The notes beneath the pieces are model-generated. The model searched no databases and had not been told where the DNA came from. It saw nothing but the letters and a program-made list of their open reading frames with translations. The position numbers and the translations under genes were made by a program. From Lutibacter sp. (GTDB lineage Bacteria > Bacteroidota > Bacteroidia > Flavobacteriales > Flavobacteriaceae), in the NCBI GenBank assembly GCA_036568005.1, contig DATCTJ010000026.1, positions 4,142 through 68,141 of the forward strand: a stretch of DNA of 64,000 bases. Direction: 5' to 3'. The first letter of the stretch is position 1; each line of letters starts with the position of its first letter. Shown in pieces: positions 1 to 64,000 of this stretch.

Positions 1-3
1 GTA

Positions 4-396
4 ATGAATAAATTGAGAAAAACGATACTTGACAACTTGCCAAAAGGATTTGAGGAAACTTTAAGTTATGGGATGATAGGCTATGTTGTACCTCATTCCA
101 TTTATCCGAACGGTTATCATTGCAATCCAAAATTACCGCTTCCATTTATGAATATCGCTTCCCAGAAAAATTTTATTGCTGTTTACCATATGGGCTTGTA
201 TGCAAACCAAAATCTCTTGGATTGGTTTGTTCAGGAATATCCAAAACATTGCAACACAAAATTGGATATGGGAAAAAGTTGTGTCAGATTTAAAAAAATG
301 GATCAAATCCCCTTCGATTTAATTGCAGAACTTACGAAAAAAGTAACCGTAAAAGAATGGATTAAAGCTTACGAGGAAAGCTTTCAAAAAAAGTAG
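4..396 (+). CDS. DUF1801 (YdhG-like) domain protein; the ATG at 4 may not be the true start because the window begins here
   Basis: Intact 130-aa ORF. Its size and sequence character resemble small DUF1801/YdhG-like proteins; recognition by eye only. Confidence 0.55.
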   Translation: MNKLRKTILDNLPKGFEETLSYGMIGYVVPHSIYPNGYHCNPKLPLPFMNIASQKNFIAVYHMGLYANQNLLDWFVQEYPKHCNTKLDMGKSCVRFKKMDQIPFDLIAELTKKVTVKEWIKAYEESFQKK

Positions 397-520
397 TTTT
401 TTACGGGTATTTATTAATGAATCAACAAATAAACTATGTGCATATTTTGTTCAAATTTGGCTATATTCGTAACCAAAAGAAATTTGTTTCTCTTTTTTGT
501 GGCAACACCAACATTAACCT

Positions 521-2191
521 ATGGAACCTATCTTAAAAGTACAGAATTTATCCATTTCATTTGACCAAAATAAGGTGGTTAATGAGGTTTCATTTGAACT
601 GAACTCACAACAGATTTTAGGAATTGTAGGTGAATCTGGTAGCGGTAAATCGGTTACTGCCTTAGCGATTTTAGGATTGCTCCCAAAAAATGCGACCATC
701 ACCGGCAGTATTTTATTCAACAACGCCAATTTACAATCGACTTCAGAAAAAGATTTTCAAAAAATCAGGGGAAATAAAATCTCCATGATTTTTCAAGAGC
801 CCATGAGTTCCTTAAATCCGAGTTTAACTTGTGGTTATCAGGTTCAGGAAATTTTATTGCAGCACAAAAAACTGTCAAAAAAAGAAGCTAAAAATCAGGT
901 GATTGCGCTTTTTCATAAGGTGAAATTGCCAAGGGCAGAAATGATGTACAGCCAATATCCGCACCAACTTTCGGGCGGACAAAAACAGCGGGTGATGATT
1001 GCGATGGCAATCGCCTGCAAACCGCAAATTTTAATTGCCGACGAACCCACCACGGCGCTTGATGTTACCATCCAAAAAGAAATTATTGAATTGTTGAAAG
1101 CACTTCAGCAAGAAACTGAAATGAGCATTATTTTTATCACGCACGATTTGGCCTTGGTTTCAGAAATTGCCAATACCGTTTTGGTGATGTACCAAGGAGA
1201 AATTGTGGAGCAGGGAAATGTAACTCAGGTTTTTAAAAATCCTGTCCACAATTATACCAAAGCGCTCATAAATTCGAAACCCAACTTAAAAGAACGCCTA
1301 AAAAAGTTGCCCACCGTAAAAGATTTTATAGAAAACACGGTCGACAATGAGGTGTACACAACCGCACAACGCAACGATTTTCACGACAAAATTTATGCAT
1401 CAATACCCTTGCTGGAAGTAAAAAATTTGGCGACTTATTTCAACACCGAAAAACCTTTTTTCTTCGGAAAAGTAAATCCCGTAAAGGCGGTTGACAAGGT
1501 GTCTTTTCAGCTTTTTGAAGGGGAAACCTTAGGGCTGGTTGGCGAATCGGGTTGCGGGAAAACCACGTTGGGCCGTACCATTCTGCACTTAGAAAAAGCC
1601 ACAAAAGGCCAAATTTTTTACAAACAAAAAGACGTTACCAATCTATCAAATAAGGAGTTGAAGGATTTCAGAAAAGAAGTCCAAATTATTTTTCAAGATC
1701 CGTTTTCATCGCTGAATCCGAGAATTCCCATTGGTGAAGCATTGATGGAACCAATGAAAGTGCACGAAATATTAAATTCATCCGAAGAAAGAAAAAAATA
1801 TGTTTTTGAATTGTTGGAACGCGTGGGTTTGCAAGCAGAACATTTTTATAGATATCCGCATGAGTTTTCGGGCGGACAAAGGCAACGCATTGGCATTGCG
1901 CGTACGATTGTCCTAAAACCAAAATTGATTATTTGCGACGAATCGGTATCGGCACTCGATGTTTCCGTGCAGGCGCAAGTACTAAATTTGCTGAATGAAT
2001 TGAAGGTCGATTTTGGTTTTACCTATATTTTTATTTCCCACGATTTGGCGGTTGTGAAATACATGGCCGATCAGCTGGTGGTGATGAACAACGGTAAAAT
2101 TGAGGAAATGGGCGATGCCGATGCCATTTATCAATCGCCAGAAACAGCTTATGCCCAAAAATTAATAGATGCCATTCCTAAGGGAATATAG
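521..2191 (+). CDS. ABC transporter ATP-binding protein with two fused ATPase domains, Dpp/Opp (GsiA/YejF-like) type
   Basis: Two Walker A motifs ([16 protein letters not shown]), two signature motifs ([16 protein letters not shown]) and two Walker B motifs ([16 protein letters not shown]). Oligopeptide-type C-terminal tails are present ([22 protein letters not shown]). Confidence 0.9.
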
Positions 2192-2225
2192 CCCCCTAAC
2201 CCCCGAAGGGGGACAGAGCGTTAAT

Positions 2226-2247
2226 AAAATGTCCAGTGGACATTTTT
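2226..2247 (+). terminator. Hairpin AAAATGTCC-AGT-GGACATTTT(T) downstream of the ABC ATPase gene
   Basis: Perfect 9-bp inverted repeat with a 3-nt loop, ending in a T run, 35 nt after the stop codon. Confidence 0.5.
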
Positions 2248-2442
2248 AGCGATAGGGCCAAACGGTGTGTTGGGCATAAAAAAGTTAAAAGTTAAAAAAA
2301 CGAGTTGCTAAAGATAAGAATTGGAATGCCACTGGTTAATGATGTCAAGTAAAATTTGTCTCTTTTCTTTACGCTATTCTCTCTTTACTAATCACCTAAT
2401 TAACATTTTTTTCACTTGAATAAATTGTATATTGCGACTTAT

Positions 2443-3402
2443 ATGAAAGCTAATTATCTGAACAGTATAATAGTTATTGGAATGATATTCATTTCAAGTT
2501 TTTTATATGCCCAAAAAACAAATATAGAAGAGGAAAACAGCTTAAAATTTCAAAGCCATTTTTTTGAAGCTTTAAAGCAAAAAGCCATAAAAAACTATAG
2601 CAAAGCCATTGAAAATTTAGAATTGTGTAATGAAATTGATTCTTTGAACGTATCTGTTTTATTTGAATTTTCAAAAAACCATTTGGAGTTAAACAATTAT
2701 TTTGAAGCCGAATTATTTGTTGATAAAGCCCTGCAACAAGAACCAGAAAACAGGTATTTGTTACTACATAAAGTGGCTATTTTAAAAGCACAACGAAATT
2801 TTAATAAAGCTATTGAAGTTCAAAATAAAATACTGAAAATTCAGCCAAAAGATTTCGAAGAATTGGTGTTTCTTTACATCCAAAATCAGAATTTTAAAGA
2901 GGCGGAAGCGCTGATTTCTAAAATTGAAGAAAATGCGATGACAACATTGCGCATAAAATCGTTTAAAAAATTTTTGGAAAATAGAAAAGGGATTCAGGAA
3001 AAGACAGATAAACCTATTGAAATTACAACTGAAAATGTGGATATTGAAACATTAAAAAAATTATACGCCAAGAATAAGGAATATAAAACAGTGCAGAAAA
3101 TTTTGATGCAAGAAGAAAAAGAGGCGCTTTTTGAAGCAGTTTATGCCAACAGTAAAGAAGCTTTGGAACTGTTTCCAGAACAGCCTTTTTTATATAAAAT
3201 GAATGGTTTGGCACTAAATAAGCTGGGAAAATATAATGAAGCAATTGCCGTTTTAAGTATTGGCATTGATTTTGTTACTGATAACAGCACAATGGAAGCC
3301 GATTTTTATGAGCAACTTGCGATAAGCCATGAAAATATTGGAAACAAAAGCGAAGCACTAAAATATAAACAAAGAGCCATTGTATTAAGAAAAGAAAATT
3401 AA
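2443..3402 (+). CDS. TPR-repeat protein with N-terminal signal/anchor
   Basis: The listed ORF starts at TTG 2416; the first ATG is at 2443 (MKANYLNSIIVIGMIFISSFLYAQ). Repeated A/Y/L-spaced helical motifs are typical of TPR (e.g. YSKAIENLELC, YFEAELFVDKALQQEPEN, FNKAIEVQNKILKIQP, YNEAIAVLSIGI). Confidence 0.75.
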   Translation: MKANYLNSIIVIGMIFISSFLYAQKTNIEEENSLKFQSHFFEALKQKAIKNYSKAIENLELCNEIDSLNVSVLFEFSKNHLELNNYFEAELFVDKALQQEPENRYLLLHKVAILKAQRNFNKAIEVQNKILKIQPKDFEELVFLYIQNQNFKEAEALISKIEENAMTTLRIKSFKKFLENRKGIQEKTDKPIEITTENVDIETLKKLYAKNKEYKTVQKILMQEEKEALFEAVYANSKEALELFPEQPFLYKMNGLALNKLGKYNEAIAVLSIGIDFVTDNSTMEADFYEQLAISHENIGNKSEALKYKQRAIVLRKEN

Positions 3403-3403
3403 A

Positions 3404-3518
3404 AGATGAAACGAGCCATAACAAATTTTGATACACTGCAGAATGATTAATGGCGAACCCGCCTACCGCAGGCAGGTCGCATCTGTACCAATAGAAAATA
3501 AAAAATAAACAGATGAAA
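3404..3518 (+). repeat. Intra-operonic repeat unit, copy A (with 20-22-nt GC palindrome), bounded by AGATGAAA at both ends
   Basis: Aligns base-for-base with 58378-58492 and 61993-62087. The 3' AGATGAAA contains the ATG (3513) of the downstream lipoprotein gene. Confidence 0.8.
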
Positions 3519-4289
3519 TATTATTTTAAAATAGCGATATTGATGTTGCTTGCAGTTTCTTCGTGCAAAAGCAAAAAAAGTTTGACCAATATGGAAGGTA
3601 TTGAAGATATTTCCACAAAAAAAATCATCAGCAACCACTACGACAATAATTTCAACCAGAAAACGGTGAATGCCAATTTAAACGCCAAATATTCCGACAA
3701 TAAAATGTCGACCTCTGTCAATATAAAACTGCGCATAGAAATGGATAAAACAATTTGGATGAGCGCCACAAAGTTGGGATTTCCTTTGGCGAAAGTTAAA
3801 ATTACACCAGATCGGGTAAGTTATTACGAAAAATTAAAAGGCACTTATTATGATGGTGATTTTTCTATGTTAAGTAAATGGCTGGGGACAGAATTGGATT
3901 ATCAAAAAGTTCAAAATATTTTATTGGGACAAGCAGTTTTAAACTTAAAAAAAGATAAATATGATTCTAAAATAGACGATCGATTGTACCAATTATCGCC
4001 AATAAAGCGAAATGAATTGTTTGGTATTTTGTTTTTTTTGAATCCGGATAATTTCAAATTAAACCGACAAGAAATTACCAATACTGAAAAACAACAAATG
4101 CTTTCTGTATCTTACGCGAACTATAAAAACATTAAGGGAGAACAATTCCCCGAGAATATCAATATAAGGGCCACAGATCACAATAATTTAACCACCATCA
4201 ATATAGAATATAAGTGGGTTGAATTCAATGAAAAATTAACCTTTCCATTTGAAATTCCATCTGGTTACAAAGTAATTAGTTTAAAATAA
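3513..4289 (+). CDS. Lipoprotein, DUF4292-like (gene usually found upstream of the EnvC-like gene in Bacteroidota)
   Basis: Lipobox LLAVSS-C. The stop overlaps the start of the next gene (ATAATG at 4289). Family call is by recollection of the conserved gene pair. Confidence 0.65.
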   Translation: MKYYFKIAILMLLAVSSCKSKKSLTNMEGIEDISTKKIISNHYDNNFNQKTVNANLNAKYSDNKMSTSVNIKLRIEMDKTIWMSATKLGFPLAKVKITPDRVSYYEKLKGTYYDGDFSMLSKWLGTELDYQKVQNILLGQAVLNLKKDKYDSKIDDRLYQLSPIKRNELFGILFFLNPDNFKLNRQEITNTEKQQMLSVSYANYKNIKGEQFPENINIRATDHNNLTTINIEYKWVEFNEKLTFPFEIPSGYKVISLK

Positions 4290-5506
4290 TGCAGTTTAAA
4301 TTTAAGTACATTTTTCTTTCTTTAGCTCTGTTCATAAATGTGGCTGTTGCTGCCCAAAACACAAAGCGCGAAAACTTGGAGGCGCGCAGGGCTCAAATTC
4401 AAAAAGATATTATTTATATCAATAACTTACTTTCCACCACAAAAAAAACGGAAAAAAATTTATTGGTTGAGGTTAAAGATTTAAAGGATAAAATAGATAA
4501 AAGAGAAGAATTAATTACCGTTATTTCAAACGAATCTGCTGAACTTGGGAATGAAATTTACTTAAATCAGCTTGAAATAAATAAAAACCAACGCAATTTA
4601 GAAGCGTTAAAGAAAGACTATGCTGAAATGATTTTTAAATCGTACAAAAGCAAGTCACAAAACAGCAGAATCATGTTTTTGCTTTCTTCCGAAAATTTTT
4701 ATCAGGGCTATAAACGCTTTCAGTATATGAAGCAATATTCCAGTTTTAGAAAAAATCAAGGGGAAGAGATACAACGAAAAACAATTGAAATTCAGGCTTT
4801 AACAGACACCTTAATTCTAAAAAAGAAGCAAAAGCAAGACCTTTTAACTGAGAAAAAACAGGAGCAAATTGTTATCCAAAAAGAAAAAAAGGAACAGGAA
4901 AATTTATTGAGCCAGGTAAAGGAAAAGGAAAATAAATACAAAAGGCAAATTTCACAATTTCAAAAAGAAGAAAGAAGGATTGATGCCCAAATAGATAAAA
5001 TAATTAGAGATGCGATTGCGGCTTCCAATAAAAACACATCAAACACCACATCAGCAACTTTCACCCTTACAGCTGAAGCTAAGGAATTGGCTTCAAAATT
5101 TACGGCAAATAAGGGGCAATTGCCTTGGCCGGTTGAAAAAGGATTTGTTTCTACCTATTATGGAAAACAACCGCATCCTGTTGTAAAAACAGCCACAATA
5201 CAAAGCAATGGCGTTAGAATTACCACAGATGTTGGAAGCAAGGCGCGTGCTGTTTTTGAAGGAACTGTTTTGTCTGTCCAAGTTTTGGGCGGTAATTTAA
5301 AAGCCGTATTAATTCAGCATGGAGATTACATTTCAGTCTATAAAAATTTAGAAATCGTATTTGTGCATGTGGGCCAAAAAGTTAAAACTAAAGAAGAAAT
5401 TGGAACTATTTTTACCGATAAAATTACTGGTAAAACAATTTTAGGATTTGTATTATCGCGAAACGTAACCACAGAAAATCCAGCATCTTGGATTTATAGG
5501 ATGTAA
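4289..5506 (+). CDS. EnvC-like murein hydrolase activator: long coiled coil plus degenerate LytM/M23 domain
   Basis: Signal peptide, about 230 aa of K/E/Q-rich heptad-like sequence, and a C-terminal M23-like fold. The metal-binding His motifs appear replaced (SNGVRITT, IQHGDYISVYKNL). Confidence 0.8.
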   Translation: MQFKFKYIFLSLALFINVAVAAQNTKRENLEARRAQIQKDIIYINNLLSTTKKTEKNLLVEVKDLKDKIDKREELITVISNESAELGNEIYLNQLEINKNQRNLEALKKDYAEMIFKSYKSKSQNSRIMFLLSSENFYQGYKRFQYMKQYSSFRKNQGEEIQRKTIEIQALTDTLILKKKQKQDLLTEKKQEQIVIQKEKKEQENLLSQVKEKENKYKRQISQFQKEERRIDAQIDKIIRDAIAASNKNTSNTTSATFTLTAEAKELASKFTANKGQLPWPVEKGFVSTYYGKQPHPVVKTATIQSNGVRITTDVGSKARAVFEGTVLSVQVLGGNLKAVLIQHGDYISVYKNLEIVFVHVGQKVKTKEEIGTIFTDKITGKTILGFVLSRNVTTENPASWIYRM

Positions 5507-5509
5507 AAG

Positions 5510-6019
5510 TTAACCAATAAATAATTTTCGCAATTCCTCTGCCTCACTTGGCTTCAATCTTCCAGAAAGAATCAAGCTTAATTGTTTTCGGCGTAAAGCA
5601 CCTTCGTAGCGTTCTTTTTCAAGCCTTGTTTCAGGTTGTAATTGAGGAACAGTTACGGGTTTTCCAGATTTATCAACAGCAACAAAAGTGTAAATACCCT
5701 CATTTACTTTTGAACGCACTTGAGATTCCCGGTCTTCAACCCAAACATCCACATATATTTCCATAGATGATTTAAATGCTCTTGAAACTTTGGCTTCAAT
5801 AGTCATAACGCTCCCTACAGGAACAGCATTGTTAAATGCCACATGATTTACAGATGCAGTCACCACAATTTCATGCGAATGACGACGCGCCGCAATGCTG
5901 CAAGCCCTGTCCATTCGCGCCAGCAATTCGCCTCCAAACAAATTTCCCAACGGATTGCTTTCTCCCGGTAAAACGATATCGGTAAATATGGTTAAGGATT
6001 CTTTTGGTGTTTTTACCAT
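5510..6019 (-). CDS. Acyl-CoA thioesterase (hotdog fold)
   Basis: 169 aa. Motifs NPLGNLFGGELLARMDRA and HVAFNNAVPVGSV are typical of YciA/Acot-type hotdog thioesterases. Confidence 0.8.
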   Translation of the reverse strand: MVKTPKESLTIFTDIVLPGESNPLGNLFGGELLARMDRACSIAARRHSHEIVVTASVNHVAFNNAVPVGSVMTIEAKVSRAFKSSMEIYVDVWVEDRESQVRSKVNEGIYTFVAVDKSGKPVTVPQLQPETRLEKERYEGALRRKQLSLILSGRLKPSEAEELRKLFIG

Positions 6020-6089
6020 GATTGATTAAATTTTTTTCGGAGAAAGATAGCTGTATTATTTAAGAAAAAGCTTCAGTAAAATCTAAATA

Positions 6090-7010
6090 TTAGTATTCTT
6101 TAACCAATAACCAAGCGTCTTCCGACTCTGTTTTATGAATGATGCGCATTTTGTTTATCGCCTCATCCTCGGTGGCAAAACTTTCGAAGGCAACCTCAGT
6201 CAAATGCCATTTATTAACGCCCAGAATTTTGGCATTATACCCTTTTTCAAGTAATTGCTGCAATTTTTTCACTGCGTTTTCAGGAGTTCTAAAAGCACCG
6301 GCGATAATGTGGTAATTATAGGCTTCTTTAGTGATGTTTAAGGTAATTGCAGGTAAGGGATTGGAAATTACAAACGTTGCTTCCTGTATGGTTTTTTCGA
6401 CTTTCTTTTGTTGTTGTTCGGCTTGGGTAACTAAATTTTTATATTCAATTTTTTGGTATTCGTTCCAGCCTACTGTCCCCAAGGCAAAAAGGATAGCCGC
6501 TGTTGCCGCATATTTAATAAATACAGGCGTTTTACGTTTTGTTTCCTCTGTTGAAAATGTTTCCAGCTGCTTAATTTTTTCTTTGTAAACAACGCGTTTT
6601 ATAGCAGGTGAAACAAAAGAGTCCAATCCAAAAGATGTGGTTAAATAATTAAGAGAATTCTTAGGTTCAAAAATGAGTTTACGTTCTTTATTTAACTTAA
6701 ACGACCCAATATTTTCTAATTCAAGCACTTCAACATTCAGCAGCAGTTTCCATTCAGCCACATCTTTTTCAATGACTTTCATGGCTTCTGAATACGAAAT
6801 TTTTCTAGCTGTAGCAACATAATTTGCCAACAATCCATCATTATTTTGCAAATGGGAATTGAAGGTTAACTGATTTGTAGGCGGATAAAAAGTATGTGTA
6901 AAATGATTCACCTTTGCCGAAATTTCGTTGGTTACAAAACCACCAAAATTTGGCACAATCACACATTCATATCGGTATAATAAATCGCTTATGTAGTTTG
7001 CTGTTGTCAT
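6090..7010 (-). CDS. HU-CCDC81-like / SPOR domain protein
   Basis: Likely start is the ATG at 7010 (MTTANYISDLLYRYECVIVPNFGGF). There is a central TM segment (AATAAILFALGTVGW) and a C-terminal SPOR-like segment (YHIIAGAFRTPENAVKKLQQLLEKGYNAKILG). Confidence 0.75.
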   Translation of the reverse strand: MTTANYISDLLYRYECVIVPNFGGFVTNEISAKVNHFTHTFYPPTNQLTFNSHLQNNDGLLANYVATARKISYSEAMKVIEKDVAEWKLLLNVEVLELENIGSFKLNKERKLIFEPKNSLNYLTTSFGLDSFVSPAIKRVVYKEKIKQLETFSTEETKRKTPVFIKYAATAAILFALGTVGWNEYQKIEYKNLVTQAEQQQKKVEKTIQEATFVISNPLPAITLNITKEAYNYHIIAGAFRTPENAVKKLQQLLEKGYNAKILGVNKWHLTEVAFESFATEDEAINKMRIIHKTESEDAWLLVKEY

Positions 7011-7105
7011 TGAAACAAATATATAAAAAACCCCTGCTAAAATATTGTTTATACACAATTTTTATTAACAATAATTTTATATATTGACACTCAAATTGTT
7101 AAAAT

Positions 7106-8209
7106 ATGCTTGAAGAAGATTTGCTGTACGTTTTGGCGTTGCAGCGCGCAAAAGGTATTGGCGATATTAACGCTAAAAAGTTGCTGGCGCACTGTGGAAG
7201 CGCCAAAGAAGTGTTCAAAGAGAAACGTCGGAATATTGAAAAAATATTTGGCTTCGGTAAAATTTCGGTGCAATATTTATTTGATTCCAACAATTTAAAA
7301 GAAGCCGAAGTAGCGTTAAAATATATTCGGGAAAACGCTATAGAAACACTTTATTTTACCGATAATAATTACCCAGAACGATTAAAACATTGTATAGACG
7401 GACCCATACTACTTTTTAAGGAAGGGAATATTGATTTAAATTTAGGCCCAATCATCAGCATTGTTGGTACACGTCAAATTACGGGTTATGGCAGGGATTT
7501 TTGTGAAAAGTTGATATCAGATTTAACAGCATACAATCCAATTATAGTGAGCGGTTTTGCCTATGGTGTCGATATTTGTGCCCACAAAGCAGCTCTTAAA
7601 AACAATTTGCAAACCATTGGCGTTTTGGCGCACGGATTTGAAGAAGTTTATCCGAAAATCCATAAAAGGTACATTTCCGAGATGCATAAAAACGGCGGAT
7701 TTCTAACCGAATTTTGGCAAAATGACCAACCTTTGCGTGAAAATTTTTTAAAACGAAATCGAATTGTTGCAGGAATGTCCGAAGCCACCATCATTATTGA
7801 ATCTGCCGAAAGGGGCGGTTCTTTGGTCACTGCCGATATTGCAAATTCTTACAGCAGGGATGTTTTTGCAGTTCCTGGAAGAAGCACTGATATATATAGC
7901 AAAGGCTGCAACGATTTGATAAAAGACAACAAAGCGGCCATTTTAACTTCTGCAAAAGATTTAATCGACATGCTGAATTGGGAAAGCCCGAGAAATGTAA
8001 AGAAATCAATTCAAAAACAGCTTTTTGTTGAATTGTCCGAAAACGAACAGCTGATTTATGATTTTTTGACCCAAAACGGCAAAGAACTTATCGATTTAAT
8101 TTCCCTAAACTGCAAATTGCCTATACATCAAACTACATCATTATTATTTAATCTAGAGATGAAAGGCATGATAAAACCATTGCCAGGAAAGTTATATGAA
8201 GCTATTTAG
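7106..8209 (+). CDS. dprA: DNA-processing protein DprA (Smf)
   Basis: Rossmann-like core motifs IVSGFAYGVDICAHKAAL, TIGVLAHGFEEVYP and ESAERGGSLVTA, plus a C-terminal winged-helix tail. Confidence 0.9.
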   Translation: MLEEDLLYVLALQRAKGIGDINAKKLLAHCGSAKEVFKEKRRNIEKIFGFGKISVQYLFDSNNLKEAEVALKYIRENAIETLYFTDNNYPERLKHCIDGPILLFKEGNIDLNLGPIISIVGTRQITGYGRDFCEKLISDLTAYNPIIVSGFAYGVDICAHKAALKNNLQTIGVLAHGFEEVYPKIHKRYISEMHKNGGFLTEFWQNDQPLRENFLKRNRIVAGMSEATIIIESAERGGSLVTADIANSYSRDVFAVPGRSTDIYSKGCNDLIKDNKAAILTSAKDLIDMLNWESPRNVKKSIQKQLFVELSENEQLIYDFLTQNGKELIDLISLNCKLPIHQTTSLLFNLEMKGMIKPLPGKLYEAI

Positions 8210-8297
8210 TTTTTAGTAAGGTTAAAATAACTTTAAAATCATAAAAGAAAAGGTCCATTTGTGCTAAAAGCAGTATTTTTGCACCTTAAATTTAATT

Positions 8298-8894
8298 ATG
8301 ATTAAAATACCCCAACAAGCAAAAGCACTTATTTTCGATTTAGATGGCACCATTGCCAACACCATGCCAAATCATTTTTTATCTTGGAGAAAGGCAGTTT
8401 TGCCTTATGGAATCAACTTTGACGCAGCTTTATTTATGCAGTTGACAGGTATGCCGAGAACGGCTACTATTGAAAAACTAAATGAAATGTTCAGCACTAA
8501 AATGAATCCCGATATTGTTGGAAAAGTGAAGGAAGACCATTTTAAAACATTGGTCAACTTAACCGAAGAGATTGAGGTGGTTACCGATGTTATTAAAAAA
8601 TACCATACCATTTTGCCGATGTCCATTGGAACGGGAAGCACAAAAAATGGTGCTAAAAAAACGCTGGAAATTATTGGGTTTGAAAACTATTTTGACATTG
8701 TTATCACTGCTGATGATATTATAAATCACAAACCACATCCCGAAACATTTTTAAAATGCGCGGAACTAATGGGTGTTAAACCACAAGATTGCGTTGTTTT
8801 TGAAGATGGCATATTGGGAATGAATGCGGCCGAAGAAGCCGGAATGATGGTGATTGACGTAAACGATTATTTTAAAATTGATTTTGAAGTTTAG
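8298..8894 (+). CDS. HAD-superfamily hydrolase (beta-phosphoglucomutase-like subfamily IA)
   Basis: Motif I (FDLDGTIANT), motif II (SIGTGS) and a C-terminal FEDGILGMNAA motif. Confidence 0.85.
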   Translation: MIKIPQQAKALIFDLDGTIANTMPNHFLSWRKAVLPYGINFDAALFMQLTGMPRTATIEKLNEMFSTKMNPDIVGKVKEDHFKTLVNLTEEIEVVTDVIKKYHTILPMSIGTGSTKNGAKKTLEIIGFENYFDIVITADDIINHKPHPETFLKCAELMGVKPQDCVVFEDGILGMNAAEEAGMMVIDVNDYFKIDFEV

Positions 8895-9267
8895 GATTTT
8901 GAAATTCTCGCTTTAAACCTACTTCCCATTCCTTTAAAAATTCCTCAATTTCTTCAATAAATTCGATGGTTATTTCGGTTCGGTTGATGGTGCAATGCAA
9001 AATTATTTTGTCTTTTTCCGGTGGAAAACCAGTAGTTATTGTCCATGATAATGCATTTGGACAATCCAATAAAGTAAAGCGGACTCCGCCATTAATTTTA
9101 TCATAACTGATGTTGAATTCGCCCCAAAGTGTCAATCCAATAAAATTATTTTCAGCACTTTCAAGAAATAGTATAGACTCCGTAAACTCTTCTATGCTTT
9201 TTGGGTGTATCTTGGTTTGAAGCTGGGCTTCAGTAGTTTGTTTATCAATAATTCTAAAAAACTCCAT
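8872..9267 (-). CDS. Hypothetical protein
   Basis: ORF with the ATG at 9267 placed 1 nt after the EamA stop (9269-9271). No recognisable motifs. Its 3' end overlaps the convergent HAD gene by 23 nt. Confidence 0.45.
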   Translation of the reverse strand: MEFFRIIDKQTTEAQLQTKIHPKSIEEFTESILFLESAENNFIGLTLWGEFNISYDKINGGVRFTLLDCPNALSWTITTGFPPEKDKIILHCTINRTEITIEFIEEIEEFLKEWEVGLKREFQNPKLQNQF

Positions 9268-9268
9268 A

Positions 9269-10135
9269 TTATATTTTTTTATGTGATTGGACACTTTCAA
9301 TAACTACGGTCGAAAGAATCAAAAATCCGCCAATTAATGTATTTTCCGAAGGAATTTCATGCAACAAAAACAGTCCGAATAAAACCCCATAAACCGGTTG
9401 AATACTGCTCATAATACTCGCGGTGCTAATGGAAAAATTCTTAAAGCTCATCACAAAAAGCGTATGACCAACAGCTGTGGTAAACAAAGCTAAAGTAACT
9501 AAAGCCATCCAATCTTCTGATGTTGGTTTTGCTTCAAAGATAAAAAGTACTGGCCATAAAACCAATGAAACAATAACTAGTTGATAAAACATAAGCATTG
9601 AGCCAGAATATTGGGCTATTTTTTGTTTCATCATAATATTTCTAAGGGCATAAAACACAGAAGAAAGCAATCCGAAAAGAACCCCTTTTGTAAGATTATT
9701 TTCCAAATTAAATTCGGGTGCTAAAAAATAAATACCGACCAATGCAATAATACCCAAAAGCACATGAGTTTTGTTCAATTTCGTCTTAAAAAATAAAGGT
9801 TCCAGCAAAGCGGTAATTACAGGATAAGTAAATAAACTAAGCATCCCAATGGCTACATTTGAAAGGTGGAGCGCATAGAAATAAGTAATCCAATGTGCAC
9901 CAAGAAACAGGGAACTCAGTATAATAGCTTTAAAGTCGTTTTTACCAGAAATTTTTAAATCAATTTTTTTGTACCAACAAAACAACCCTAAAATAACGGC
10001 GGCAAAAACACAGCGAAACCAAATGGATACAGGTGGTGGCATTGATATAAAACGACCCAAAACACCTGAAGTGCTAATTAGCAGCACCGCAATATTTAGC
10101 TCTAAAATGTGTTTTAGATGTTGTTGCTTTTTCAA
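9269..10135 (-). CDS. EamA/DMT-family transporter
   Basis: About 10 hydrophobic segments in two similar halves, typical of a duplicated EamA domain. Confidence 0.85.
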   Translation of the reverse strand: MKKQQHLKHILELNIAVLLISTSGVLGRFISMPPPVSIWFRCVFAAVILGLFCWYKKIDLKISGKNDFKAIILSSLFLGAHWITYFYALHLSNVAIGMLSLFTYPVITALLEPLFFKTKLNKTHVLLGIIALVGIYFLAPEFNLENNLTKGVLFGLLSSVFYALRNIMMKQKIAQYSGSMLMFYQLVIVSLVLWPVLFIFEAKPTSEDWMALVTLALFTTAVGHTLFVMSFKNFSISTASIMSSIQPVYGVLFGLFLLHEIPSENTLIGGFLILSTVVIESVQSHKKI

Positions 10136-10138
10136 GGA

Positions 10139-13100
10139 TTATATTTTTTGAAGCGTTGCCAAAGCTTTATTTATGGAAGTAATTTTATCAAACGTTAACA
10201 AAAGTCGTAACCCATTTTTCGTTTCTTTTTCTTTTATGCTGCACCCGAGCGGATTTTGCTGAACAAATTGTAAAACTTTTGTAAAAACAGGTGTTTGGTA
10301 AAAAGAACTTTGTTGATTGGAAACAAAATAACCAATCATTTTATTTTTTTTCAGAACAATACGTTCTAAACCTAATGATTTGGCAATCCATTTTATGCGA
10401 ACACTGTTTAACAGATCCACCACTTGAACAGGAAGTTCTCCAAATCGATCAATCAATTCCAGTTCAAATTTTTGCAATTCATCTTCGGTTTTAAGTTCAC
10501 TTAATTTGGTGTATAAATTTAGGCGTTCGGATATCACATTGATATAATCATCTGGAAAAAGAATTTCAAAATCGGTGTCAATCTGAATGTCTTTTACATA
10601 ATCTTTCGGCTTTTCATCCTGTTCTTTATACAATTCTTTAAACTCATTTTCCTTCAGTTCCTCAATGGTTTCATTCAATATTTTCTGATAGGTTTCAAAA
10701 CCGATATCATTGATAAATCCGCTTTGTTCCCCACCCAATAAATCGCCTGCACCGCGAATTTCCAAATCTTTCATGGCAATTTGAATCCCGCTACCCAATT
10801 CGGTAAACAATTCAATGGCCTGAATGCGTTTTCGGGCATCATCAGTCATCATATGGTACGGAGGGGTAATAAAATAACAAAACGCTTTTTTGTTTGATCG
10901 CCCAACGCGTCCGCGCATTTGGTGCAAATCGGACAAGCCAAAATTGTTGGCGTTGTTGATAAAAATGGTGTTTGCGTTTGGCACATCCAAACCGCTTTCA
11001 ACAATGGTTGTGGAAACCAACACGTCAAATTCATTGTTGATAAAACCAAGCATCAAGCCTTCCAGCTTTTTGCCATCCATTTGTCCGTGGCCAATTCCAA
11101 TTTTTGCATCGGGAACCAATCGCTGCAACATTCCGGCAACTTCTTTAATGTTTTCGATGCGGTTATGAATAAAAAATACTTGTCCGCCCCGCTGAATTTC
11201 ATAGCGAATAGCATCTCGAATCACTTCTTCACTAAAACGGATCACATTGCTTTCAATGGGAACACGATTTGGTGGCGGTGTGTTGATGACCGATAAATCG
11301 CGCGCCGCCATTAATGAAAACTGCAAGGTTCTCGGGATTGGCGTTGCTGTAAGCGTTAAGGTATCAATATTTTCTTTTAAAGTTTTCAATTTATCTTTAA
11401 CGGCCACGCCAAATTTTTGTTCTTCATCAACAATTAACAAGCCTAGATCTTTGTATTTTATTACCGGATTGGTAAGTTGATGTGTTCCTATCACAATGTC
11501 AACTGACCCATCTTCCAATCCTTTCAGCACAGCTTTTCTTTGATTGGCGGTCCTAAATCGGTTTAAATATTCTACGGTAACCGGAAAATCCTTTAATCGT
11601 TCTGTAAAGGTTTTAAAATGCTGAAAAGCTAAAATAGTGGTTGGTACCAAAATAGCAACTTGTTTCCCATTATCAACAGCTTTAAAAGCGGCCCTGATGG
11701 CAACTTCTGTTTTTCCGAAACCTACATCTCCACAAACCAAACGATCCATTGGGCGTTCATTTTCCATGTCACTTTTCACATCTTGGGTTGATGAAGATTG
11801 ATCTGGTGTGTCTTCGTACAAAAAGCTGGCTTCCAGTTCATGCTGCAAATAACTGTCTGGACGGTATTGAAAACCTTTTTGCATTTTGCGTTTCGCGTAC
11901 AATTCAATCAAATTGAAGGCAATATGTCTAATGCGCGATTTTGTTTTTTGTTTTAATGCTTTCCAGGCGCCGGAACCCAACTTATGCAATTTAGGTGCAG
12001 TGCCGTCTTTGCCGTTATATTTGGCAATTTTATGAAGTGAATGAATGCTGATGTATAAAATATCCCGATCACCATAAATCAATTTAATGGCTTCTTGCTG
12101 TTTGCCTTCGACATCAATTTTTTGAAGTCCGCCAAATTTCCCGATGCCGTGGTCAATATGCGTCACATAATCGCCAATTTCAAGATTGGTCAATTCTTTT
12201 AAGGTGATGGTTTGTTTTTTGGCATAGCCGTTTTTTAAGCGGAACTTATGATAACGCTCAAAAATTTGATGATCGGTATAACAAACCAATTTATTTTCTT
12301 CATCAATAAATCCTTGAAACAATGGAAAAACGAGGGTTGTATATTCCAATTCCTTGTCGAGGTCGCTAAAAATATCGTGAAAACGATCGGCTTGTTTTTG
12401 TGAATCGCAAAACAGATAATTTTTATAGCCATTTTCGCTATTTTGATGAAAATTTTCAACAAGTAAATTGAATTGTTTATTGAATGATGGTTGTGGTTTT
12501 GTGTTGAAGATCACAAGGTCATGCTGAACCTGCCTTGCCGGCAGGCAGGCTTGTTTCAACATCTTTTCATTTGATTTTGAATCGTCTTGAGAAAGCCTTG
12601 CATTCACAATTTCAACCAAAGAAAAAGTCTGTAATTCTTTTTTTATGAGGTCGCCATCACAAAAAAGTTCATTTGGTTTTGCGTGATTTAAAGCCGAAGA
12701 CAAATCTTTAAAAGCGATTTCTGCCTTGCCAAAAAGGTTGTCCAGGGTATTATAAAGCAGGTTTAAATCTTTAGCAAAAACAATGGTTTTATCAGAAATG
12801 TATTTTAAAAAACTGTCTCTTTTTTCAGTTAGTGCTTTATTTTCAACATTGGGCATTATGCCAATTTTATTTATTTTTTCTGTCGAAAGTTGCGTTTCAA
12901 CATCAAAAGTACGGATGCTTTCCACTTCATCATCAAAAAACTCAATACGATAAGGTTCATCATTCGAAAAAGAAAAGACATCAATAATACCGCCTCTAGT
13001 AGAAAATTCTCCTGGCTCACTTACAAAATCCACTCGGTTAAATTGGTATTCAAACAAAACCTCATTCACAAAATCTAAACTCAGTTTATCATTGACACTA

Positions 13101-13561
13101 ATTTTTAAAGTGTTTCGGTTTAACTCTGCCTTAGTGACAACCTGTTCAAAAAGCGCTTCAGGATAAGTGACAATAATTGCCGGTTTTTTACGAGAATTAA
13201 TTCGGTTTAAAACTTCTGAACGTAACAAAACATTGGCGTTGTCGGTTTCTTCTATTTGATAAGGCCTTCGGTAGGAACCCGGATAGAAAAGCACATCCTT
13301 ATCGTTTAAAAGTAGCTCCAAATCATTTAAATAATAGGCAGCTTCTTCTTTATCATCAAAGATTAACAAAAATGGTTTGTCAACTTTTTTAAAACTTTCA
13401 GAAATAACAAAAGACAATGACGATCCAACCAAATTCGAAATTTGAAAATGGTGATTATCCTTTCGTAATAGTGGAACCAACTGTTTTTGCTCAACAATTT
13501 GTCCGTAAATTTTAACAATAGCTTGTTTGCTCAAATTTGCAAATTTTGCCAAAGGTAGCAT
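10139..13561 (-). CDS. mfd: Transcription-repair coupling factor Mfd
   Basis: Superfamily-2 helicase motifs (GDVGFGKTEVA, LLIVDEEQKFG, TLTATPIPRT, QMRGRVGRS) and a CarD-like domain (GDYVTHIDHGIGKF). Start set at the ATG at 13561 (MLPLAKFAN); the 78-codon upstream extension in the ORF track has no Mfd-like sequence. Confidence 0.95.
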   Translation of the reverse strand: MLPLAKFANLSKQAIVKIYGQIVEQKQLVPLLRKDNHHFQISNLVGSSLSFVISESFKKVDKPFLLIFDDKEEAAYYLNDLELLLNDKDVLFYPGSYRRPYQIEETDNANVLLRSEVLNRINSRKKPAIIVTYPEALFEQVVTKAELNRNTLKISVNDKLSLDFVNEVLFEYQFNRVDFVSEPGEFSTRGGIIDVFSFSNDEPYRIEFFDDEVESIRTFDVETQLSTEKINKIGIMPNVENKALTEKRDSFLKYISDKTIVFAKDLNLLYNTLDNLFGKAEIAFKDLSSALNHAKPNELFCDGDLIKKELQTFSLVEIVNARLSQDDSKSNEKMLKQACLPARQVQHDLVIFNTKPQPSFNKQFNLLVENFHQNSENGYKNYLFCDSQKQADRFHDIFSDLDKELEYTTLVFPLFQGFIDEENKLVCYTDHQIFERYHKFRLKNGYAKKQTITLKELTNLEIGDYVTHIDHGIGKFGGLQKIDVEGKQQEAIKLIYGDRDILYISIHSLHKIAKYNGKDGTAPKLHKLGSGAWKALKQKTKSRIRHIAFNLIELYAKRKMQKGFQYRPDSYLQHELEASFLYEDTPDQSSSTQDVKSDMENERPMDRLVCGDVGFGKTEVAIRAAFKAVDNGKQVAILVPTTILAFQHFKTFTERLKDFPVTVEYLNRFRTANQRKAVLKGLEDGSVDIVIGTHQLTNPVIKYKDLGLLIVDEEQKFGVAVKDKLKTLKENIDTLTLTATPIPRTLQFSLMAARDLSVINTPPPNRVPIESNVIRFSEEVIRDAIRYEIQRGGQVFFIHNRIENIKEVAGMLQRLVPDAKIGIGHGQMDGKKLEGLMLGFINNEFDVLVSTTIVESGLDVPNANTIFINNANNFGLSDLHQMRGRVGRSNKKAFCYFITPPYHMMTDDARKRIQAIELFTELGSGIQIAMKDLEIRGAGDLLGGEQSGFINDIGFETYQKILNETIEELKENEFKELYKEQDEKPKDYVKDIQIDTDFEILFPDDYINVISERLNLYTKLSELKTEDELQKFELELIDRFGELPVQVVDLLNSVRIKWIAKSLGLERIVLKKNKMIGYFVSNQQSSFYQTPVFTKVLQFVQQNPLGCSIKEKETKNGLRLLLTFDKITSINKALATLQKI
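12529..12550. repeat. GC-rich palindrome (CCTGCCTTGCCGGCAGGCAGGC) inside the mfd coding sequence
   Basis: 17 of 22 nt are G/C in AT-rich coding DNA. It contains the perfect palindrome TGCCGGCA flanked by CCTGCC/GGCAGG and matches the palindromes at 3457-3478, 32159-32178, 41094-41111 and 58430-58451. It is read in frame as ACLPARQ. Confidence 0.7.
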
Positions 13562-13628
13562 TTTAAAAAAAATGAGGAAAAATTCAGCAAAAATTATTAA
13601 ATTTATAGGAACTAAATAAAAAAATCTT

Positions 13629-14069
13629 ATGCCAATTTCAGATTTATACCCAACCGGACTGCATGAACAAAATATTGGGCATTTTGCATCAATTGCTAGG
13701 CTAGCTTTACTCGACAATAAGATTAGTGCCGAAGAGCAAATATTATTAGAGAGATTGGCCGTAAGATTGGATATAAGCAAAAGTGAGTTTGACACTATAT
13801 TAAAAGCACCAGAGAATTATCCAATAGACTCACCAGTGAGTTATGAGGAACGTTTAGAGCGTTTATATGATTTAACTAAAATGCTATTCTTGGATAAAAA
13901 CCCAACCATTGATAAAACCTCAACATTGGACAGAATTGCTGTGGGTCTTGGGTTTCCTGCCGAAAATGCAAGAGCTATTGTAAAGGAAGCTATGAAATTC
14001 TTTTTAAAAGAACCTGATGTGGAAGATTTTAAAAAAGTAATAAAACAAGCCAATCCCATTAAACATTAG
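13629..14069 (+). CDS. TerB-like (tellurite-resistance TerB family) small protein, paralog 1
   Basis: 146 aa with a two-lobed helical pattern: HFASIARLALLDNKISAEEQILLERLA, then LYDLTKMLFLDKNPTIDKTSTLDRIAVGLGFP. Confidence 0.6.
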   Translation: MPISDLYPTGLHEQNIGHFASIARLALLDNKISAEEQILLERLAVRLDISKSEFDTILKAPENYPIDSPVSYEERLERLYDLTKMLFLDKNPTIDKTSTLDRIAVGLGFPAENARAIVKEAMKFFLKEPDVEDFKKVIKQANPIKH

Positions 14070-14140
14070 ATAGAATTTTTAATTTTTTTAGATGGATATA
14101 TTTTAAGGGTTTAATTATATTTGCGGTTAAAATTAAAAGT

Positions 14141-14575
14141 ATGGCATTATCTGATTATAATTTAAGCGGGGAACAAAAAAGAAACATTGCGCATTTTGCA
14201 AGTATTGTAAGATTGGCTTTGGCCGATGATATAATTACTGTAGGTGAAGAAAAATTATTGAAAAAATTGGCCAGAAGATTTCATATTTTAGATGAAAAGT
14301 ATAAGGAAGTACTTGAAAATCCTAATGACTATTCTCAAGTAACACCACATGGTTATGATGAGCGAATCGAGCATTTATACGATTTGGCTACTATGGTTTT
14401 TGCAGATGGAGAAGCTTCTAAGGAAGAAGCAGGCGTGTTAAAAAAACTTGTTGTCGGACTTGGTTTTCCCTTGAACAATGCCGAAAAAGTAACCAACGAA
14501 GCCATTCATTTAATTTTAAACAACAATGATTTGGATGATTTTTCAAAAGCCATAAAAAGGGTTAATAGAATATAA
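14141..14575 (+). CDS. TerB-like small protein, paralog 2
   Basis: 144 aa, colinear with the previous ORF (HFASIVRLALADDIITVGEEKLLKKLA; LYDLATMVFADGEASKEEAGVLKKLVVGLGFP). Confidence 0.6.
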   Translation: MALSDYNLSGEQKRNIAHFASIVRLALADDIITVGEEKLLKKLARRFHILDEKYKEVLENPNDYSQVTPHGYDERIEHLYDLATMVFADGEASKEEAGVLKKLVVGLGFPLNNAEKVTNEAIHLILNNNDLDDFSKAIKRVNRI

Positions 14576-14679
14576 AATCATCTATTTTTTTAGTCTATTT
14601 GATTATAAATGGGAAATTAAAAAAATGATATTCATATCTTTGGTAGCTAATAGGCACTGCCTTAATACAATAAAAAGTT

Positions 14680-15309
14680 ATGAAACCTATTTTACTAAAC
14701 AAAATAATATTACCATTTTTCTTTATTTTATCAATTAATAATGCTGTTTTTTCTCAAGATGCTAATAATAAATGGGCTATAGGTGTTGGAGTGAATATTG
14801 TTGATATAAGAAACTCAAGCACCATTTCTACAACTATTGAAGATTATTTTAACAAAGGACTTAATGACTTAAATATGTCGGGTGCCTTTATTAAAATTTC
14901 GGCAGAAAGAGATATAGATAAAGGCTTTTCTTTGCAGTTGTCTTTTTCAGGAAATAAAATTGAAAAGGGGTATAATTATCTTAAGGGAAACCCCTTAACT
15001 GATGATAATTTTACTGCATTTAATGCAAAATTGAAATATGATTTAAATTATTTATTGGGAGAAACAAAATGGTTTGATCCATTTTTGCTCATTGGCCTAG
15101 GCTATGTTACAATAGGCGATAATTCAAATGGAAGTGTTGCTTCAGGCTTTGGTTTTAATACTTGGATAACAGATTTCATTGGTTTAAATTTTCAATCGGA
15201 CTACAATCATGGTATCAAATCCTTTGGAACAGATTTTTTTCAACATAGCGCAGGATTCATTTTTAAATTAAACAATAATCCGAGGTTTAATTGGAGGGAT
15301 AAAAATTAA
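14680..15309 (+). CDS. Outer-membrane beta-barrel protein (OmpA N-terminal-like barrel only)
   Basis: Signal peptide. Alignable with the N-terminal barrel of the 20858-22216 protein (NNKWAIGVGVNIVD vs [14 protein letters not shown]; LKYDLNYLLGETKWFDPFLLIGLGY vs [25 protein letters not shown]; FQHSAGFIFKL vs [11 protein letters not shown]). Confidence 0.75.
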   Translation: MKPILLNKIILPFFFILSINNAVFSQDANNKWAIGVGVNIVDIRNSSTISTTIEDYFNKGLNDLNMSGAFIKISAERDIDKGFSLQLSFSGNKIEKGYNYLKGNPLTDDNFTAFNAKLKYDLNYLLGETKWFDPFLLIGLGYVTIGDNSNGSVASGFGFNTWITDFIGLNFQSDYNHGIKSFGTDFFQHSAGFIFKLNNNPRFNWRDKN

Positions 15310-15360
15310 TAGTTAATTAGTAAGTTTATAATTCATTAACTTGCATCATAATTTTTTTGA

Positions 15361-18300
15361 ATGCCAAAAGTAACTTCCTTTCAGGTTTATAGTGCCTCTG
15401 CGGGCAGCGGAAAAACATTCACTTTGGTTAAAGAATATTTAAAAATTCTTTTAACAAGCCATAATGCCTACAAATTTCAGCAAATTTTAGCGGTAACCTT
15501 TACCAATAAAGCCGCCAGTGAAATGAAAGCACGTGTTATTGAGAATTTAAACAGGTTTTCAAAAGCAGAAAAAAACGATATGCTTCAGGTAATTTGTCGG
15601 GAAACAAATTTAACGGAAGTCCTTATTTATAGCAGATCACAAGCCATTTTAAACGCCATATTGCAAAACTATTCCGCATTTGGCATTATGACCATCGATA
15701 GTTTTACACATAGATTAATCCGAACTTTTGCTTATGATTTACACCTTCCTTTAAATTTTGAAGTGGAAATGGATGCTGAAAGTTTTTTAAATGAAGCTGT
15801 TGACATAGTGATTTCCAAAATTGGAAGTGATAAAAAATTAACCGATTTACTGCTTAGTTATTCACTTCAAAAACTGGAAGATGATAAAGCTTGGGATATA
15901 TCATTGGAGTTAAAATCCTTTGCCAAAATTATATTGAACGAAACCGATGCAACCAATTTAAAATCGCTCAGTAAAATTTCTATAGAGGAATTTACGCTAT
16001 TGAAGGAAAATCTTCAAAAAGAAAACAAACAAATTGAAGATGAATTTTTAGGTATCGGTGAAAAGGGGCTGCAAATTATTAAAGAAAACGGACTTCAACA
16101 TAGCGATTTTGGTTATACTGGTGAATTTCCAAAACATTTTATAAAACTCACCAAACTAAAATATTTAAAAGCAGACGATTTAAAATTTGAAGGAAGGCTA
16201 AACACCACTATTGAAGAAGATAAAAATTTATGCGCAGCTAAATGCAGCATAAATTCGAAACAAATTATTGAGCATATTGCACCAGTTTTAAAGGATTTGT
16301 ATTATGAATCCAAAAGATTATATGCTGAAAAGTATCCTCGTTATATTTTGAATAATCTAATTGCAGAAGGCTTAATTCCTTTGGCGGTTTTAAATTATAT
16401 AAATAATGCCCTTCAGGAAATAAAATCCGAAAATAATATTTTGTTAAATGCCGAGTTTAACCAACTTATTGGAGATACCATTAGAAATGAACCAGCACCA
16501 TTTATTTATGAACGGATAGGTGAGAAATTTCGCTATTATTTTATCGATGAAATGCAAGATACTTCTCAATTGCAATGGCAAAATTTAATACCGCTGATAG
16601 ACCATGCCATTTCTTCGGAAAACGAATTAGGAGAGCAAGGAAAGTTATTGTTGGTAGGCGACGCAAAACAATCAATTTACAGATGGCGGGGTGGAAAATC
16701 TGAGCAGTTTATAGCGCTCTCTTCCGAAGAAAAAAACCAAAACAACAATCCGTTTTACGTTGAAAAGGGATTGTGTAGTTTGGAAACAAATTTCAGAAGT
16801 TATTCGGAAATCATAGATTTTAACAATTCTTTTTTTAAGCACAGCTCACAATATTTATCCAACCAAAGTTATCGTAATTTATTTTTTGAAGGCAATAGCC
16901 AAAAATTTAACAGTAAAACAGGCGGTTATGTGCAACTTTCCTTCGTTGAAAAAAATGAGGAAGAAGAGGATAAAACGTTGGTTTATCCAAAAAAAGTGGC
17001 TAAAATCATTCAAAATTTGGATCCATCTTTTAAAAAGAATGACATTTGTGTTTTGGTTCGTAAAAAGGATCAGGGAATAGCCGTTGCAAAATATTTATCG
17101 GAAAACGGCATTGAGATTATTTCTTCTGAAACCTTGTTGCTGAAAAACAATGAAAAAGTAAACTTCATAATCAATTTATTGTATGTGGCGGAAAATCCTT
17201 CAAACAAAGAATATAAAATTAAATTACTGTATTTTTTGTATGAATATTTTAAATTGGAAGTTGATAAGCACTATTTTTTAAACAAGTTTATTAGTTTGCC
17301 AACTGCTGAATTTTTTACAAGCTTGAAAAAATACGGACTGCATTTTAATTTGGAAGAATTTAACCAAAGCCCGTTTTATGAAAGCATAGAATATATAGTT
17401 AGGAGCTTCAAATTGGCTCCAGATTCCGATTCAAATATTCAATTCTTTTTGGATGTTATTTTTGAGTTTCAGCAGAAAAAAAACGTGTCTGTGGGCAATT
17501 TTTTGGAATTCTGGGAATTGAAAAAAAACAAGCTTAGTATTGTTGCTCCCGAAGCCGAAAACGCAGTAAGGATTATGACCATCCACAAAGCAAAAGGGCT
17601 TGAATTTCCAGTGGTTATTTTTCCTTATGATATTGAAATTTACCGTCAAATAAATCCGAAAGTTTGGTATTTAGAAGAGCAGTTGGGAGATATTAAACAA
17701 TTTTTTTTAAATTATGGCGCTAGGTTAAACTACATTGGGGAACAAGGGAAACAATTATTTGACCAACGAAAGGAAGAATTAGAGTTAGATAATTTTAATT
17801 TACTGTATGTAACGTTAACAAGGGCCGTTGAACAATTATATGTGATTACCGAAGACAAAACGGGCGGTAAAGATGTGGATACCATCAAAAACACTTCGGA
17901 TTTGTTTATCCAATTTTTAAAGAAAAACGCATTGTGGAATTCTGAAAAAAAGGAATATAGTTTTGGAGATCCAAAGCGACTACCTTTTACAAAAAAAGAA
18001 GAAAGTATCACCACAATTCAACAAAATTTTATTGGCAATTCCTGGAAAAATCACCAAATTTCTATTGTTGCTAATTCGTCCTTGCTTTGGGACACGGAAC
18101 AGGGGAAAGCAATCATTTACGGGAATTTACTGCACGAAATGTTGTCTAAAATTAAAACGACTAACGATATTGATGAAGTGGTAGATATGTATTTGTTTAA
18201 AGGTGAAATTACACATCAAGAACAAATTGAAATTAGTGTTATTTTAAAGAAAATCATTAATCACCAACAGCTTTCTCTTTATTTTGAGCAGAATAATCTT

Positions 18301-18531
18301 GTTTTTACAGAGCAAGAGATCCTTACTGCCGACAAACAAATATTAATTCCCGATCGACTGATTTTTAACGAAAACAATGTAACTATTATCGATTATAAAA
18401 CTGGAAAATCAGAAGAAAAACACCGCCATCAAATTAAGGCTTATGCTCTGGCGCTGGAAAATTTAAATTATAGTATTGAAAAAAAACTATTAGTTTATAT
18501 AACTGATGAAATTTTAATAGAAGAAGTCTAA
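15361..18531 (+). CDS. UvrD/PcrA-type helicase fused to a C-terminal PD-(D/E)XK nuclease (AddA/RecB-like)
   Basis: Walker A (SAGSGKTFTL), helicase motifs (FIDEMQDTS, LVGDAKQSIYRWRG, TIHKAKGLEFPVV, LLYVTLTRA) and a C-terminal nuclease motif (GNLLHEML ... IPDRL ... IIDYKTG). Confidence 0.85.
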   Translation: MPKVTSFQVYSASAGSGKTFTLVKEYLKILLTSHNAYKFQQILAVTFTNKAASEMKARVIENLNRFSKAEKNDMLQVICRETNLTEVLIYSRSQAILNAILQNYSAFGIMTIDSFTHRLIRTFAYDLHLPLNFEVEMDAESFLNEAVDIVISKIGSDKKLTDLLLSYSLQKLEDDKAWDISLELKSFAKIILNETDATNLKSLSKISIEEFTLLKENLQKENKQIEDEFLGIGEKGLQIIKENGLQHSDFGYTGEFPKHFIKLTKLKYLKADDLKFEGRLNTTIEEDKNLCAAKCSINSKQIIEHIAPVLKDLYYESKRLYAEKYPRYILNNLIAEGLIPLAVLNYINNALQEIKSENNILLNAEFNQLIGDTIRNEPAPFIYERIGEKFRYYFIDEMQDTSQLQWQNLIPLIDHAISSENELGEQGKLLLVGDAKQSIYRWRGGKSEQFIALSSEEKNQNNNPFYVEKGLCSLETNFRSYSEIIDFNNSFFKHSSQYLSNQSYRNLFFEGNSQKFNSKTGGYVQLSFVEKNEEEEDKTLVYPKKVAKIIQNLDPSFKKNDICVLVRKKDQGIAVAKYLSENGIEIISSETLLLKNNEKVNFIINLLYVAENPSNKEYKIKLLYFLYEYFKLEVDKHYFLNKFISLPTAEFFTSLKKYGLHFNLEEFNQSPFYESIEYIVRSFKLAPDSDSNIQFFLDVIFEFQQKKNVSVGNFLEFWELKKNKLSIVAPEAENAVRIMTIHKAKGLEFPVVIFPYDIEIYRQINPKVWYLEEQLGDIKQFFLNYGARLNYIGEQGKQLFDQRKEELELDNFNLLYVTLTRAVEQLYVITEDKTGGKDVDTIKNTSDLFIQFLKKNALWNSEKKEYSFGDPKRLPFTKKEESITTIQQNFIGNSWKNHQISIVANSSLLWDTEQGKAIIYGNLLHEMLSKIKTTNDIDEVVDMYLFKGEITHQEQIEISVILKKIINHQQLSLYFEQNNLVFTEQEILTADKQILIPDRLIFNENNVTIIDYKTGKSEEKHRHQIKAYALALENLNYSIEKKLLVYITDEILIEEV

Positions 18532-18552
18532 ATTTGTAAAAAAATAAACATT

Positions 18553-19746
18553 ATGTACGGTAAAATACAACAACACTTACAGAAAGAATTGCAGGAAATT
18601 AAAGCAGCAGGTTTATATAAGTCTGAGCGTATTATCACATCGTCACAGGATGCGGTGATAAAAATTAACACAGGACAGGAGGTTATTAATTTTTGTGCAA
18701 ATAATTATTTGGGATTGTCAAACAATCCTGAAGTAATTCAAGCGGCAAAAGAAACTTTAGACAGTCATGGATTCGGAATGTCATCTGTGCGTTTTATCTG
18801 CGGAACACAAGATATTCATAAACAACTTGAGCAAAAAATTGCCGAATTTTATAAGACAGATGACACCATCTTATATGCTGCCGCTTTTGATGCAAACGGA
18901 GGTGTTTTTGAACCACTTTTTTCGGAAGAAGATGCCATAATTTCAGATTCTTTGAACCATGCTTCTATTATTGATGGAGTGCGTTTGTGTAAAGCTGGAA
19001 GATATCGCTATGAAAATAATGACATGGACTCTTTGGAAGAACAACTTATTGAAGCCAATAAAAAGAATCATCGATTTAAAATAATAGTAACTGATGGTGT
19101 TTTTTCAATGGATGGTGTTGTTGCAAAACTTGATAAAATTTGTGATTTAGCCGATAAATATGATGCTCTGGTAATGGTTGATGAATGTCACGCTACAGGT
19201 TTTATAGGAAAAACAGGCCGAGGAACCTTAGAGTTAAAAAATGTAACTGGCAGGGTTGACATTATTACTGGTACGCTTGGTAAAGCTTTGGGTGGGGCTA
19301 TGGGCGGTTATACAACCGGTAAAAAAGAAATTATTGATTTACTACGTCAACGTTCAAGACCTTATTTATTCTCAAATTCTTTAGCCCCGACAATTGTGGG
19401 CGCATCGCTTAAAGTATTTGAAATGATTTCAGAAGACACGACTTTAAGAGATAAATTGGAATGGAACACCAACTATTTTAAAGAAGGAATGGCTAAAGCG
19501 GGGTTTGATATTGTAAAAGGAGATTCGGCAATTGTTCCTGTGATGCTTTATGACGCAAAACTTTCACAAGACATGGCAAATATGTTGTTAGAAGAAGGTA
19601 TTTATGTAATTGGATTTTTTTATCCAGTTGTCCCAAAAGGGAAAGCTAGAATTAGAGTACAATTATCCGCTGCCCATAACATAGAACATTTAGAAAAAGC
19701 AATAGCAGCATTTATTAAAGTAGGAAAAACACTTAAGGTAATATAG
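18553..19746 (+). CDS. kbl: Glycine C-acetyltransferase (2-amino-3-ketobutyrate CoA ligase)
   Basis: Alpha-oxoamine synthase family: [25 protein letters not shown], and the PLP lysine context [10 protein letters not shown]. Confidence 0.9.
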
Positions 19747-19861
19747 AAAATTAGCAAAACAGTATCTTTTTCAATATATTTTTGTATTTTTGTTTGTAAT
19801 AGTGGAGTTATAAGGACTTTCGTTATTACAAAAAAGAATATTAAATCTAAACTTACTAAAA

Positions 19862-20650
19862 ATGAAACATGTAAAAATTGCCTTTTTGGCTTTGTTATTA
19901 ATTGTATCCTGTCGTACTACTAAAGACACCAGTAATGCCCAGAATATACACGATGCCGATAATGACGGCGTTGAAGATTGTAGAGATAGATGTCCAAATG
20001 TACCTGGTTTAGCTAAATTTTACGGTTGCCCTGATACAGATGGAGACGGGATTGAAGACAGTAAAGATAGATGCCCAGAAGTTGCGGGTTCAAAACTATT
20101 ACAAGGTTGCCCAGATAGAGATGGAGACGGTACTCCAGATATAGACGATGCTTGTCCAGATGTTCCTGGTCCAAAAACAAATGCAGGTTGTCCATTTAAA
20201 GATACTGATGGAGATGGTGTAATTGACTTAATTGACAGATGTGTAACTGTAAAAGGTCCAGCTTCAAATTATGGTTGTCCAGTGATACCAGGTCAAGAGA
20301 TTATGACTCAATTGAATGAGTATGGAAGAACTATTTTGTTTGATACCGCTAAATGGACTTTCAAACAAGAGTCTTATTCTGTTTTACAGCCGATGACAAC
20401 AATATTAAAAGAATACCCAGACGCTGATTTTGTAATTGAAGGTCATACTGACAGTGTTGGTTCAGATCAATCTAATCAGTTATTATCTGAAAGAAGAGCA
20501 AATGCAGTTAAAGACTATTTCATCGCAAATGGCATCAGTGTAGACAGATTAACAACAAAAGCTTTTGGAGAAAGTAAACCTATTGACACTAATGACACGC
20601 CTGCAGGTAGAGCAAACAACAGACGTACTGAAGTTAAATTAGCAGAATAA
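19862..20650 (+). CDS. OmpA-family lipoprotein: thrombospondin type-3 repeats plus OmpA C-terminal domain, no barrel
   Basis: Lipobox LLIVS-C, four to five D-x-D-x-D-G/CP repeats ([57 protein letters not shown]), and an OmpA_C motif ([23 protein letters not shown] ... NRRTEV). Confidence 0.85.
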   Translation: MKHVKIAFLALLLIVSCRTTKDTSNAQNIHDADNDGVEDCRDRCPNVPGLAKFYGCPDTDGDGIEDSKDRCPEVAGSKLLQGCPDRDGDGTPDIDDACPDVPGPKTNAGCPFKDTDGDGVIDLIDRCVTVKGPASNYGCPVIPGQEIMTQLNEYGRTILFDTAKWTFKQESYSVLQPMTTILKEYPDADFVIEGHTDSVGSDQSNQLLSERRANAVKDYFIANGISVDRLTTKAFGESKPIDTNDTPAGRANNRRTEVKLAE

Positions 20651-20678
20651 CAGGTTGTAAATTTATATATAACATTCT

Positions 20679-20716
20679 AATCGCCTAAAAGTTTAACATT
20701 TAGGCGATTTTTTTTG
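20679..20716 (+). terminator. Rho-independent terminator
   Basis: AATCGCCTAAA / TTTAGGCGATT, an 11-bp stem, followed by a T run. Confidence 0.7.
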
Positions 20717-20857
20717 CGTAAAACATATTAATAATCTAATTTTAAATAAGAAATACAGAAAATTAAAATCTGAAAGTTATATTTTTTGAATAAATGATAA
20801 GAATAGCATAACTTTGCTAATAAGTAAAAAAAAGAATATTAATTAATTTTTATAAAA

Positions 20858-22216
20858 ATGAAACATTTAAAAATTGCCATGCTGGCTTTATTTCTAATTA
20901 CTGGTTTAAGTAATCTAAACGCACAAGACAAAAATAACCCCTGGGCTATTGGTATTGGCGTAAACGCAGTAGATTTTTACCCTACAAATGCTCTTGGCAG
21001 TTGGGGTGATGAGTTTTTTAACATAGGAGACCATTATAATATACTTCCTGCCATATCAAGAATAACTGTCGGTAAATATTTGGAGGATGGCTTTACTATT
21101 GAAGGAACAGGTTCTTTGAACCAAATTTCCAAAATTGGAGACAAAAGCGTTAGTGATTTAATGTATGTTGGTTTAGATGGCGCTTTAAAGTACGACCTAA
21201 ACTATGTCATAGGAGAAACAGGATGGTTTGATCCTTATGTTTTAGTTGGTGGAGGTTACACTTGGATAGATAAATTCGGAACAGCTACTGTAAATGGTGG
21301 TGGTGGAATTAATTTTTGGTTTAGTGATAATATTGGTTTAAATGTTGAGTCTAAATACAAACATTCATTTAACAGCGATAATGTTTTAAGACACTTTCAA
21401 CATTCTGTTGGGATTGTATTAAAATTTGGAGGAACAGACACAGATGGTGATGGTGTTTACGATAAAGATGATGCTTGTCCAGATGTATTCGGATTGGCGG
21501 CATATAATGGTTGTCCTGATACTGATGGTGATGGCGTTATTGATTCAAAAGACGATTGCCCTACTGTAGCAGGTTTAGCAGCTTTAAATGGTTGTCCAGA
21601 TGCTGATGGTGATGGAATTGCAGATAAAGATGACGCTTGTCCAAATGAGAAAGGAACTAAAGCAAACAAAGGTTGTCCAGATACTGACGGAGATGGAGTT
21701 GTTGATAAAGATGATGCTTGTCCAACCGTAGCCGGTCCAGCCGCAAATAAAGGTTGCCCTTGGCCAGATACTGACGGAGATGGTGTTACAGATAATATAG
21801 ACAAATGCCCAACTGTTGCTGGTCCAGCTTCAAATGATGGATGTCCTGTAGAACCAACTGTTGAGGTTATGGCAACATTGAATGAATATGCAAAAACTAT
21901 TTTATTTGATACAGGAAAAGCAACTTTCAAAAAACAAGCTGTGGATGTATTAAAAGCAATGACAACAATTTTCAAGGAATATCCACAAGCTGATTTTGTA
22001 ATTGCTGGTCATACTGACAGCGTTGGTTCTGATAGATCAAACCAATTATTGTCTGAAAGAAGAGCTGCTGCAGTTAGAGATTATTTAATCTCAAATGGTA
22101 TCAATGCTGATAGATTGACAACTGTAGGTTTTGGAGAAAGCAAACCAGTTGACACTAATAATACAGCCGCAGGCCGTCAAAATAACAGACGTACAGAGGT
22201 TACTTTAAAAAAGTAA
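20858..22216 (+). CDS. OmpA-family outer-membrane protein: beta-barrel plus thrombospondin type-3 repeats plus OmpA C-terminal domain
   Basis: Signal peptide, barrel homologous to 14680-15309, six DTDGDG/CP repeats, and [23 protein letters not shown] ... NRRTEV. Confidence 0.9.
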
Positions 22217-22237
22217 GGATTATAACTAATTAATTAA

Positions 22238-22272
22238 ATCACCTAAAATTAATTTTTTAGGTGATTTTTTTT
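22238..22272 (+). terminator. Rho-independent terminator
   Basis: ATCACCTAAAA / TTTTAGGTGAT stem followed by T8. Confidence 0.7.
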
Positions 22273-22344
22273 GATAGATTATTTCCGTTTTTTAATTCAA
22301 ATCCAAAAGAGAAAGGTTGAAATTATAATTTAAAATAGTTAAGT

Positions 22345-22372
22345 AAAAGCCATTTCAATTGAAATGGCTTTT
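22345..22372. terminator. Second, orphan terminator-like hairpin (AAAAGCCATTTC-AATT-GAAATGGCTTTT)
   Basis: Perfect 12-bp stem with A/T runs on both sides, about 75 nt beyond the ompA terminator. No annotated gene ends here. Confidence 0.45.
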
Positions 22373-22505
22373 ATATTTTTATAGGAAATAAAAAAATCAG
22401 TTAAGATGGACATTTTTGAACCTGATTCAAGTACCAATGAACCTAGCTGGCTTATAGGAATATATGAATTACATATGACCTATAAAAATCAATAAAAAAA
22501 TCGAT

Positions 22506-25277
22506 ATGAAATCATTTATCTCACGCGTTATTGAAGATGTACTAAACAAACACCAAAGTTTCAATAATTTAATATTTATAATGCCTAGCCAAAGGTCGTG
22601 CGTGTTTTTAAAAGAAGAAATTATAGAAAAAGCACAGGGTTCTGGTTTTCTCCCAAAAATAACAAACATTGAAAATTATATACAGGAATTGGCCGATATC
22701 AGCCTCATAGATGCTACCCAACTATTATTCGAATTTTACACCATTTATCAGCAAAATATTCCCAAAGAAAATAGGGAGTCTTTTGATGCATTTTCGCAAT
22801 GGGCTACCATCGCCTTGCACGATTTTAATGAAATTGATAGTTATTTGGTGAATACAAGTCAGTTTTTTTCAAATTTGAATGATGTAAAAAAGCTAGATGA
22901 ATGGTTTCAAGACAAAAAGCCGAGCCAATTAGCAGTAAACTATCTTCAGTTCTTTGAATATTTGGCCGCATTATATGAGGCGCTTTATGAAAAATTGAAA
23001 AGCAATAAATTTGGTTATCAAGGATTAATTTACAAAGAAGCTATAAATAATTTGGAGTTTTACTTGGATAACAACAAAAACAAACATTTTATTTTTGTCG
23101 GATTTAATGCGCTAAACAAAGCTGAAGAAACGATATTTCAGGAATTGTTGAACAACAATTTGGCAACTGTTTATTGGGACTCTAATGAATCATTTTTAAA
23201 TAATTCAAATGAAGCAGGCGTGTTTTTAAGAAAATATAAAAAAGAATGGGCTTATTATCAAAAAAATCCATTTTTATGGGAAGATAAGGCTTTGCCAACT
23301 CCTAAAAACATCAATTTAATTGGCGCACCCAAAAACACCACCCAAATAAAATACGCAGGAGAGCTTTTATCAAATATCGAAAATTTCAGCAAAACCGCAT
23401 TGGTGCTGGCCGATGAAAATTTGTTGACTTTAACGCTAAATTCATTACCAAACAATGTGAAAAACATTAACATTACCATGGGCTATCCATTAAAAGATAT
23501 TCCTTTGGCAAGCTTGTTTGACGCGCTGTTTAAATTGCATTTAAACCAGTATAAATTTAATAAGGAGGCAGAACATCTATTTTACTACAAAGACGTTTTA
23601 AACGTTTTAAACAACTCTTTTTTAAATAAATTAAACGGGAAAGTTCTTCAAAAGTTAATAGCTGAAATTAAAAGTAAAAACAGCATCTTTTTATCGGTTG
23701 ATATGCTAAAAAAGTATATTTCATCAGCAGAGGCTGCGCAAATTTCTGATATTTTTTCACTATTTAATTTTTCAACCTCCGTAAATGAAGTCATAAAACA
23801 ATGTATTGATTTAATAAATGTTCTAAAAAACTATACGGAAGGTGTTGAAACAGAATATTTGTATCGGTTTTTTACGATTTTTCAACAGTTGCAAACCTTA
23901 AATTTAACCTATAACCACATCAGCGATTTAAAATCCTTAAACTTGTTTTACACCCAAATTTTGAGAACCGAAAAATTATCATTTCAAGGCGAGCCATTGC
24001 GGGGTTTACAGTTGATGGGAATGCTGGAGACCAGGGCTTTGGATTTTGAAACCGTGATAATTACTTCCGTAAACGAAGGGATTTTACCTGGCGGAAAAAA
24101 TGATTTTTCCTTTATTCCTTATGATGTAAAAAAATATTTTGGATTGCCCACTTATCAGGAAAAAGACGCGATTTTTTCTTATCATTTTCAGCGTTTGCTT
24201 TATAGGGCAGAAAATATTTATTTAATATACAATACGGAATCTGATGGTTACGGTTCGGGTGAAAAAAGTCGTTTTTTAACGCAACTTGAAATAAACAATC
24301 CCGAAATTACGAAAACAATTATTAGCCCAAAAGTGCAACATACAACTTTTCCAATATTGCAAATTGAAAAAACGCCTGAAATAATGCAAAAACTGCAGAT
24401 GGTCTTTACCAAAGGTATTTCGCCGTCGGCACTGGCAAGCTATATTTACGATCCGGTGAAATTTTATGAGCAACGCATATTAGAAGTTTATGAAGAAGAT
24501 GAAGTAGAGGAAACAATTGCTGCCAATACGATGGGTTCTGTAATTCATGAAGTGCTTGAGGATTTGTATAAACCATTTATAGAAAAATATTTAAGCAAGG
24601 AAAATATTGCCGAAATGCAAAAAAACAAGCACGATTTGCTTGTGAAATATTTTGAGAAATATTATGAAAAAGGGAATATAGAAACAGGCAAAAACAAGCT
24701 CATTTTTGAAGTGTGCAAAAATCATATCAAACGATTTTTAAACCAAGAATTACAACTGCTAAATCAAAATAAACAACTAAAAATTATTGCTTTAGAAAAG
24801 GACTTATCCACCGAAATAAATATTGAGGGTGTCAATTTCCCTATAAGATTGAAAGGAATTGTGGATAGAATTGATGAATTGGACGGCGTAACCCGAATTA
24901 TAGACTATAAAACAGGAAATGTGGAAGCCAAAGACCTTAAAATAACCGATTTTAGTGTTTTGGGCAGCGATTATAAATATACAAAACCCCTGCAAGTAAT
25001 GCTTTATAGTTTTTTGTTTTCAGAAGAAAATGGCGGTAATTTTTCAAAACCTGTTGAAGCCGGAATCATTTCATTTAAAAATCTTAATAGTGGTTTTCTG
25101 AAAATGAATTTTTCAGAAAAAAAGGGTGCAAGTGAAAGTATTATTTCCCAAGAGAATATTGATCCGTTTTTAATGGAATTAAAAAGAATTATTGCTGAAA
25201 TTTTAAATCCGGAAATCCCAATTATTCAAAATCAAAATTTACCTTTTAAAAAAAATATCGATGCAAAAAACACTTAA
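22506..25277 (+). CDS. PD-(D/E)XK nuclease family protein, AddB-like (inactive helicase-like N-terminus)
   Basis: No Walker A at the N-terminus. C-terminal nuclease motif GSVIHEVLE ... GIVDRID ... IIDYKTG ... LQVMLY. Confidence 0.8.
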   Translation: MKSFISRVIEDVLNKHQSFNNLIFIMPSQRSCVFLKEEIIEKAQGSGFLPKITNIENYIQELADISLIDATQLLFEFYTIYQQNIPKENRESFDAFSQWATIALHDFNEIDSYLVNTSQFFSNLNDVKKLDEWFQDKKPSQLAVNYLQFFEYLAALYEALYEKLKSNKFGYQGLIYKEAINNLEFYLDNNKNKHFIFVGFNALNKAEETIFQELLNNNLATVYWDSNESFLNNSNEAGVFLRKYKKEWAYYQKNPFLWEDKALPTPKNINLIGAPKNTTQIKYAGELLSNIENFSKTALVLADENLLTLTLNSLPNNVKNINITMGYPLKDIPLASLFDALFKLHLNQYKFNKEAEHLFYYKDVLNVLNNSFLNKLNGKVLQKLIAEIKSKNSIFLSVDMLKKYISSAEAAQISDIFSLFNFSTSVNEVIKQCIDLINVLKNYTEGVETEYLYRFFTIFQQLQTLNLTYNHISDLKSLNLFYTQILRTEKLSFQGEPLRGLQLMGMLETRALDFETVIITSVNEGILPGGKNDFSFIPYDVKKYFGLPTYQEKDAIFSYHFQRLLYRAENIYLIYNTESDGYGSGEKSRFLTQLEINNPEITKTIISPKVQHTTFPILQIEKTPEIMQKLQMVFTKGISPSALASYIYDPVKFYEQRILEVYEEDEVEETIAANTMGSVIHEVLEDLYKPFIEKYLSKENIAEMQKNKHDLLVKYFEKYYEKGNIETGKNKLIFEVCKNHIKRFLNQELQLLNQNKQLKIIALEKDLSTEINIEGVNFPIRLKGIVDRIDELDGVTRIIDYKTGNVEAKDLKITDFSVLGSDYKYTKPLQVMLYSFLFSEENGGNFSKPVEAGIISFKNLNSGFLKMNFSEKKGASESIISQENIDPFLMELKRIIAEILNPEIPIIQNQNLPFKKNIDAKNT

Positions 25278-26109
25278 CATACCCGTAAAAAGTTCGCAGC
25301 ACAACAAACCCATTGTAACAGATGTTATTTACCTAAATAACAACATCAAAAAAGCTATAGTGATTTTTTGTCACGGCTACAAAGGATATAAAGATTGGGG
25401 CGCATGGAATTTGGTGGCAGAAACATTTGCCAATAGTGATCTGTTTTTTGTGAAATTCAATTTTTCACACAACGGCGGGACATTAGAAAATCCAATAGAT
25501 TTTCCCGACTTAGAGGCTTTTGGAAACAATAATTTTATAAAAGAATTAGACGATTTAGAAAACATTATAGATTGGGTAATTGCCAATCCAGAGTTTAAAA
25601 ATGAAATTGATGTTGAAAACATCACATTAATAGGGCATTCAAGAGGCAGTGGAATTGTTTCGATAAAGGCTTCAGAAAACAAAAAAATAACCAAATTGAT
25701 TACTTGGGCAGGCGTTTCCGATTTTGGAGCACGTTTTCCTGAAGGGGAACAGTTACAAAGATGGAAAAAGTTGGGCGTTTCCCATGTTTTAAACTCCCGT
25801 ACCCATCAAAAAATGCCACATTTGTATGAGTTTTATCAAAATTTTAAAGAAAATGAAGCGCGATTGACCATCAAAAATGCAGTTGAAATATTGAAGATTC
25901 CACATTTAATTATTCATGGCGAAAATGATGAAACAGTACCTCTAGAAGAAGCCAAAAACTTACATTTGTGGAATCCAAATAGCAAGCTTATTATTATTGA
26001 GAAGATGAACCATTCATTGGGATGTACACAACCATGGGGAAGTCCGATGATGCCTTTTCACCTAGAGGAAGTAGTGAATAAAAGTATCAATTTTGCACTT
26101 AATAAATAA
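25261..26109 (+). CDS. Alpha/beta hydrolase
   Basis: Nucleophile elbow GHSRGS, a C-terminal HGENDETV and a late His (NHSL). The start overlaps the upstream stop by 17 nt. Confidence 0.75.
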   Translation: MQKTLNIPVKSSQHNKPIVTDVIYLNNNIKKAIVIFCHGYKGYKDWGAWNLVAETFANSDLFFVKFNFSHNGGTLENPIDFPDLEAFGNNNFIKELDDLENIIDWVIANPEFKNEIDVENITLIGHSRGSGIVSIKASENKKITKLITWAGVSDFGARFPEGEQLQRWKKLGVSHVLNSRTHQKMPHLYEFYQNFKENEARLTIKNAVEILKIPHLIIHGENDETVPLEEAKNLHLWNPNSKLIIIEKMNHSLGCTQPWGSPMMPFHLEEVVNKSINFALNK

Positions 26110-26136
26110 GCGCATAATCATAGATTTATAATAAAG

Positions 26137-26667
26137 ATGGTTATTAAAAAAGCATCAAACTCTGACTTAGAACAATTGTTTTCTGTTGTAAAAAGTTGCG
26201 GAAAACACTTAATAGAACAAGGTATTTTTCAATGGAATGAAAAATATCCTTCCAAAGAAGTTTTGCTCGAAGATATTAAACTTCAACAGCTATGGAAATT
26301 AGAAACTGAAAACACCATTGTTGGATTAATTGTCCTCACAGAATTTGAGGAATCCGCATACCAGCAAGTAAAATGGCTTACTGAAAGTGACAGAAATATT
26401 TACATTCATCGTTTGGCGGTTGACCCTAAATTTCAGGGAAAGGGGTATGCACAAAAACTCATGGATTTTTCCGAGAAATATGCCAAGGAAAAAGGTTACA
26501 ATTCCATCAGGCTAGACACTTTTAGTCAAAATAAAAGAAACCAGCATTTTTATGAACAGCGCAATTATGTAAAATTGGAAAGTATCTATTTTCCCAATCA
26601 AAGCGAGTTTCCGTTTTACTGTTACGAAAAGCGTATAAATAATGTTGATATTTTTAAAAATAAATAA
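26137..26667 (+). CDS. GNAT-family N-acetyltransferase
   Basis: Acetyl-CoA binding motif RLAVDPKFQGKGYAQKLM. Confidence 0.8.
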   Translation: MVIKKASNSDLEQLFSVVKSCGKHLIEQGIFQWNEKYPSKEVLLEDIKLQQLWKLETENTIVGLIVLTEFEESAYQQVKWLTESDRNIYIHRLAVDPKFQGKGYAQKLMDFSEKYAKEKGYNSIRLDTFSQNKRNQHFYEQRNYVKLESIYFPNQSEFPFYCYEKRINNVDIFKNK

Positions 26668-26721
26668 TTGGGTAATATCTCTCCAGTGAAAAGCAATAAA
26701 TGACTGAAGAAAAAGTACTAA

Positions 26722-28056
26722 ATGTATAAAAGATCGAACATCACGTTTAAAGGAATCAATAAATTGGCAATTCCCGCTATTATTGCGGGTATCGCAGAGC
26801 CATTGCTTTCAATTACGGATACTGCTATTGTTGGAAATTTAACAGAAAACCCAACAGAAGCGCTTGCTGCAGTTGGAATAGCCGGGTCCTTTATCTCGGC
26901 GATGATTTGGATTTTGGCCCAAACGCGTTCGGCCATATCGGCCACCATTTCAAAATATTTGGGTGCTAAAAAACTGGACGAGATAGCTTCATTGCCAGCG
27001 CAAATTATTGCCATTAATTTTATTTTGAGCCTAATTATTTGTTTTATTACCTTATTTTTTGTCGATGAAATTTTTCGGCTTTACAATGCCGACGGACTTA
27101 TATTAAAGTATTCTATAGATTATTATAAAATTCGTGCCATCGGTTTTCCCTTAACCCTTTTTGTATTTTCGATATTTGGTGTTTTCAGAGGCTTGCAAAA
27201 TACCTATTGGCCTATGGTAATCAGTATTATTGGAGCGGTGTTAAATATTGGACTGGATTTCGTTCTGGTTTTTGGGATTGACGGTTTCATTGCGCCAATG
27301 AATGTAAAAGGCGCCGCTTGGGCAAGCGTGATTGCGCAAGTCGTAATGGCCATTTTATCCTTGATTTTGCTGTTGAAAAAAACGCCGTTTAGTTTAAAAC
27401 TGTCGTTTACCTTGAATAAAGAAATTAAAAATTTATTAGGATTAAGTATAAATTTAATGGGAAGGGCATTGGCATTAAACATTGCCTTATATCTTGCAAA
27501 TGCGTACGCCACAAAATATGGAAATAATTATATAGCGGCGCAAACCATCGCTTTTCAAATTTGGTTATTTTTTGCCTTTTTTATTGATGGCTACTCTAGC
27601 GTGGGCGATATTGTTTCAGGAAAATTATTGGGTGAGAAAAATTATAAGAAATTGTGGAGGCTCAGCATTAAATTGAGCAGGTATTCTATTGTGGTTTCTA
27701 TGATGCTCGCCTTGTTATGTGCTGTTTTTTACTTCCCGGTAGGTCGGCTTTTTTCAAAAGACCCGCTCGTATTACAATCTTTTTACAGCATTTTTTGGAT
27801 AGTGCTCATTATGCAGCCAATTAATGCGATAGCTTTTGTTTTTGATGGCATATTTAAAGGACTTGGAGAAGCAGCAACACTAAGAAATTTATTGTTGTTT
27901 GCCACCTTTTTGGGGTTTATTCCTGTGCTATTAATTGGGGATTATTTCAATTTGAAACTTTATGCAATATGGATGGCATTTACGGTATGGATGATTATGA
28001 GAGCTGGAATTTTGGTGTTTAAATTTAGGCGAAAATATTTATATAAAAACGCGTAA
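26722..28056 (+). CDS. MATE-family efflux transporter
   Basis: 12 predicted TM segments and the N-terminal motif LAIPAIIAGIAEPLLSITDTAIVG, typical of MATE/NorM-DinF proteins. Confidence 0.9.
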   Translation: MYKRSNITFKGINKLAIPAIIAGIAEPLLSITDTAIVGNLTENPTEALAAVGIAGSFISAMIWILAQTRSAISATISKYLGAKKLDEIASLPAQIIAINFILSLIICFITLFFVDEIFRLYNADGLILKYSIDYYKIRAIGFPLTLFVFSIFGVFRGLQNTYWPMVISIIGAVLNIGLDFVLVFGIDGFIAPMNVKGAAWASVIAQVVMAILSLILLLKKTPFSLKLSFTLNKEIKNLLGLSINLMGRALALNIALYLANAYATKYGNNYIAAQTIAFQIWLFFAFFIDGYSSVGDIVSGKLLGEKNYKKLWRLSIKLSRYSIVVSMMLALLCAVFYFPVGRLFSKDPLVLQSFYSIFWIVLIMQPINAIAFVFDGIFKGLGEAATLRNLLLFATFLGFIPVLLIGDYFNLKLYAIWMAFTVWMIMRAGILVFKFRRKYLYKNA

Positions 28057-28067
28057 CTTTGAACATT

Positions 28068-28823
28068 ATGAGCAACGGAAGTTTATATACACATATTCAA
28101 AATAATATTGCCACCATAGAATTTGGGCATCCGGCAAGCAATTCGTTTCCAAGCGAGTTGTTAAACAGGCTTACAACATCTTTAAATGAACTAAGCACTA
28201 ATAAAGAGGTGAATGTTATCTTATTAAAAAGTGAAGGAAAAAACACTTTTTGTGCAGGCGCTTCTTTTGATGAATTGATGGCAATTTCAACAATTGAAGA
28301 AGGACGACAATTTTTTTTAGGCTTTGCCAATGTAATTAATGCGATGCGTAAATGCTCGAAATTAATTATTGGTCGCGTTCAAGGAAAAGCTGTGGGTGGT
28401 GGTGTAGGTTTGGCAGCGGCTTGTGATTATTGCTTTGCCACGGAACAGGCTTCCATAAAACTATCGGAATTTACTATTGGTATTGGTCCGTTTGTAATTG
28501 CGCCTGCGGTTTCCCGAAAAATGGGATTGGCGGCTTTAAGTGAACTGACTTTGGATGCAACCAATTGGCAAAATGCTTATTGGGCAAAAGAAAGGGGGCT
28601 ATTTGCTAGGGTTTTTGAATCTGTTATTGAAATGGATAAAGAAATTGATAACTTTACTTTTAAGCTGTCGAAATACAACCCTGAAGCACTAAATGAGATG
28701 AAAAAAGTATTGTGGGAAGGTACCGAAAATTGGGATATATTATTGGAAGAAAGGGCTAATATCAGCGGTAAATTAGTGTTGTCTGAAACTACAAAAAGCG
28801 CCCTACAAAAATTTAAAAAGTAA
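28068..28823 (+). CDS. Enoyl-CoA hydratase/isomerase (crotonase) family protein
   Basis: Crotonase oxyanion-hole motifs FCAGASFDE and GKAVGGGVGLAAACD. The first ATG is at 28068 (the track starts at TTG 28059). Confidence 0.85.
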   Translation: MSNGSLYTHIQNNIATIEFGHPASNSFPSELLNRLTTSLNELSTNKEVNVILLKSEGKNTFCAGASFDELMAISTIEEGRQFFLGFANVINAMRKCSKLIIGRVQGKAVGGGVGLAAACDYCFATEQASIKLSEFTIGIGPFVIAPAVSRKMGLAALSELTLDATNWQNAYWAKERGLFARVFESVIEMDKEIDNFTFKLSKYNPEALNEMKKVLWEGTENWDILLEERANISGKLVLSETTKSALQKFKK

Positions 28824-28827
28824 TAAA

Positions 28828-29010
28828 ATGTTGTTGAATTTCATCGGATTTCTTCAACAGATTAACATTGAAGAGAAAATTAAAAACGCACCGGACAAAA
28901 ATTATGAAATTGGTGTAGTTATTGGCACTTATTTGCCTTTTATACTTTTGGCCGCACTGGCTTATTTTATGTATTATAAAGCTAAAAACAGAAAAGACCT
29001 GGAAGATTAA
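28828..29010 (+). CDS. Small single-pass membrane protein (hypothetical)
   Basis: 60 aa with one C-terminal TM segment (IGVVIGTYLPFILLAALAYFMYY), packed tightly between flanking genes. No family recognised. Confidence 0.35.
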   Translation: MLLNFIGFLQQINIEEKIKNAPDKNYEIGVVIGTYLPFILLAALAYFMYYKAKNRKDLED

Positions 29011-29025
29011 ATATTAATATTTATT

Positions 29026-29490
29026 ATGAAAACGAGTACAATCAGAATCACAAAGCAATTCAATTTTGAGACAGGACATGCCTTATATGGCTATGATGGG
29101 AAATGTAAAAATGTACATGGCCACAGTTATAAACTTTCTGTTACTGTAATTGGAACTCCAATAGAGGATACATCAAATGTAAAATGCGGAATGGTCATTG
29201 ATTTTGGGGATTTAAAAAAAATTGTATTGTCGGAAATAGTGAACAAATTTGACCATGCTACTGTATTTAACAAGAATACACCGCATATTGAGCTGGCTAG
29301 GGAATTGGAAAAAAGAGATCACAGCGTTATTTTGGTCGATTATCAGCCAACCAGTGAAATGATGTTGGTGGATTTTGCTGATAGAATTAAAAACAGATTA
29401 CCAAAAAACATCCGGTTACATTCCTTAAAATTGCAAGAAACCGACACTTCACATGCTGAGTGGTATGCTTCGGACCAAAATTCCATCTAA
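29026..29490 (+). CDS. queD: 6-carboxy-5,6,7,8-tetrahydropterin synthase (6-pyruvoyl-tetrahydropterin synthase family)
   Basis: Motifs FETGHAL and CKNVHGHSYKL are typical of QueD/PTPS. Confidence 0.85.
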   Translation: MKTSTIRITKQFNFETGHALYGYDGKCKNVHGHSYKLSVTVIGTPIEDTSNVKCGMVIDFGDLKKIVLSEIVNKFDHATVFNKNTPHIELARELEKRDHSVILVDYQPTSEMMLVDFADRIKNRLPKNIRLHSLKLQETDTSHAEWYASDQNSI

Positions 29491-29491
29491 A

Positions 29492-29515
29492 TCTTCCCAA
29501 AGGGAAGACTTTTTT
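29492..29515 (+). terminator. Rho-independent terminator of queD
   Basis: TCTTCCC-AAA-GGGAAGA followed by CTTTTTT, directly after the stop codon. Confidence 0.7.
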
Positions 29516-29657
29516 GCTGGATGTTTAAAAAATATTTTTCTTTAATTCTTGAAATTTGCAATGATGAATTTAAGTTGCGTTAAGGAAAGAGCGGCATGTT
29601 TGAGCACTTTTTTACGGTTTTTTTACCGATAAAAAATGCGAGTAGCGATTGCCTGAC

Positions 29658-29680
29658 CCCCCGCCTTTTCGGCGGGGGGA
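29658..29680. other. All-G/C 9-bp hairpin (CCCCCCGCC-TTTTC-GGCGGGGGG) in the convergent queD/pth gap
   Basis: Perfect inverted repeat read directly from the sequence. No flanking T run. Confidence 0.5.
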
Positions 29681-29730
29681 AACGCCCAACAAAAAGGTGT
29701 GAGAAGACTCAAAATAAAATTGAATTGTTT

Positions 29731-30297
29731 TTAGGTGCCGTTAAAGGTGTTCATGGTGTTGTTTATTCCTGCAGTTCCGAAGGATTTAATAAGCTCTGCG
29801 GATTTATCTAAACGTTCTGGGAGGGATTTCAACTCATTTTTATCCCACTCGCCCAAAACAAAATCTACCTGACGGCCTTTTAAAAATTCGGAACCTACAC
29901 CAAACCTAAATCGCGCATATTCCTTAGTTTGTAGGACGGCAGTAATGTCTTTTAAACCATTATGCCCACCGTCGCTTCCCTTTGCTTTTAAGCGAATAAC
30001 GCCAAAATCCAGGTTTAAATCGTCGCAGATAACCAATAAATTTTCTATGGCAATGTTTTCTTTGGCGAGCCAATATTTAATGGCTTTACCGCTTAAATTC
30101 ATATAAGTTGATGGTTTTAGCAGGATAAAAGTTCTTCCTTTAAATTTAAAGGTGGCTATGGCACCCAGTTTTTCACTTTTAAAAGAAACAGCTTCTTTTG
30201 ATGCAATTTCATCTAAAATTTTAAAACCTATATTATGACGGGTCGCCGCATATTTTTCTCCAATATTTCCCAAACCAACAATTAAATATTTTTTCAT
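29731..30297 (-). CDS. pth: Peptidyl-tRNA hydrolase
   Basis: MKKYLIVGLGNIGEKYAATRHNIGF and GSDGGHNGLKD motifs. Start set at the ATG at 30297 rather than the 22-codon extension. Confidence 0.9.
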   Translation of the reverse strand: MKKYLIVGLGNIGEKYAATRHNIGFKILDEIASKEAVSFKSEKLGAIATFKFKGRTFILLKPSTYMNLSGKAIKYWLAKENIAIENLLVICDDLNLDFGVIRLKAKGSDGGHNGLKDITAVLQTKEYARFRFGVGSEFLKGRQVDFVLGEWDKNELKSLPERLDKSAELIKSFGTAGINNTMNTFNGT

Positions 30298-30446
30298 AGG
30301 ATGTTGTGCTGTGGCTTCCTTTTTTGTACCAAACAATAATTTTATGAATCTTTTTAAAGGCATCCTACAAAAGTAATAAAAAGAATGCGGTTAATTTAAA
30401 TGAAAAAAGCGCTGCTATTGCAACGCTTTTCCACTTAATAAAAAGT

Positions 30447-31037
30447 TTATTTTTTAACTTTAGCAGCTTCTTCTGCAGTAGCAGTTTTAGCAACATTACG
30501 CGAAGTTCTAACTTGGGCAACTACGGTATTTTCAGGGTGTAATATACTGTAGTTTTTATTAGACAATTCTGTAACGTATAATTTATCTCCGATGTCTAAT
30601 TTTGAGATGTCGGCATCAATAAAGTCTGGCAAATCTTTAGGTAAAGCTCTAACGTTTAATTTTCGTTGGGCAAATCGCAATGAACCACCTTTAATAATAC
30701 CAGGTGCTGTACCTAGTAACTGTACAGGAATTGCCAATGTTACCATTTTATCGTCAAATAACTGATAAAAATCGATGTGTAAAATTTTGTCAGATACCGG
30801 GTGAAACTGAATGTCTTGCAAAATTGCATTGTATTTGTTCCCATCAAATTCAATCTTAGCAGTATAAACGTTTGGAGTATACACTAAGTTTTTGAATGCT
30901 GTTTCATCTGCTGAAAAGTGTAATGCTTTGTCTCCTCCGTATAATACGCAAGGAACCTTTCCAGCATTACGTAAGGCTTTAGTAGCTACTTTGCCTACGC
31001 TTTCTCTTTTAGATCCTTTGATTGTAATTGATTTCAT
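30447..31037 (-). CDS. rplY: 50S ribosomal protein L25 / general stress protein Ctc
   Basis: N-terminal [24 protein letters not shown] and the pth-rplY-prs synteny. Confidence 0.9.
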
Positions 31038-31058
31038 TTATTTATATTTAATTATTAT

Positions 31059-32000
31059 TTACATTAAAAATTGTCCGCTTATGGATGTGTTGTTCTGTAC
31101 TTTGTGCATAACATCCGCGAATAAAGGGGCGCAAGATACAACTTTTATTTTAGAACTTTCTCTTTTTAAAGGAATTGTATCTGAAACAATTAACTCTGTT
31201 AATTTAGAGTTTTCAATTCGTTCATATGCGTTTCCTGATAAAATAGGATGTGTGCAAATTGCACGTACGCTTAAGGCGCCTTTTTCCATCATTACATCGG
31301 CTGCTTTGGCTAGGGTTCCGCCTGTGTCAACCATATCATCCACAATAATCACGTGGCGGTCTTTTACTTCGCCAATTAATTCCATGGAATCAATTTCATT
31401 TGCTTTTATACGTTGTTTATAGCAAATGACAACATCACTTTGTAAAAATTTAGAGTAGGCATAAGCGCGTTTAGACCCGCCCATATCAGGTGAGGCAATG
31501 GTTAAGTTTTGTAGGTTTAATGAATGGATATAAGGTAAAAATATGGTTGAAGCAAACAAATGGTCTACGGGTTTTTCAAAGAATCCCTGAATTTGATCTG
31601 CATGCAAATCCATGGTTATAATTCTTGTTGCACCTGCTGTTTGCAAAAGGTTCGCCACTAATTTTGCGCCAATTGCAACACGAGGCTGATCTTTTCTGTC
31701 TTGTCGCGCCCACCCAAAATAAGGAATAACGGCTGTGACGTGACGTGCTGACGCTCGTTTTGCAGCGTCGAGCATTAAAAGCATTTCCATTAAATTATCG
31801 GAATTCGGAAAAGTTGAACCCACAATAAAAATTCGCCTTCCTCTAACCGATTCAACAAATGCAGGCTGAAATTCTCCATCGCTAAACCTTGTTACCACAA
31901 CGTTTCCTAGGGGAGTTCCGTAATGTTTGGCAATGTTTTTAGCCAATTCTTTGCTTTGAGTACAGGCGAAAATTTTAGGTTCGAGATTAGGGATGTCCAT
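31059..32000 (-). CDS. prs: Ribose-phosphate pyrophosphokinase
   Basis: Motifs FSDGEF, ARQDRK, DLHADQIQGFF and the PRPP loop VIIVDDMVDTGGT. Start at the ATG at 32000 (MDIPNLEPKIF). Confidence 0.9.
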   Translation of the reverse strand: MDIPNLEPKIFACTQSKELAKNIAKHYGTPLGNVVVTRFSDGEFQPAFVESVRGRRIFIVGSTFPNSDNLMEMLLMLDAAKRASARHVTAVIPYFGWARQDRKDQPRVAIGAKLVANLLQTAGATRIITMDLHADQIQGFFEKPVDHLFASTIFLPYIHSLNLQNLTIASPDMGGSKRAYAYSKFLQSDVVICYKQRIKANEIDSMELIGEVKDRHVIIVDDMVDTGGTLAKAADVMMEKGALSVRAICTHPILSGNAYERIENSKLTELIVSDTIPLKRESSKIKVVSCAPLFADVMHKVQNNTSISGQFLM

Positions 32001-32111
32001 TTTTAAGCGGTGTTTTATTTGTGTTGTTGGATTTAGATGCAAATTTAAAATTATTTAAGTGGTAATACTATAACTAAGTGAAGTTTTTGTGTTTTAGTTG
32101 AAAAATATTTT

Positions 32112-32119
32112 TAAATTTG
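32112..32119 (+). promoter_or_regulatory. Candidate Bacteroidota -7 promoter box TAAATTTG
   Basis: Exact match to TAnnTTTG, 16 nt upstream of the first (truncated) tRNA copy. Confidence 0.4.
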
Positions 32120-32134
32120 CACTCCGATACATTT

Positions 32135-32186
32135 GCCTCGATGGCGGAATTGGTAGACCTGTCTGCCGACAGGCAGGCGCGCTGGA
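32135..32186 (+). pseudogene. Dead 5' fragment of tRNA-Leu(CAA): nt 1-24, a 20-nt palindromic insert, then nt 25-32
   Basis: 32135-32158 and 32179-32186 are identical to 32446-32477. The intervening CTGTCTGCCGACAGGCAGGC is absent from the intact tRNA. Confidence 0.85.
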
Positions 32187-32196
32187 ATGAAAAAGT

Positions 32197-32445
32197 ATGT
32201 TTTATGTATATGCAATATCAAGTTTATCACATAATTATATTTATGTAGGATTGACACAAGACGTTGATGAAAGGATAAAAAGACATAATGGCGGTAGAGA
32301 AAGAACTACAAAATTTTATAAACCTTTTGAATTAATTTTTTCAGAGGTTTGTGAAACAAGAATTGAAGCTCGATTTCGTGAAAAGTATTGGAAATCTAGC
32401 ATAGGAAAAGAAAAGTTAAGAATTTTAAGGAATTCTTTAAAATAG
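32197..32445 (+). CDS. GIY-YIG nuclease family protein (YhbQ/UPF0213-like, 82 aa)
   Basis: FYVYAI ... YIYVGLT ... ERIKRHNGG ... EARFREKYWK matches the GIY / YIG / Arg / Glu core of GIY-YIG domains. Confidence 0.85.
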   Translation: MFYVYAISSLSHNYIYVGLTQDVDERIKRHNGGRERTTKFYKPFELIFSEVCETRIEARFREKYWKSSIGKEKLRILRNSLK

Positions 32446-32529
32446 GCCTCGATGGCGGAATTGGTAGACGCGCTGGATTCAAAATCCAGTTTTCGCAAGG
32501 AAGTGTGGGTTCGATTCCCACTCGAGGTA
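32446..32529 (+). tRNA. tRNA-Leu (anticodon CAA), class II with long variable arm, no encoded CCA
   Basis: Manual fold: acceptor GCCTCGA/TCGAGGT, anticodon stem CTGGA/TCCAG with loop TTCAAAA, variable arm TTTC-GCAA-GGAA, T arm GTGGG-TTCGATT-CCCAC, discriminator A. Confidence 0.9.
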
Positions 32530-32533
32530 CTAA

Positions 32534-32567
32534 AAAACCCTGTTAGTCAACTGACTAACAGGGTTTT
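32534..32567. terminator. Bidirectional terminator between tRNA-Leu and the convergent nfnB-like gene
   Basis: AAAACCCTGTTAGTC / GACTAACAGGGTTTT, a 15-bp perfect stem with A/T runs on both sides. Confidence 0.75.
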
Positions 32568-32621
32568 AATTTTAAATTATGTTATTTTTTTATCTAACCA
32601 ATAAAAAAGTTTGAAATATAA

Positions 32622-34115
32622 TTAAATTTCAGCCAAAACGGTTGCTTGCGCATATTTATGCATTCCTTGTCCAGCTTTTCTTCCATCGCCCATAGCAAGA
32701 ATAACTGTTGCGCCACCTCTTACAATATCGCCTCCGGCAAAAAGACCAGGAATTGAAGTCATCATATTCTCATCAACTTTAATAGTATTCCATTTGGTTG
32801 TTTCAAGTTCGGGCATGCTTTGTTGTATAATTGGATTTGGAGAAACACCAACTGCTATAACCACACTGTCAACATCGATATCGTATTCAGAACCTTCAAT
32901 AGCAACTGGTCGTCTTCTGCCAGATGCATCAGGTTCTCCCAACTCCATTTTTTGCACCCTCATTTTATTTACTTTACCTTTTTCATCGGCAAAATATTCA
33001 ATTGGCGAGGCAAGGTTTATAAATTCAATCCCTTCTTCGATGGCATGTTTTATTTCTTCGGCTCTTGCTGGCATTTCTTCCATAGAGCGTCTGTACATAA
33101 TAATGGCTCTTTCTGCACCCATACGTTTAGCGGTTCTTACAGAGTCCATCGCCGTATTTCCACCACCAATAATTACCACATTTTTTCCGGTATGAACTGG
33201 CGTGTCAAAATTAGCGTCAGCTCCACTCATTAAATTTACACGAGTCAAAAATTCGTTGGCACTTTGAATTCCGCTAAAATTTTCACCTGGAATGTTCATA
33301 AAATTAGGCAATCCGGCACCACTCGCAATAAAAAAGGCAACATATCCTTCTTCCTTTAGATCAGCAATAGAAGCGGTTTTTCCCACAATAAAATTGGTGA
33401 TAAATTTTACGCCCATATCTTTGATGCTGTTAATTTCATAATCAACAATTGATTTTGGAAGACGAAATTCAGGTATTCCATATTTTAAAACACCGCCAAG
33501 ATCATGCAAGGCTTCAAAAACAGTAACGTCATAACCAAACTTTGCCAATTCACCAGCTACAGTCAATCCTGCTGGACCTGAACCTATTACTCCCATTTTA
33601 ATTCCGTTTGGCTCAGCCATAGCTGGAATAGTTGAAGGCCCATGTTCACGTGCATAATCAGCAACAAATCTTTCAAGATAGCCAATTGCAGCGCCTTCTT
33701 TATTTAGTTTTTTAACATAAAAACACTGTGCTTCGCATTGAATTTCCTGTGGGCAAACCCTACCGCAAATTGCCGGTAAGGAATTGTTTTCTTTGAGAAC
33801 TTCTGCGGCACCTAGTACGTCTCCAGCTTCAAGGTATTTTATAAATTTCGGAATGTTGGTGCCTACTGGGCAACCAATAATACAAGTTGGTACAGCACAA
33901 TCCAGACAACGATGAGATTCAGCAAGCGCCATCTCCAAGGTTAAGCCTTCATTTACTTCAAGATTGCTTTTATTTCTTACGTTTGGATCAGCTTCGGGCA
34001 TATGAACCCTGTTAATACCAGTTCGCTCTTTGGCTTTAATTTCTTTGCGTAACTTATCGCGCCACTCAGTTTTTCGCTCGGCTTTATAATATTCTTCGTT
34101 TAATACTTCTTCCAT
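32622..34115 (-). CDS. GltD-like NADPH-dependent oxidoreductase, large subunit of an NfnAB/SudAB-type pair
   Basis: N-terminal Cys clusters (CLDCAVPTCIIGCP, CGRVCPQEIQCEAQC) and two dinucleotide-binding folds (GVIGSGPAGL, VVIIGGGNTAMD). Confidence 0.85.
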   Translation of the reverse strand: MEEVLNEEYYKAERKTEWRDKLRKEIKAKERTGINRVHMPEADPNVRNKSNLEVNEGLTLEMALAESHRCLDCAVPTCIIGCPVGTNIPKFIKYLEAGDVLGAAEVLKENNSLPAICGRVCPQEIQCEAQCFYVKKLNKEGAAIGYLERFVADYAREHGPSTIPAMAEPNGIKMGVIGSGPAGLTVAGELAKFGYDVTVFEALHDLGGVLKYGIPEFRLPKSIVDYEINSIKDMGVKFITNFIVGKTASIADLKEEGYVAFFIASGAGLPNFMNIPGENFSGIQSANEFLTRVNLMSGADANFDTPVHTGKNVVIIGGGNTAMDSVRTAKRMGAERAIIMYRRSMEEMPARAEEIKHAIEEGIEFINLASPIEYFADEKGKVNKMRVQKMELGEPDASGRRRPVAIEGSEYDIDVDSVVIAVGVSPNPIIQQSMPELETTKWNTIKVDENMMTSIPGLFAGGDIVRGGATVILAMGDGRKAGQGMHKYAQATVLAEI

Positions 34116-34148
34116 TTTACGAATATTTTATGAGATATAAATTTTCAG

Positions 34149-34991
34149 TTAGTTTAGTGCTGTAGCTTCACAAGATTTTACGTACTCGATATAGTTTTCT
34201 GATTCTTTTTCTTTGTAAGCACCTAACCTGCTTAGCATTTCATCAAAATTAACTTTATGGGCGTCAAATTCCGGTCCGTCAACACAAACAAATTCTGTTT
34301 TCCCACCTACAGAAACTCTGCATGCGCCACACATTCCAGTGCCATCAACCATAATGGTGTTTAAACTTGCCATGGTAGGAATGTCGTATTTTTTTGTGGT
34401 TAAAGCGGCGAATTTCATCATTACGGCCGGGCCAATTATTATGGCTTGATTTACTTTTTCTCTTAAAATGACTTCTTCCATTCCCTGAGTTACCAAACCT
34501 TTTGTTCCTTTTGAGCCATCATCGGTCATCACAATAAGTTCATCTGAGTACTCACTCATTTCATCTTCAAGAATAACCAGATCTTTATTTCTGGCAGCAA
34601 TAATGGTAATAACCCTGTTGCCAGCCAACTTCATCGCTTGAACGATTGGGAAAAGAGGAGCGACACCAACACCGCCACCAGCACATAAAACGGTTCCTAC
34701 ATTAGAAATATGCGTTGCTTTTCCAAGCGGTCCCACTACATCCAATATAAAATCACCGGCATTCATGTCGCAAAGTTTATGCGATGAAACGCCAACCCTT
34801 TGTACAATTAAGGAAATTGTGCCTTTTTCTACATCGGCATCTGAAATTGTTAGGGGGATTCTTTCGCCATTTTTATCGATTCTTAAGATGATAAAGTGTC
34901 CGGCTCTTCTGCTTTTGGCAATATAAGGGGCTTCAATAACCAATCTTGCCACATTTTCTGAGAGAAATTTTTTTTCGATAATTTTAAACAT
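34149..34991 (-). CDS. Ferredoxin-NADP reductase-like FAD/NAD-binding small subunit with a C-terminal 2Fe-2S site (NfnA/SudB-like)
   Basis: RAGHFI, PLTISD, GGGVGVAP, and C-terminal CGACRV ... CVDGPEF. Confidence 0.85.
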   Translation of the reverse strand: MFKIIEKKFLSENVARLVIEAPYIAKSRRAGHFIILRIDKNGERIPLTISDADVEKGTISLIVQRVGVSSHKLCDMNAGDFILDVVGPLGKATHISNVGTVLCAGGGVGVAPLFPIVQAMKLAGNRVITIIAARNKDLVILEDEMSEYSDELIVMTDDGSKGTKGLVTQGMEEVILREKVNQAIIIGPAVMMKFAALTTKKYDIPTMASLNTIMVDGTGMCGACRVSVGGKTEFVCVDGPEFDAHKVNFDEMLSRLGAYKEKESENYIEYVKSCEATALN

Positions 34992-35250
34992 AATCTATTT
35001 TAAAATTGTTATGATTTTAAGAAGAAATGTGCAATAATTAATAAGTAATTTTAATGCACTATTTCTAATGCAAATTTATTAAAAATAACTGAAACAAATA
35101 GCTATAATAACACATTAAATTATGATATTATCAAGAAAATCCACTTTTGAGTGTTGATATTATTATGATATTTATCATATAATGAGTAATTAATAACAAA
35201 TAGTGATTTGAAAAAAGAGCTCGAAAATAATTTGAACGGTAAAAAACATA

Positions 35251-35290
35251 AAAAAACCGTAAAAACTAAATTTAGTTTTACGGTTTTTTT
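35251..35290 (-). terminator. Terminator downstream of the 4-repeat lipoprotein gene (symmetrical, could act in both directions)
   Basis: CCGTAAAAACT / AGTTTTACGG stem (one bulge) flanked by A7 and T7 runs. Confidence 0.65.
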
Positions 35291-35321
35291 CTAAGATGAA
35301 AATTTATTTATTTCGAATTTG

Positions 35322-37298
35322 TTATTCCCACTTCAAATCATCAATATAATAAATGTCACTTGCCGTTCCGTCTGATGCTCCTCCATTGAAAAATAAGACT
35401 ATTTTTTTATGATTTGCCGCAGCTTGGTCACTAAAATCGAAGGTATATTCCGTCCAGGCATTTGAGGTAGTAATAGCTCCCCAAACTTCTTTGGCACCAG
35501 AAGTTCCTCCTTCTAATTTGGCCAATAAAGGCACTGCTTTTGAAGACCATATCTTAATTTTCAGTTTATTTTTTGTCGACAAATTAATTGCGGCTCCAAG
35601 ATCAAACACTAAAGCATCCCAGGCATCTGTGCCATTATCAATTACTTTTAAAACAGCATTACTTGTATTAATACCTGTTTTTGAAGGATTCGTAACAATT
35701 TCTGTTGTGATACAGCATACCACCGCATAATTTTGTTGACATTCAAAATTATTTACAATGCTTAAATCTGGAATCACACCAGCACAAGGATCATATGCCG
35801 CAAACCTGATGTCATCAATATAATAAACATCTGATGCGGTTCCGTCATTTTGTCCACCGTTGAAAAATAGCACTATTTTTTGATGGTTTGCAGTAGCCTG
35901 ATCACTAAAATCAAAGACGTACTCTGTCCAGATTCCCGTTTCAGTAATTGCGCCCCAAACTTCTTTAGCTCCTGAAGTTCCTCCTTCTAATTTAGCCAAT
36001 AAAGGTACTGCCCTCGTTGATAATATTTTAATTCTCAGGTAGTTTTTTGTTGACAAATCTATTGATCCGCCAAAATCAAATACCAAAGCATCCCAGGCAT
36101 CGGTGCCATTATCTGTTACTTTTAGTACTGAATCACTTGTATTTATGCCACTTGGATCTGGATTTTCAACAATTGAATTGGTTATATATCCTGGAATGGT
36201 TGAATTTTGCTGACAATTAAAATCGTTTATAATACTTGGGTCTTTAATTACACCATTACAAGGATCTGTAACTTCCCCAAATTTTAAGTCATCTATATAA
36301 TAAACATCTTCGCCATTTGTGTCAACTCCTGCATTAAAGAAAAGCACTAATTTTTGATGATTTGCATTGGCCTCACTGCTGAAATCAAATGAATATTCTT
36401 TCCATTCTCCAGTAGTTGTAATATTGACATCTTTTTCAATTCCGGCTGATGTGCCGCCTTCCAGTTTTGCTTTTAAAACACCTTCAACTGGTGCAAGCAC
36501 TTTTATTTTGAAGGTATTGTGCGTGGTTAAATTTATTGGCGCACCAAAATCAATAATTACAGCATCCCATGCCCCTGTTTCATCAACATATTTTCCTGAG
36601 AATTTACTACCGTTTATGTTATTTTTGTTAGGTGTTGCGGTAAGTTCTACTTCAGGTACATCCTGATTTTGCTGACAGTCAAAATCATTTATGATATTTA
36701 AATCCTCTGCAACACCAGCACAAGGATCTATTGAAGTATCCCATCTTAAATCATCAATATAATATACATCAGCACCACTTGTATCAGCACCAGCATTAAA
36801 AAATAACACCAATTTTTGATGATTTTGATTGAACTGACTACTGAAATCGAAAGAATATTCCACCCAATTGGTTGTGTTTGAAATGGTGGCATCAACCTCT
36901 ATTCCTCCAGAAGTACCACCTTCCAGTTTTGCTTTTAAAGTACCTGCAACATTTGTTTGCACCTTGATTTTAAAAGTGTTTTTTGTTGAAAGATTTATAG
37001 GAGCACCATAATCTATAATTAATGCATCCCAAGCACCTGAAGGATCTATGTATTTTCCAACAAATCTACTCGTGTTGAGACCTGACCAATCTGGATTATA
37101 AACAGCTTCAACATCTGGAAGAATCATATTATCCTGACATTCAAAATCGTTGATAATGGAAGGATCGGCAGTTTCCGGAGTTTCACATGGTACAGATTCA
37201 ATTATTGGATAATAAGTGTCTTCGTTGCATGATGCCATACTTATTATCAACAGCATAACAAGCAATAAATTAGTTGGTTTAAATTTGAAAGTTTTCAT
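35322..37298 (-). CDS. Surface lipoprotein made of four tandem ~155-aa CBM-like beta-sandwich repeats (candidate surface glycan-binding protein of the PUL)
   Basis: Lipobox IISMAS-C. There are four colinear repeats, each with DPC-x-GV ... IINDF-x-CQQN ... AWDA ... FG ... INL-x-TKN ... KAKLEGGTS-G ... W-x-EY-x-FDFS ... NH-x-K-x-VLFFN-x-G ... YYIDD. Confidence 0.7.
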   Translation of the reverse strand: MKTFKFKPTNLLLVMLLIISMASCNEDTYYPIIESVPCETPETADPSIINDFECQDNMILPDVEAVYNPDWSGLNTSRFVGKYIDPSGAWDALIIDYGAPINLSTKNTFKIKVQTNVAGTLKAKLEGGTSGGIEVDATISNTTNWVEYSFDFSSQFNQNHQKLVLFFNAGADTSGADVYYIDDLRWDTSIDPCAGVAEDLNIINDFDCQQNQDVPEVELTATPNKNNINGSKFSGKYVDETGAWDAVIIDFGAPINLTTHNTFKIKVLAPVEGVLKAKLEGGTSAGIEKDVNITTTGEWKEYSFDFSSEANANHQKLVLFFNAGVDTNGEDVYYIDDLKFGEVTDPCNGVIKDPSIINDFNCQQNSTIPGYITNSIVENPDPSGINTSDSVLKVTDNGTDAWDALVFDFGGSIDLSTKNYLRIKILSTRAVPLLAKLEGGTSGAKEVWGAITETGIWTEYVFDFSDQATANHQKIVLFFNGGQNDGTASDVYYIDDIRFAAYDPCAGVIPDLSIVNNFECQQNYAVVCCITTEIVTNPSKTGINTSNAVLKVIDNGTDAWDALVFDLGAAINLSTKNKLKIKIWSSKAVPLLAKLEGGTSGAKEVWGAITTSNAWTEYTFDFSDQAAANHKKIVLFFNGGASDGTASDIYYIDDLKWE

Positions 37299-37362
37299 AA
37301 AGTTCTGTTTTTGTTATCGTTAAAACTGCTATTTTGGATTTGATTTATGTATTTATAATTTT

Positions 37363-39636
37363 TTATTTCAGCGTAAAGGTTGTTTCAAGCAACGATTCAC
37401 TATTTGTCCCCACAAAAAGTTTAAATTCACCAGCCTCAGCTTTAAAACTCATATCTTTCGTATAAAACGCTAGGTCATCAGAAGTTAGGGTGAAAGTCAC
37501 TTTTTTAGATTCTTTTGGCATCAGCATTATTTTTTCAAAGCGTTTAAGTTCTTTTAAAGGCAGGGTAACACTCGCTACCATATCCCTCATATAAAGTTGC
37601 ACAACTTCTTCACCTTTAACAGTTCCGGTGTTTGTAACCTTTACGCTAATGTTTATAGTTTCTTTAAATGCATACGTTTTTTTATCTACAGCGAAATCTG
37701 TGTATTTAAATGTAGTGTAACTCAATCCATAGCCAAACGGATAAAGTGGTGAATTGGAAACGTCGAGGTATCTTGAACGGAATTTTTGTTCAGGGCCATT
37801 CAATTCATATGGTCTTCCAGTATTTTTTACATTATAATAAATAGGGATTTGGCCAACATTTCTTGGGAAGGTCATAGTTAATTTCCCTGAAGGATTTGCA
37901 TCTCCAAAAATTAAATCTGCAATGGCATAACCGCCCATTGTTCCAGGGAACCAGGCTTCTAAAATAGCATCCATATTTTCGTTTTCCCATTCCAGTGTTA
38001 AAGGTCTTCCGTTCATTAATACCAACACCATCGGTTTGCCTAATTTTTTAATAGCCATTAACAATTCTTTTTGATTTCCTGGTAAGTCAAGATTTGTTCT
38101 GCTTGCTGCTTCGCCTGACATTCCTTCGGATTCTCCCATAACCATCACTACCACATCTGCTTTTTTAGCGATGTTTATCGCATTTTGAAAATCGGCAGTA
38201 TCTTCTGAATTTATTTCACATCCCTGCGCAAACAAAAGATTTGCCTGATTTGTAATTTTTCCTTTGAAACCTTCCAAGACAGTTACCGGTTTTGTATATC
38301 GGTCACCAGCTGCAGACCAGGATCCAATAATATTGTATTTGTCATTTGCCAATGGACCAATTAAGGCAACTTTTTTATCTTTGGAAATAGGAAGTGTTTG
38401 CTTGCTATTTTTCAAAAGCACGCTCGATTTTCTTGCCATATCTCTTGCCGCCTCAAGGTGTTCGGGCGTCATTAGCAATTCCTTTTCTCTTGTTTCATCA
38501 CAGTATCGGTAAGGATCTGAAAACAAGCCCAATTTATATTTTAAGGCTAAAATTCTTCTCGCTGCGGTTGTAACCTGTTGTTCTGTCACTTTCCCATCAG
38601 CAATTAGCTCTTTTAAATAGTCCATATAAGCACCACCTTGCATATCCATATCCACACCCGCATTTATGGCGATATCAGCTGCTTCCTTATTGTCTTTTGC
38701 CACGCCGTGAGGGACTAATTCATTTATGGAGGTGTAATCGGTGACCACAAATCCTTCAAACCCCCATTCATTTCTTAAAATATCTGTCAGCAAGTATTTA
38801 TTTCCGCTTGCGGGTACGCCATTTACATCATTAAAAGCAGTCATAAAAGTGGAAACCCCAGCATCAACAGTCGCTTTAAAAGGAGGTAAATAAGTGGTTC
38901 TTAATTCCCTGTCAGACATATCAACTGTATTGTAATCTCTACCAGCAATGGCGGCACCATAGGCTGCATAATGTTTTGCACAAGCCAAAATGGTATTTGT
39001 TGCAAATAAATCGTCTCCCTGAAAAGCTTTCACTCTTGCTTTGGCTATTTCTGAACCCAAATAAACATCTTCTCCCGATCCTTCTGAAACCCTTCCCCAA
39101 CGCGCATCTCTTGAGATGTCAACCATAGGGGCAAAAGTCCAATGAATTCCTTCTGCGGAAGCTTCTGTAGCTGCAATACGCGCACTATTTTCAATGGCTT
39201 TTAAATCCCAGCTTGAAGATTCTCCCAAGGAAATAGGAAAAATTGTACGATGTCCGTGAATCACGTCATAACCGAACAATAGCGGAATACCAAGTCGGGT
39301 ATTTTCAACAGCGAGCTGTTGTAATTCTCTGGTAAAATCAACCGTGTAAGCATTAAAAATATTGCCAACTTTTCCTGCTTTAATTAAATTTTTATAATTA
39401 TCGTTAATGGTTGGCCCCGTTTTTTCCCAGTCGGTTGACAAAAGAACCAGTTGCCCAATTTTTTCATCAAGTGTCATCATTTTGGTCAAACTGTCTAAAA
39501 AAGATTCCATTTTTGCATCAGATTTAGTTTCAGGAGTGCTGCTTAAATCTTGTTTAGCAACGACCGTCTTTTCTGTACAGCTTATAAATCCAAGCAGTAT
39601 GGCAAAAAATGGAATGATGATGTATTTAATTTTCAT
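37363..39636 (-). CDS. bglX: Glycoside hydrolase family 3 beta-glucosidase (BglX-like)
   Basis: KIGQL, GIPLLFGYDVIHG, KHYAAYG and the nucleophile context GFVVTDY, plus a C-terminal FnIII-like domain (PLYPFGYGLSYT). Confidence 0.9.
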   Translation of the reverse strand: MKIKYIIIPFFAILLGFISCTEKTVVAKQDLSSTPETKSDAKMESFLDSLTKMMTLDEKIGQLVLLSTDWEKTGPTINDNYKNLIKAGKVGNIFNAYTVDFTRELQQLAVENTRLGIPLLFGYDVIHGHRTIFPISLGESSSWDLKAIENSARIAATEASAEGIHWTFAPMVDISRDARWGRVSEGSGEDVYLGSEIAKARVKAFQGDDLFATNTILACAKHYAAYGAAIAGRDYNTVDMSDRELRTTYLPPFKATVDAGVSTFMTAFNDVNGVPASGNKYLLTDILRNEWGFEGFVVTDYTSINELVPHGVAKDNKEAADIAINAGVDMDMQGGAYMDYLKELIADGKVTEQQVTTAARRILALKYKLGLFSDPYRYCDETREKELLMTPEHLEAARDMARKSSVLLKNSKQTLPISKDKKVALIGPLANDKYNIIGSWSAAGDRYTKPVTVLEGFKGKITNQANLLFAQGCEINSEDTADFQNAINIAKKADVVVMVMGESEGMSGEAASRTNLDLPGNQKELLMAIKKLGKPMVLVLMNGRPLTLEWENENMDAILEAWFPGTMGGYAIADLIFGDANPSGKLTMTFPRNVGQIPIYYNVKNTGRPYELNGPEQKFRSRYLDVSNSPLYPFGYGLSYTTFKYTDFAVDKKTYAFKETINISVKVTNTGTVKGEEVVQLYMRDMVASVTLPLKELKRFEKIMLMPKESKKVTFTLTSDDLAFYTKDMSFKAEAGEFKLFVGTNSESLLETTFTLK

Positions 39637-39683
39637 TTTATTTTAAATTTTTAAGCACAAGTAAATCGCAAACAGATTTTCTA

Positions 39684-41036
39684 TTAAAAATGCGGACTTG
39701 TAAATTCTAATTTTTTTAATCCTGCCTGCACTTCCGGACTCGACATAAATAAATCCCAAAGCAATCCGGTTCGGTGATTTTCAATCATAATAATTATTGG
39801 CCCTTGGTCAATAGCCAAATAATTTGTGGCATACCAATTTTCTGTCTGGTTAAAAGCATCATAAAATCCGTAATCTCCCCATAGTTTTCCATCGAAATTA
39901 TAATAGAAATTTCGCATTGCTTGCATAGAATATTCTGGCGTATAGGGAAATGATGACAATGCTGCTGTTGGGGAAATAACACCTAAATCATTTGTTGGAC
40001 TGTGGGCCGAATAACCTTGGTGGTCGTCGCTTGCTGTGAGCCCCCAATTTTCCGCGCCATATCCAACAAATTGTTTCGGATTACTAACACAATATTCTCG
40101 ATTTATAAGTGTATGACTTACGTTTTGATCCCAATAATTTGCGTATTTATCAGCCAAATTTCTCGGATCTAATCCTAAAAAAGAATAATGCGCAAAAAAT
40201 AGAGGTCCGCCATAACTTGGTCCCAATGGCAACTTCCATTTTTGATAATACACCGTGCCATTTGTAAATTCATTTCCTTTTGTCCAGCCATTTTGATAAG
40301 CAGTTTTGTTTATCGCATGGTTTGTTGATGATGCAGCCAGCACATAGGTTATAAGGGCTTCATCATAGCCTGTTATTTCATGATTTATGGCCCAGCCATA
40401 ATTTGGAGACCAATGCCAAATCAAGACATCTTTATTATTGGTGTACCAATCCCATTCTACTTCATTCCACAATTGGTTAATTTTAGTCCGAAGTGAATTT
40501 TCTAGCGTGTTGTCCTTGTTAAAATATTGGCGAACTGTTAATAAACCCTGAATCAAAAAGGAGGTTTCAACAATATCGCCACCATCATCTGTTGAGAAAA
40601 AAGGTCTCACTTTTCCCGTATCTCCATAATACCAATGTGGAAAAGCCCCGTGAAAACGATCAGCTTTTAATAAAAAATCGGTTATTTTATGCAAACGTTC
40701 TATGGCTTGATCTCTTGTAATATAATTTCTTTCAACGCCTACAACAATGGCCATTACGCCAAAACCGCTTCCGCCTGTGGTAACAATGTTAGAAGCTTCC
40801 CCTCCGTAAGCTTCTACGTTTGATCGCTCTAAGGCCAAACCACTTACAGGATGTGCAAAATCCCAAAAATACTTAAACGTGTTTTTTTGTACCAAATCCA
40901 TCAACTCGGTATCAGTAAGTTGTTGCGGCAGTGGATCAGTTGGATTTGTGTTGTTTTCACTTCCGGAACAAGATTGTAAGGAGGTGTAAAACAGACAAAA
41001 AGCTATTAATGTAAATATGCGGGATGTAAGTTTCAT
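39684..41036 (-). CDS. Lipoprotein of the putative-glucoamylase (Pfam Glycoamylase) / GH144 endo-beta-1,2-glucanase-like family
   Basis: Lipobox LQS-C. W/Y-rich (alpha/alpha)6-like sequence with the N-terminal motif FKYFWDFAHPVSGLALERS. Family assigned from memory of homologs annotated as glucoamylase family protein. Confidence 0.55.
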   Translation of the reverse strand: MKLTSRIFTLIAFCLFYTSLQSCSGSENNTNPTDPLPQQLTDTELMDLVQKNTFKYFWDFAHPVSGLALERSNVEAYGGEASNIVTTGGSGFGVMAIVVGVERNYITRDQAIERLHKITDFLLKADRFHGAFPHWYYGDTGKVRPFFSTDDGGDIVETSFLIQGLLTVRQYFNKDNTLENSLRTKINQLWNEVEWDWYTNNKDVLIWHWSPNYGWAINHEITGYDEALITYVLAASSTNHAINKTAYQNGWTKGNEFTNGTVYYQKWKLPLGPSYGGPLFFAHYSFLGLDPRNLADKYANYWDQNVSHTLINREYCVSNPKQFVGYGAENWGLTASDDHQGYSAHSPTNDLGVISPTAALSSFPYTPEYSMQAMRNFYYNFDGKLWGDYGFYDAFNQTENWYATNYLAIDQGPIIIMIENHRTGLLWDLFMSSPEVQAGLKKLEFTSPHF

Positions 41037-41060
41037 GTGTCTATATCATTTTTTTTAAAG

Positions 41061-41165
41061 GTCATCTTTCGACTGTGCCCAGCACAAACATGCTGCCTTC
41101 CGCAGGCAGGTTCGCTGTCAGTCATTTCGTTGGGTAATACACCTTTTACCATGCTTGTTTCCTAA
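41061..41165 (-). repeat. Diverged copy E of the intra-operonic repeat unit (minus orientation, contains the GC palindrome)
   Basis: The reverse complement reads GAAACAAGCATGG ... AATGACTGACAGCGAACCTGCCTGCGGAAGGCAGCATGT ... AAGATGAC. This is colinear with GAAACGAGCAT ... GATGATTAATGGCGAACCTACCTGCGGCAGGCAGGCAGCATCTGT ... CAGATGAAA of copy B. Confidence 0.55.
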
Positions 41166-41305
41166 CTTATTAAAGTCAATAATAAAAGGAATGAACCTTT
41201 TTAAAATTAAATTTCTATAACCAAAAGACTTTTTACCTAAAATTTGGTTGTCAACATTAAAATAATGCTGTGTGCAACAGTGCAAAAAGTCTTTTGATTA
41301 ATTTT

Positions 41306-42763
41306 TTAGTAACCTGGATTTTGTACCAATAATCCTTTACTTAAATCAATTTGGGCTTGTGGTATTGGAAATAGTTCGTGTTTTCCATCCACAAAATTTT
41401 TGCCGTGAGCTCTAAGCACTGCGCCTGCCCTTCCTTGACGCACCAAATCGAAATAACGATCGTGTTCAAAGGCAAGTTCTAACCTGCGTTCTTTCCAGAT
41501 AGCCATTCTATCTACTACAGGAGCGTCTCCTAAACCAGCTCTATGCCTAACTCTATTTAACGGAGTAGCAGCATCACCACCAACTTCTATTGAAGCTTCA
41601 GCATTCATTAAAAGCACTTCGGCATATCTTAAGATACGGACGTTTTTATTTGATTCCCAGTCGTTTCCATTAAAAGTTTCTGCAGTTTTGCTCACATAAG
41701 CTTTTTGGTTGTACATTGGGTTTGAAACTGTATTCGCTACCAAAAGCCCATCCCATAAGGTTTCCCCTCTAAAAATAATGGTGGCATCCCTTCTGGTATC
41801 ACCAGCTTCATAGGCATTCGCCAAATCTTGGCTTGGTGTATTAAAACCCCAGCCCCAGCCACCGGCACCACGGGCGCCCTGACTCACAAAATAGCCTTGA
41901 ACACCTTTGTTGGGCGTTTCGCCTCTTGCCTGAATTTCAAATATAGATTCTATGTTGTTTTCACTGATTTCTTTCCAAATATCCTCATAATTGGTTGTTA
42001 AATCATAGCCCATACCCATTACCTGGGTGGTTAAATCTTTTACTTTTTGCCAACGATCTGGGTCTTCCAAATTATACATATGTACTTTTGCCAATAAGGC
42101 CAAAGCAGCTCCTTTGGTAGCCCTACCAAGATCTGCAGCACCATATTGTGTTGGTAAGTCGGCAGCAGCATCTGTTAGATCTGCTATAATAAATTCATAA
42201 ATTTCCTTTCTGGTAACTCTTATGTTTGCGGCATTGATATCATCTTCGTTTTGGATATCAGGCACACTATTAATTAAAGGAACCCCTCCAAACATTCTTG
42301 CCAATCTGAAATAGAATAAGCCTCTTAGAAATTTACTTTCCCCAATCAATCTACTTTTAAGGGTTTCATCAATATCTAAATCGGGTAGATATTTAAGCGC
42401 TTCATTTGCCCTGGCAATACCTTGATAATTTCCTTCCCAAACTTCATTAAAAGAGATTGTTGTACCAGAAAAATTTAAATTATCCAATAAATCTTTATCA
42501 CCTCCAGTATCACCGGGATCACTTCCTTTATCTGCATCATCAGTAGTAATGCTACTTACTCCAATCCATGAAAATGAGCTGATATTCCAATCTAACAATT
42601 TATTATAGGTTGCATTTACCAATTCTGTTGCAGCCGTTGGGCTTGATAAAGCTTGTTCGGGAGTTTCTGTTGACGGATTTACGTCAAGAAAATCGTTGTC
42701 ATTACAAGATAAGAAAGCCAAAAGCATCAAACTTGTAATTAATATGTTTATATTTTTTTTCAT
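41306..42763 (-). CDS. susD: SusD/RagB-family nutrient-binding outer-membrane lipoprotein
   Basis: Lipobox FLS-C, directly downstream of the SusC-like gene, with the typical C-terminus (ERRLELAFEHDRYFDLVR ... FPIPQ). Confidence 0.9.
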   Translation of the reverse strand: MKKNINILITSLMLLAFLSCNDNDFLDVNPSTETPEQALSSPTAATELVNATYNKLLDWNISSFSWIGVSSITTDDADKGSDPGDTGGDKDLLDNLNFSGTTISFNEVWEGNYQGIARANEALKYLPDLDIDETLKSRLIGESKFLRGLFYFRLARMFGGVPLINSVPDIQNEDDINAANIRVTRKEIYEFIIADLTDAAADLPTQYGAADLGRATKGAALALLAKVHMYNLEDPDRWQKVKDLTTQVMGMGYDLTTNYEDIWKEISENNIESIFEIQARGETPNKGVQGYFVSQGARGAGGWGWGFNTPSQDLANAYEAGDTRRDATIIFRGETLWDGLLVANTVSNPMYNQKAYVSKTAETFNGNDWESNKNVRILRYAEVLLMNAEASIEVGGDAATPLNRVRHRAGLGDAPVVDRMAIWKERRLELAFEHDRYFDLVRQGRAGAVLRAHGKNFVDGKHELFPIPQAQIDLSKGLLVQNPGY

Positions 42764-42775
42764 AAAGCCAAAAAT

Positions 42776-45745
42776 TTAAAAATTTATATTAACGCCTAAC
42801 ATATAAGATGATACTGAAGGGTAAGCATCTAACTCAATTCCAGAACTTCCCATAGGATCTCCATTACCCGGTAATTCAGGTGTAAATCCCGTAAAACTTT
42901 TGATGATGAAAGGATTTTGCGCCAATGCATAGATTCTTATTTTCTGAATTTCCTCTAATATTTTAGGTAAGGTATAGCCTAGGGAAATATTATTTATTCT
43001 AAAAAAGTCGCCACTTTCTAAAAAGTAGGTGGAAGAAGGGGGAACTGCATTGGATGGTTTCGGATTTTGACTAGAGGTATTTGAAAGAGAAAACGAATTA
43101 TCAGCAACACGTTGCTCAATATTTTCACCTCCAAAGCGCTGTGCTTTTTTACCATTATATACCATACCACCGGCACTTCCATAGCCATCAATGTTTAAAT
43201 CCCATTTATTGTAGTTTAATCCAATATTTATACCATAGAAAATATCTGGTTGTGAAGAGCCAAAAAATTGGCGATCCTGATCGGTAATTTGATTGTCCTT
43301 ATTAAAGTCATTATAAATAAATTCACCGCGTTCATCTATTCCTAATACTTCTAGAAGATAAAAACTACCAACTGGTTCCCCTTCTCTCAATAATTTTGTG
43401 TATTCTCCATTACCAATATTTCCCCCTTTTTGTTCAAAGGCAAATTCATTGGTTATTTTTTCCAATTCATTTTTATTTGTGGTTAAATTACCACCAATAT
43501 TATAATTGAACTTATCATTAATTTTATCTTTCCAGTTTAAAGCGAATTCAAACCCCTTATTTCTAATTTTACCTGCATGGGTAAGCGTTGTGCCACTTGC
43601 ACCAAAAGCTTGGGGTAAGCTAATCGGTAATATTGCATTTCTGTTTAGGCGGTTGTAATAATCTATTTCTCCGGTAAGACGGTTGTTAAGAAAACCAAAC
43701 TCAATACCAAAATCAATTTCTTGGGTTACTTCCCAGCTTACATCTTCATCAATAATAGCAGTAATGGTTGAACCTTGTACAATCTCCTGATTTGGACCTA
43801 ATACATAACTAAGATCATTATTAAAAGTTAGTACATTTAGCGGTATATTTTGGTTCCCCAATTCGCCCCAACTTGCTCTTAATTTTAAATTGTCCAAAAA
43901 TTCAACATTTTCTAAAAAGCTTTCTTTTGAAATAACCCATCCTAAACCAACAGAGGGAAAATTACCCCAATTTTTATCTTTATTTGCAAATACGCTTGAA
44001 CCATCTCTTCTAATAGTGGCAGTTACTAAATATTTATGCATATAATCATAACTCATCCTAGCAAAATATGAACGTAATCGCTCTTTATCCGATAATTTGC
44101 TATCATCATTATTTAGTTCTTCAGAACCTACATCACCGTTTTGTAGAGAAAATAGGTCTGAATCCTCTGGAACATTATTCCTGCTAATTTTAATCTGATC
44201 ATCTTGTTTTTCTTCAGAAGTCGTGCCTAACACAATTTTAAAATTATGGGCATCGTCAAAAGTTTTATCATAGGTAAAAAATGCGTCATATACCCAATGG
44301 TAATAATCACTTTTACTTGATGTTAAAGTATTTAGGTTGGTTGAATCATAATCTATAACTTCCCTGCTAGGATCACCAGCCAAAAAGGCATCAAGATTAT
44401 TGACAAAATTATAGGATTTTCCATACCCGCTTTCAATACCAAAACTGGTGTTGAATTTTAAATTATCCATAATTTTATATTCAGCAGTAATATTTCCCTG
44501 AATAATTAAATTTTTAATCAACTCATTACTTAAATCAAGCTGAGAAACCGGATTCCCAACGTTGTTATATTGGGCGCCTAAATCATCAAATGGAACCCCA
44601 TATCTTCCCGCAAATACACCATCAGCATAACGAACTGGAACCAATGGGGATTGTTTGTAGGCGTTTGTGAATGCGCTGTATGGCTTAGGTGTTGAGCGAT
44701 TTAAAGACAACGAAATATTATGCCCGAATTTTAATTTAGAAGAAATATTATAATCAACCTTATTTCTTAAATTTAACCTTCTGTAATCGTTGCCAATTAA
44801 AATTCCTTCTTCTTCATAAAAATTTGCACTAAAAAAAGCCATTGTTTTTTCATTTCCGCCACTTACGGAAATATTATGATTCATAACACTACCTGTTCTG
44901 GTAATTTCATCAAACCAATCGGTGTTGTATTGTGGATTTGCAGAAAAACGATTGTATCCGAAAGCGGTGTTAGAAAAGTTTGTATATGATGATGCATCGG
45001 CCATATTTACTTTACTTAATACTGTTTTAGCCCCATAATAAGAGGAAACATCCACTTTTATTTTACCTTCTTTACCTGATTTTGTGGTGACCATGACAAC
45101 ACCATTGGCTCCTCTGCTACCATAAATGGCCAATGAAGAAGCATCTTTTAAAATATCCATAGAAACAATGTCTTCACTATTTATATTGTCTATTCTATCT
45201 GTAATTATACCATCCACAACATAAATAGGGTCTCGACCTGCCATTACAGTCCCAGTTCCTCTAATCCGCACCACAGGAGAACTTCCAGGAGCACCAGAGC
45301 TAATAATTTGAACACCCGAAGCTTTTCCTTGCAAAGATTGGGCGGCCGTTAAAGATGGCTGTTTCAAAAGATCTTCAGATTTAATGCTGGTAATTGAACC
45401 GGTTAAATCTCTTTTTTGAACAGAGCCATATCCAATCACAACAACTTCCTCTAAATTCTCGGCGCTGTCTTCAAGCAAAACATTAATAATGTTAGCCGTT
45501 CCAACCACAATTTCTTTTGGTTTCATTCCAATATAGCTAAAAACCAATATGTCATTATTAGCAGCATTAATGGCATAATTTCCATCAAAATCAGTTATAA
45601 CTCCTTTGGTTGTATTTTTTATTAAAACATTTACCGAAGGAATAGGTACTCCATCTGATGAAGTAACTTTACCTGAAACAGTTCTTTCCTGAGCAAAAAT
45701 TAAGAAAGGAAGGAATAATAAGGCATAAATTATCTTTGTTTTCAT
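42776..45745 (-). CDS. susC: SusC/RagA-family TonB-dependent outer-membrane transporter
   Basis: Carboxypeptidase-regulatory-like N-terminal domain (VSGKVTSSDGVPIPSVNVLIKNTTKGVITDFDGNY), plug (VVVIGYGSVQKRDLTGS; IYGSRGANGVVMVTTK) and a C-terminal beta-barrel ending in F. Confidence 0.9.
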   Translation of the reverse strand: MKTKIIYALLFLPFLIFAQERTVSGKVTSSDGVPIPSVNVLIKNTTKGVITDFDGNYAINAANNDILVFSYIGMKPKEIVVGTANIINVLLEDSAENLEEVVVIGYGSVQKRDLTGSITSIKSEDLLKQPSLTAAQSLQGKASGVQIISSGAPGSSPVVRIRGTGTVMAGRDPIYVVDGIITDRIDNINSEDIVSMDILKDASSLAIYGSRGANGVVMVTTKSGKEGKIKVDVSSYYGAKTVLSKVNMADASSYTNFSNTAFGYNRFSANPQYNTDWFDEITRTGSVMNHNISVSGGNEKTMAFFSANFYEEEGILIGNDYRRLNLRNKVDYNISSKLKFGHNISLSLNRSTPKPYSAFTNAYKQSPLVPVRYADGVFAGRYGVPFDDLGAQYNNVGNPVSQLDLSNELIKNLIIQGNITAEYKIMDNLKFNTSFGIESGYGKSYNFVNNLDAFLAGDPSREVIDYDSTNLNTLTSSKSDYYHWVYDAFFTYDKTFDDAHNFKIVLGTTSEEKQDDQIKISRNNVPEDSDLFSLQNGDVGSEELNNDDSKLSDKERLRSYFARMSYDYMHKYLVTATIRRDGSSVFANKDKNWGNFPSVGLGWVISKESFLENVEFLDNLKLRASWGELGNQNIPLNVLTFNNDLSYVLGPNQEIVQGSTITAIIDEDVSWEVTQEIDFGIEFGFLNNRLTGEIDYYNRLNRNAILPISLPQAFGASGTTLTHAGKIRNKGFEFALNWKDKINDKFNYNIGGNLTTNKNELEKITNEFAFEQKGGNIGNGEYTKLLREGEPVGSFYLLEVLGIDERGEFIYNDFNKDNQITDQDRQFFGSSQPDIFYGINIGLNYNKWDLNIDGYGSAGGMVYNGKKAQRFGGENIEQRVADNSFSLSNTSSQNPKPSNAVPPSSTYFLESGDFFRINNISLGYTLPKILEEIQKIRIYALAQNPFIIKSFTGFTPELPGNGDPMGSSGIELDAYPSVSSYMLGVNINF

Positions 45746-45970
45746 TTAAATTAATTTAATGTTAAGTAATTGTTAAAGTTAAAGGGTTTATGCTTTTTTA
45801 AAAAAAATATACATACACTTTAGTTACGCCACATTAATTTAAAAAGAGGTTTTTTCTGAAAGACGTATTACTAAGCAGGTTATTTTATCAGTAAATAGCT
45901 ATATAAATATTTAAATGAAGTAGTAATGACGTAGTATTTAATACTAAAACAACAAGAAAATGCCGTGGTA

Positions 45971-48781
45971 TTAATTAAAATTTTGTAAAAATCCTCGAAG
46001 ACTGTCTTCTTTTGTGATGCCAAGTTTGATTTTTAGCCTATATCGGTTTGTTTCTACACCCCTAATAGATATATTGAGCAATGGTGCAATTTCTTTGCTG
46101 CTCATGTTCATTCTTAAAAAGGCACAAATTTTTAAATCTTTATGGGTTAAGCTTGGAAAGCTGACTTTTAATTTGTTAAAAAATTCTTCATGTACCTGAT
46201 TGAAATTGTATTCAAAAAGTTCCCACCCATCAACATGTTCAATAGATTTATCTATTTGCTTTATTAATTTTTTAAAAGAATATTGATTGGTAAAATTATT
46301 TTTATTCAGCAGTAGCTCATCTTTTAAATGAAGCAATGTTTCATTTTTTTTAACCAAAGACATAGCGGTATTCGCCAACTGTTTACTTTTAAGTTTTATC
46401 TCATTCTTAAGGGATTCATTTTTTAGCCTTATAATTTCCTTTTCATTTTCTTGTTTGCGTTCTTCCAATAATTTTTTTTGTGTTTCTTCATACATTAATT
46501 GAAGTAATTTTTGTTCCTTCTTAATCTTTCTTTTATGAAAAAAATAAATGATAAAGGCAGTAAGAATAAGTATAAATAGATAAATAATAAATCCTGAAGT
46601 GCTTTTATACCAAGGAGATAAAACTGTAAATTCTAAAGATAGAATAGGCGATTTTCCTTTGTTGTAACCAACTGTTCTTATAGATAAATGATAGGTTCCA
46701 TCAGCAAGATTTGAAAACTCCAAGGTACCGCTTTTAGATTCAGTCCAGGGCGGATTTAAATGCAAACTAGAAAGTTTATATTCAAAATTATGATCTTTTG
46801 AAAATGGAGAACTTACGGAAATAGCCATAGAATTGTTGCGAAATGGCAGTGAAATTTCACTTGTATCAAGCGCTATCGCCTTGTTATTAATGGTTATTTT
46901 TGAAAGTGTTGGTGTTTTTAAGATTTCCTTTTCTGAAAATTTAGCGGCGTCAATAAACATAAATCCGTCATATAAATTTAGCGCAAAAGTTGAGTCGTTT
47001 ATTTTTGAAATATTTTCGTAGCCAGTTATCAGCCTTCTTTTGAAGAATTTATTTGGGATTAAAATGTTTTCAGTTTCACTTAAAAATGAACCAAAAGTTA
47101 TGGAATTTTCAGTTTTATAAGCTATTTCTGGAATATTTTCTTCGGAAATGATGTAACTTTCTTTGCCTATTTTGCTGTTTAATAATTTATAGGGTACAAT
47201 ACTGTCTATTAAGGGTTCATAATTTTGCCAGCCTTTTATGGTATGAAAAGCAATGGTGTTTTTTAGTTTATAAATTCGAACAAAATAATCAGACCAAAGT
47301 CCCTTTTTATTATAGTCTTTAATTTCCGTAATTTTCTCATAATTTTTAGCAAACTTAACGCGGTACAATCCTTTGTTTGCGTGGGATATCCATGCGGTAT
47401 GTTCATCTTCAAAAACTAGAAATCGGGCTGGAATGGTGGTTTTACCCAAGTGCTTTACCTGCCAGTCGCCCTTTACTTTTTTAAAGCTCACCAAACCAGC
47501 GTAAGTTCCTTGAACATACGTGTTTTTCTGCTCTGGAACTTTATTGATAACCCAGCCGCCTGTGTAGGCTGAAATGAGTTTTAAGGTATTGTTATTAACC
47601 AAATAAGTGCCATTGTTATGCCCACAAAATAAATCGCCATCTATTTCTTTTAAATCCCAAACCTGTCCTTGGGATCCTTCAATAAATTGTAATTTTCCTA
47701 AAGTATCAATAAAATATAAACCGGTATTGCTACCAATATAAATGGTGTTTTTATAATTGATGATGTCATATACTGCACCAAGTTTTCCTGAAATATCATT
47801 ATAAAAATAGTTGGGGGAATTTAAATCAACAAAGGCAATTCCATTATCCAATCCCAACCAAAGTTCATTATTTTCGGAAACAAATTGTCCCAATACGGTG
47901 TTGTTTATGAGTCCGATTTCTTTATTTATGTTGAAAAGGACATTGCCTAAATTATCTGTGATATAAATTCCGTTTTTTATCGTTCCAAAAAGCATATTGC
48001 CATTGGGCAATTGTGTAAATTTATTGAGCTGGTGTTTTTTAGCAATCTGATTTATTTCGGTTTCCCAAGGAATTAAATTATTATTATCCAACAAAAAGGA
48101 GCCTCTAAGTGCCGTATTTATTAGAAATTGATTTTCGTTTTTGGCGGATACTGAAATAATCTTGGCATTTATTAATTTTTCAGAATAAAAGAAAGGTTTC
48201 AGCTGTTGATTTTCCAACACAAAAATTCCGTTATCCAAAGTAGCAATATATAATTTGTCATTTATAACATCACAAGACATAATGGTAGCCGATAAATTGT
48301 GTGAGGTAATTTTTCCATCTTTGTAAATATGGATGTTTAAAAAAGACCGAAATACAACTGCATCACCAAACAAAACTATTTGCCAATATTCTTCATCTTT
48401 AGAAACATTTATTTTCTTGGAGGCGGTAAGCAGAGAAGTATATACCAAAGCGCCTTTGTTGTTTCTTGAGAAATAACCAAATTCCTCATAAGACCCCACG
48501 AATATTTTATTTTGATAAACCAATAAAGAACGAATGGTGGTTTTATTGGGCATTTCCCATAGGTTCCAATTTATGCCATCAAACTCAAGGAGTCCATTAT
48601 TATTAGCAACATATAATTCTCCATCTTCAGCCTTTGCAATGTCCCAATTTTGGTTGCCTGCCTTGTATTCATAAAGCGTATAATTATTTAAATAATGTGC
48701 ATATTGTGCATGAATAAACTGAGATATCAAAAATGCAAGCAGAATACAAAAGGTAAATTTAGTATGATTAGCGATCCTCAT
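45971..48781 (-). CDS. PUL regulator: periplasmic beta-propeller repeats plus Y_Y_Y domain, TM segment, coiled coil, C-terminal LuxR-type HTH (no kinase domain)
   Basis: Y_Y_Y-like FEYKLSS ... W ... GTYHLSIR, a TM segment (FIIYLFILILTAFIIYFF) and an HTH (LTHKDLKICAFLRMNMSSKEIAPLLNISIRGVETNRYRLKIKLG). Confidence 0.85.
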   Translation of the reverse strand: MRIANHTKFTFCILLAFLISQFIHAQYAHYLNNYTLYEYKAGNQNWDIAKAEDGELYVANNNGLLEFDGINWNLWEMPNKTTIRSLLVYQNKIFVGSYEEFGYFSRNNKGALVYTSLLTASKKINVSKDEEYWQIVLFGDAVVFRSFLNIHIYKDGKITSHNLSATIMSCDVINDKLYIATLDNGIFVLENQQLKPFFYSEKLINAKIISVSAKNENQFLINTALRGSFLLDNNNLIPWETEINQIAKKHQLNKFTQLPNGNMLFGTIKNGIYITDNLGNVLFNINKEIGLINNTVLGQFVSENNELWLGLDNGIAFVDLNSPNYFYNDISGKLGAVYDIINYKNTIYIGSNTGLYFIDTLGKLQFIEGSQGQVWDLKEIDGDLFCGHNNGTYLVNNNTLKLISAYTGGWVINKVPEQKNTYVQGTYAGLVSFKKVKGDWQVKHLGKTTIPARFLVFEDEHTAWISHANKGLYRVKFAKNYEKITEIKDYNKKGLWSDYFVRIYKLKNTIAFHTIKGWQNYEPLIDSIVPYKLLNSKIGKESYIISEENIPEIAYKTENSITFGSFLSETENILIPNKFFKRRLITGYENISKINDSTFALNLYDGFMFIDAAKFSEKEILKTPTLSKITINNKAIALDTSEISLPFRNNSMAISVSSPFSKDHNFEYKLSSLHLNPPWTESKSGTLEFSNLADGTYHLSIRTVGYNKGKSPILSLEFTVLSPWYKSTSGFIIYLFILILTAFIIYFFHKRKIKKEQKLLQLMYEETQKKLLEERKQENEKEIIRLKNESLKNEIKLKSKQLANTAMSLVKKNETLLHLKDELLLNKNNFTNQYSFKKLIKQIDKSIEHVDGWELFEYNFNQVHEEFFNKLKVSFPSLTHKDLKICAFLRMNMSSKEIAPLLNISIRGVETNRYRLKIKLGITKEDSLRGFLQNFN

Positions 48782-49087
48782 AAATAATTTTAAACGGCAT
48801 AATTGTGAATGTAAACAAAGCTAGGTAAATATAGAAGAAAAATTAAATTAATCTAGTAAAACAAAACTTTTAGTTAGAAAATACTATACCACTTTTACTT
48901 AAAAACATGTATTTATTTTTTAATGCGAATTGGCTATAATTATTTTTGAAGCGAATAACAAACATAAAAGAAGAACTAATTAAGAAAAATTTAACATTCT
49001 CAAATAAGGGAAAAAGGATTATAAAACGACATACTAATTAATATTGTTTAATTTTGAAAATTCTTATAAAGAAACTAAGCTTTTAGT

Positions 49088-51160
49088 ATGAAAAAAATAT
49101 TTTTCCTTTTAGCGTTTTTCACGCTAGTAAACTCAAATTTTGCCCAAATTCACGACCCGGTTAAGTGGTCAACTTCCGTAGAAAAAATTTCAGATTCAGA
49201 ATACGATTTAATTACCACAGCAACTATTGAAGCAAAATGGCATTTGTATTCGCAAAATGTTCCTGCCGATGGCCCAATACCAACTTCTTTTCTGTATAAG
49301 AAAAGTGCTGATTTTGTAATAGTTGGAAAGACTTCAGAAGAAAAAGGCCATACTGTTCATGACGCTGTTTTTGACATGAAAATTAAGTATTTTGAAAACA
49401 AGGCCGTTTTTAAACAACGCATTAAAACAAACAATTCAGCAGCTTTTAAAATTATTGGAGAAGTAGAGTTTATGGTATGTGACGATTCAAGTTGCTTGCC
49501 TCCAACTGTGATAGATTTGACATTTTTAATTCCAGCAAATAAGGGAACTGCGGTAATTGTGAATACTAATGATAACAAAAAAATTCCTACAACAACAAAT
49601 GATGACTCAAGTGTTTCTTCAATAAATGTTGATAAAAACGAAGCTGATTCTACAGTAATTGGTGCTGAAAACAAGGAAGTCACAAAGGTAATCGCCGCAA
49701 GAAACAGCAATAAAACATCAAATAAAAGCCTGTTAACCATATTTATTATTGCGTTCATTTCAGGATTTGCGGCCTTGTTGACGCCCTGTGTGTTTCCGAT
49801 GATTCCGATGACAGTGAGTTTCTTTACCAAGCAAAGTAAAAGCAAGGCTGAAGGAATTAAAAATGCCGTTATTTATGGCTTTTCCATTGTGATTATCTAT
49901 TTGCTTTTAGGTTTGTTGGTTAGTGCTATTTTTGGTGCTGACGCATTGAATGCCTTCTCTACCAATGTTTGGTTTAACCTTATATTCTTTTTATTGCTAA
50001 TCGTTTTTGCAGTTTCCTTTTTAGGCGCCTTTGAAATTGTGTTGCCAAGTTCTTGGGGCACAAAGGTAGATGCGCAAGCTGATAGAGGCGGTATCATTGG
50101 CATATTTTTTATGGCCTTGGCCTTAGCCATTGTTTCGTTTTCTTGTACCGGACCTATTGTTGGAACATTACTGGTTGAAGCTGCCGCAGGAGGAAATCAA
50201 GTCGGTCCAATTGTGGGCATGTTAGGTTTTTCATTGGCTTTAGCCATTCCATTTGCTTTGTTTGCCGCTTTTCCGGGTTGGTTAAATTCATTACCAAAAT
50301 CGGGCGGATGGTTAAATACCGTGAAAGTAGTGTTGGGATTTTTGGAATTGGCTTTGGCCTTTAAGTTTTTATCGAATGCCGATTTGGTGCTACAGCTTCA
50401 TTGGTTGGAAAGAGAAGTTTTCTTATCAATTTGGATTGCCATATTTTTGGCCTTGGCATTTTATCTTTTTGGAAAAATACAATTGCCGCACGATTCTCCG
50501 CTAACCCACATTTCGGTTGGAAGATTAAGTTTGGGATTGCTATCTTTGACATTTGCTATTTATATGATTCCTGGTTTGTGGGGCGCCCCTTTAAATTTAA
50601 TCAGTGCTTTTCCACCAGCACAACATTATAGTGAATCACCTTATGGAGTTGGGTTTTCTAGAATGAGTACCGGAATGCCTTCAGGCGAAAATATGGAGAT
50701 ACCGGATGGTGCACATTTAATGCCACCGCACAATATTTTATCTTTTAACGATTACGACAAAGGTTTGGCTTATGCCAAAAAAGTAAATAAGCCAGTGATG
50801 CTTGATTTTACCGGTCATGCTTGCGTAAATTGCCGAAAAATGGAACAAAATGTTTGGGCAAAAGATGAAATTCTTCCAATTCTTAAAAACGATGTGGTCT
50901 TAATTTCATTATATGTGGACGATAAAAGACAGCTTGCCGATGGAGAAGAAATTGATTCCAAATTATATCCGGGGAAAAAGTTAAAATATATTGGACAAAA
51001 ATGGAGCGAATTCCAAATTATAAAGTTTGGTGCTAACGCACAGCCATTTTATGTTTTGATGGATCATAACGAAGCAAATTTAAATGAACCGGTTGCTTAT
51101 ACGCCAGATGTAGGTGAATATCACAATTGGTTAAAAATCGGAATCGCAAATTTTAAATAG
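49088..51160 (+). CDS. dsbD: Thiol:disulfide interchange protein DsbD-like (N-terminal domain, CcdA-type membrane core, C-terminal thioredoxin)
   Basis: Membrane core cysteines ([11 protein letters not shown]; SFSCTGP) and a C-terminal thioredoxin motif ([11 protein letters not shown]). Confidence 0.85.
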
Positions 51161-51213
51161 GTATTTTTCAAACAACAAATAAAAACTTATAAACCAATAT
51201 TTTTTAAATAGGG

Positions 51214-52716
51214 ATGTCAACAAAATCAGCAATCGAAAATCAAAGCCAACCTTCTGAATTAGAATCCTATTTTCAACAATTCAGGAAACATATTGTGGGG
51301 ATCGACCAAACTTTTGAGTCACCTTACGGAGAAAAGAATATTATTTATACTGATTGGACTGCCAGTGGAAGGCTGTATCGTCCCATAGAAGAAAAATTAC
51401 TGAATGAATTTGGCCCGTTTGTAGCCAATACACATACAGAAACTTCCATCACAGGATCTGCTATGACCATGGCGTACCACAAAGCACGGTCTATAATTAA
51501 AGCCCATGTAAACGCCTCCAAAGAAGATGTTTTAATTACCTCTGGAACAGGAATGACGGGCGTGGTAAATAAGTTTCAGCGTATTTTGGGATTGCGGGTT
51601 TCAGAAAATATAAAAAAATATGCAGCAATTCCTGCAGCCATTAAACCCATCGTATTCATAACCCATATGGAACACCATTCCAACCAAACTTCTTGGCTGG
51701 AAACCATTGCCGATGTTGAAATTATTCCTTGCCAGGAATCGGGTTTGCTGTGTTTTGACAGTTTTGAAAAACTCCTGATTCAGCATAAAGACAGACCCAT
51801 TAAAATAGCATCAGTAACAGCTTGTTCCAATGTAACCGGCATCACAACCGATTACCATAAAATTGCAAAAATGATTCATAATTACGGCGGATTGTGTTTT
51901 GTGGATTTTGCCTGTTCGGCGCCGTATGTAGAAATAAATATGCACCCGCAAGATGAAGAAGCCTACTTAGATGCTATTTTCTTTTCTCCCCATAAATTTT
52001 TAGGAGGTCCGGGATCTCTGGGCGTGTTGATTTTCAACAAAAAATTATACAAAAATATGGTTCCTGACAATCCAGGCGGCGGAACCGTTAATTACACCAA
52101 TCCTTGGGGAGACCATGATTATATTGATGACATTGAAACTCGTGAAGACGGCGGAACGCCAGGTTTTTTGCAAACCATAAAAATTGCATTGGCCATTCAG
52201 CTGAAAGAAAAAATGGGCGTTAAAAATATGTTGGCGCGCGAACATGAACTTATTGATTTGGTGTTTGAAAAACTGGCCAAAATTCCGAATCTTCAATTAT
52301 TGGCCGGACAGCACAAAGACCGATTGGGCGTTTTTTCTTTTTTTATTGAAAATGAGCATTTTAATTTGGTGGTTAAATTGTTGAATGACCGATTTGGCGT
52401 CCAAACCCGTGGAGGTTGCTCTTGCGCAGGAACATATGGACATTTTTTGTTGCATGTTGATCAGCAAACTTCAAGAAGTATTGAAGAAAAAATTAGTGAA
52501 GGATGTTTGGCTGAAAGACCGGGATGGATTCGCATGTCCATTCACCCAACAAATACAAATGAAGAAATACTTTATGTTTGCGATAGTATCAAACAAGTTG
52601 CGGAAAATATTGAAGAATGGCGCAATGATTATCAATATGATGCCATTAAAAACGAGTTTACGCATAAAACAGCCCAACCAATAGAAAATGAATTGGTAAA
52701 TAATTGGTTCAAGTAA
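51214..52716 (+). CDS. Class V aminotransferase-fold PLP-dependent enzyme (cysteine desulfurase-like)
   Basis: About 500 aa. HHSN motif, the SPHKFLGGPG PLP-lysine context, and RGGCSCAG near the C-terminus. Confidence 0.75.
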   Translation: MSTKSAIENQSQPSELESYFQQFRKHIVGIDQTFESPYGEKNIIYTDWTASGRLYRPIEEKLLNEFGPFVANTHTETSITGSAMTMAYHKARSIIKAHVNASKEDVLITSGTGMTGVVNKFQRILGLRVSENIKKYAAIPAAIKPIVFITHMEHHSNQTSWLETIADVEIIPCQESGLLCFDSFEKLLIQHKDRPIKIASVTACSNVTGITTDYHKIAKMIHNYGGLCFVDFACSAPYVEINMHPQDEEAYLDAIFFSPHKFLGGPGSLGVLIFNKKLYKNMVPDNPGGGTVNYTNPWGDHDYIDDIETREDGGTPGFLQTIKIALAIQLKEKMGVKNMLAREHELIDLVFEKLAKIPNLQLLAGQHKDRLGVFSFFIENEHFNLVVKLLNDRFGVQTRGGCSCAGTYGHFLLHVDQQTSRSIEEKISEGCLAERPGWIRMSIHPTNTNEEILYVCDSIKQVAENIEEWRNDYQYDAIKNEFTHKTAQPIENELVNNWFK

Positions 52717-52771
52717 TTGTTATTGGGCAACAAATTTTTCTATATTTGGGCTTAAATAATTAACTGTATTG

Positions 52772-53356
52772 ATGGATAATTTTATGTTCTTTCTTAAAGA
52801 AGGTCTTTTTCATGTGCTGGATTGGAATGCCTATGATCACGTGCTTTTTTTGATAGCTTTGGTGGTGGTTTATGATTTTAAAAATTGGAAAAAAATATTG
52901 TGGCTCATTACGCTGTTTACTATTGGGCATACCCTTTCTCTTATTTTAGCAGCCTATAAAATAGTGACAATAAGTCAAGACTGGATTGAATTTTTAATTC
53001 CAGTTACTATTTTAATTACCGCAGTGGTCAATATATTTTTTGCCAAAAACGCTTCAAAACTGGCCAAAACAAATACCAATTTATTTTTTGCCTTATTTTT
53101 TGGATTGATTCACGGACTCGGATTCTCGGGTTATTTTAAAATATTGATTGGTAGTTCAACACAAAAATTAATTCCGTTGTTGGAGTTTGCACTGGGAATT
53201 GAACTTGCACAACTGATAGTTGTGTTTGTAATTCTTATTATCGGACTTGTTTTTCAAACCATTTTCCGATTTCCAAAGCGTGACTGGATTTTGATTATCT
53301 CATCCATAGTGATTGGGTTGGTGTTACCAATCCTAAAGGCAGCCATATTTTGGTAA
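52772..53356 (+). CDS. HupE/UreJ-family membrane protein
   Basis: Six TM segments with conserved His-containing motifs (GHTLSL, GLIHGLGF). The first ATG is at 52772. Confidence 0.7.
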   Translation: MDNFMFFLKEGLFHVLDWNAYDHVLFLIALVVVYDFKNWKKILWLITLFTIGHTLSLILAAYKIVTISQDWIEFLIPVTILITAVVNIFFAKNASKLAKTNTNLFFALFFGLIHGLGFSGYFKILIGSSTQKLIPLLEFALGIELAQLIVVFVILIIGLVFQTIFRFPKRDWILIISSIVIGLVLPILKAAIFW

Positions 53357-53412
53357 AAAATTAACGTAGTGTTTATTAGAATCTTAGTACTTTTGAAACT
53401 TCTAAAAAATTT

Positions 53413-53835
53413 ATGAACAAGAAACAATTAAAATACGACCAAGCTTATATGCGAATGGCATTTGAATGGTCGAAATTATCATATTGCGAAAGAAAACAAG
53501 TGGGTGCATTAATTGTTAAAGACCGAATGATTATTTCAGACGGTTTTAACGGTACACCAACTGGTTTTGAAAATGCCTGCGAAGATAAAGAAGGAAATAC
53601 AAAGTGGTATGTGTTGCATGCCGAAGCAAATGCCATATTAAAAGTGGCGGCTTCAACTCAATCCTGCAAAGATTCTACCTTATTTATTACCATGTCGCCG
53701 TGCAAAGAATGCAGTAAATTAATACATCAATCTGGAATAAAAAGAGTAGTTTATGCCAATGCTTATAAAGATGAAACAGGCTTGGAATTTTTAGAAAAAG
53801 CAGGCGTTGAACTTACTCATCTTAAAAATTTATAA
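53413..53835 (+). CDS. Deoxycytidylate (dCMP) deaminase
   Basis: Zinc motifs HAEANA and PCKECSKLI. Size and N-terminus are typical of ComEB/dCMP deaminases. Confidence 0.85.
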   Translation: MNKKQLKYDQAYMRMAFEWSKLSYCERKQVGALIVKDRMIISDGFNGTPTGFENACEDKEGNTKWYVLHAEANAILKVAASTQSCKDSTLFITMSPCKECSKLIHQSGIKRVVYANAYKDETGLEFLEKAGVELTHLKNL

Positions 53836-55463
53836 TGACAAAAAGTAAAGTTTATTTTCCCTTAATTATTGGTATTGCCATAGCCGCTGGAATATTTATT
53901 GGCAGCACTTTTAACTTTAAAAACAAATCGGTTTTATTCAGCACCAATTCAAATGAAGCAAAAATAAAGCGATTGATCAACTACATAAATTATGATTATG
54001 TTGATAAAGTAAATACCGACAGTTTGCTTGATGATGCCATTACTACGATGTTGGCAAAATTGGATCCGCATTCCGTTTATATTCCAAAAGATGAATTGCA
54101 GCGTGTTACGGAAAGCATGCAAGGAAAATTTGCAGGTATTGGGGTAAGTTTTATTGTGCATGAAGATTCTGTTGCGGTAAGTGGTGTTATTAAAGGCGGG
54201 CCTAGCGAAAAAGTAGGAATAAAGTCGGGAGACAGAATTATTATCTCGAATAACGATACTTTGTTTGGAGAAAGTCTACTAAAAAAAGCAGGTGTCACTG
54301 AATTTGAACGCGGAACGCTTGAAGGCAACAGAAAAATGAGTGACGCAGTGATGAGAACCCTAAAAGGTGAACCAGAAACCAAAGTGAATGTGGTGGTTTA
54401 CAGACGCGCCACAAATCAAACACTAAACTTTCCAATTACTCGTGGTGATGTTTCAATCACAAGTGTTTCAGCACATTATATGATTAACAATACCTTAGGA
54501 TATATTAAAGTTGATCGTTTTGCGAGAACCACTTATCAGGAATTTAAAAAAGCATTGGACGAATTGATTGGAAAAGGAATGACTTCATTGGCGCTAGATT
54601 TACGCGGAAATCCGGGGGGCTATATGGACATTGCAAACATGATTATCGATGAATTTTTAGAAGATGGCAAATTAATAGTTTTCACTAAAAATAAAAACGG
54701 AGCCGTTGACAAATCATTTTCAACCGATAAAGGCGATTTTGAATACGGTAAAATATTTGTGTTAATCGACCAAAATTCAGCCTCGGCAAGTGAAATTGTT
54801 GCAGGGGCACTTCAGGATAACGATAAGGGTACCATTGTTGGCCGTCGCTCTTTTGGGAAAGGATTGGTGCAACAGGAAATGTCTCTGGGCGATGGCTCGG
54901 CGGTAAGGCTTACAACCGCAAGGTATTATACGCCTACAGGAAGGTCCATACAAAAACCTTACAACCATTTTGACCAAACAAATTATAACAATGATTATTT
55001 AGAAAGAATTCACAATGGGGAACTGCTTTCAAAAGACAGCATTAAAGTAAATGATTCATTAAAATATATAACACCAAAAGGAAAAATAGTTTACGGTGGT
55101 GGAGGGATAATTCCCGATGTATTTGTATCCATCGATACTACTGGCACTTTTAGTGCGCGGTTGTATAGCCAATTAAATCCTTTTATATTTAAATACATCG
55201 ACAACAACAGGAAGGAAATGAATAAATGGGAATTATATGATTTTGTTAATAATTTCGATAAAAACGACAAGATATTCAATCAATATATTAGTGAACTCGA
55301 TATAAATTATCCAATTCCTCCAGTAGTTAAAGAAGATTTAAAACGCTATTTTAAGGCAATTATGGCCAGAAATCTATTCGATGAAACGGGCTATTTTATA
55401 ATTACCCAGAAAAAAGATAATATGATTTTAAAAGTGATTGAATTGGATAGTAAAAATCAGTAG
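53835..55463 (+). CDS. S41-family C-terminal processing peptidase with PDZ domain
   Basis: LDLRGNPGG, SASASEIVAGALQD and GRRSFGKGLVQ (Ser/Lys dyad context). Confidence 0.85.
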   Translation: MTKSKVYFPLIIGIAIAAGIFIGSTFNFKNKSVLFSTNSNEAKIKRLINYINYDYVDKVNTDSLLDDAITTMLAKLDPHSVYIPKDELQRVTESMQGKFAGIGVSFIVHEDSVAVSGVIKGGPSEKVGIKSGDRIIISNNDTLFGESLLKKAGVTEFERGTLEGNRKMSDAVMRTLKGEPETKVNVVVYRRATNQTLNFPITRGDVSITSVSAHYMINNTLGYIKVDRFARTTYQEFKKALDELIGKGMTSLALDLRGNPGGYMDIANMIIDEFLEDGKLIVFTKNKNGAVDKSFSTDKGDFEYGKIFVLIDQNSASASEIVAGALQDNDKGTIVGRRSFGKGLVQQEMSLGDGSAVRLTTARYYTPTGRSIQKPYNHFDQTNYNNDYLERIHNGELLSKDSIKVNDSLKYITPKGKIVYGGGGIIPDVFVSIDTTGTFSARLYSQLNPFIFKYIDNNRKEMNKWELYDFVNNFDKNDKIFNQYISELDINYPIPPVVKEDLKRYFKAIMARNLFDETGYFIITQKKDNMILKVIELDSKNQ

Positions 55464-55519
55464 CTATTTATCAATTACAACGAACTGGAATTTTAGTCAT
55501 CTAATGAGTTTAAATTTTG

Positions 55520-56263
55520 ATGAACAATAAAAAAATATATTTTGCTTCCGACCAACATTTTGGCGCACCTACTGTTGAAGCTAGTAAAATACGTGAACAA
55601 AAGTTTGTAAATTGGCTTGATTTTATCAAAAAAGATGCAGAAACACTCTTTCTTTTAGGCGATTTATTTGATTTTTGGTTTGAATACTCACAAGTTGTTC
55701 CAAAAGGTTTTGTGCGTGTTTTGGGGAAATTAGCCGAATTAAGCGATCAGGGAATAAAAATTCATTTTTTTGTGGGAAACCACGACCTTTGGGTACACAA
55801 TTATTTTGAAAAAGAACTAAACATTTCCACCTATCACCAGCCAAAGGAATTTCTACTTAAGGGCAAATCGTTTTTTATAGGTCATGGAGATGGCTTAGGG
55901 CCAGGAGATAAAGGCTATAAAAGAATGAAAAAGGTTTTTACCCACCCCGTTTCCAAATGGTTTTATAGATGGTTACATCCTGATATAGGAATTCGGTTAG
56001 GGCATTATTTGTCGGTACAAAACAAACTAATTTCAGGAGAGGAAGATGTGAAATTTTTGGGAGAAGAAAACGAATGGCTCGTTCAATATGCCAAAATAAA
56101 ATTAATCGAAAAACATTACGATTATTTTGTATTTGGTCATCGCCATTTACCGCTAGAAATAACACTTTCCGAAAATTCAAAATATATCAATACAGGCGAT
56201 TGGATTGTCCATTTTACCTATGGGGAATTTGATGGGGACCAAATGATGTTAAAATCTTACTAA
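55520..56263 (+). CDS. lpxH: UDP-2,3-diacylglucosamine diphosphatase
   Basis: Calcineurin-like metallophosphoesterase motifs SDQHFG, GDLFDFW, GNHD, GHGD and GHRH. ATG at 55520. Confidence 0.8.
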   Translation: MNNKKIYFASDQHFGAPTVEASKIREQKFVNWLDFIKKDAETLFLLGDLFDFWFEYSQVVPKGFVRVLGKLAELSDQGIKIHFFVGNHDLWVHNYFEKELNISTYHQPKEFLLKGKSFFIGHGDGLGPGDKGYKRMKKVFTHPVSKWFYRWLHPDIGIRLGHYLSVQNKLISGEEDVKFLGEENEWLVQYAKIKLIEKHYDYFVFGHRHLPLEITLSENSKYINTGDWIVHFTYGEFDGDQMMLKSY

Positions 56264-56378
56264 ACCTCACATTTTGCCTATATTTTTAACCAATTTTTAA
56301 CAAGTTTTAAGAAAATATTTATGCTATTTGCATAGCCTAAGGGCGTATAATAAAATCACACGAATAAAAACAAAAAAT

Positions 56379-57386
56379 ATGATTGAAGATAATAACGTTT
56401 CAGTAGATATTAGGGCTATAAATGAAAAAATAGAAAGAGAAAGTGCCTTTGTAGATTTGTTAATGATGGAAATGAATAAAGTGATTGTTGGCCAAAAACA
56501 TATGGTGGAACGATTGCTTATCGGTTTGCTTGGAAATGGACATATTTTATTGGAAGGTGTTCCCGGATTGGCAAAAACATTGGCGATAAATACCTTAGCA
56601 AAAGCAGTTCAGGGCAAGTTCAGTAGAATCCAGTTCACACCTGATTTATTACCTGCCGATGTGATTGGTACGATGATCTACAACATTAAAGTCAATGATT
56701 TTTCTATTAAAAAAGGGCCAATTTTTGCAAATTTTGTGTTGGCTGATGAGATTAACCGTGCTCCGGCAAAAGTACAGTCCGCTTTGTTGGAAGCCATGCA
56801 AGAACGACAAATTACCATTGGAGACACAACTTTTAAGTTAGAAGAACCATTTTTGGTCATGGCAACCCAAAACCCAATTGAACAAGAAGGAACGTATCCC
56901 TTACCAGAAGCGCAAATTGACCGTTTTATGCTAAAAGCAGTGATTCACTATCCAAAATTAGATGAAGAGCAATTAATAATGCGCCAGCATTTAAATGACA
57001 CATATGGAACTGTTAATGCAGTGGCTTCTATTGACCAAATTATCAGGGCAAGAAAAGCAGCGAGAGAAGTATATATGGATGAGAAAATTGAAAAATACAT
57101 TCTTGATATTATTTTCGCGACACGTTTCCCTGAAAAATATAATTTATCGGATCTAAAGGGTTTGATAAGCTTTGGAGCTTCTCCCCGCGGAAGCATCAAC
57201 TTGGCGCTTGCCGCAAAATGCTACGCTTTTATAAAGCGAAGAGGTTATGTAATCCCAGAAGATGTTCGCGCTGTAGTGCACGATGTTTTACGTCACAGAA
57301 TAGGCATCACTTATGAGGCTGAAGCAGAAAATATTACTTCAGAAGATATTATCAATAAAATTGTTAATGAAGTTGAAGTACCTTAA
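56379..57386 (+). CDS. MoxR-family AAA+ ATPase (first gene of the Bat/aerotolerance operon)
   Basis: Walker A (GVPGLAKT), Walker B (LADEINRA), ATQNPIEQEGTYPLPEAQIDRF and GASPRG. ATG at 56379. Confidence 0.9.
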   Translation: MIEDNNVSVDIRAINEKIERESAFVDLLMMEMNKVIVGQKHMVERLLIGLLGNGHILLEGVPGLAKTLAINTLAKAVQGKFSRIQFTPDLLPADVIGTMIYNIKVNDFSIKKGPIFANFVLADEINRAPAKVQSALLEAMQERQITIGDTTFKLEEPFLVMATQNPIEQEGTYPLPEAQIDRFMLKAVIHYPKLDEEQLIMRQHLNDTYGTVNAVASIDQIIRARKAAREVYMDEKIEKYILDIIFATRFPEKYNLSDLKGLISFGASPRGSINLALAAKCYAFIKRRGYVIPEDVRAVVHDVLRHRIGITYEAEAENITSEDIINKIVNEVEVP

Positions 57387-57482
57387 TAGTTAGCAGTTAT
57401 AGCTTGCTTTGTGTTTAATATTACCGCAGGCTACTGAATACTGCTCCTGAGAACTGCTACTGAATACTACCAACTTAAAGAT

Positions 57483-58355
57483 ATGGATACTAAAGAATTA
57501 CTTAAAAAAGTTCGTAAAATTGAGATTAAGACACGTCGCTTGTCTAATAACATATTTTCTGGCGAATATCACAGTTCGTTCAAAGGACGTGGTATGACTT
57601 TTTCTGAAGTTCGACAATACCAATATGGCGACGATATCAGGGCAATTGACTGGAATGTAACTGCACGCTACAATGAGCCTTTTGTAAAGGTTTTTGAAGA
57701 GGAAAGAGAATTAACGATGGTGTTAATAGTTGATGTCAGCGGCTCCGAATATTTTGGAACCACACAACAATTTAAACGAGATACCATTACAGAAATTGCG
57801 GCAACATTGGCTTTTTCGGCCATTCAAAACAATGACAAGGTTGGATTGCTTTTGTTTTCAGACCAGGTAGAATTGTACATTCCGGCAAAAAAAGGAAAAA
57901 GCCACGTATTGCGAATTATCAGGGAACTGATTGAATTTAAGCCAAAAAGCAAAAAAACAGACCTGAATGAAGCGCTTAAGTTTTTTTCAAGTGTGATGAA
58001 GAAAAAGGCCATTGTTTTTATCCTGTCAGATTTTATGGATACCCATTACGAACATACGTTAAAAATAGTTGGAAGAAAACATGATGTAACCGGAATCCGG
58101 ATTTATGACATTCACGAAAGCACAATTCCAAATTTAGGAATGGTGCCTATGCGTGATGCCGAAACAGGAAAAACGATGTTGGTAAATACCGCTTCAAAAA
58201 GCGTTAGAAATGGCTATAAAACACATTATTTATCATCAGTAGATTATTTTGAAAAAACCTTTACACATAGCGGTTCTGGAATCATCAGTTCTCAAATTGA
58301 CGAAAGTTATGTTAAAAAATTATTGGGTTATTTTAAGCGAAAAGGAGCTAAATAG
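57483..58355 (+). CDS. DUF58 domain protein (VWA-like partner of MoxR)
   Basis: GEYHSSFKGRGMTFSEVRQYQYGDDIRAIDWNVTAR, the canonical DUF58 signature. Confidence 0.85.
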   Translation: MDTKELLKKVRKIEIKTRRLSNNIFSGEYHSSFKGRGMTFSEVRQYQYGDDIRAIDWNVTARYNEPFVKVFEEERELTMVLIVDVSGSEYFGTTQQFKRDTITEIAATLAFSAIQNNDKVGLLLFSDQVELYIPAKKGKSHVLRIIRELIEFKPKSKKTDLNEALKFFSSVMKKKAIVFILSDFMDTHYEHTLKIVGRKHDVTGIRIYDIHESTIPNLGMVPMRDAETGKTMLVNTASKSVRNGYKTHYLSSVDYFEKTFTHSGSGIISSQIDESYVKKLLGYFKRKGAK

Positions 58356-58377
58356 CAAATGAATTTGAATGAATAAT

Positions 58378-58492
58378 AAATGAAACGAGCATTACAAATT
58401 TTGATACACAAGGGGATGATTAATGGCGAACCTACCTGCGGCAGGCAGGCAGCATCTGTTACCAATAATAAATAAAATTTAAACAGATGAAA
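58378..58492 (+). repeat. Intra-operonic repeat unit, copy B (with GC palindrome)
   Basis: Colinear with 3404-3518. It ends in AGATGAAA, which supplies the ATG at 58487. Confidence 0.8.
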
Positions 58493-59398
58493 AAACGAAT
58501 AGTTTATATATTGTTTTTTATTGGTATTATAAGTTTTGCACAGGAAAATCCGGTGTCAGCACTTATAGATACTGCCGCCATAAGAATTGGTGAGCAAATT
58601 CAATATAAAATATCGGTAAATAAAACCGGCAGGGTAATTTTTCCAAAATTACAGTTAGACAGTTTGGGAAAAGTGGAGTTGGTGGAATCGTTGCCCGTGG
58701 ACACTTTAAAAGACACGTACGAAAAAAAATATGTGCTAACAAGTTTCGACAGCGGGAGTTATATCATACCAAAACAACAAGTGCTTATAAACAACAAAGC
58801 TTTTTTTACAGATTCATTGTTAGTGAGTGTGGCCACGGTTAAAGTAGACACCTTAAAACAGCAAATGTTTCCCATAAAAGCCATTAAAAGCGAACCTAAA
58901 ACATTTGATGATTATAAACCATTGCTTTGGTGGATTTTGCTGATTTTAGCAATAATTGCAACAGCTTTGTATTTCATCTTAAGAAAGAAAGAGAAAAAGG
59001 AAGTGCCAATAATAATTGTTGCGCCAATACAGGAGGCTTTGCAGCGATTAAAGGAATTAGACGAAAAACAATTGCTTCAGCAAAACAAGATAAAAACATA
59101 TTATACAGAACTTACGGATATTGTAAGAACATATATAGAAAAAGACATTTATATTCCTGCTTTGGAATCGACCACAAATGAATTGATAGATACCATTAAT
59201 GATTTTAATGAGTCGAGCAAATTAGGAATATCAAAAGAAACAATTCGAGAATTGAAAGAGGTTTTGGAAAGTGCCGATATGGTAAAATTTGCAAAATCTA
59301 AACCAATTGTTGAAGAAATAAAAGCGCACAGAAATTTATCTGAACGCATTTTACAAAATTTAAAACCGGCAAAAGAAACAAAAAATGAAGTGGAATAA
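58487..59398 (+). CDS. Bat-operon membrane protein of unknown function (signal peptide plus one central TM segment)
   Basis: Signal peptide and a TM segment (LLWWILLILAIIATALYFIL). It sits in the conserved position between DUF58 and batA and overlaps the batA start by 14 nt. Confidence 0.6.
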   Translation: MKKRIVYILFFIGIISFAQENPVSALIDTAAIRIGEQIQYKISVNKTGRVIFPKLQLDSLGKVELVESLPVDTLKDTYEKKYVLTSFDSGSYIIPKQQVLINNKAFFTDSLLVSVATVKVDTLKQQMFPIKAIKSEPKTFDDYKPLLWWILLILAIIATALYFILRKKEKKEVPIIIVAPIQEALQRLKELDEKQLLQQNKIKTYYTELTDIVRTYIEKDIYIPALESTTNELIDTINDFNESSKLGISKETIRELKEVLESADMVKFAKSKPIVEEIKAHRNLSERILQNLKPAKETKNEVE

Positions 59399-60392
59399 TT
59401 TTGAATTTTTACATCCGCAGTTTTTTTGGTTATTGGTGCTTTTGCCATTGTTGGCTATTTGGTATTTTTTAATCAGAAAAGGCGACAGTGCAACATTAAC
59501 TATTTCTAGCACAAAAGGATTTGAAGCAAAATCTTCAATTTGGTCGAAATTAAAACCTTTGCTCTATGTTCTAAGACTGTTGGCAATCGCTTTGTTAATT
59601 ATTGCAATGGCCCGTCCCAGAACAGTTGAGATGAGTAAGAACACCAAAACAAACAAAGGAATTGATATAGTGATGGCCATTGACGTATCGGCAAGTATGT
59701 TGGCGCGTGATTTAAAACCAAACCGATTGGAAGCCTTAAAGGCTGTAGCCATGGAATTTGTGAATCAACGTCCGAATGATAGAATAGGAATTGTGGTGTA
59801 CGCAGGCGAAAGTTTTACCCAAACGCCTATTACCAGCGATAAAAGAATTGTTTTGAGCACGCTTTCTGAACTTAAATGGGGAGAACTTGATGGCGGAACA
59901 GCCATTGGAATGGGATTGGGATCGGCGGTAAACCGATTAAAAGAAAGCAAAGCCATAAGTAAAGTAATTATTTTATTGACCGATGGCGTTAACAATACCG
60001 GATTTGTTGATCCTAAAACAGCCACAGAATTGGCCGTTGGCCAAGGCATAAAAGTTTATACAATTGGTATTGGCACAAATGGAATGGCGCCATTTCCTTA
60101 TGCAAAAGACCCAACATCAGGTGAGATATTATTTAGGACTGCTGTAGTGGAAATTGACGAGTTATTATTGAAATACATCGCGCAGCAAACAGGAGGAATT
60201 TATTTTAGAGCAACAGACAACACAAAGTTAAAAGCAATTTATAACGAAATTAATAAGCTTGAAAAAACAGAAGTAGAAGAGTTTAAGTATTACAATTATG
60301 AGGAAAAATACAGATTCTTGGTTTTATTGGCGGGCTTGCTTTTGTTAATAGAATTTGCATTAAAGAATACTGTTTTTAGAAGTTTTATATAA
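59385..60392 (+). CDS. batA: VWA-domain membrane protein BatA
   Basis: Two N-terminal TM segments, MIDAS motif DVSASM, LLTDGVNN, and a C-terminal TM segment. Confidence 0.85.
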   Translation: MKWNNFEFLHPQFFWLLVLLPLLAIWYFLIRKGDSATLTISSTKGFEAKSSIWSKLKPLLYVLRLLAIALLIIAMARPRTVEMSKNTKTNKGIDIVMAIDVSASMLARDLKPNRLEALKAVAMEFVNQRPNDRIGIVVYAGESFTQTPITSDKRIVLSTLSELKWGELDGGTAIGMGLGSAVNRLKESKAISKVIILLTDGVNNTGFVDPKTATELAVGQGIKVYTIGIGTNGMAPFPYAKDPTSGEILFRTAVVEIDELLLKYIAQQTGGIYFRATDNTKLKAIYNEINKLEKTEVEEFKYYNYEEKYRFLVLLAGLLLLIEFALKNTVFRSFI

Positions 60393-60498
60393 ATTGTTGA
60401 GTTGTTTAGCCGTATAATCGTGTAAACGTTATAAGAAACTTGATAAAGTAAAATTAATCGAACTAATAAATAAAAGAATAATAATTAAATCCTAAAAA

Positions 60499-60870
60499 AT
60501 GTACTTATACTCATTTGAAAAATTAGAAGTTTGGAAGGAATCAATAAAATTGGTTAAGACGGTTTATGTTTTGACAAATAATTTCCCTGAAAATGAGAAG
60601 TTTGGTTTGGTTAGCCAATTGCGCAGAGCAACAATTTCTATTTCTTCAAATTTAGCTGAAGGAACATCAAGAAGCACAAATAAAGATAAAGCACATTTTA
60701 CAACGATGGCTTTTAGTTCATTAATGGAAGTTTTAAATCAATTAATCCTAGCAAAGGAACTTAATTTTATTGCTGAAAAAGATTATGATAAGGTAAGAGA
60801 AGACATTAATAAAATATCAAATATGTTAAACGCTTTTAAGAAAATCACAATTAAACAATTAAACGAATAA
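60499..60870 (+). CDS. Four-helix-bundle protein (23S rRNA intervening-sequence protein / Avd family)
   Basis: LEVWKESIKLVKTVY, QLRRATISISSNLAEG, and the size (123 aa) are typical of PF05635-type proteins. Confidence 0.85.
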   Translation: MYLYSFEKLEVWKESIKLVKTVYVLTNNFPENEKFGLVSQLRRATISISSNLAEGTSRSTNKDKAHFTTMAFSSLMEVLNQLILAKELNFIAEKDYDKVREDINKISNMLNAFKKITIKQLNE

Positions 60871-60882
60871 ACATTAAAAAAA

Positions 60883-61950
60883 ATGTATCAAATAGAGGAA
60901 CCGACATATTTTTATTATTTGGCAATTATCCCCGCAATAATTGTGCTGTTTCTTTTGGTGCTTTGGTGGAAATCACGCATTCAAAAGCGATTTGCAGATC
61001 ACAAATTAATAAAAAAATTAAGTCCGGAAAAATCAACCTTTAAATCGTTTTTAAAGTTATTTGTTTTTTGTTTTGCCCTGTTCTTTTTAATTATATCATT
61101 GGCAAACCCTAAAATGGGAACAAAATTAGAAACAGTTAAACGCGAAGGTGTTGATATTGTTTTTGCTTTGGATGTTTCAAAAAGTATGGAGGCCGAAGAT
61201 ATTGCGCCAAACCGGTTGGAAAAAGCCAAGCAAATTATCACAAAAGTGATAGAAAACTTGGGAAGCGACCGCATAGGAATTATTATTTATGCAGGAAGTT
61301 CGTATCCGCTGCTTCCAATCACAACGGATTATGCCGCGGCAAAGATGTTTTTGCAAAATGCAAACACAGAGATGGTTTCCAATCAAGGAACAGCTATAAA
61401 TGACGCAATTGATCGCGCACTTTCTTATTATGACAATGATGAGCAAACCAACCGATTTCTTGTGATAGTTTCAGATGGTGAAGACCACGAAGAAAACACC
61501 ATGGAATTGGCTAAAGAAGCTGCGGAAAAAGGAATAAAAATTTATACTGTGGGCATTGGAACTGCAAAAGGAGGCCCTATTCCAATTAGGGAGAACGGAA
61601 GGGTTGTTGCTTATAAAAAGAACAATAAAGGAGCGGTGGTTGTCACCCAAATGAATGAACAAGTTTTAAGGGATATTGCCATCGCTGGAAAAGGAAAATA
61701 CATAAATGGAAATAAAACGCAGGAAACCATTGAAATTATTAAAGAAGTTTTGAAAAAAGCCGAAAAAAACGAGTTTGAGACCAAACAATTTTCAGATTAT
61801 GAAGATCAGTTTCAGTGGTTTGTGGGCATTGGTTTATTGTTGTTAATTATTGACGTAATATTACTTGAAAAGAAAACAAAATGGATTCAAAAACTAAATT
61901 TATTTAATGAAAAGAGCCTCACAGCTGATGATACAAAAAGGAATGACTAA
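60883..61950 (+). CDS. batB: VWA-domain membrane protein BatB
   Basis: TM segments, MIDAS motif DVSKSM, VSDGEDHE, and a C-terminal TM segment. Confidence 0.85.
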   Translation: MYQIEEPTYFYYLAIIPAIIVLFLLVLWWKSRIQKRFADHKLIKKLSPEKSTFKSFLKLFVFCFALFFLIISLANPKMGTKLETVKREGVDIVFALDVSKSMEAEDIAPNRLEKAKQIITKVIENLGSDRIGIIIYAGSSYPLLPITTDYAAAKMFLQNANTEMVSNQGTAINDAIDRALSYYDNDEQTNRFLVIVSDGEDHEENTMELAKEAAEKGIKIYTVGIGTAKGGPIPIRENGRVVAYKKNNKGAVVVTQMNEQVLRDIAIAGKGKYINGNKTQETIEIIKEVLKKAEKNEFETKQFSDYEDQFQWFVGIGLLLLIIDVILLEKKTKWIQKLNLFNEKSLTADDTKRND

Positions 61951-62087
61951 TGGCGAATAGCAGCTGTACCAACAAAAAAATAAAATATAAACAGATGAAA
62001 CGAGCCATAACAAATTCTGATACACAGCAGAATGATAAATGGCGACTGCATCTGTATAAATAAAAAATAAAATATAAAGAGATGAAA
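61929..62087 (+). repeat. Intra-operonic repeat, 1.5 tandem units (C1 partial, C2 full), both lacking the GC palindrome
   Basis: 61993-62087 is colinear with copy A except for a 20-nt deletion at the palindrome site. 61929-62000 matches the 3' two-thirds of the unit. Confidence 0.75.
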
Positions 62088-62864
62088 AATAGCATTTTCA
62101 TATTATTATTAAGTGTTACATCTTTAGTGTTTTCCCAGCAAAAAGATTCAAAAGATTTGGAACGTGAAGCAAGAAAGGATGTAAGAGAAGGAAACGTATT
62201 ATACAATCAGCTAAAATTTGAAGAGGCTGAAATTGCGTATAAAAAGGCTTTGGACAAAAATCCGAATTATGGTAAAGCATCTTATAATTTGGGAAACACC
62301 ATTTACCAGCAAAACAAAAATAAAGAAGCAGTTTTTCAATATGATTTGGCTGAAAAAATAGCGCCGGACAAAATGAGCAAAGCCGAGATATTTCATAATA
62401 TGGGGAATTCCTTTATGAAAGAAAAACAATACGATAAAGCCGTGGCTGCTTATAAAAATTCTATGCGCAATAATTCCAAAGATGAAGAAACACGCTATAA
62501 TTTGGCCATGGCGCAAGAATTATTGAAAAATCAGCAAAACCAAGACAATAAAGATAATAAGGACGACAACAAAGACAATAAAAACAAAGACCAAAAGGAC
62601 AAAGAAGGCGGAGACAAAGATAAAAAGGACGAAAAGGACAAAGAACAGGACAAGGGGAAAGACAAAGAAGATGATAAAGGCGACCCTAAAAAGGACAAAG
62701 ATGACCCTCAAAATCAAAATCAGAAACCTAGGCCTAATCAGTTGTCGCCTGAACAAATGAAACAATTGCTTGAGGCAATGAATAATGAAGAAAATAAAAC
62801 ACAAAAAAAATTAAATGCCCAAAAAGCAAGAGGGCGAAAAATTAAACAAGAAAAGGATTGGTAA
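62082..62864 (+). CDS. batC: TPR protein BatC with a K/D/E-rich low-complexity tail
   Basis: Signal peptide, TPR motifs (FEEAEIAYKKALDKNPNY; YDKAVAAYKNSMRNN), then NKDNKDDNKDNKNKDQKDKEGGDKDKKDEKDKEQDKGKDKEDD. Confidence 0.8.
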   Translation: MKNSIFILLLSVTSLVFSQQKDSKDLEREARKDVREGNVLYNQLKFEEAEIAYKKALDKNPNYGKASYNLGNTIYQQNKNKEAVFQYDLAEKIAPDKMSKAEIFHNMGNSFMKEKQYDKAVAAYKNSMRNNSKDEETRYNLAMAQELLKNQQNQDNKDNKDDNKDNKNKDQKDKEGGDKDKKDEKDKEQDKGKDKEDDKGDPKKDKDDPQNQNQKPRPNQLSPEQMKQLLEAMNNEENKTQKKLNAQKARGRKIKQEKDW

Positions 62865-62868
62865 AAAA

Positions 62869-64000
62869 ATGAAAAGTGCAAAGTTTTACATAGTTACCAT
62901 TTTAATGTTGGCTTCCCAAGCAATTTTGGCTCAGATGGAGTTTAAAACCTCTGTGAGCAAAACTAGTTTGGGCTTGAACCAGCGCTTTAGAATTGAGTTT
63001 TCTGTTGATAAACAAGGAGCAGATAATTTTAAACCACCTTCATTTGCCGATTTTAAAGTTGTGGGCGGCCCAAGTTCATCCGTAAGCCAATCATGGATTA
63101 ATGGAAAAGCAAGCTATTCTCAAACTTATATCTATATACTTGAGCCAAAAAATGAGGGTGAATTTATTATTGAACCCGCTTCTATAGAGTATGAAAATGA
63201 AATTGTGAAATCTAACGCTGTTAAATTAACAGTATCAAAATCCATAGAAGTTCCTAAAGACCCTAATAACCCTGAATATGTTGCACAGCAAAACATACAT
63301 TTGGTGGCAGAAGTGTCTAATTTAAATCCGTATGTGGGTGAAGGTATTTATGTGGTTTATAAACTATTTGTAAGTCAAAATATCAGTGTAAACGATTGGC
63401 GTGTAAGTGAATCTCCGCAGTACAACGGTTTTTGGAACCAAGATATTGAAGTTACAGATATCAATGTTCAAAATGGGAAATATAATGGCGAGGATTATCG
63501 GTTTTTGGTTCTTAAAAGAGCCGTACTAATTCCTCAACGATCTGGAGAATTAATTATCGAACCTATGAAAATGGACTTTTCAGTGGGTATTCCAACTGGA
63601 AGAGGCGATTTTTTTGGAAATATGATTACCAGAAATATTAGTTATTCCACAGAATCAGCCATTCGAAATGTAAGGGTGAAAGCTTTACCTACAGAAGGAA
63701 AGCCAGATGATTTTTCTGGAGCGGTAGGCGAATTTGAATTCAGTGTTTTGGCCGATAAAAATGTATTAAAAGCCAATGATGCAGCACAAATAAAAGTTGA
63801 AGTAAAAGGAAGCGGTAATTTAAAATTATTTGAAATCCCTAAAATAATCACTCCGGTTGAATTGGAAGCTTATACCCCAGAACACAAAGAAGAGGTAATC
63901 ACTTCTTTAAGTGGTTTGCGGGGCGCTATTTCAGATACTTACACGGTTGTACCACAGTTTAAGGGGAAATATAAAATTCCGGAAGTTACATTTTCTTATT
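62869..64000 (+). CDS. batD: BatD-family protein, 5' partial (runs off the window)
   Basis: Not in the ORF track because no stop is reached. Manual translation from the ATG at 62869 stays open to 64000 (MKSAKFYIVTILMLASQAILAQ ... LPTEGKPDDFSGAVGEFEF ...), typical of BatD. Confidence 0.8.
   Translation, partial: MKSAKFYIVTILMLASQAILAQMEFKTSVSKTSLGLNQRFRIEFSVDKQGADNFKPPSFADFKVVGGPSSSVSQSWINGKASYSQTYIYILEPKNEGEFIIEPASIEYENEIVKSNAVKLTVSKSIEVPKDPNNPEYVAQQNIHLVAEVSNLNPYVGEGIYVVYKLFVSQNISVNDWRVSESPQYNGFWNQDIEVTDINVQNGKYNGEDYRFLVLKRAVLIPQRSGELIIEPMKMDFSVGIPTGRGDFFGNMITRNISYSTESAIRNVRVKALPTEGKPDDFSGAVGEFEFSVLADKNVLKANDAAQIKVEVKGSGNLKLFEIPKIITPVELEAYTPEHKEEVITSLSGLRGAISDTYTVVPQFKGKYKIPEVTFSY

What the first reader, a model, noticed from the sequence alone, without database searches (positions are those of the whole stretch)
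32159..32178. A discrete 20-nt GC-rich palindrome behaves as an independent insertion
The dead tRNA fragment differs from the live tRNA by exactly one 20-nt block, CTGTCTGCCGACAGGCAGGC, inserted between C24 and G25. Related palindromes occur at 3457-3478 (CCCGCCTACCGCAGGCAGG), 58430-58451 (CCTACCTGCGGCAGGCAGG), 41094-41111 (reverse complement CCTGCCTGCGGAAGGCA) and 12529-12550 (CCTGCCTTGCCGGCAGGCAGGC). In the larger repeat family the unit length between the bounding AGATGAAA motifs is 107 bp with the palindrome (copy A) and 87 bp without it (copy C2), again a difference of exactly 20 nt. All five copies are preceded by GAAC or AGAC. The motif is therefore gained or lost as a unit at a preferred site, independently of its host sequence. 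No transposase is visible in the window.
Basis: seen in the sequence. Interest (0 to 1): 0.8.

Follow-up and report, generated by a model that had tools for sequence, protein, structure and literature searches.

The report
Widespread 20-bp palindrome tied to GIY-YIG/tRNA-Leu cassette
The 20-base GC-rich palindrome that splits a dead tRNA-Leu fragment is real and belongs to a REP-like family found in many bacterial phyla, but this copy is an old, conserved part of a small cassette made of a GIY-YIG nuclease gene and tRNA-Leu, not a fresh independent hop.

Summary
At 32158-32177 (equally 32159-32178) a 20-nt palindrome, CCTGTCTGCCGACAGGCAGG, is the only difference between a 32-nt 5' tRNA-Leu fragment and the live tRNA-Leu(CAA) 270 nt downstream. 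Four related copies lie at the stated places.

Empty sites show clean insertion of 19-21 nt with no target duplication:
- in-frame in mfd
- inside an 87-93-nt repeat
- in tRNA copies

The family (consensus CCTGCCTGCCGGCAGGCAGG) occurs in Bacteroidota, Ignavibacteria, Patescibacteria, Planctomycetota, Nitrospirota, Chloroflexota and viral contigs. It also sits in frame in recG, recF and other genes.

- Of 80 metagenome loci chosen only by this protein, 78 carry the palindrome within 300 nt. So do 7 of 7 further loci at other tRNA-Leu genes.
- GIY-YIG is the only gene family that recurs next to palindromes.
- The prsA-[fragment+palindrome+GIY-YIG]-tRNA-Leu(CAA) locus is syntenic across Flavobacteriaceae.
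- The palindrome is 95% conserved there, while its non-tRNA flanks are at 30-38%.

So the focal copy is a selected, resident part of the cassette. The mechanism is inferred, not shown: a REP/RAYT-like partnership with a structure-specific GIY-YIG nuclease, in which the palindrome also breaks the direct repeat. I found no description of this in the literature.

The parts
32158..32177 (.). Focal 20-nt palindrome CCTGTCTGCCGACAGGCAGG (equivalent register 32159-32178). It is the resident copy of the GIY-YIG/tRNA-Leu cassette.
   Evidence: The same variant at the same site occurs in 25 of 40 unique orthologous loci, with 94.7% mean pairwise identity. RNA hairpin -11.2 kcal/mol.
32135..32157 (+). 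Dead tRNA-Leu fragment, nt 1-23 (GCCTCGATGGCGGAATTGGTAGA), identical to the live tRNA.
   Evidence: ARAGORN and Rfam call no tRNA here.
32178..32186 (+). Dead tRNA-Leu fragment, nt 24-32 (CGCGCTGGA). It ends at the 5' strand of the anticodon stem.
   Evidence: Orthologous loci keep CGCGC and in some cases up to about 40 more tRNA nt.
32112..32119 (+). Putative Bacteroidota -7 promoter box TAAATTTG (TAnnTTTG), upstream of the dead fragment.
   Evidence: Sequence. A TAnnTTTG box lies within 60 nt upstream (mostly 10-22 nt) of the dead fragment in 25 of 38 loci, against 3 of 33 upstream of the live tRNA and a 4.8% background. The consensus itself is from prior knowledge.
32197..32445 (+). 82-aa GIY-YIG nuclease ORF (catalytic domain only). 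Its stop codon abuts the live tRNA.
   Evidence: Pfam PF01541, E=6e-18. Nearest solved structures are UPF0213 proteins 1ZG2 and 1YWL. The ORF is intact in 79 of 80 related loci.
32446..32530 (+). Intact tRNA-Leu(CAA).
   Evidence: ARAGORN. Rfam RF00005, 60.8 bits.
12529..12549 (.). 21-nt copy inside mfd (ORF 10139-13795, minus strand). It is in frame and encodes ACLPARQ in the variable linker.
   Evidence: Protein alignment of 120 Mfd homologues. DNA-level empty site in L240/L241, filled in L001.
3458..3476 (.). Copy inside the 107-nt repeat unit upstream of the DUF4292 gene.
   Evidence: The whole repeat is absent at the orthologous junction in L001 (sequence) and, from the adjacent or overlapping gene coordinates, in L240 and L241.
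58431..58449 (.). Copy at the same position of a second unit of that repeat.
41092..41110 (-). Copy in a diverged unit of the same repeat (41030-41175, minus strand), upstream of the glucoamylase-like gene.
   Evidence: Local alignment score 83 against 33 +/- 5 for shuffles.
3406..3517 (+). Host repeat unit with the palindrome (ATGAAACGAGCC...AAACAG, followed by the gene's ATGAAA).
   Evidence: nhmmer E=7e-22.
58380..58492 (+). Host repeat unit with the palindrome.
   Evidence: nhmmer E=1e-21.
61907..62086 (+). Two tandem host repeat units without the palindrome. The empty site reads GGCGAA|TAGCAGCTGT and GGCGA|CTGCATCTGT.

Best explanation
WHAT IT IS (shown). The block is one copy of a REP-like family of 19-21-bp G+C-rich palindromes. 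The consensus is CCTGCCTGCCGGCAGGCAGG; here it is the two-substitution form CCTGTCTGCCGACAGGCAGG. Members appear as clean insertions with no target-site duplication and no loss of host bases. They are found in intergenic DNA, inside other repeats, in frame inside genes (mfd here; recG, recF and others elsewhere), and above all inside duplicated pieces of class-II tRNA genes.

The focal copy is the resident copy of a conserved cassette:
- the tRNA promoter
- a 5' piece of tRNA-Leu split by the palindrome
- an 82-aa Slx1/UPF0213-type GIY-YIG nuclease gene
- the intact tRNA-Leu(CAA)

This cassette sits next to prsA throughout Flavobacteriaceae. The palindrome there is under constraint. Equivalent cassettes at other tRNA-Leu and tRNA-Ser genes in other orders carry the canonical palindrome in the D-loop or T-loop of the duplicated piece.

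HOW IT WORKS (inferred, not shown).
1. The palindrome extrudes as a hairpin. A structure-specific nuclease cuts at its base, and the hairpin is re-ligated at nicks or at stem/loop junctions. This would explain the exact boundaries without duplication and the insertion sites at cloverleaf junctions. The adjacent GIY-YIG nuclease is the only candidate partner, in a REP/RAYT-like relationship.
2. Within the cassette, the copy is retained because it interrupts the direct repeat between the dead fragment and the live tRNA. That would block pop-out deletion or gene conversion of the selfish gene and would disable the pseudo-tRNA.

My confidence in the descriptive part is about 0.85. In GIY-YIG as the mobilising enzyme it is about 0.3. 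In the repeat-breaking role it is about 0.4.
For: - The insertion is exact: tRNA fragment against live tRNA, the mfd empty and filled sites at DNA level, and the 93-nt repeat with and without it.
- In-frame genic copies lie in real genes: RecG, RecF, the E1 dehydrogenase component and a histidine kinase.
- Link to GIY-YIG:
  - GIY-YIG is the only recurrent neighbour family (14 loci, median distance 42 nt).
  - 78 of 80 loci chosen by protein alone have the palindrome within 300 nt, with only 4 other copies in about 280 kb of flank.
  - 7 of 7 further protein-chosen loci at tRNA-Leu CAA, TAA and GAG have it.
  - One viral contig carries a tRNA fragment, the palindrome and GIY-YIG together.
- Constraint: prsA synteny in at least 57 loci. 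Palindrome identity is 94.7%, against 30% and 38% for the adjacent non-tRNA 20-mers.
- Repeated hits in the dead copy at tRNA positions 8|9, 9|10, the D-loop, 23|24, the anticodon loop and both edges of the T-loop, plus tandem and nested copies.
- The promoter box lies upstream of the dead fragment, not of the live tRNA, so the cassette sits inside the tRNA transcription unit.
- Tandemly duplicated cassettes show that the direct repeats do recombine.
- Prokaryotic Slx1-like GIY-YIG domains are known to be fused or linked to tRNA methyltransferases (PMC1564403).
Against: - Nothing shows that the nuclease touches the palindrome. It is an 82-aa catalytic domain with no DNA-binding domain.
- About 90% of palindrome-seeded loci, including all Patescibacteria, Planctomycetota and GC-rich viral ones, have no GIY-YIG within the roughly 8 kb held.
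- In the window, the cassette copy (T5/A12 variant) differs from all four dispersed copies. That is unlike REP/RAYT, where flanking and dispersed copies match.
- A repeat-breaking role explains why an insert is retained, not why its sequence is kept 20 out of 20.
- All three insertion events represented in the window are shared with other genomes, so there is no evidence of current activity.
- The GAA| preference is not universal, and nesting in the loops of older hairpins is not statistically enriched.
- It is unexplained why the live tRNA next to the nuclease would escape cleavage if tRNA genes are the target.
Confidence: 0.5

Rival explanations
1. Passive sink. The palindrome is spread by some unlinked, unidentified mechanism. 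Duplicated tRNA pieces are simply neutral, highly preferred landing pads, because their loops resemble the target. GIY-YIG is linked only because it creates such dead pieces.
For: - Other unrelated palindrome families (TCCCGATA..TATCGGGA, ACCTACC..GGTAGGT) also accumulate in the same dead fragments.
- Dead tRNA-Leu copies carrying palindromes exist without a GIY-YIG gene in the held DNA (L059, L083, L036).
- Most dispersed copies have no GIY-YIG nearby.
Against: - Occupancy is near 100% (78 of 80 and 7 of 7).
- Palindrome identity is 95% at an orthologous site whose non-tRNA neighbours are randomised. That argues for constraint, not neutrality.
- A site-specific variant and orientation are kept across genera.
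Confidence: 0.2
2. RNA-level module. The palindrome is kept because, as a GC hairpin near the 5' end of the fragment-GIY-YIG-tRNA transcript, it stabilises or processes the mRNA or pre-tRNA (as REPs do in E. coli), or keeps the dead 5' half from mispairing with the live tRNA. Dispersed copies would be by-products.
For: - The promoter box lies upstream of the dead fragment and not of the live tRNA, so the hairpin is transcribed.
- The hairpins are stable: -11 to -14 kcal/mol as RNA.
- The dominant variant has a T opposite G, which is tolerated only on the sense RNA strand.
- REPs are known to act as RNA elements (PMC3733652).
Against: - The reverse-complement variant also occurs upstream of the ORF, at position 9|10. 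That gives a C-A mismatch in the RNA.
- Conservation is of sequence, not just of pairing, and no compensatory changes are seen.
- Downstream-type cassettes carry the palindrome after the ORF, in a 3' tRNA piece.
- No Rfam family matches.
Confidence: 0.15
3. Homing-site immunity or operator. The GIY-YIG protein is a homing-type endonuclease aimed at class-II tRNA genes. The palindrome either destroys its target in the left-over copy or is its binding site. Dispersed copies would be repair scars of off-target cuts filled from the cassette copy.
For: - Cassettes occur at several tRNA-Leu isoacceptors and at tRNA-Ser, on either side of the tRNA, always with a partial duplicate. That looks like repeated homing.
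- The palindrome always lies in conserved D-arm, T-arm or anticodon-arm DNA.
- There are weak profile hits to homing endonucleases.
Against: - The intact tRNA beside the gene keeps the same D- and T-arm sequence, so it should be cut too.
- The protein lacks the DNA-binding domains of I-TevI-type enzymes (82 aa).
- The cassette is fixed at a syntenic locus rather than polymorphic.
- No mechanism is known for copying a 20-nt filler to unrelated breaks.
Confidence: 0.1
4. Not an insertion at all. The 20 nt would be ancestral sequence deleted in the shorter copies, a chance GC-rich palindrome, or an assembly artefact.
For: Deletion and insertion cannot be told apart from a single pair of sequences.
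Against: - The live tRNA, and all tRNA-Leu genes, lack the block.
- More than 100 Mfd orthologues lack the 7 codons.
- The same 20-mer recurs at unrelated sites in isolates and in metagenome-assembled genomes of many phyla.
- Chance expectation is about 0.
- The mfd copy is in frame and is conserved, with a substitution, in a second genome.
Confidence: 0.02

Closest known systems
REP / REPIN elements with RAYT (REP-associated tyrosine transposase) genes ('REPtrons')
   Same: - Short (20-40 bp) GC-rich palindromes dispersed in many copies, often clustered or tandem.
- Occasionally found inside genes, notably replication and repair genes (PMC3733652). Here the examples are mfd, recG and recF.
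- One vertically inherited enzyme gene is flanked by resident copies.
   Different: - The partner gene is a GIY-YIG nuclease, not a Y1/HUH transposase. No RAYT was found in 120 loci.
- There is no GTAG or CGTC tag.
- The same sequence is shared across phyla, whereas REPs are species-specific.
- The resident copies lie inside duplicated tRNA pieces.
Rickettsia palindromic elements (RPEs)
   Same: Palindromic repeats inserted in frame into functional protein-coding and RNA genes, adding short peptide segments (from my own knowledge and PMC3733652).
   Different: RPEs are about 100-150 bp and restricted to Rickettsia. This element is 19-21 bp (6-7 codons) and spans many phyla.
Mobile G+C clusters of yeast and fungal mitochondrial DNA
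   Same: Short GC-rich palindromes scattered in an AT-rich genome. They show presence/absence polymorphism, also occur within a coding gene (var1), form tandem arrays, and have no known transposase (from my own knowledge).
   Different: They are organellar, 30-50 bp, and have characteristic flanking-target duplications. No association with tRNA fragments or GIY-YIG has been described.
Free-standing GIY-YIG homing endonuclease genes (I-TevI, Seg and Mob proteins of T4-like phages)
   Same: A selfish GIY-YIG gene lodged next to or inside a conserved gene, with the target restored (here by duplication). The catalytic motif is present.
   Different: - Only the roughly 80-aa catalytic domain is present, of Slx1/UPF0213 type, with no linker or DNA-binding domain.
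- It is chromosomal and syntenic across a family.
- It is always accompanied by a specific palindrome. This has not been reported for homing endonucleases.
Bacterial MITEs (Correia/NEMIS, RUP, ERIC and others)
   Same: Non-autonomous small repeats that can sit in transcripts and affect neighbouring genes.
   Different: MITEs are 70-300 bp with terminal inverted repeats, target-site duplications and a parent IS element. None of these features is found here.

Membership tests
REP/REPIN-RAYT system | Short imperfect palindrome in many dispersed, mostly extragenic copies | tested here: met
   There are 5 copies in 64 kb. 24% of copies lie in ORFs of 200 aa or more, against 67% for random positions.
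REP/REPIN-RAYT system | Conserved GTAG (or CGTC) tetranucleotide tag at one end | tested here: not met
   Flanks are GAA| in a subset only (12 of 36 unselected copies). They are AGA|, GTG| or GAT| in cassettes, and show no preference in viral copies.
REP/REPIN-RAYT system | Associated RAYT (Y1/HUH transposase) gene flanked by REPs | tested here: not met
   All-against-all clustering of ORFs in 120 loci finds only GIY-YIG as a recurrent close neighbour. Whole genomes could not be searched.
REP/REPIN-RAYT system | Enzyme cleaves or binds the palindrome | not testable with these tools
   This needs biochemistry.
MITE | Terminal inverted repeats plus a target-site duplication, and a related autonomous IS element | tested here: not met
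   The empty and filled sites in tRNA, mfd and the 93-nt repeat show no duplication. Flanking direct repeats of 7 nt or more occur in only 8-10% of copies. No IS element was found.
Rickettsia palindromic element-like in-frame inserts | In-frame insertion into functional genes | tested here: met
   mfd ACLPARQ. RecG, RecF, E1 dehydrogenase and HATPase_c.
Rickettsia palindromic element-like in-frame inserts | About 100-150-bp element of the RPE sequence families | tested here: not met
   The element is 19-21 nt and is found in other phyla. Sequence similarity to RPE families was not compared.
GIY-YIG homing endonuclease cassette | GIY-YIG catalytic domain with conserved Tyr, Arg, His and Glu | tested here: met
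   PF01541, E=6e-18. Invariant Y14, Y16, R26, H30, N31 and E62 in 8 sequences.
GIY-YIG homing endonuclease cassette | Separate DNA-binding domain that gives a long recognition site | tested here: not met
   The protein is 82 aa and the domain covers residues 1-71. The nearest structures are single-domain UPF0213 proteins.
GIY-YIG homing endonuclease cassette | Presence/absence polymorphism of the gene at its target among relatives | tested here: inconclusive
   The sample was chosen by the protein, so empty loci could not be seen. The locus is syntenic in at least 57 of 80. Different tRNA-Leu and tRNA-Ser targets in other orders suggest past mobility.
Functional tRNA gene (for the interrupted copy) | Complete cloverleaf recognised by tRNA models | tested here: not met
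   ARAGORN and Rfam find only 32446-32530. The fragment ends at tRNA nt 32.
Any curated RNA family (Rfam 15) | Covariance-model match | tested here: not met
   Nothing but tRNA at the gathering threshold. No credible hit with E up to 1 around the cassette or the 107-nt repeat.

The most novel reading that the evidence does not exclude
The small Slx1/UPF0213-type GIY-YIG nuclease and the 20-bp palindrome form a two-part selfish system of a new enzymatic class. A structure-specific nuclease, rather than an HUH or DDE transposase, would excise a hairpin and reinsert it without target duplication. The nuclease gene would persist by nesting inside class-II tRNA transcription units, locked in place by its own palindrome. 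The system would span at least eight bacterial phyla and some phages, and would add 6-7-residue inserts to proteins such as Mfd, RecG and RecF.
Probability: 0.27. Interest if true: 0.9.

Novelty: new variant of a known kind. Interest (0 to 1): 0.7.

Why it matters
If this holds, one 20-bp sequence is among the most widely shared mobile-looking motifs in bacteria. It is identical from Flavobacteria to candidate-phyla-radiation genomes, yet it appears undescribed.

It would give the large, functionless family of stand-alone bacterial GIY-YIG (UPF0213/Slx1-like) proteins a concrete genomic partner and a testable substrate. It would also explain:
- a recurrent class of dead tRNA-Leu fragments
- assembly breaks at these cassettes
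- short LPAGRQ-type inserts in conserved repair proteins

Finally, it offers a second natural system, beside REP/RAYT, for studying how hairpin repeats and a single-copy enzyme gene persist together.

Even on the conservative reading (a REP-like family plus a conserved cassette), it is useful for annotation. These blocks are neither tRNA introns, nor sequencing errors, nor pseudogene noise.

Tried and rejected
- Known RNA family: Rfam at gathering and at permissive thresholds gave only the tRNA.
- Literature: there is no paper containing the 20-mer. Searches for GIY-YIG with tRNA-Leu, Bacteroidetes or palindromes, for UPF0213/YhbQ, for REP in Bacteroidetes, and for in-frame palindromic elements found nothing relevant. 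Only general context turned up (PMC1564403, PMC3733652).
- Transposase nearby: none recurs near the palindromes. A broadened GIY-YIG profile added no hits in Patescibacteria, Planctomycetota or viral loci.
- 'Palindromes nest in the loops of older hairpins': suggested by mfd (ATGCTGAA..TTCAGCAT) and by examples seen by eye, but flanking inverted repeats are not enriched over controls. I dropped this as a general rule.
- 'GAA| is the universal target': rejected.
- Intrinsic terminator: there is no T-run, and the live tRNA depends on the promoter upstream of the hairpin.
- Phage origin of the GIY-YIG gene: only 1 relative was found in 2.9 million viral contigs, besides L236.
- Exact-protein look-up of the window's GIY-YIG found nothing, so the source genome itself is not in that index.
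- NCBIfam gave no hit. PADLOC and PHROGs gave only weak homing-endonuclease hits.
- A genome-wide census in the source genome was not possible. Only 64 kb plus fetched loci are available, and the single genome scan needed a GAAC-anchored pattern, which biases those flanks.
Full report
**1. The observation**

The window is from a Lutibacter species (Flavobacteriaceae) with about 34% G+C. At 32135-32186 the sequence reads GCCTCGATGGCGGAATTGGTAGA-CCTGTCTGCCGACAGGCAGG-CGCGCTGGA. The only tRNA gene called in the window is tRNA-Leu(CAA) at 32446-32530. It begins GCCTCGATGGCGGAATTGGTAGACGCGCTGGA.

The upstream piece is therefore the first 32 nt of that tRNA plus exactly one 20-nt block.

Related blocks lie at 3458-3476, 12529-12549, 41092-41110 and 58431-58449. 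Shuffles expect essentially none. The 107 versus 87-nt unit lengths are correct. All five copies follow GAAC or AGAC. As RNA hairpins they range from -6 to -11 kcal/mol; the canonical family member gives -13.9. As short DNA hairpins in context they are only modestly better than shuffles.

**2. It is an insertion, shown by empty sites**

(a) mfd. The 12529 copy lies in the mfd ORF (10139-13795, minus strand) and reads in frame as EKMLKQ-ACLPARQ-VQHD. Among 120 Mfd homologues, only the closest one (P0001, 92% identity) shares the seven residues. Many others read EKMLNQVQHD. At DNA level, two Lutibacter genomes have ...TGCTGAATCAA|GTTCAGCAT. The window and L001 have 21 nt, GCCTGCCTGCCGGC(A/G)AGGCAG, at that point. 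Nothing is duplicated and nothing is lost.

(b) The 93-nt repeat. The copies at 3458, 58431 and 41092 sit at one and the same position (GCGAA|...|CAGCATCTGT) of an 87-93-nt repeat that always abuts a gene's ATGAAA start. Units with and without the block occur side by side in the window (61907-62086) and in other Lutibacter and Flavobacteriaceae assemblies. That repeat is itself absent from the orthologous TPR/DUF4292 junction in L001, L240 and L241.

The window therefore records three insertion events: the tRNA piece, the 93-nt repeat and mfd. Each is shared with at least one other genome. None is private to this genome.

**3. The family is far wider than the window**

Most are the perfect palindrome CCTGCCTGCCGGCAGGCAGG. 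They come from the following groups, including cultured isolates:
- Flavobacteriales, Chitinophagales, Cytophagales, Sphingobacteriales and Bacteroidales
- Ignavibacteria
- many Patescibacteria
- Planctomycetota, Nitrospirota, Omnitrophota, Chloroflexota and Acidobacteriota
- a few proteobacterial metagenome-assembled genomes

The perfect 20-mer also occurs in 35 stretches of viral contigs, with up to six or more copies on one contig.

About a quarter of copies lie inside long ORFs, against two thirds for random positions. Checked examples are real genes with the block in frame:
- RecG (inside the helicase domain, RLPAGRQ)
- RecF
- a 2-oxoacid dehydrogenase E1 component
- a histidine kinase ATPase domain (two copies)

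This matches what is known for REPs, which also turn up inside replication and repair genes (PMC3733652).

Flank statistics are mixed:
- GAA| is enriched among copies not selected by the search pattern (12 of 36 against 4.6%).
- It is not enriched in cassette or viral copies.
- Flanking direct repeats of 7 nt or more occur in 8-10% of copies, against 2% in controls.
- Flanking inverted repeats are not enriched.

**4.

Nineteen nt after the dead fragment starts an 82-aa ORF (32197-32445) whose stop codon abuts the live tRNA. It is a GIY-YIG catalytic domain and nothing else (PF01541, E=6e-18). The nearest solved structures are UPF0213 proteins.

In the palindrome-seeded loci, the only gene family that recurs close to palindromes is this one: 14 loci at a median distance of 42 nt, and no transposase. 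In each case the architecture is the same. An intact tRNA-Leu (CAA, TAA, GAG or CAG) lies on one side of the ORF. A partial duplicate of that very tRNA lies on the other side, and the palindrome is inside the duplicate. It sits in the D-loop (GGAA|..|TTGGTAGAC), at either edge of the T-loop, or in the anticodon loop.

**5. Removing the ascertainment bias**

Eighty metagenome loci were fetched by similarity to the protein alone (61-84% identity).
- 78 have a palindrome within 300 nt. One exception is truncated and the other has a more diverged copy.
- The ORF is intact in 79.
- Only four palindromes occur in the remaining roughly 280 kb of flank.

Seven more loci were reached through homologues of a Chitinophagales protein. 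They come from Algoriphagus, Ekhidna, Chitinophagaceae, a 'Pacebacteria' metagenome-assembled genome and one viral contig, at tRNA-Leu CAA, TAA and GAG, with the ORF upstream or downstream of the tRNA. All seven carry the palindrome in the duplicated tRNA piece. The coupling is therefore close to obligatory.

**6. The focal copy is old and constrained**

In at least 57 of the 80 loci, prsA is the divergent upstream neighbour, as in the window (PrsA 65-87% identical). The locus is therefore orthologous across Flavobacteriaceae.

Forty distinct loci have the standard layout. Mean pairwise identities there are:

| Segment | Identity |
|---|---|
| Palindrome | 94.7% |
| tRNA piece | 82% |
| 20 nt upstream | 30% |
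| 20 nt downstream | 38% |

Twenty-five of the 40 have exactly CCTGTCTGCCGACAGGCAGG. The differences in the tRNA piece are in the acceptor stem, which always matches the live tRNA of the same locus.

Further points from the same loci:
- Additional palindromes have landed in the same dead piece at positions 8|9, 9|10 and the D-loop.
- Some loci have abutting tandem copies or a nested copy.
- Other palindrome families are inserted there too.
- Whole cassettes are sometimes tandemly duplicated.

A Bacteroidota-type -7 box (TAnnTTTG) lies within 60 nt upstream (mostly 10-22 nt) of the dead piece in 25 of 38 loci. It lies upstream of the live tRNA in only 3 of 33, against a background of 4.8%. The fragment, palindrome, ORF and tRNA are therefore most likely one transcript, and the palindrome cannot be a strong terminator.

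**7. Interpretation**

Shown:
- A REP-like family of 19-21-bp palindromes that inserts without target duplication.
- A near-obligatory association with a small GIY-YIG gene nested at class-II tRNA genes.
- Purifying constraint on the resident copy.

Inferred:

(i) The nuclease is the family's trans-acting partner. Bacterial stand-alone GIY-YIG proteins belong to the Slx1 clade of structure-specific nucleases and are repeatedly linked to tRNA methyltransferases (PMC1564403). A hairpin cut at its base and re-ligated at a nick would give exactly the scar-free junctions seen. The insertion points in dead tRNA copies fall at stem/loop junctions of the cloverleaf.

(ii) In the cassette, the palindrome is kept because it interrupts the direct repeat that would otherwise delete or convert the selfish gene. 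Tandem cassettes show that these repeats do recombine.

Points against:
- Most dispersed copies, and all those in Patescibacteria, Planctomycetota and GC-rich viral contigs, have no GIY-YIG in the DNA held.
- The cassette variant differs from the window's dispersed copies.
- An 82-aa domain has no obvious way to read a 20-bp sequence.
- A spacer role does not explain 20-of-20 conservation.
- The live tRNA's immunity is unexplained.

Rivals are a passive sink, an RNA-level hairpin, and homing-site immunity. The passive-sink reading is disfavoured by the conservation and by near-100% occupancy.

**8. Comparison with known systems, and novelty**

The family works like REPs and REPINs, and like Rickettsia palindromic elements when it is in genes. 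It fails the REP/RAYT membership tests: no GTAG or CGTC tag, no RAYT gene, and no species specificity. It is not a MITE: no terminal repeats with a duplication, and no parent IS element. It matches no Rfam family. The GIY-YIG gene has the catalytic motif but lacks the DNA-binding domain of homing endonucleases.

No paper in the searchable library contains the sequence or describes the cassette. I class it as a new variant of a known kind. It becomes categorically new only if the GIY-YIG partnership is causal.

**9. Verdict**

The motif is a unit that is gained at many unrelated sites. But the flagged copy is a fixed, selected part of a nuclease/tRNA cassette, and a candidate enzyme sits right beside it.
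- Interest is high, because of the cross-phylum identity of a 20-bp element and its tight, undescribed link to an orphan nuclease family.
- The mechanism remains inference.

Noticed in passing
window 3406-3517, 58380-58492, 61907-62086, 41030-41175(-); L099 6751-6933, L081 3213-3432: An 87-93-nt repeat (ATGAAACGAGCC...AATGGCGAA...CAGCATCTGT...AAACAG) always ends against a gene's ATGAAA start codon and forms tandem arrays. It is absent from the orthologous TPR/DUF4292 junction in three related genomes. It looks like a separate mobile or duplicating unit that copies the start-codon context. It is not in Rfam.
   Followed up: partly
window 12460-12640 (mfd linker); P0001-P0120: The Mfd linker of Lutibacter species is a patchwork of short lineage-specific inserts. 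The common MLNQVQH segment is itself encoded by a hairpin (ATGCTGAA..TTCAGCAT). Other lineages carry STPLS- or FDSAQRP-type segments that may come from other GC-rich repeat families.
   Followed up: partly
L143, L243 (D-loop of the dead tRNA piece); L161, L173, L190, L019: Other palindrome families (TCCCGATAnnnTATCGGGA; ACCTACC-gag-GGTAGGT) are inserted in the same dead tRNA pieces, so these pieces collect several hairpin families.
   Followed up: no
P0121-P0240: A large share of contigs carrying these GIY-YIG genes are under 2 kb. This suggests metagenome assemblies break at the cassette, at its repeated tRNA pieces and palindromes.
   Followed up: no
L244 (GCA_018062065.1, 'Candidatus Pacebacteria' metagenome-assembled genome): A genome labelled as candidate phyla radiation carries a Bacteroidota-like GIY-YIG/tRNA-Leu(CAA) cassette (70% protein identity) with the perfect palindrome in the D-loop. 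This is either horizontal transfer or mis-binning.
   Followed up: no
L225, L232, L233 (IMGVR_UViG_3300037242_000417); L236: One GC-rich viral contig has at least 6 perfect palindromes in 29.5 kb. Another viral contig (42% G+C) carries a class-I tRNA D-loop fragment split by the palindrome, overlapping the open frame that holds a GIY-YIG domain.
   Followed up: partly
L005, L013, L038, L070, L092, L107; viral L205, L207, L213, L228: Many dispersed copies sit inside short tandem heptamer-like arrays (CACGAAT, TGACGAA, CTCCGAA, TTGCGGA, GGTGAGA). The same unit lies on both sides of the palindrome. It is unclear whether this is a target-site duplication, a preferred target, or a composite repeat.
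   Followed up: partly
window 20021-21812 and 35322-37298(-): Two kinds of internal repeat in coding regions: 81-nt thrombospondin-type-3-like repeats in two OmpA-family genes, and 462-474-nt tandem repeats inside a 658-aa ORF. Both are ordinary repeats unrelated to the finding.
   Followed up: no
window 2191-2220 and 29645-29690: Other isolated GC-rich hairpins (GCCCCCTAACCCCCGAAGGGGG; GACCCCCCGCCTTTTCGGCGGGGGG) lie near gene ends. They look like terminators and do not belong to the CCTGCC family.
   Followed up: no
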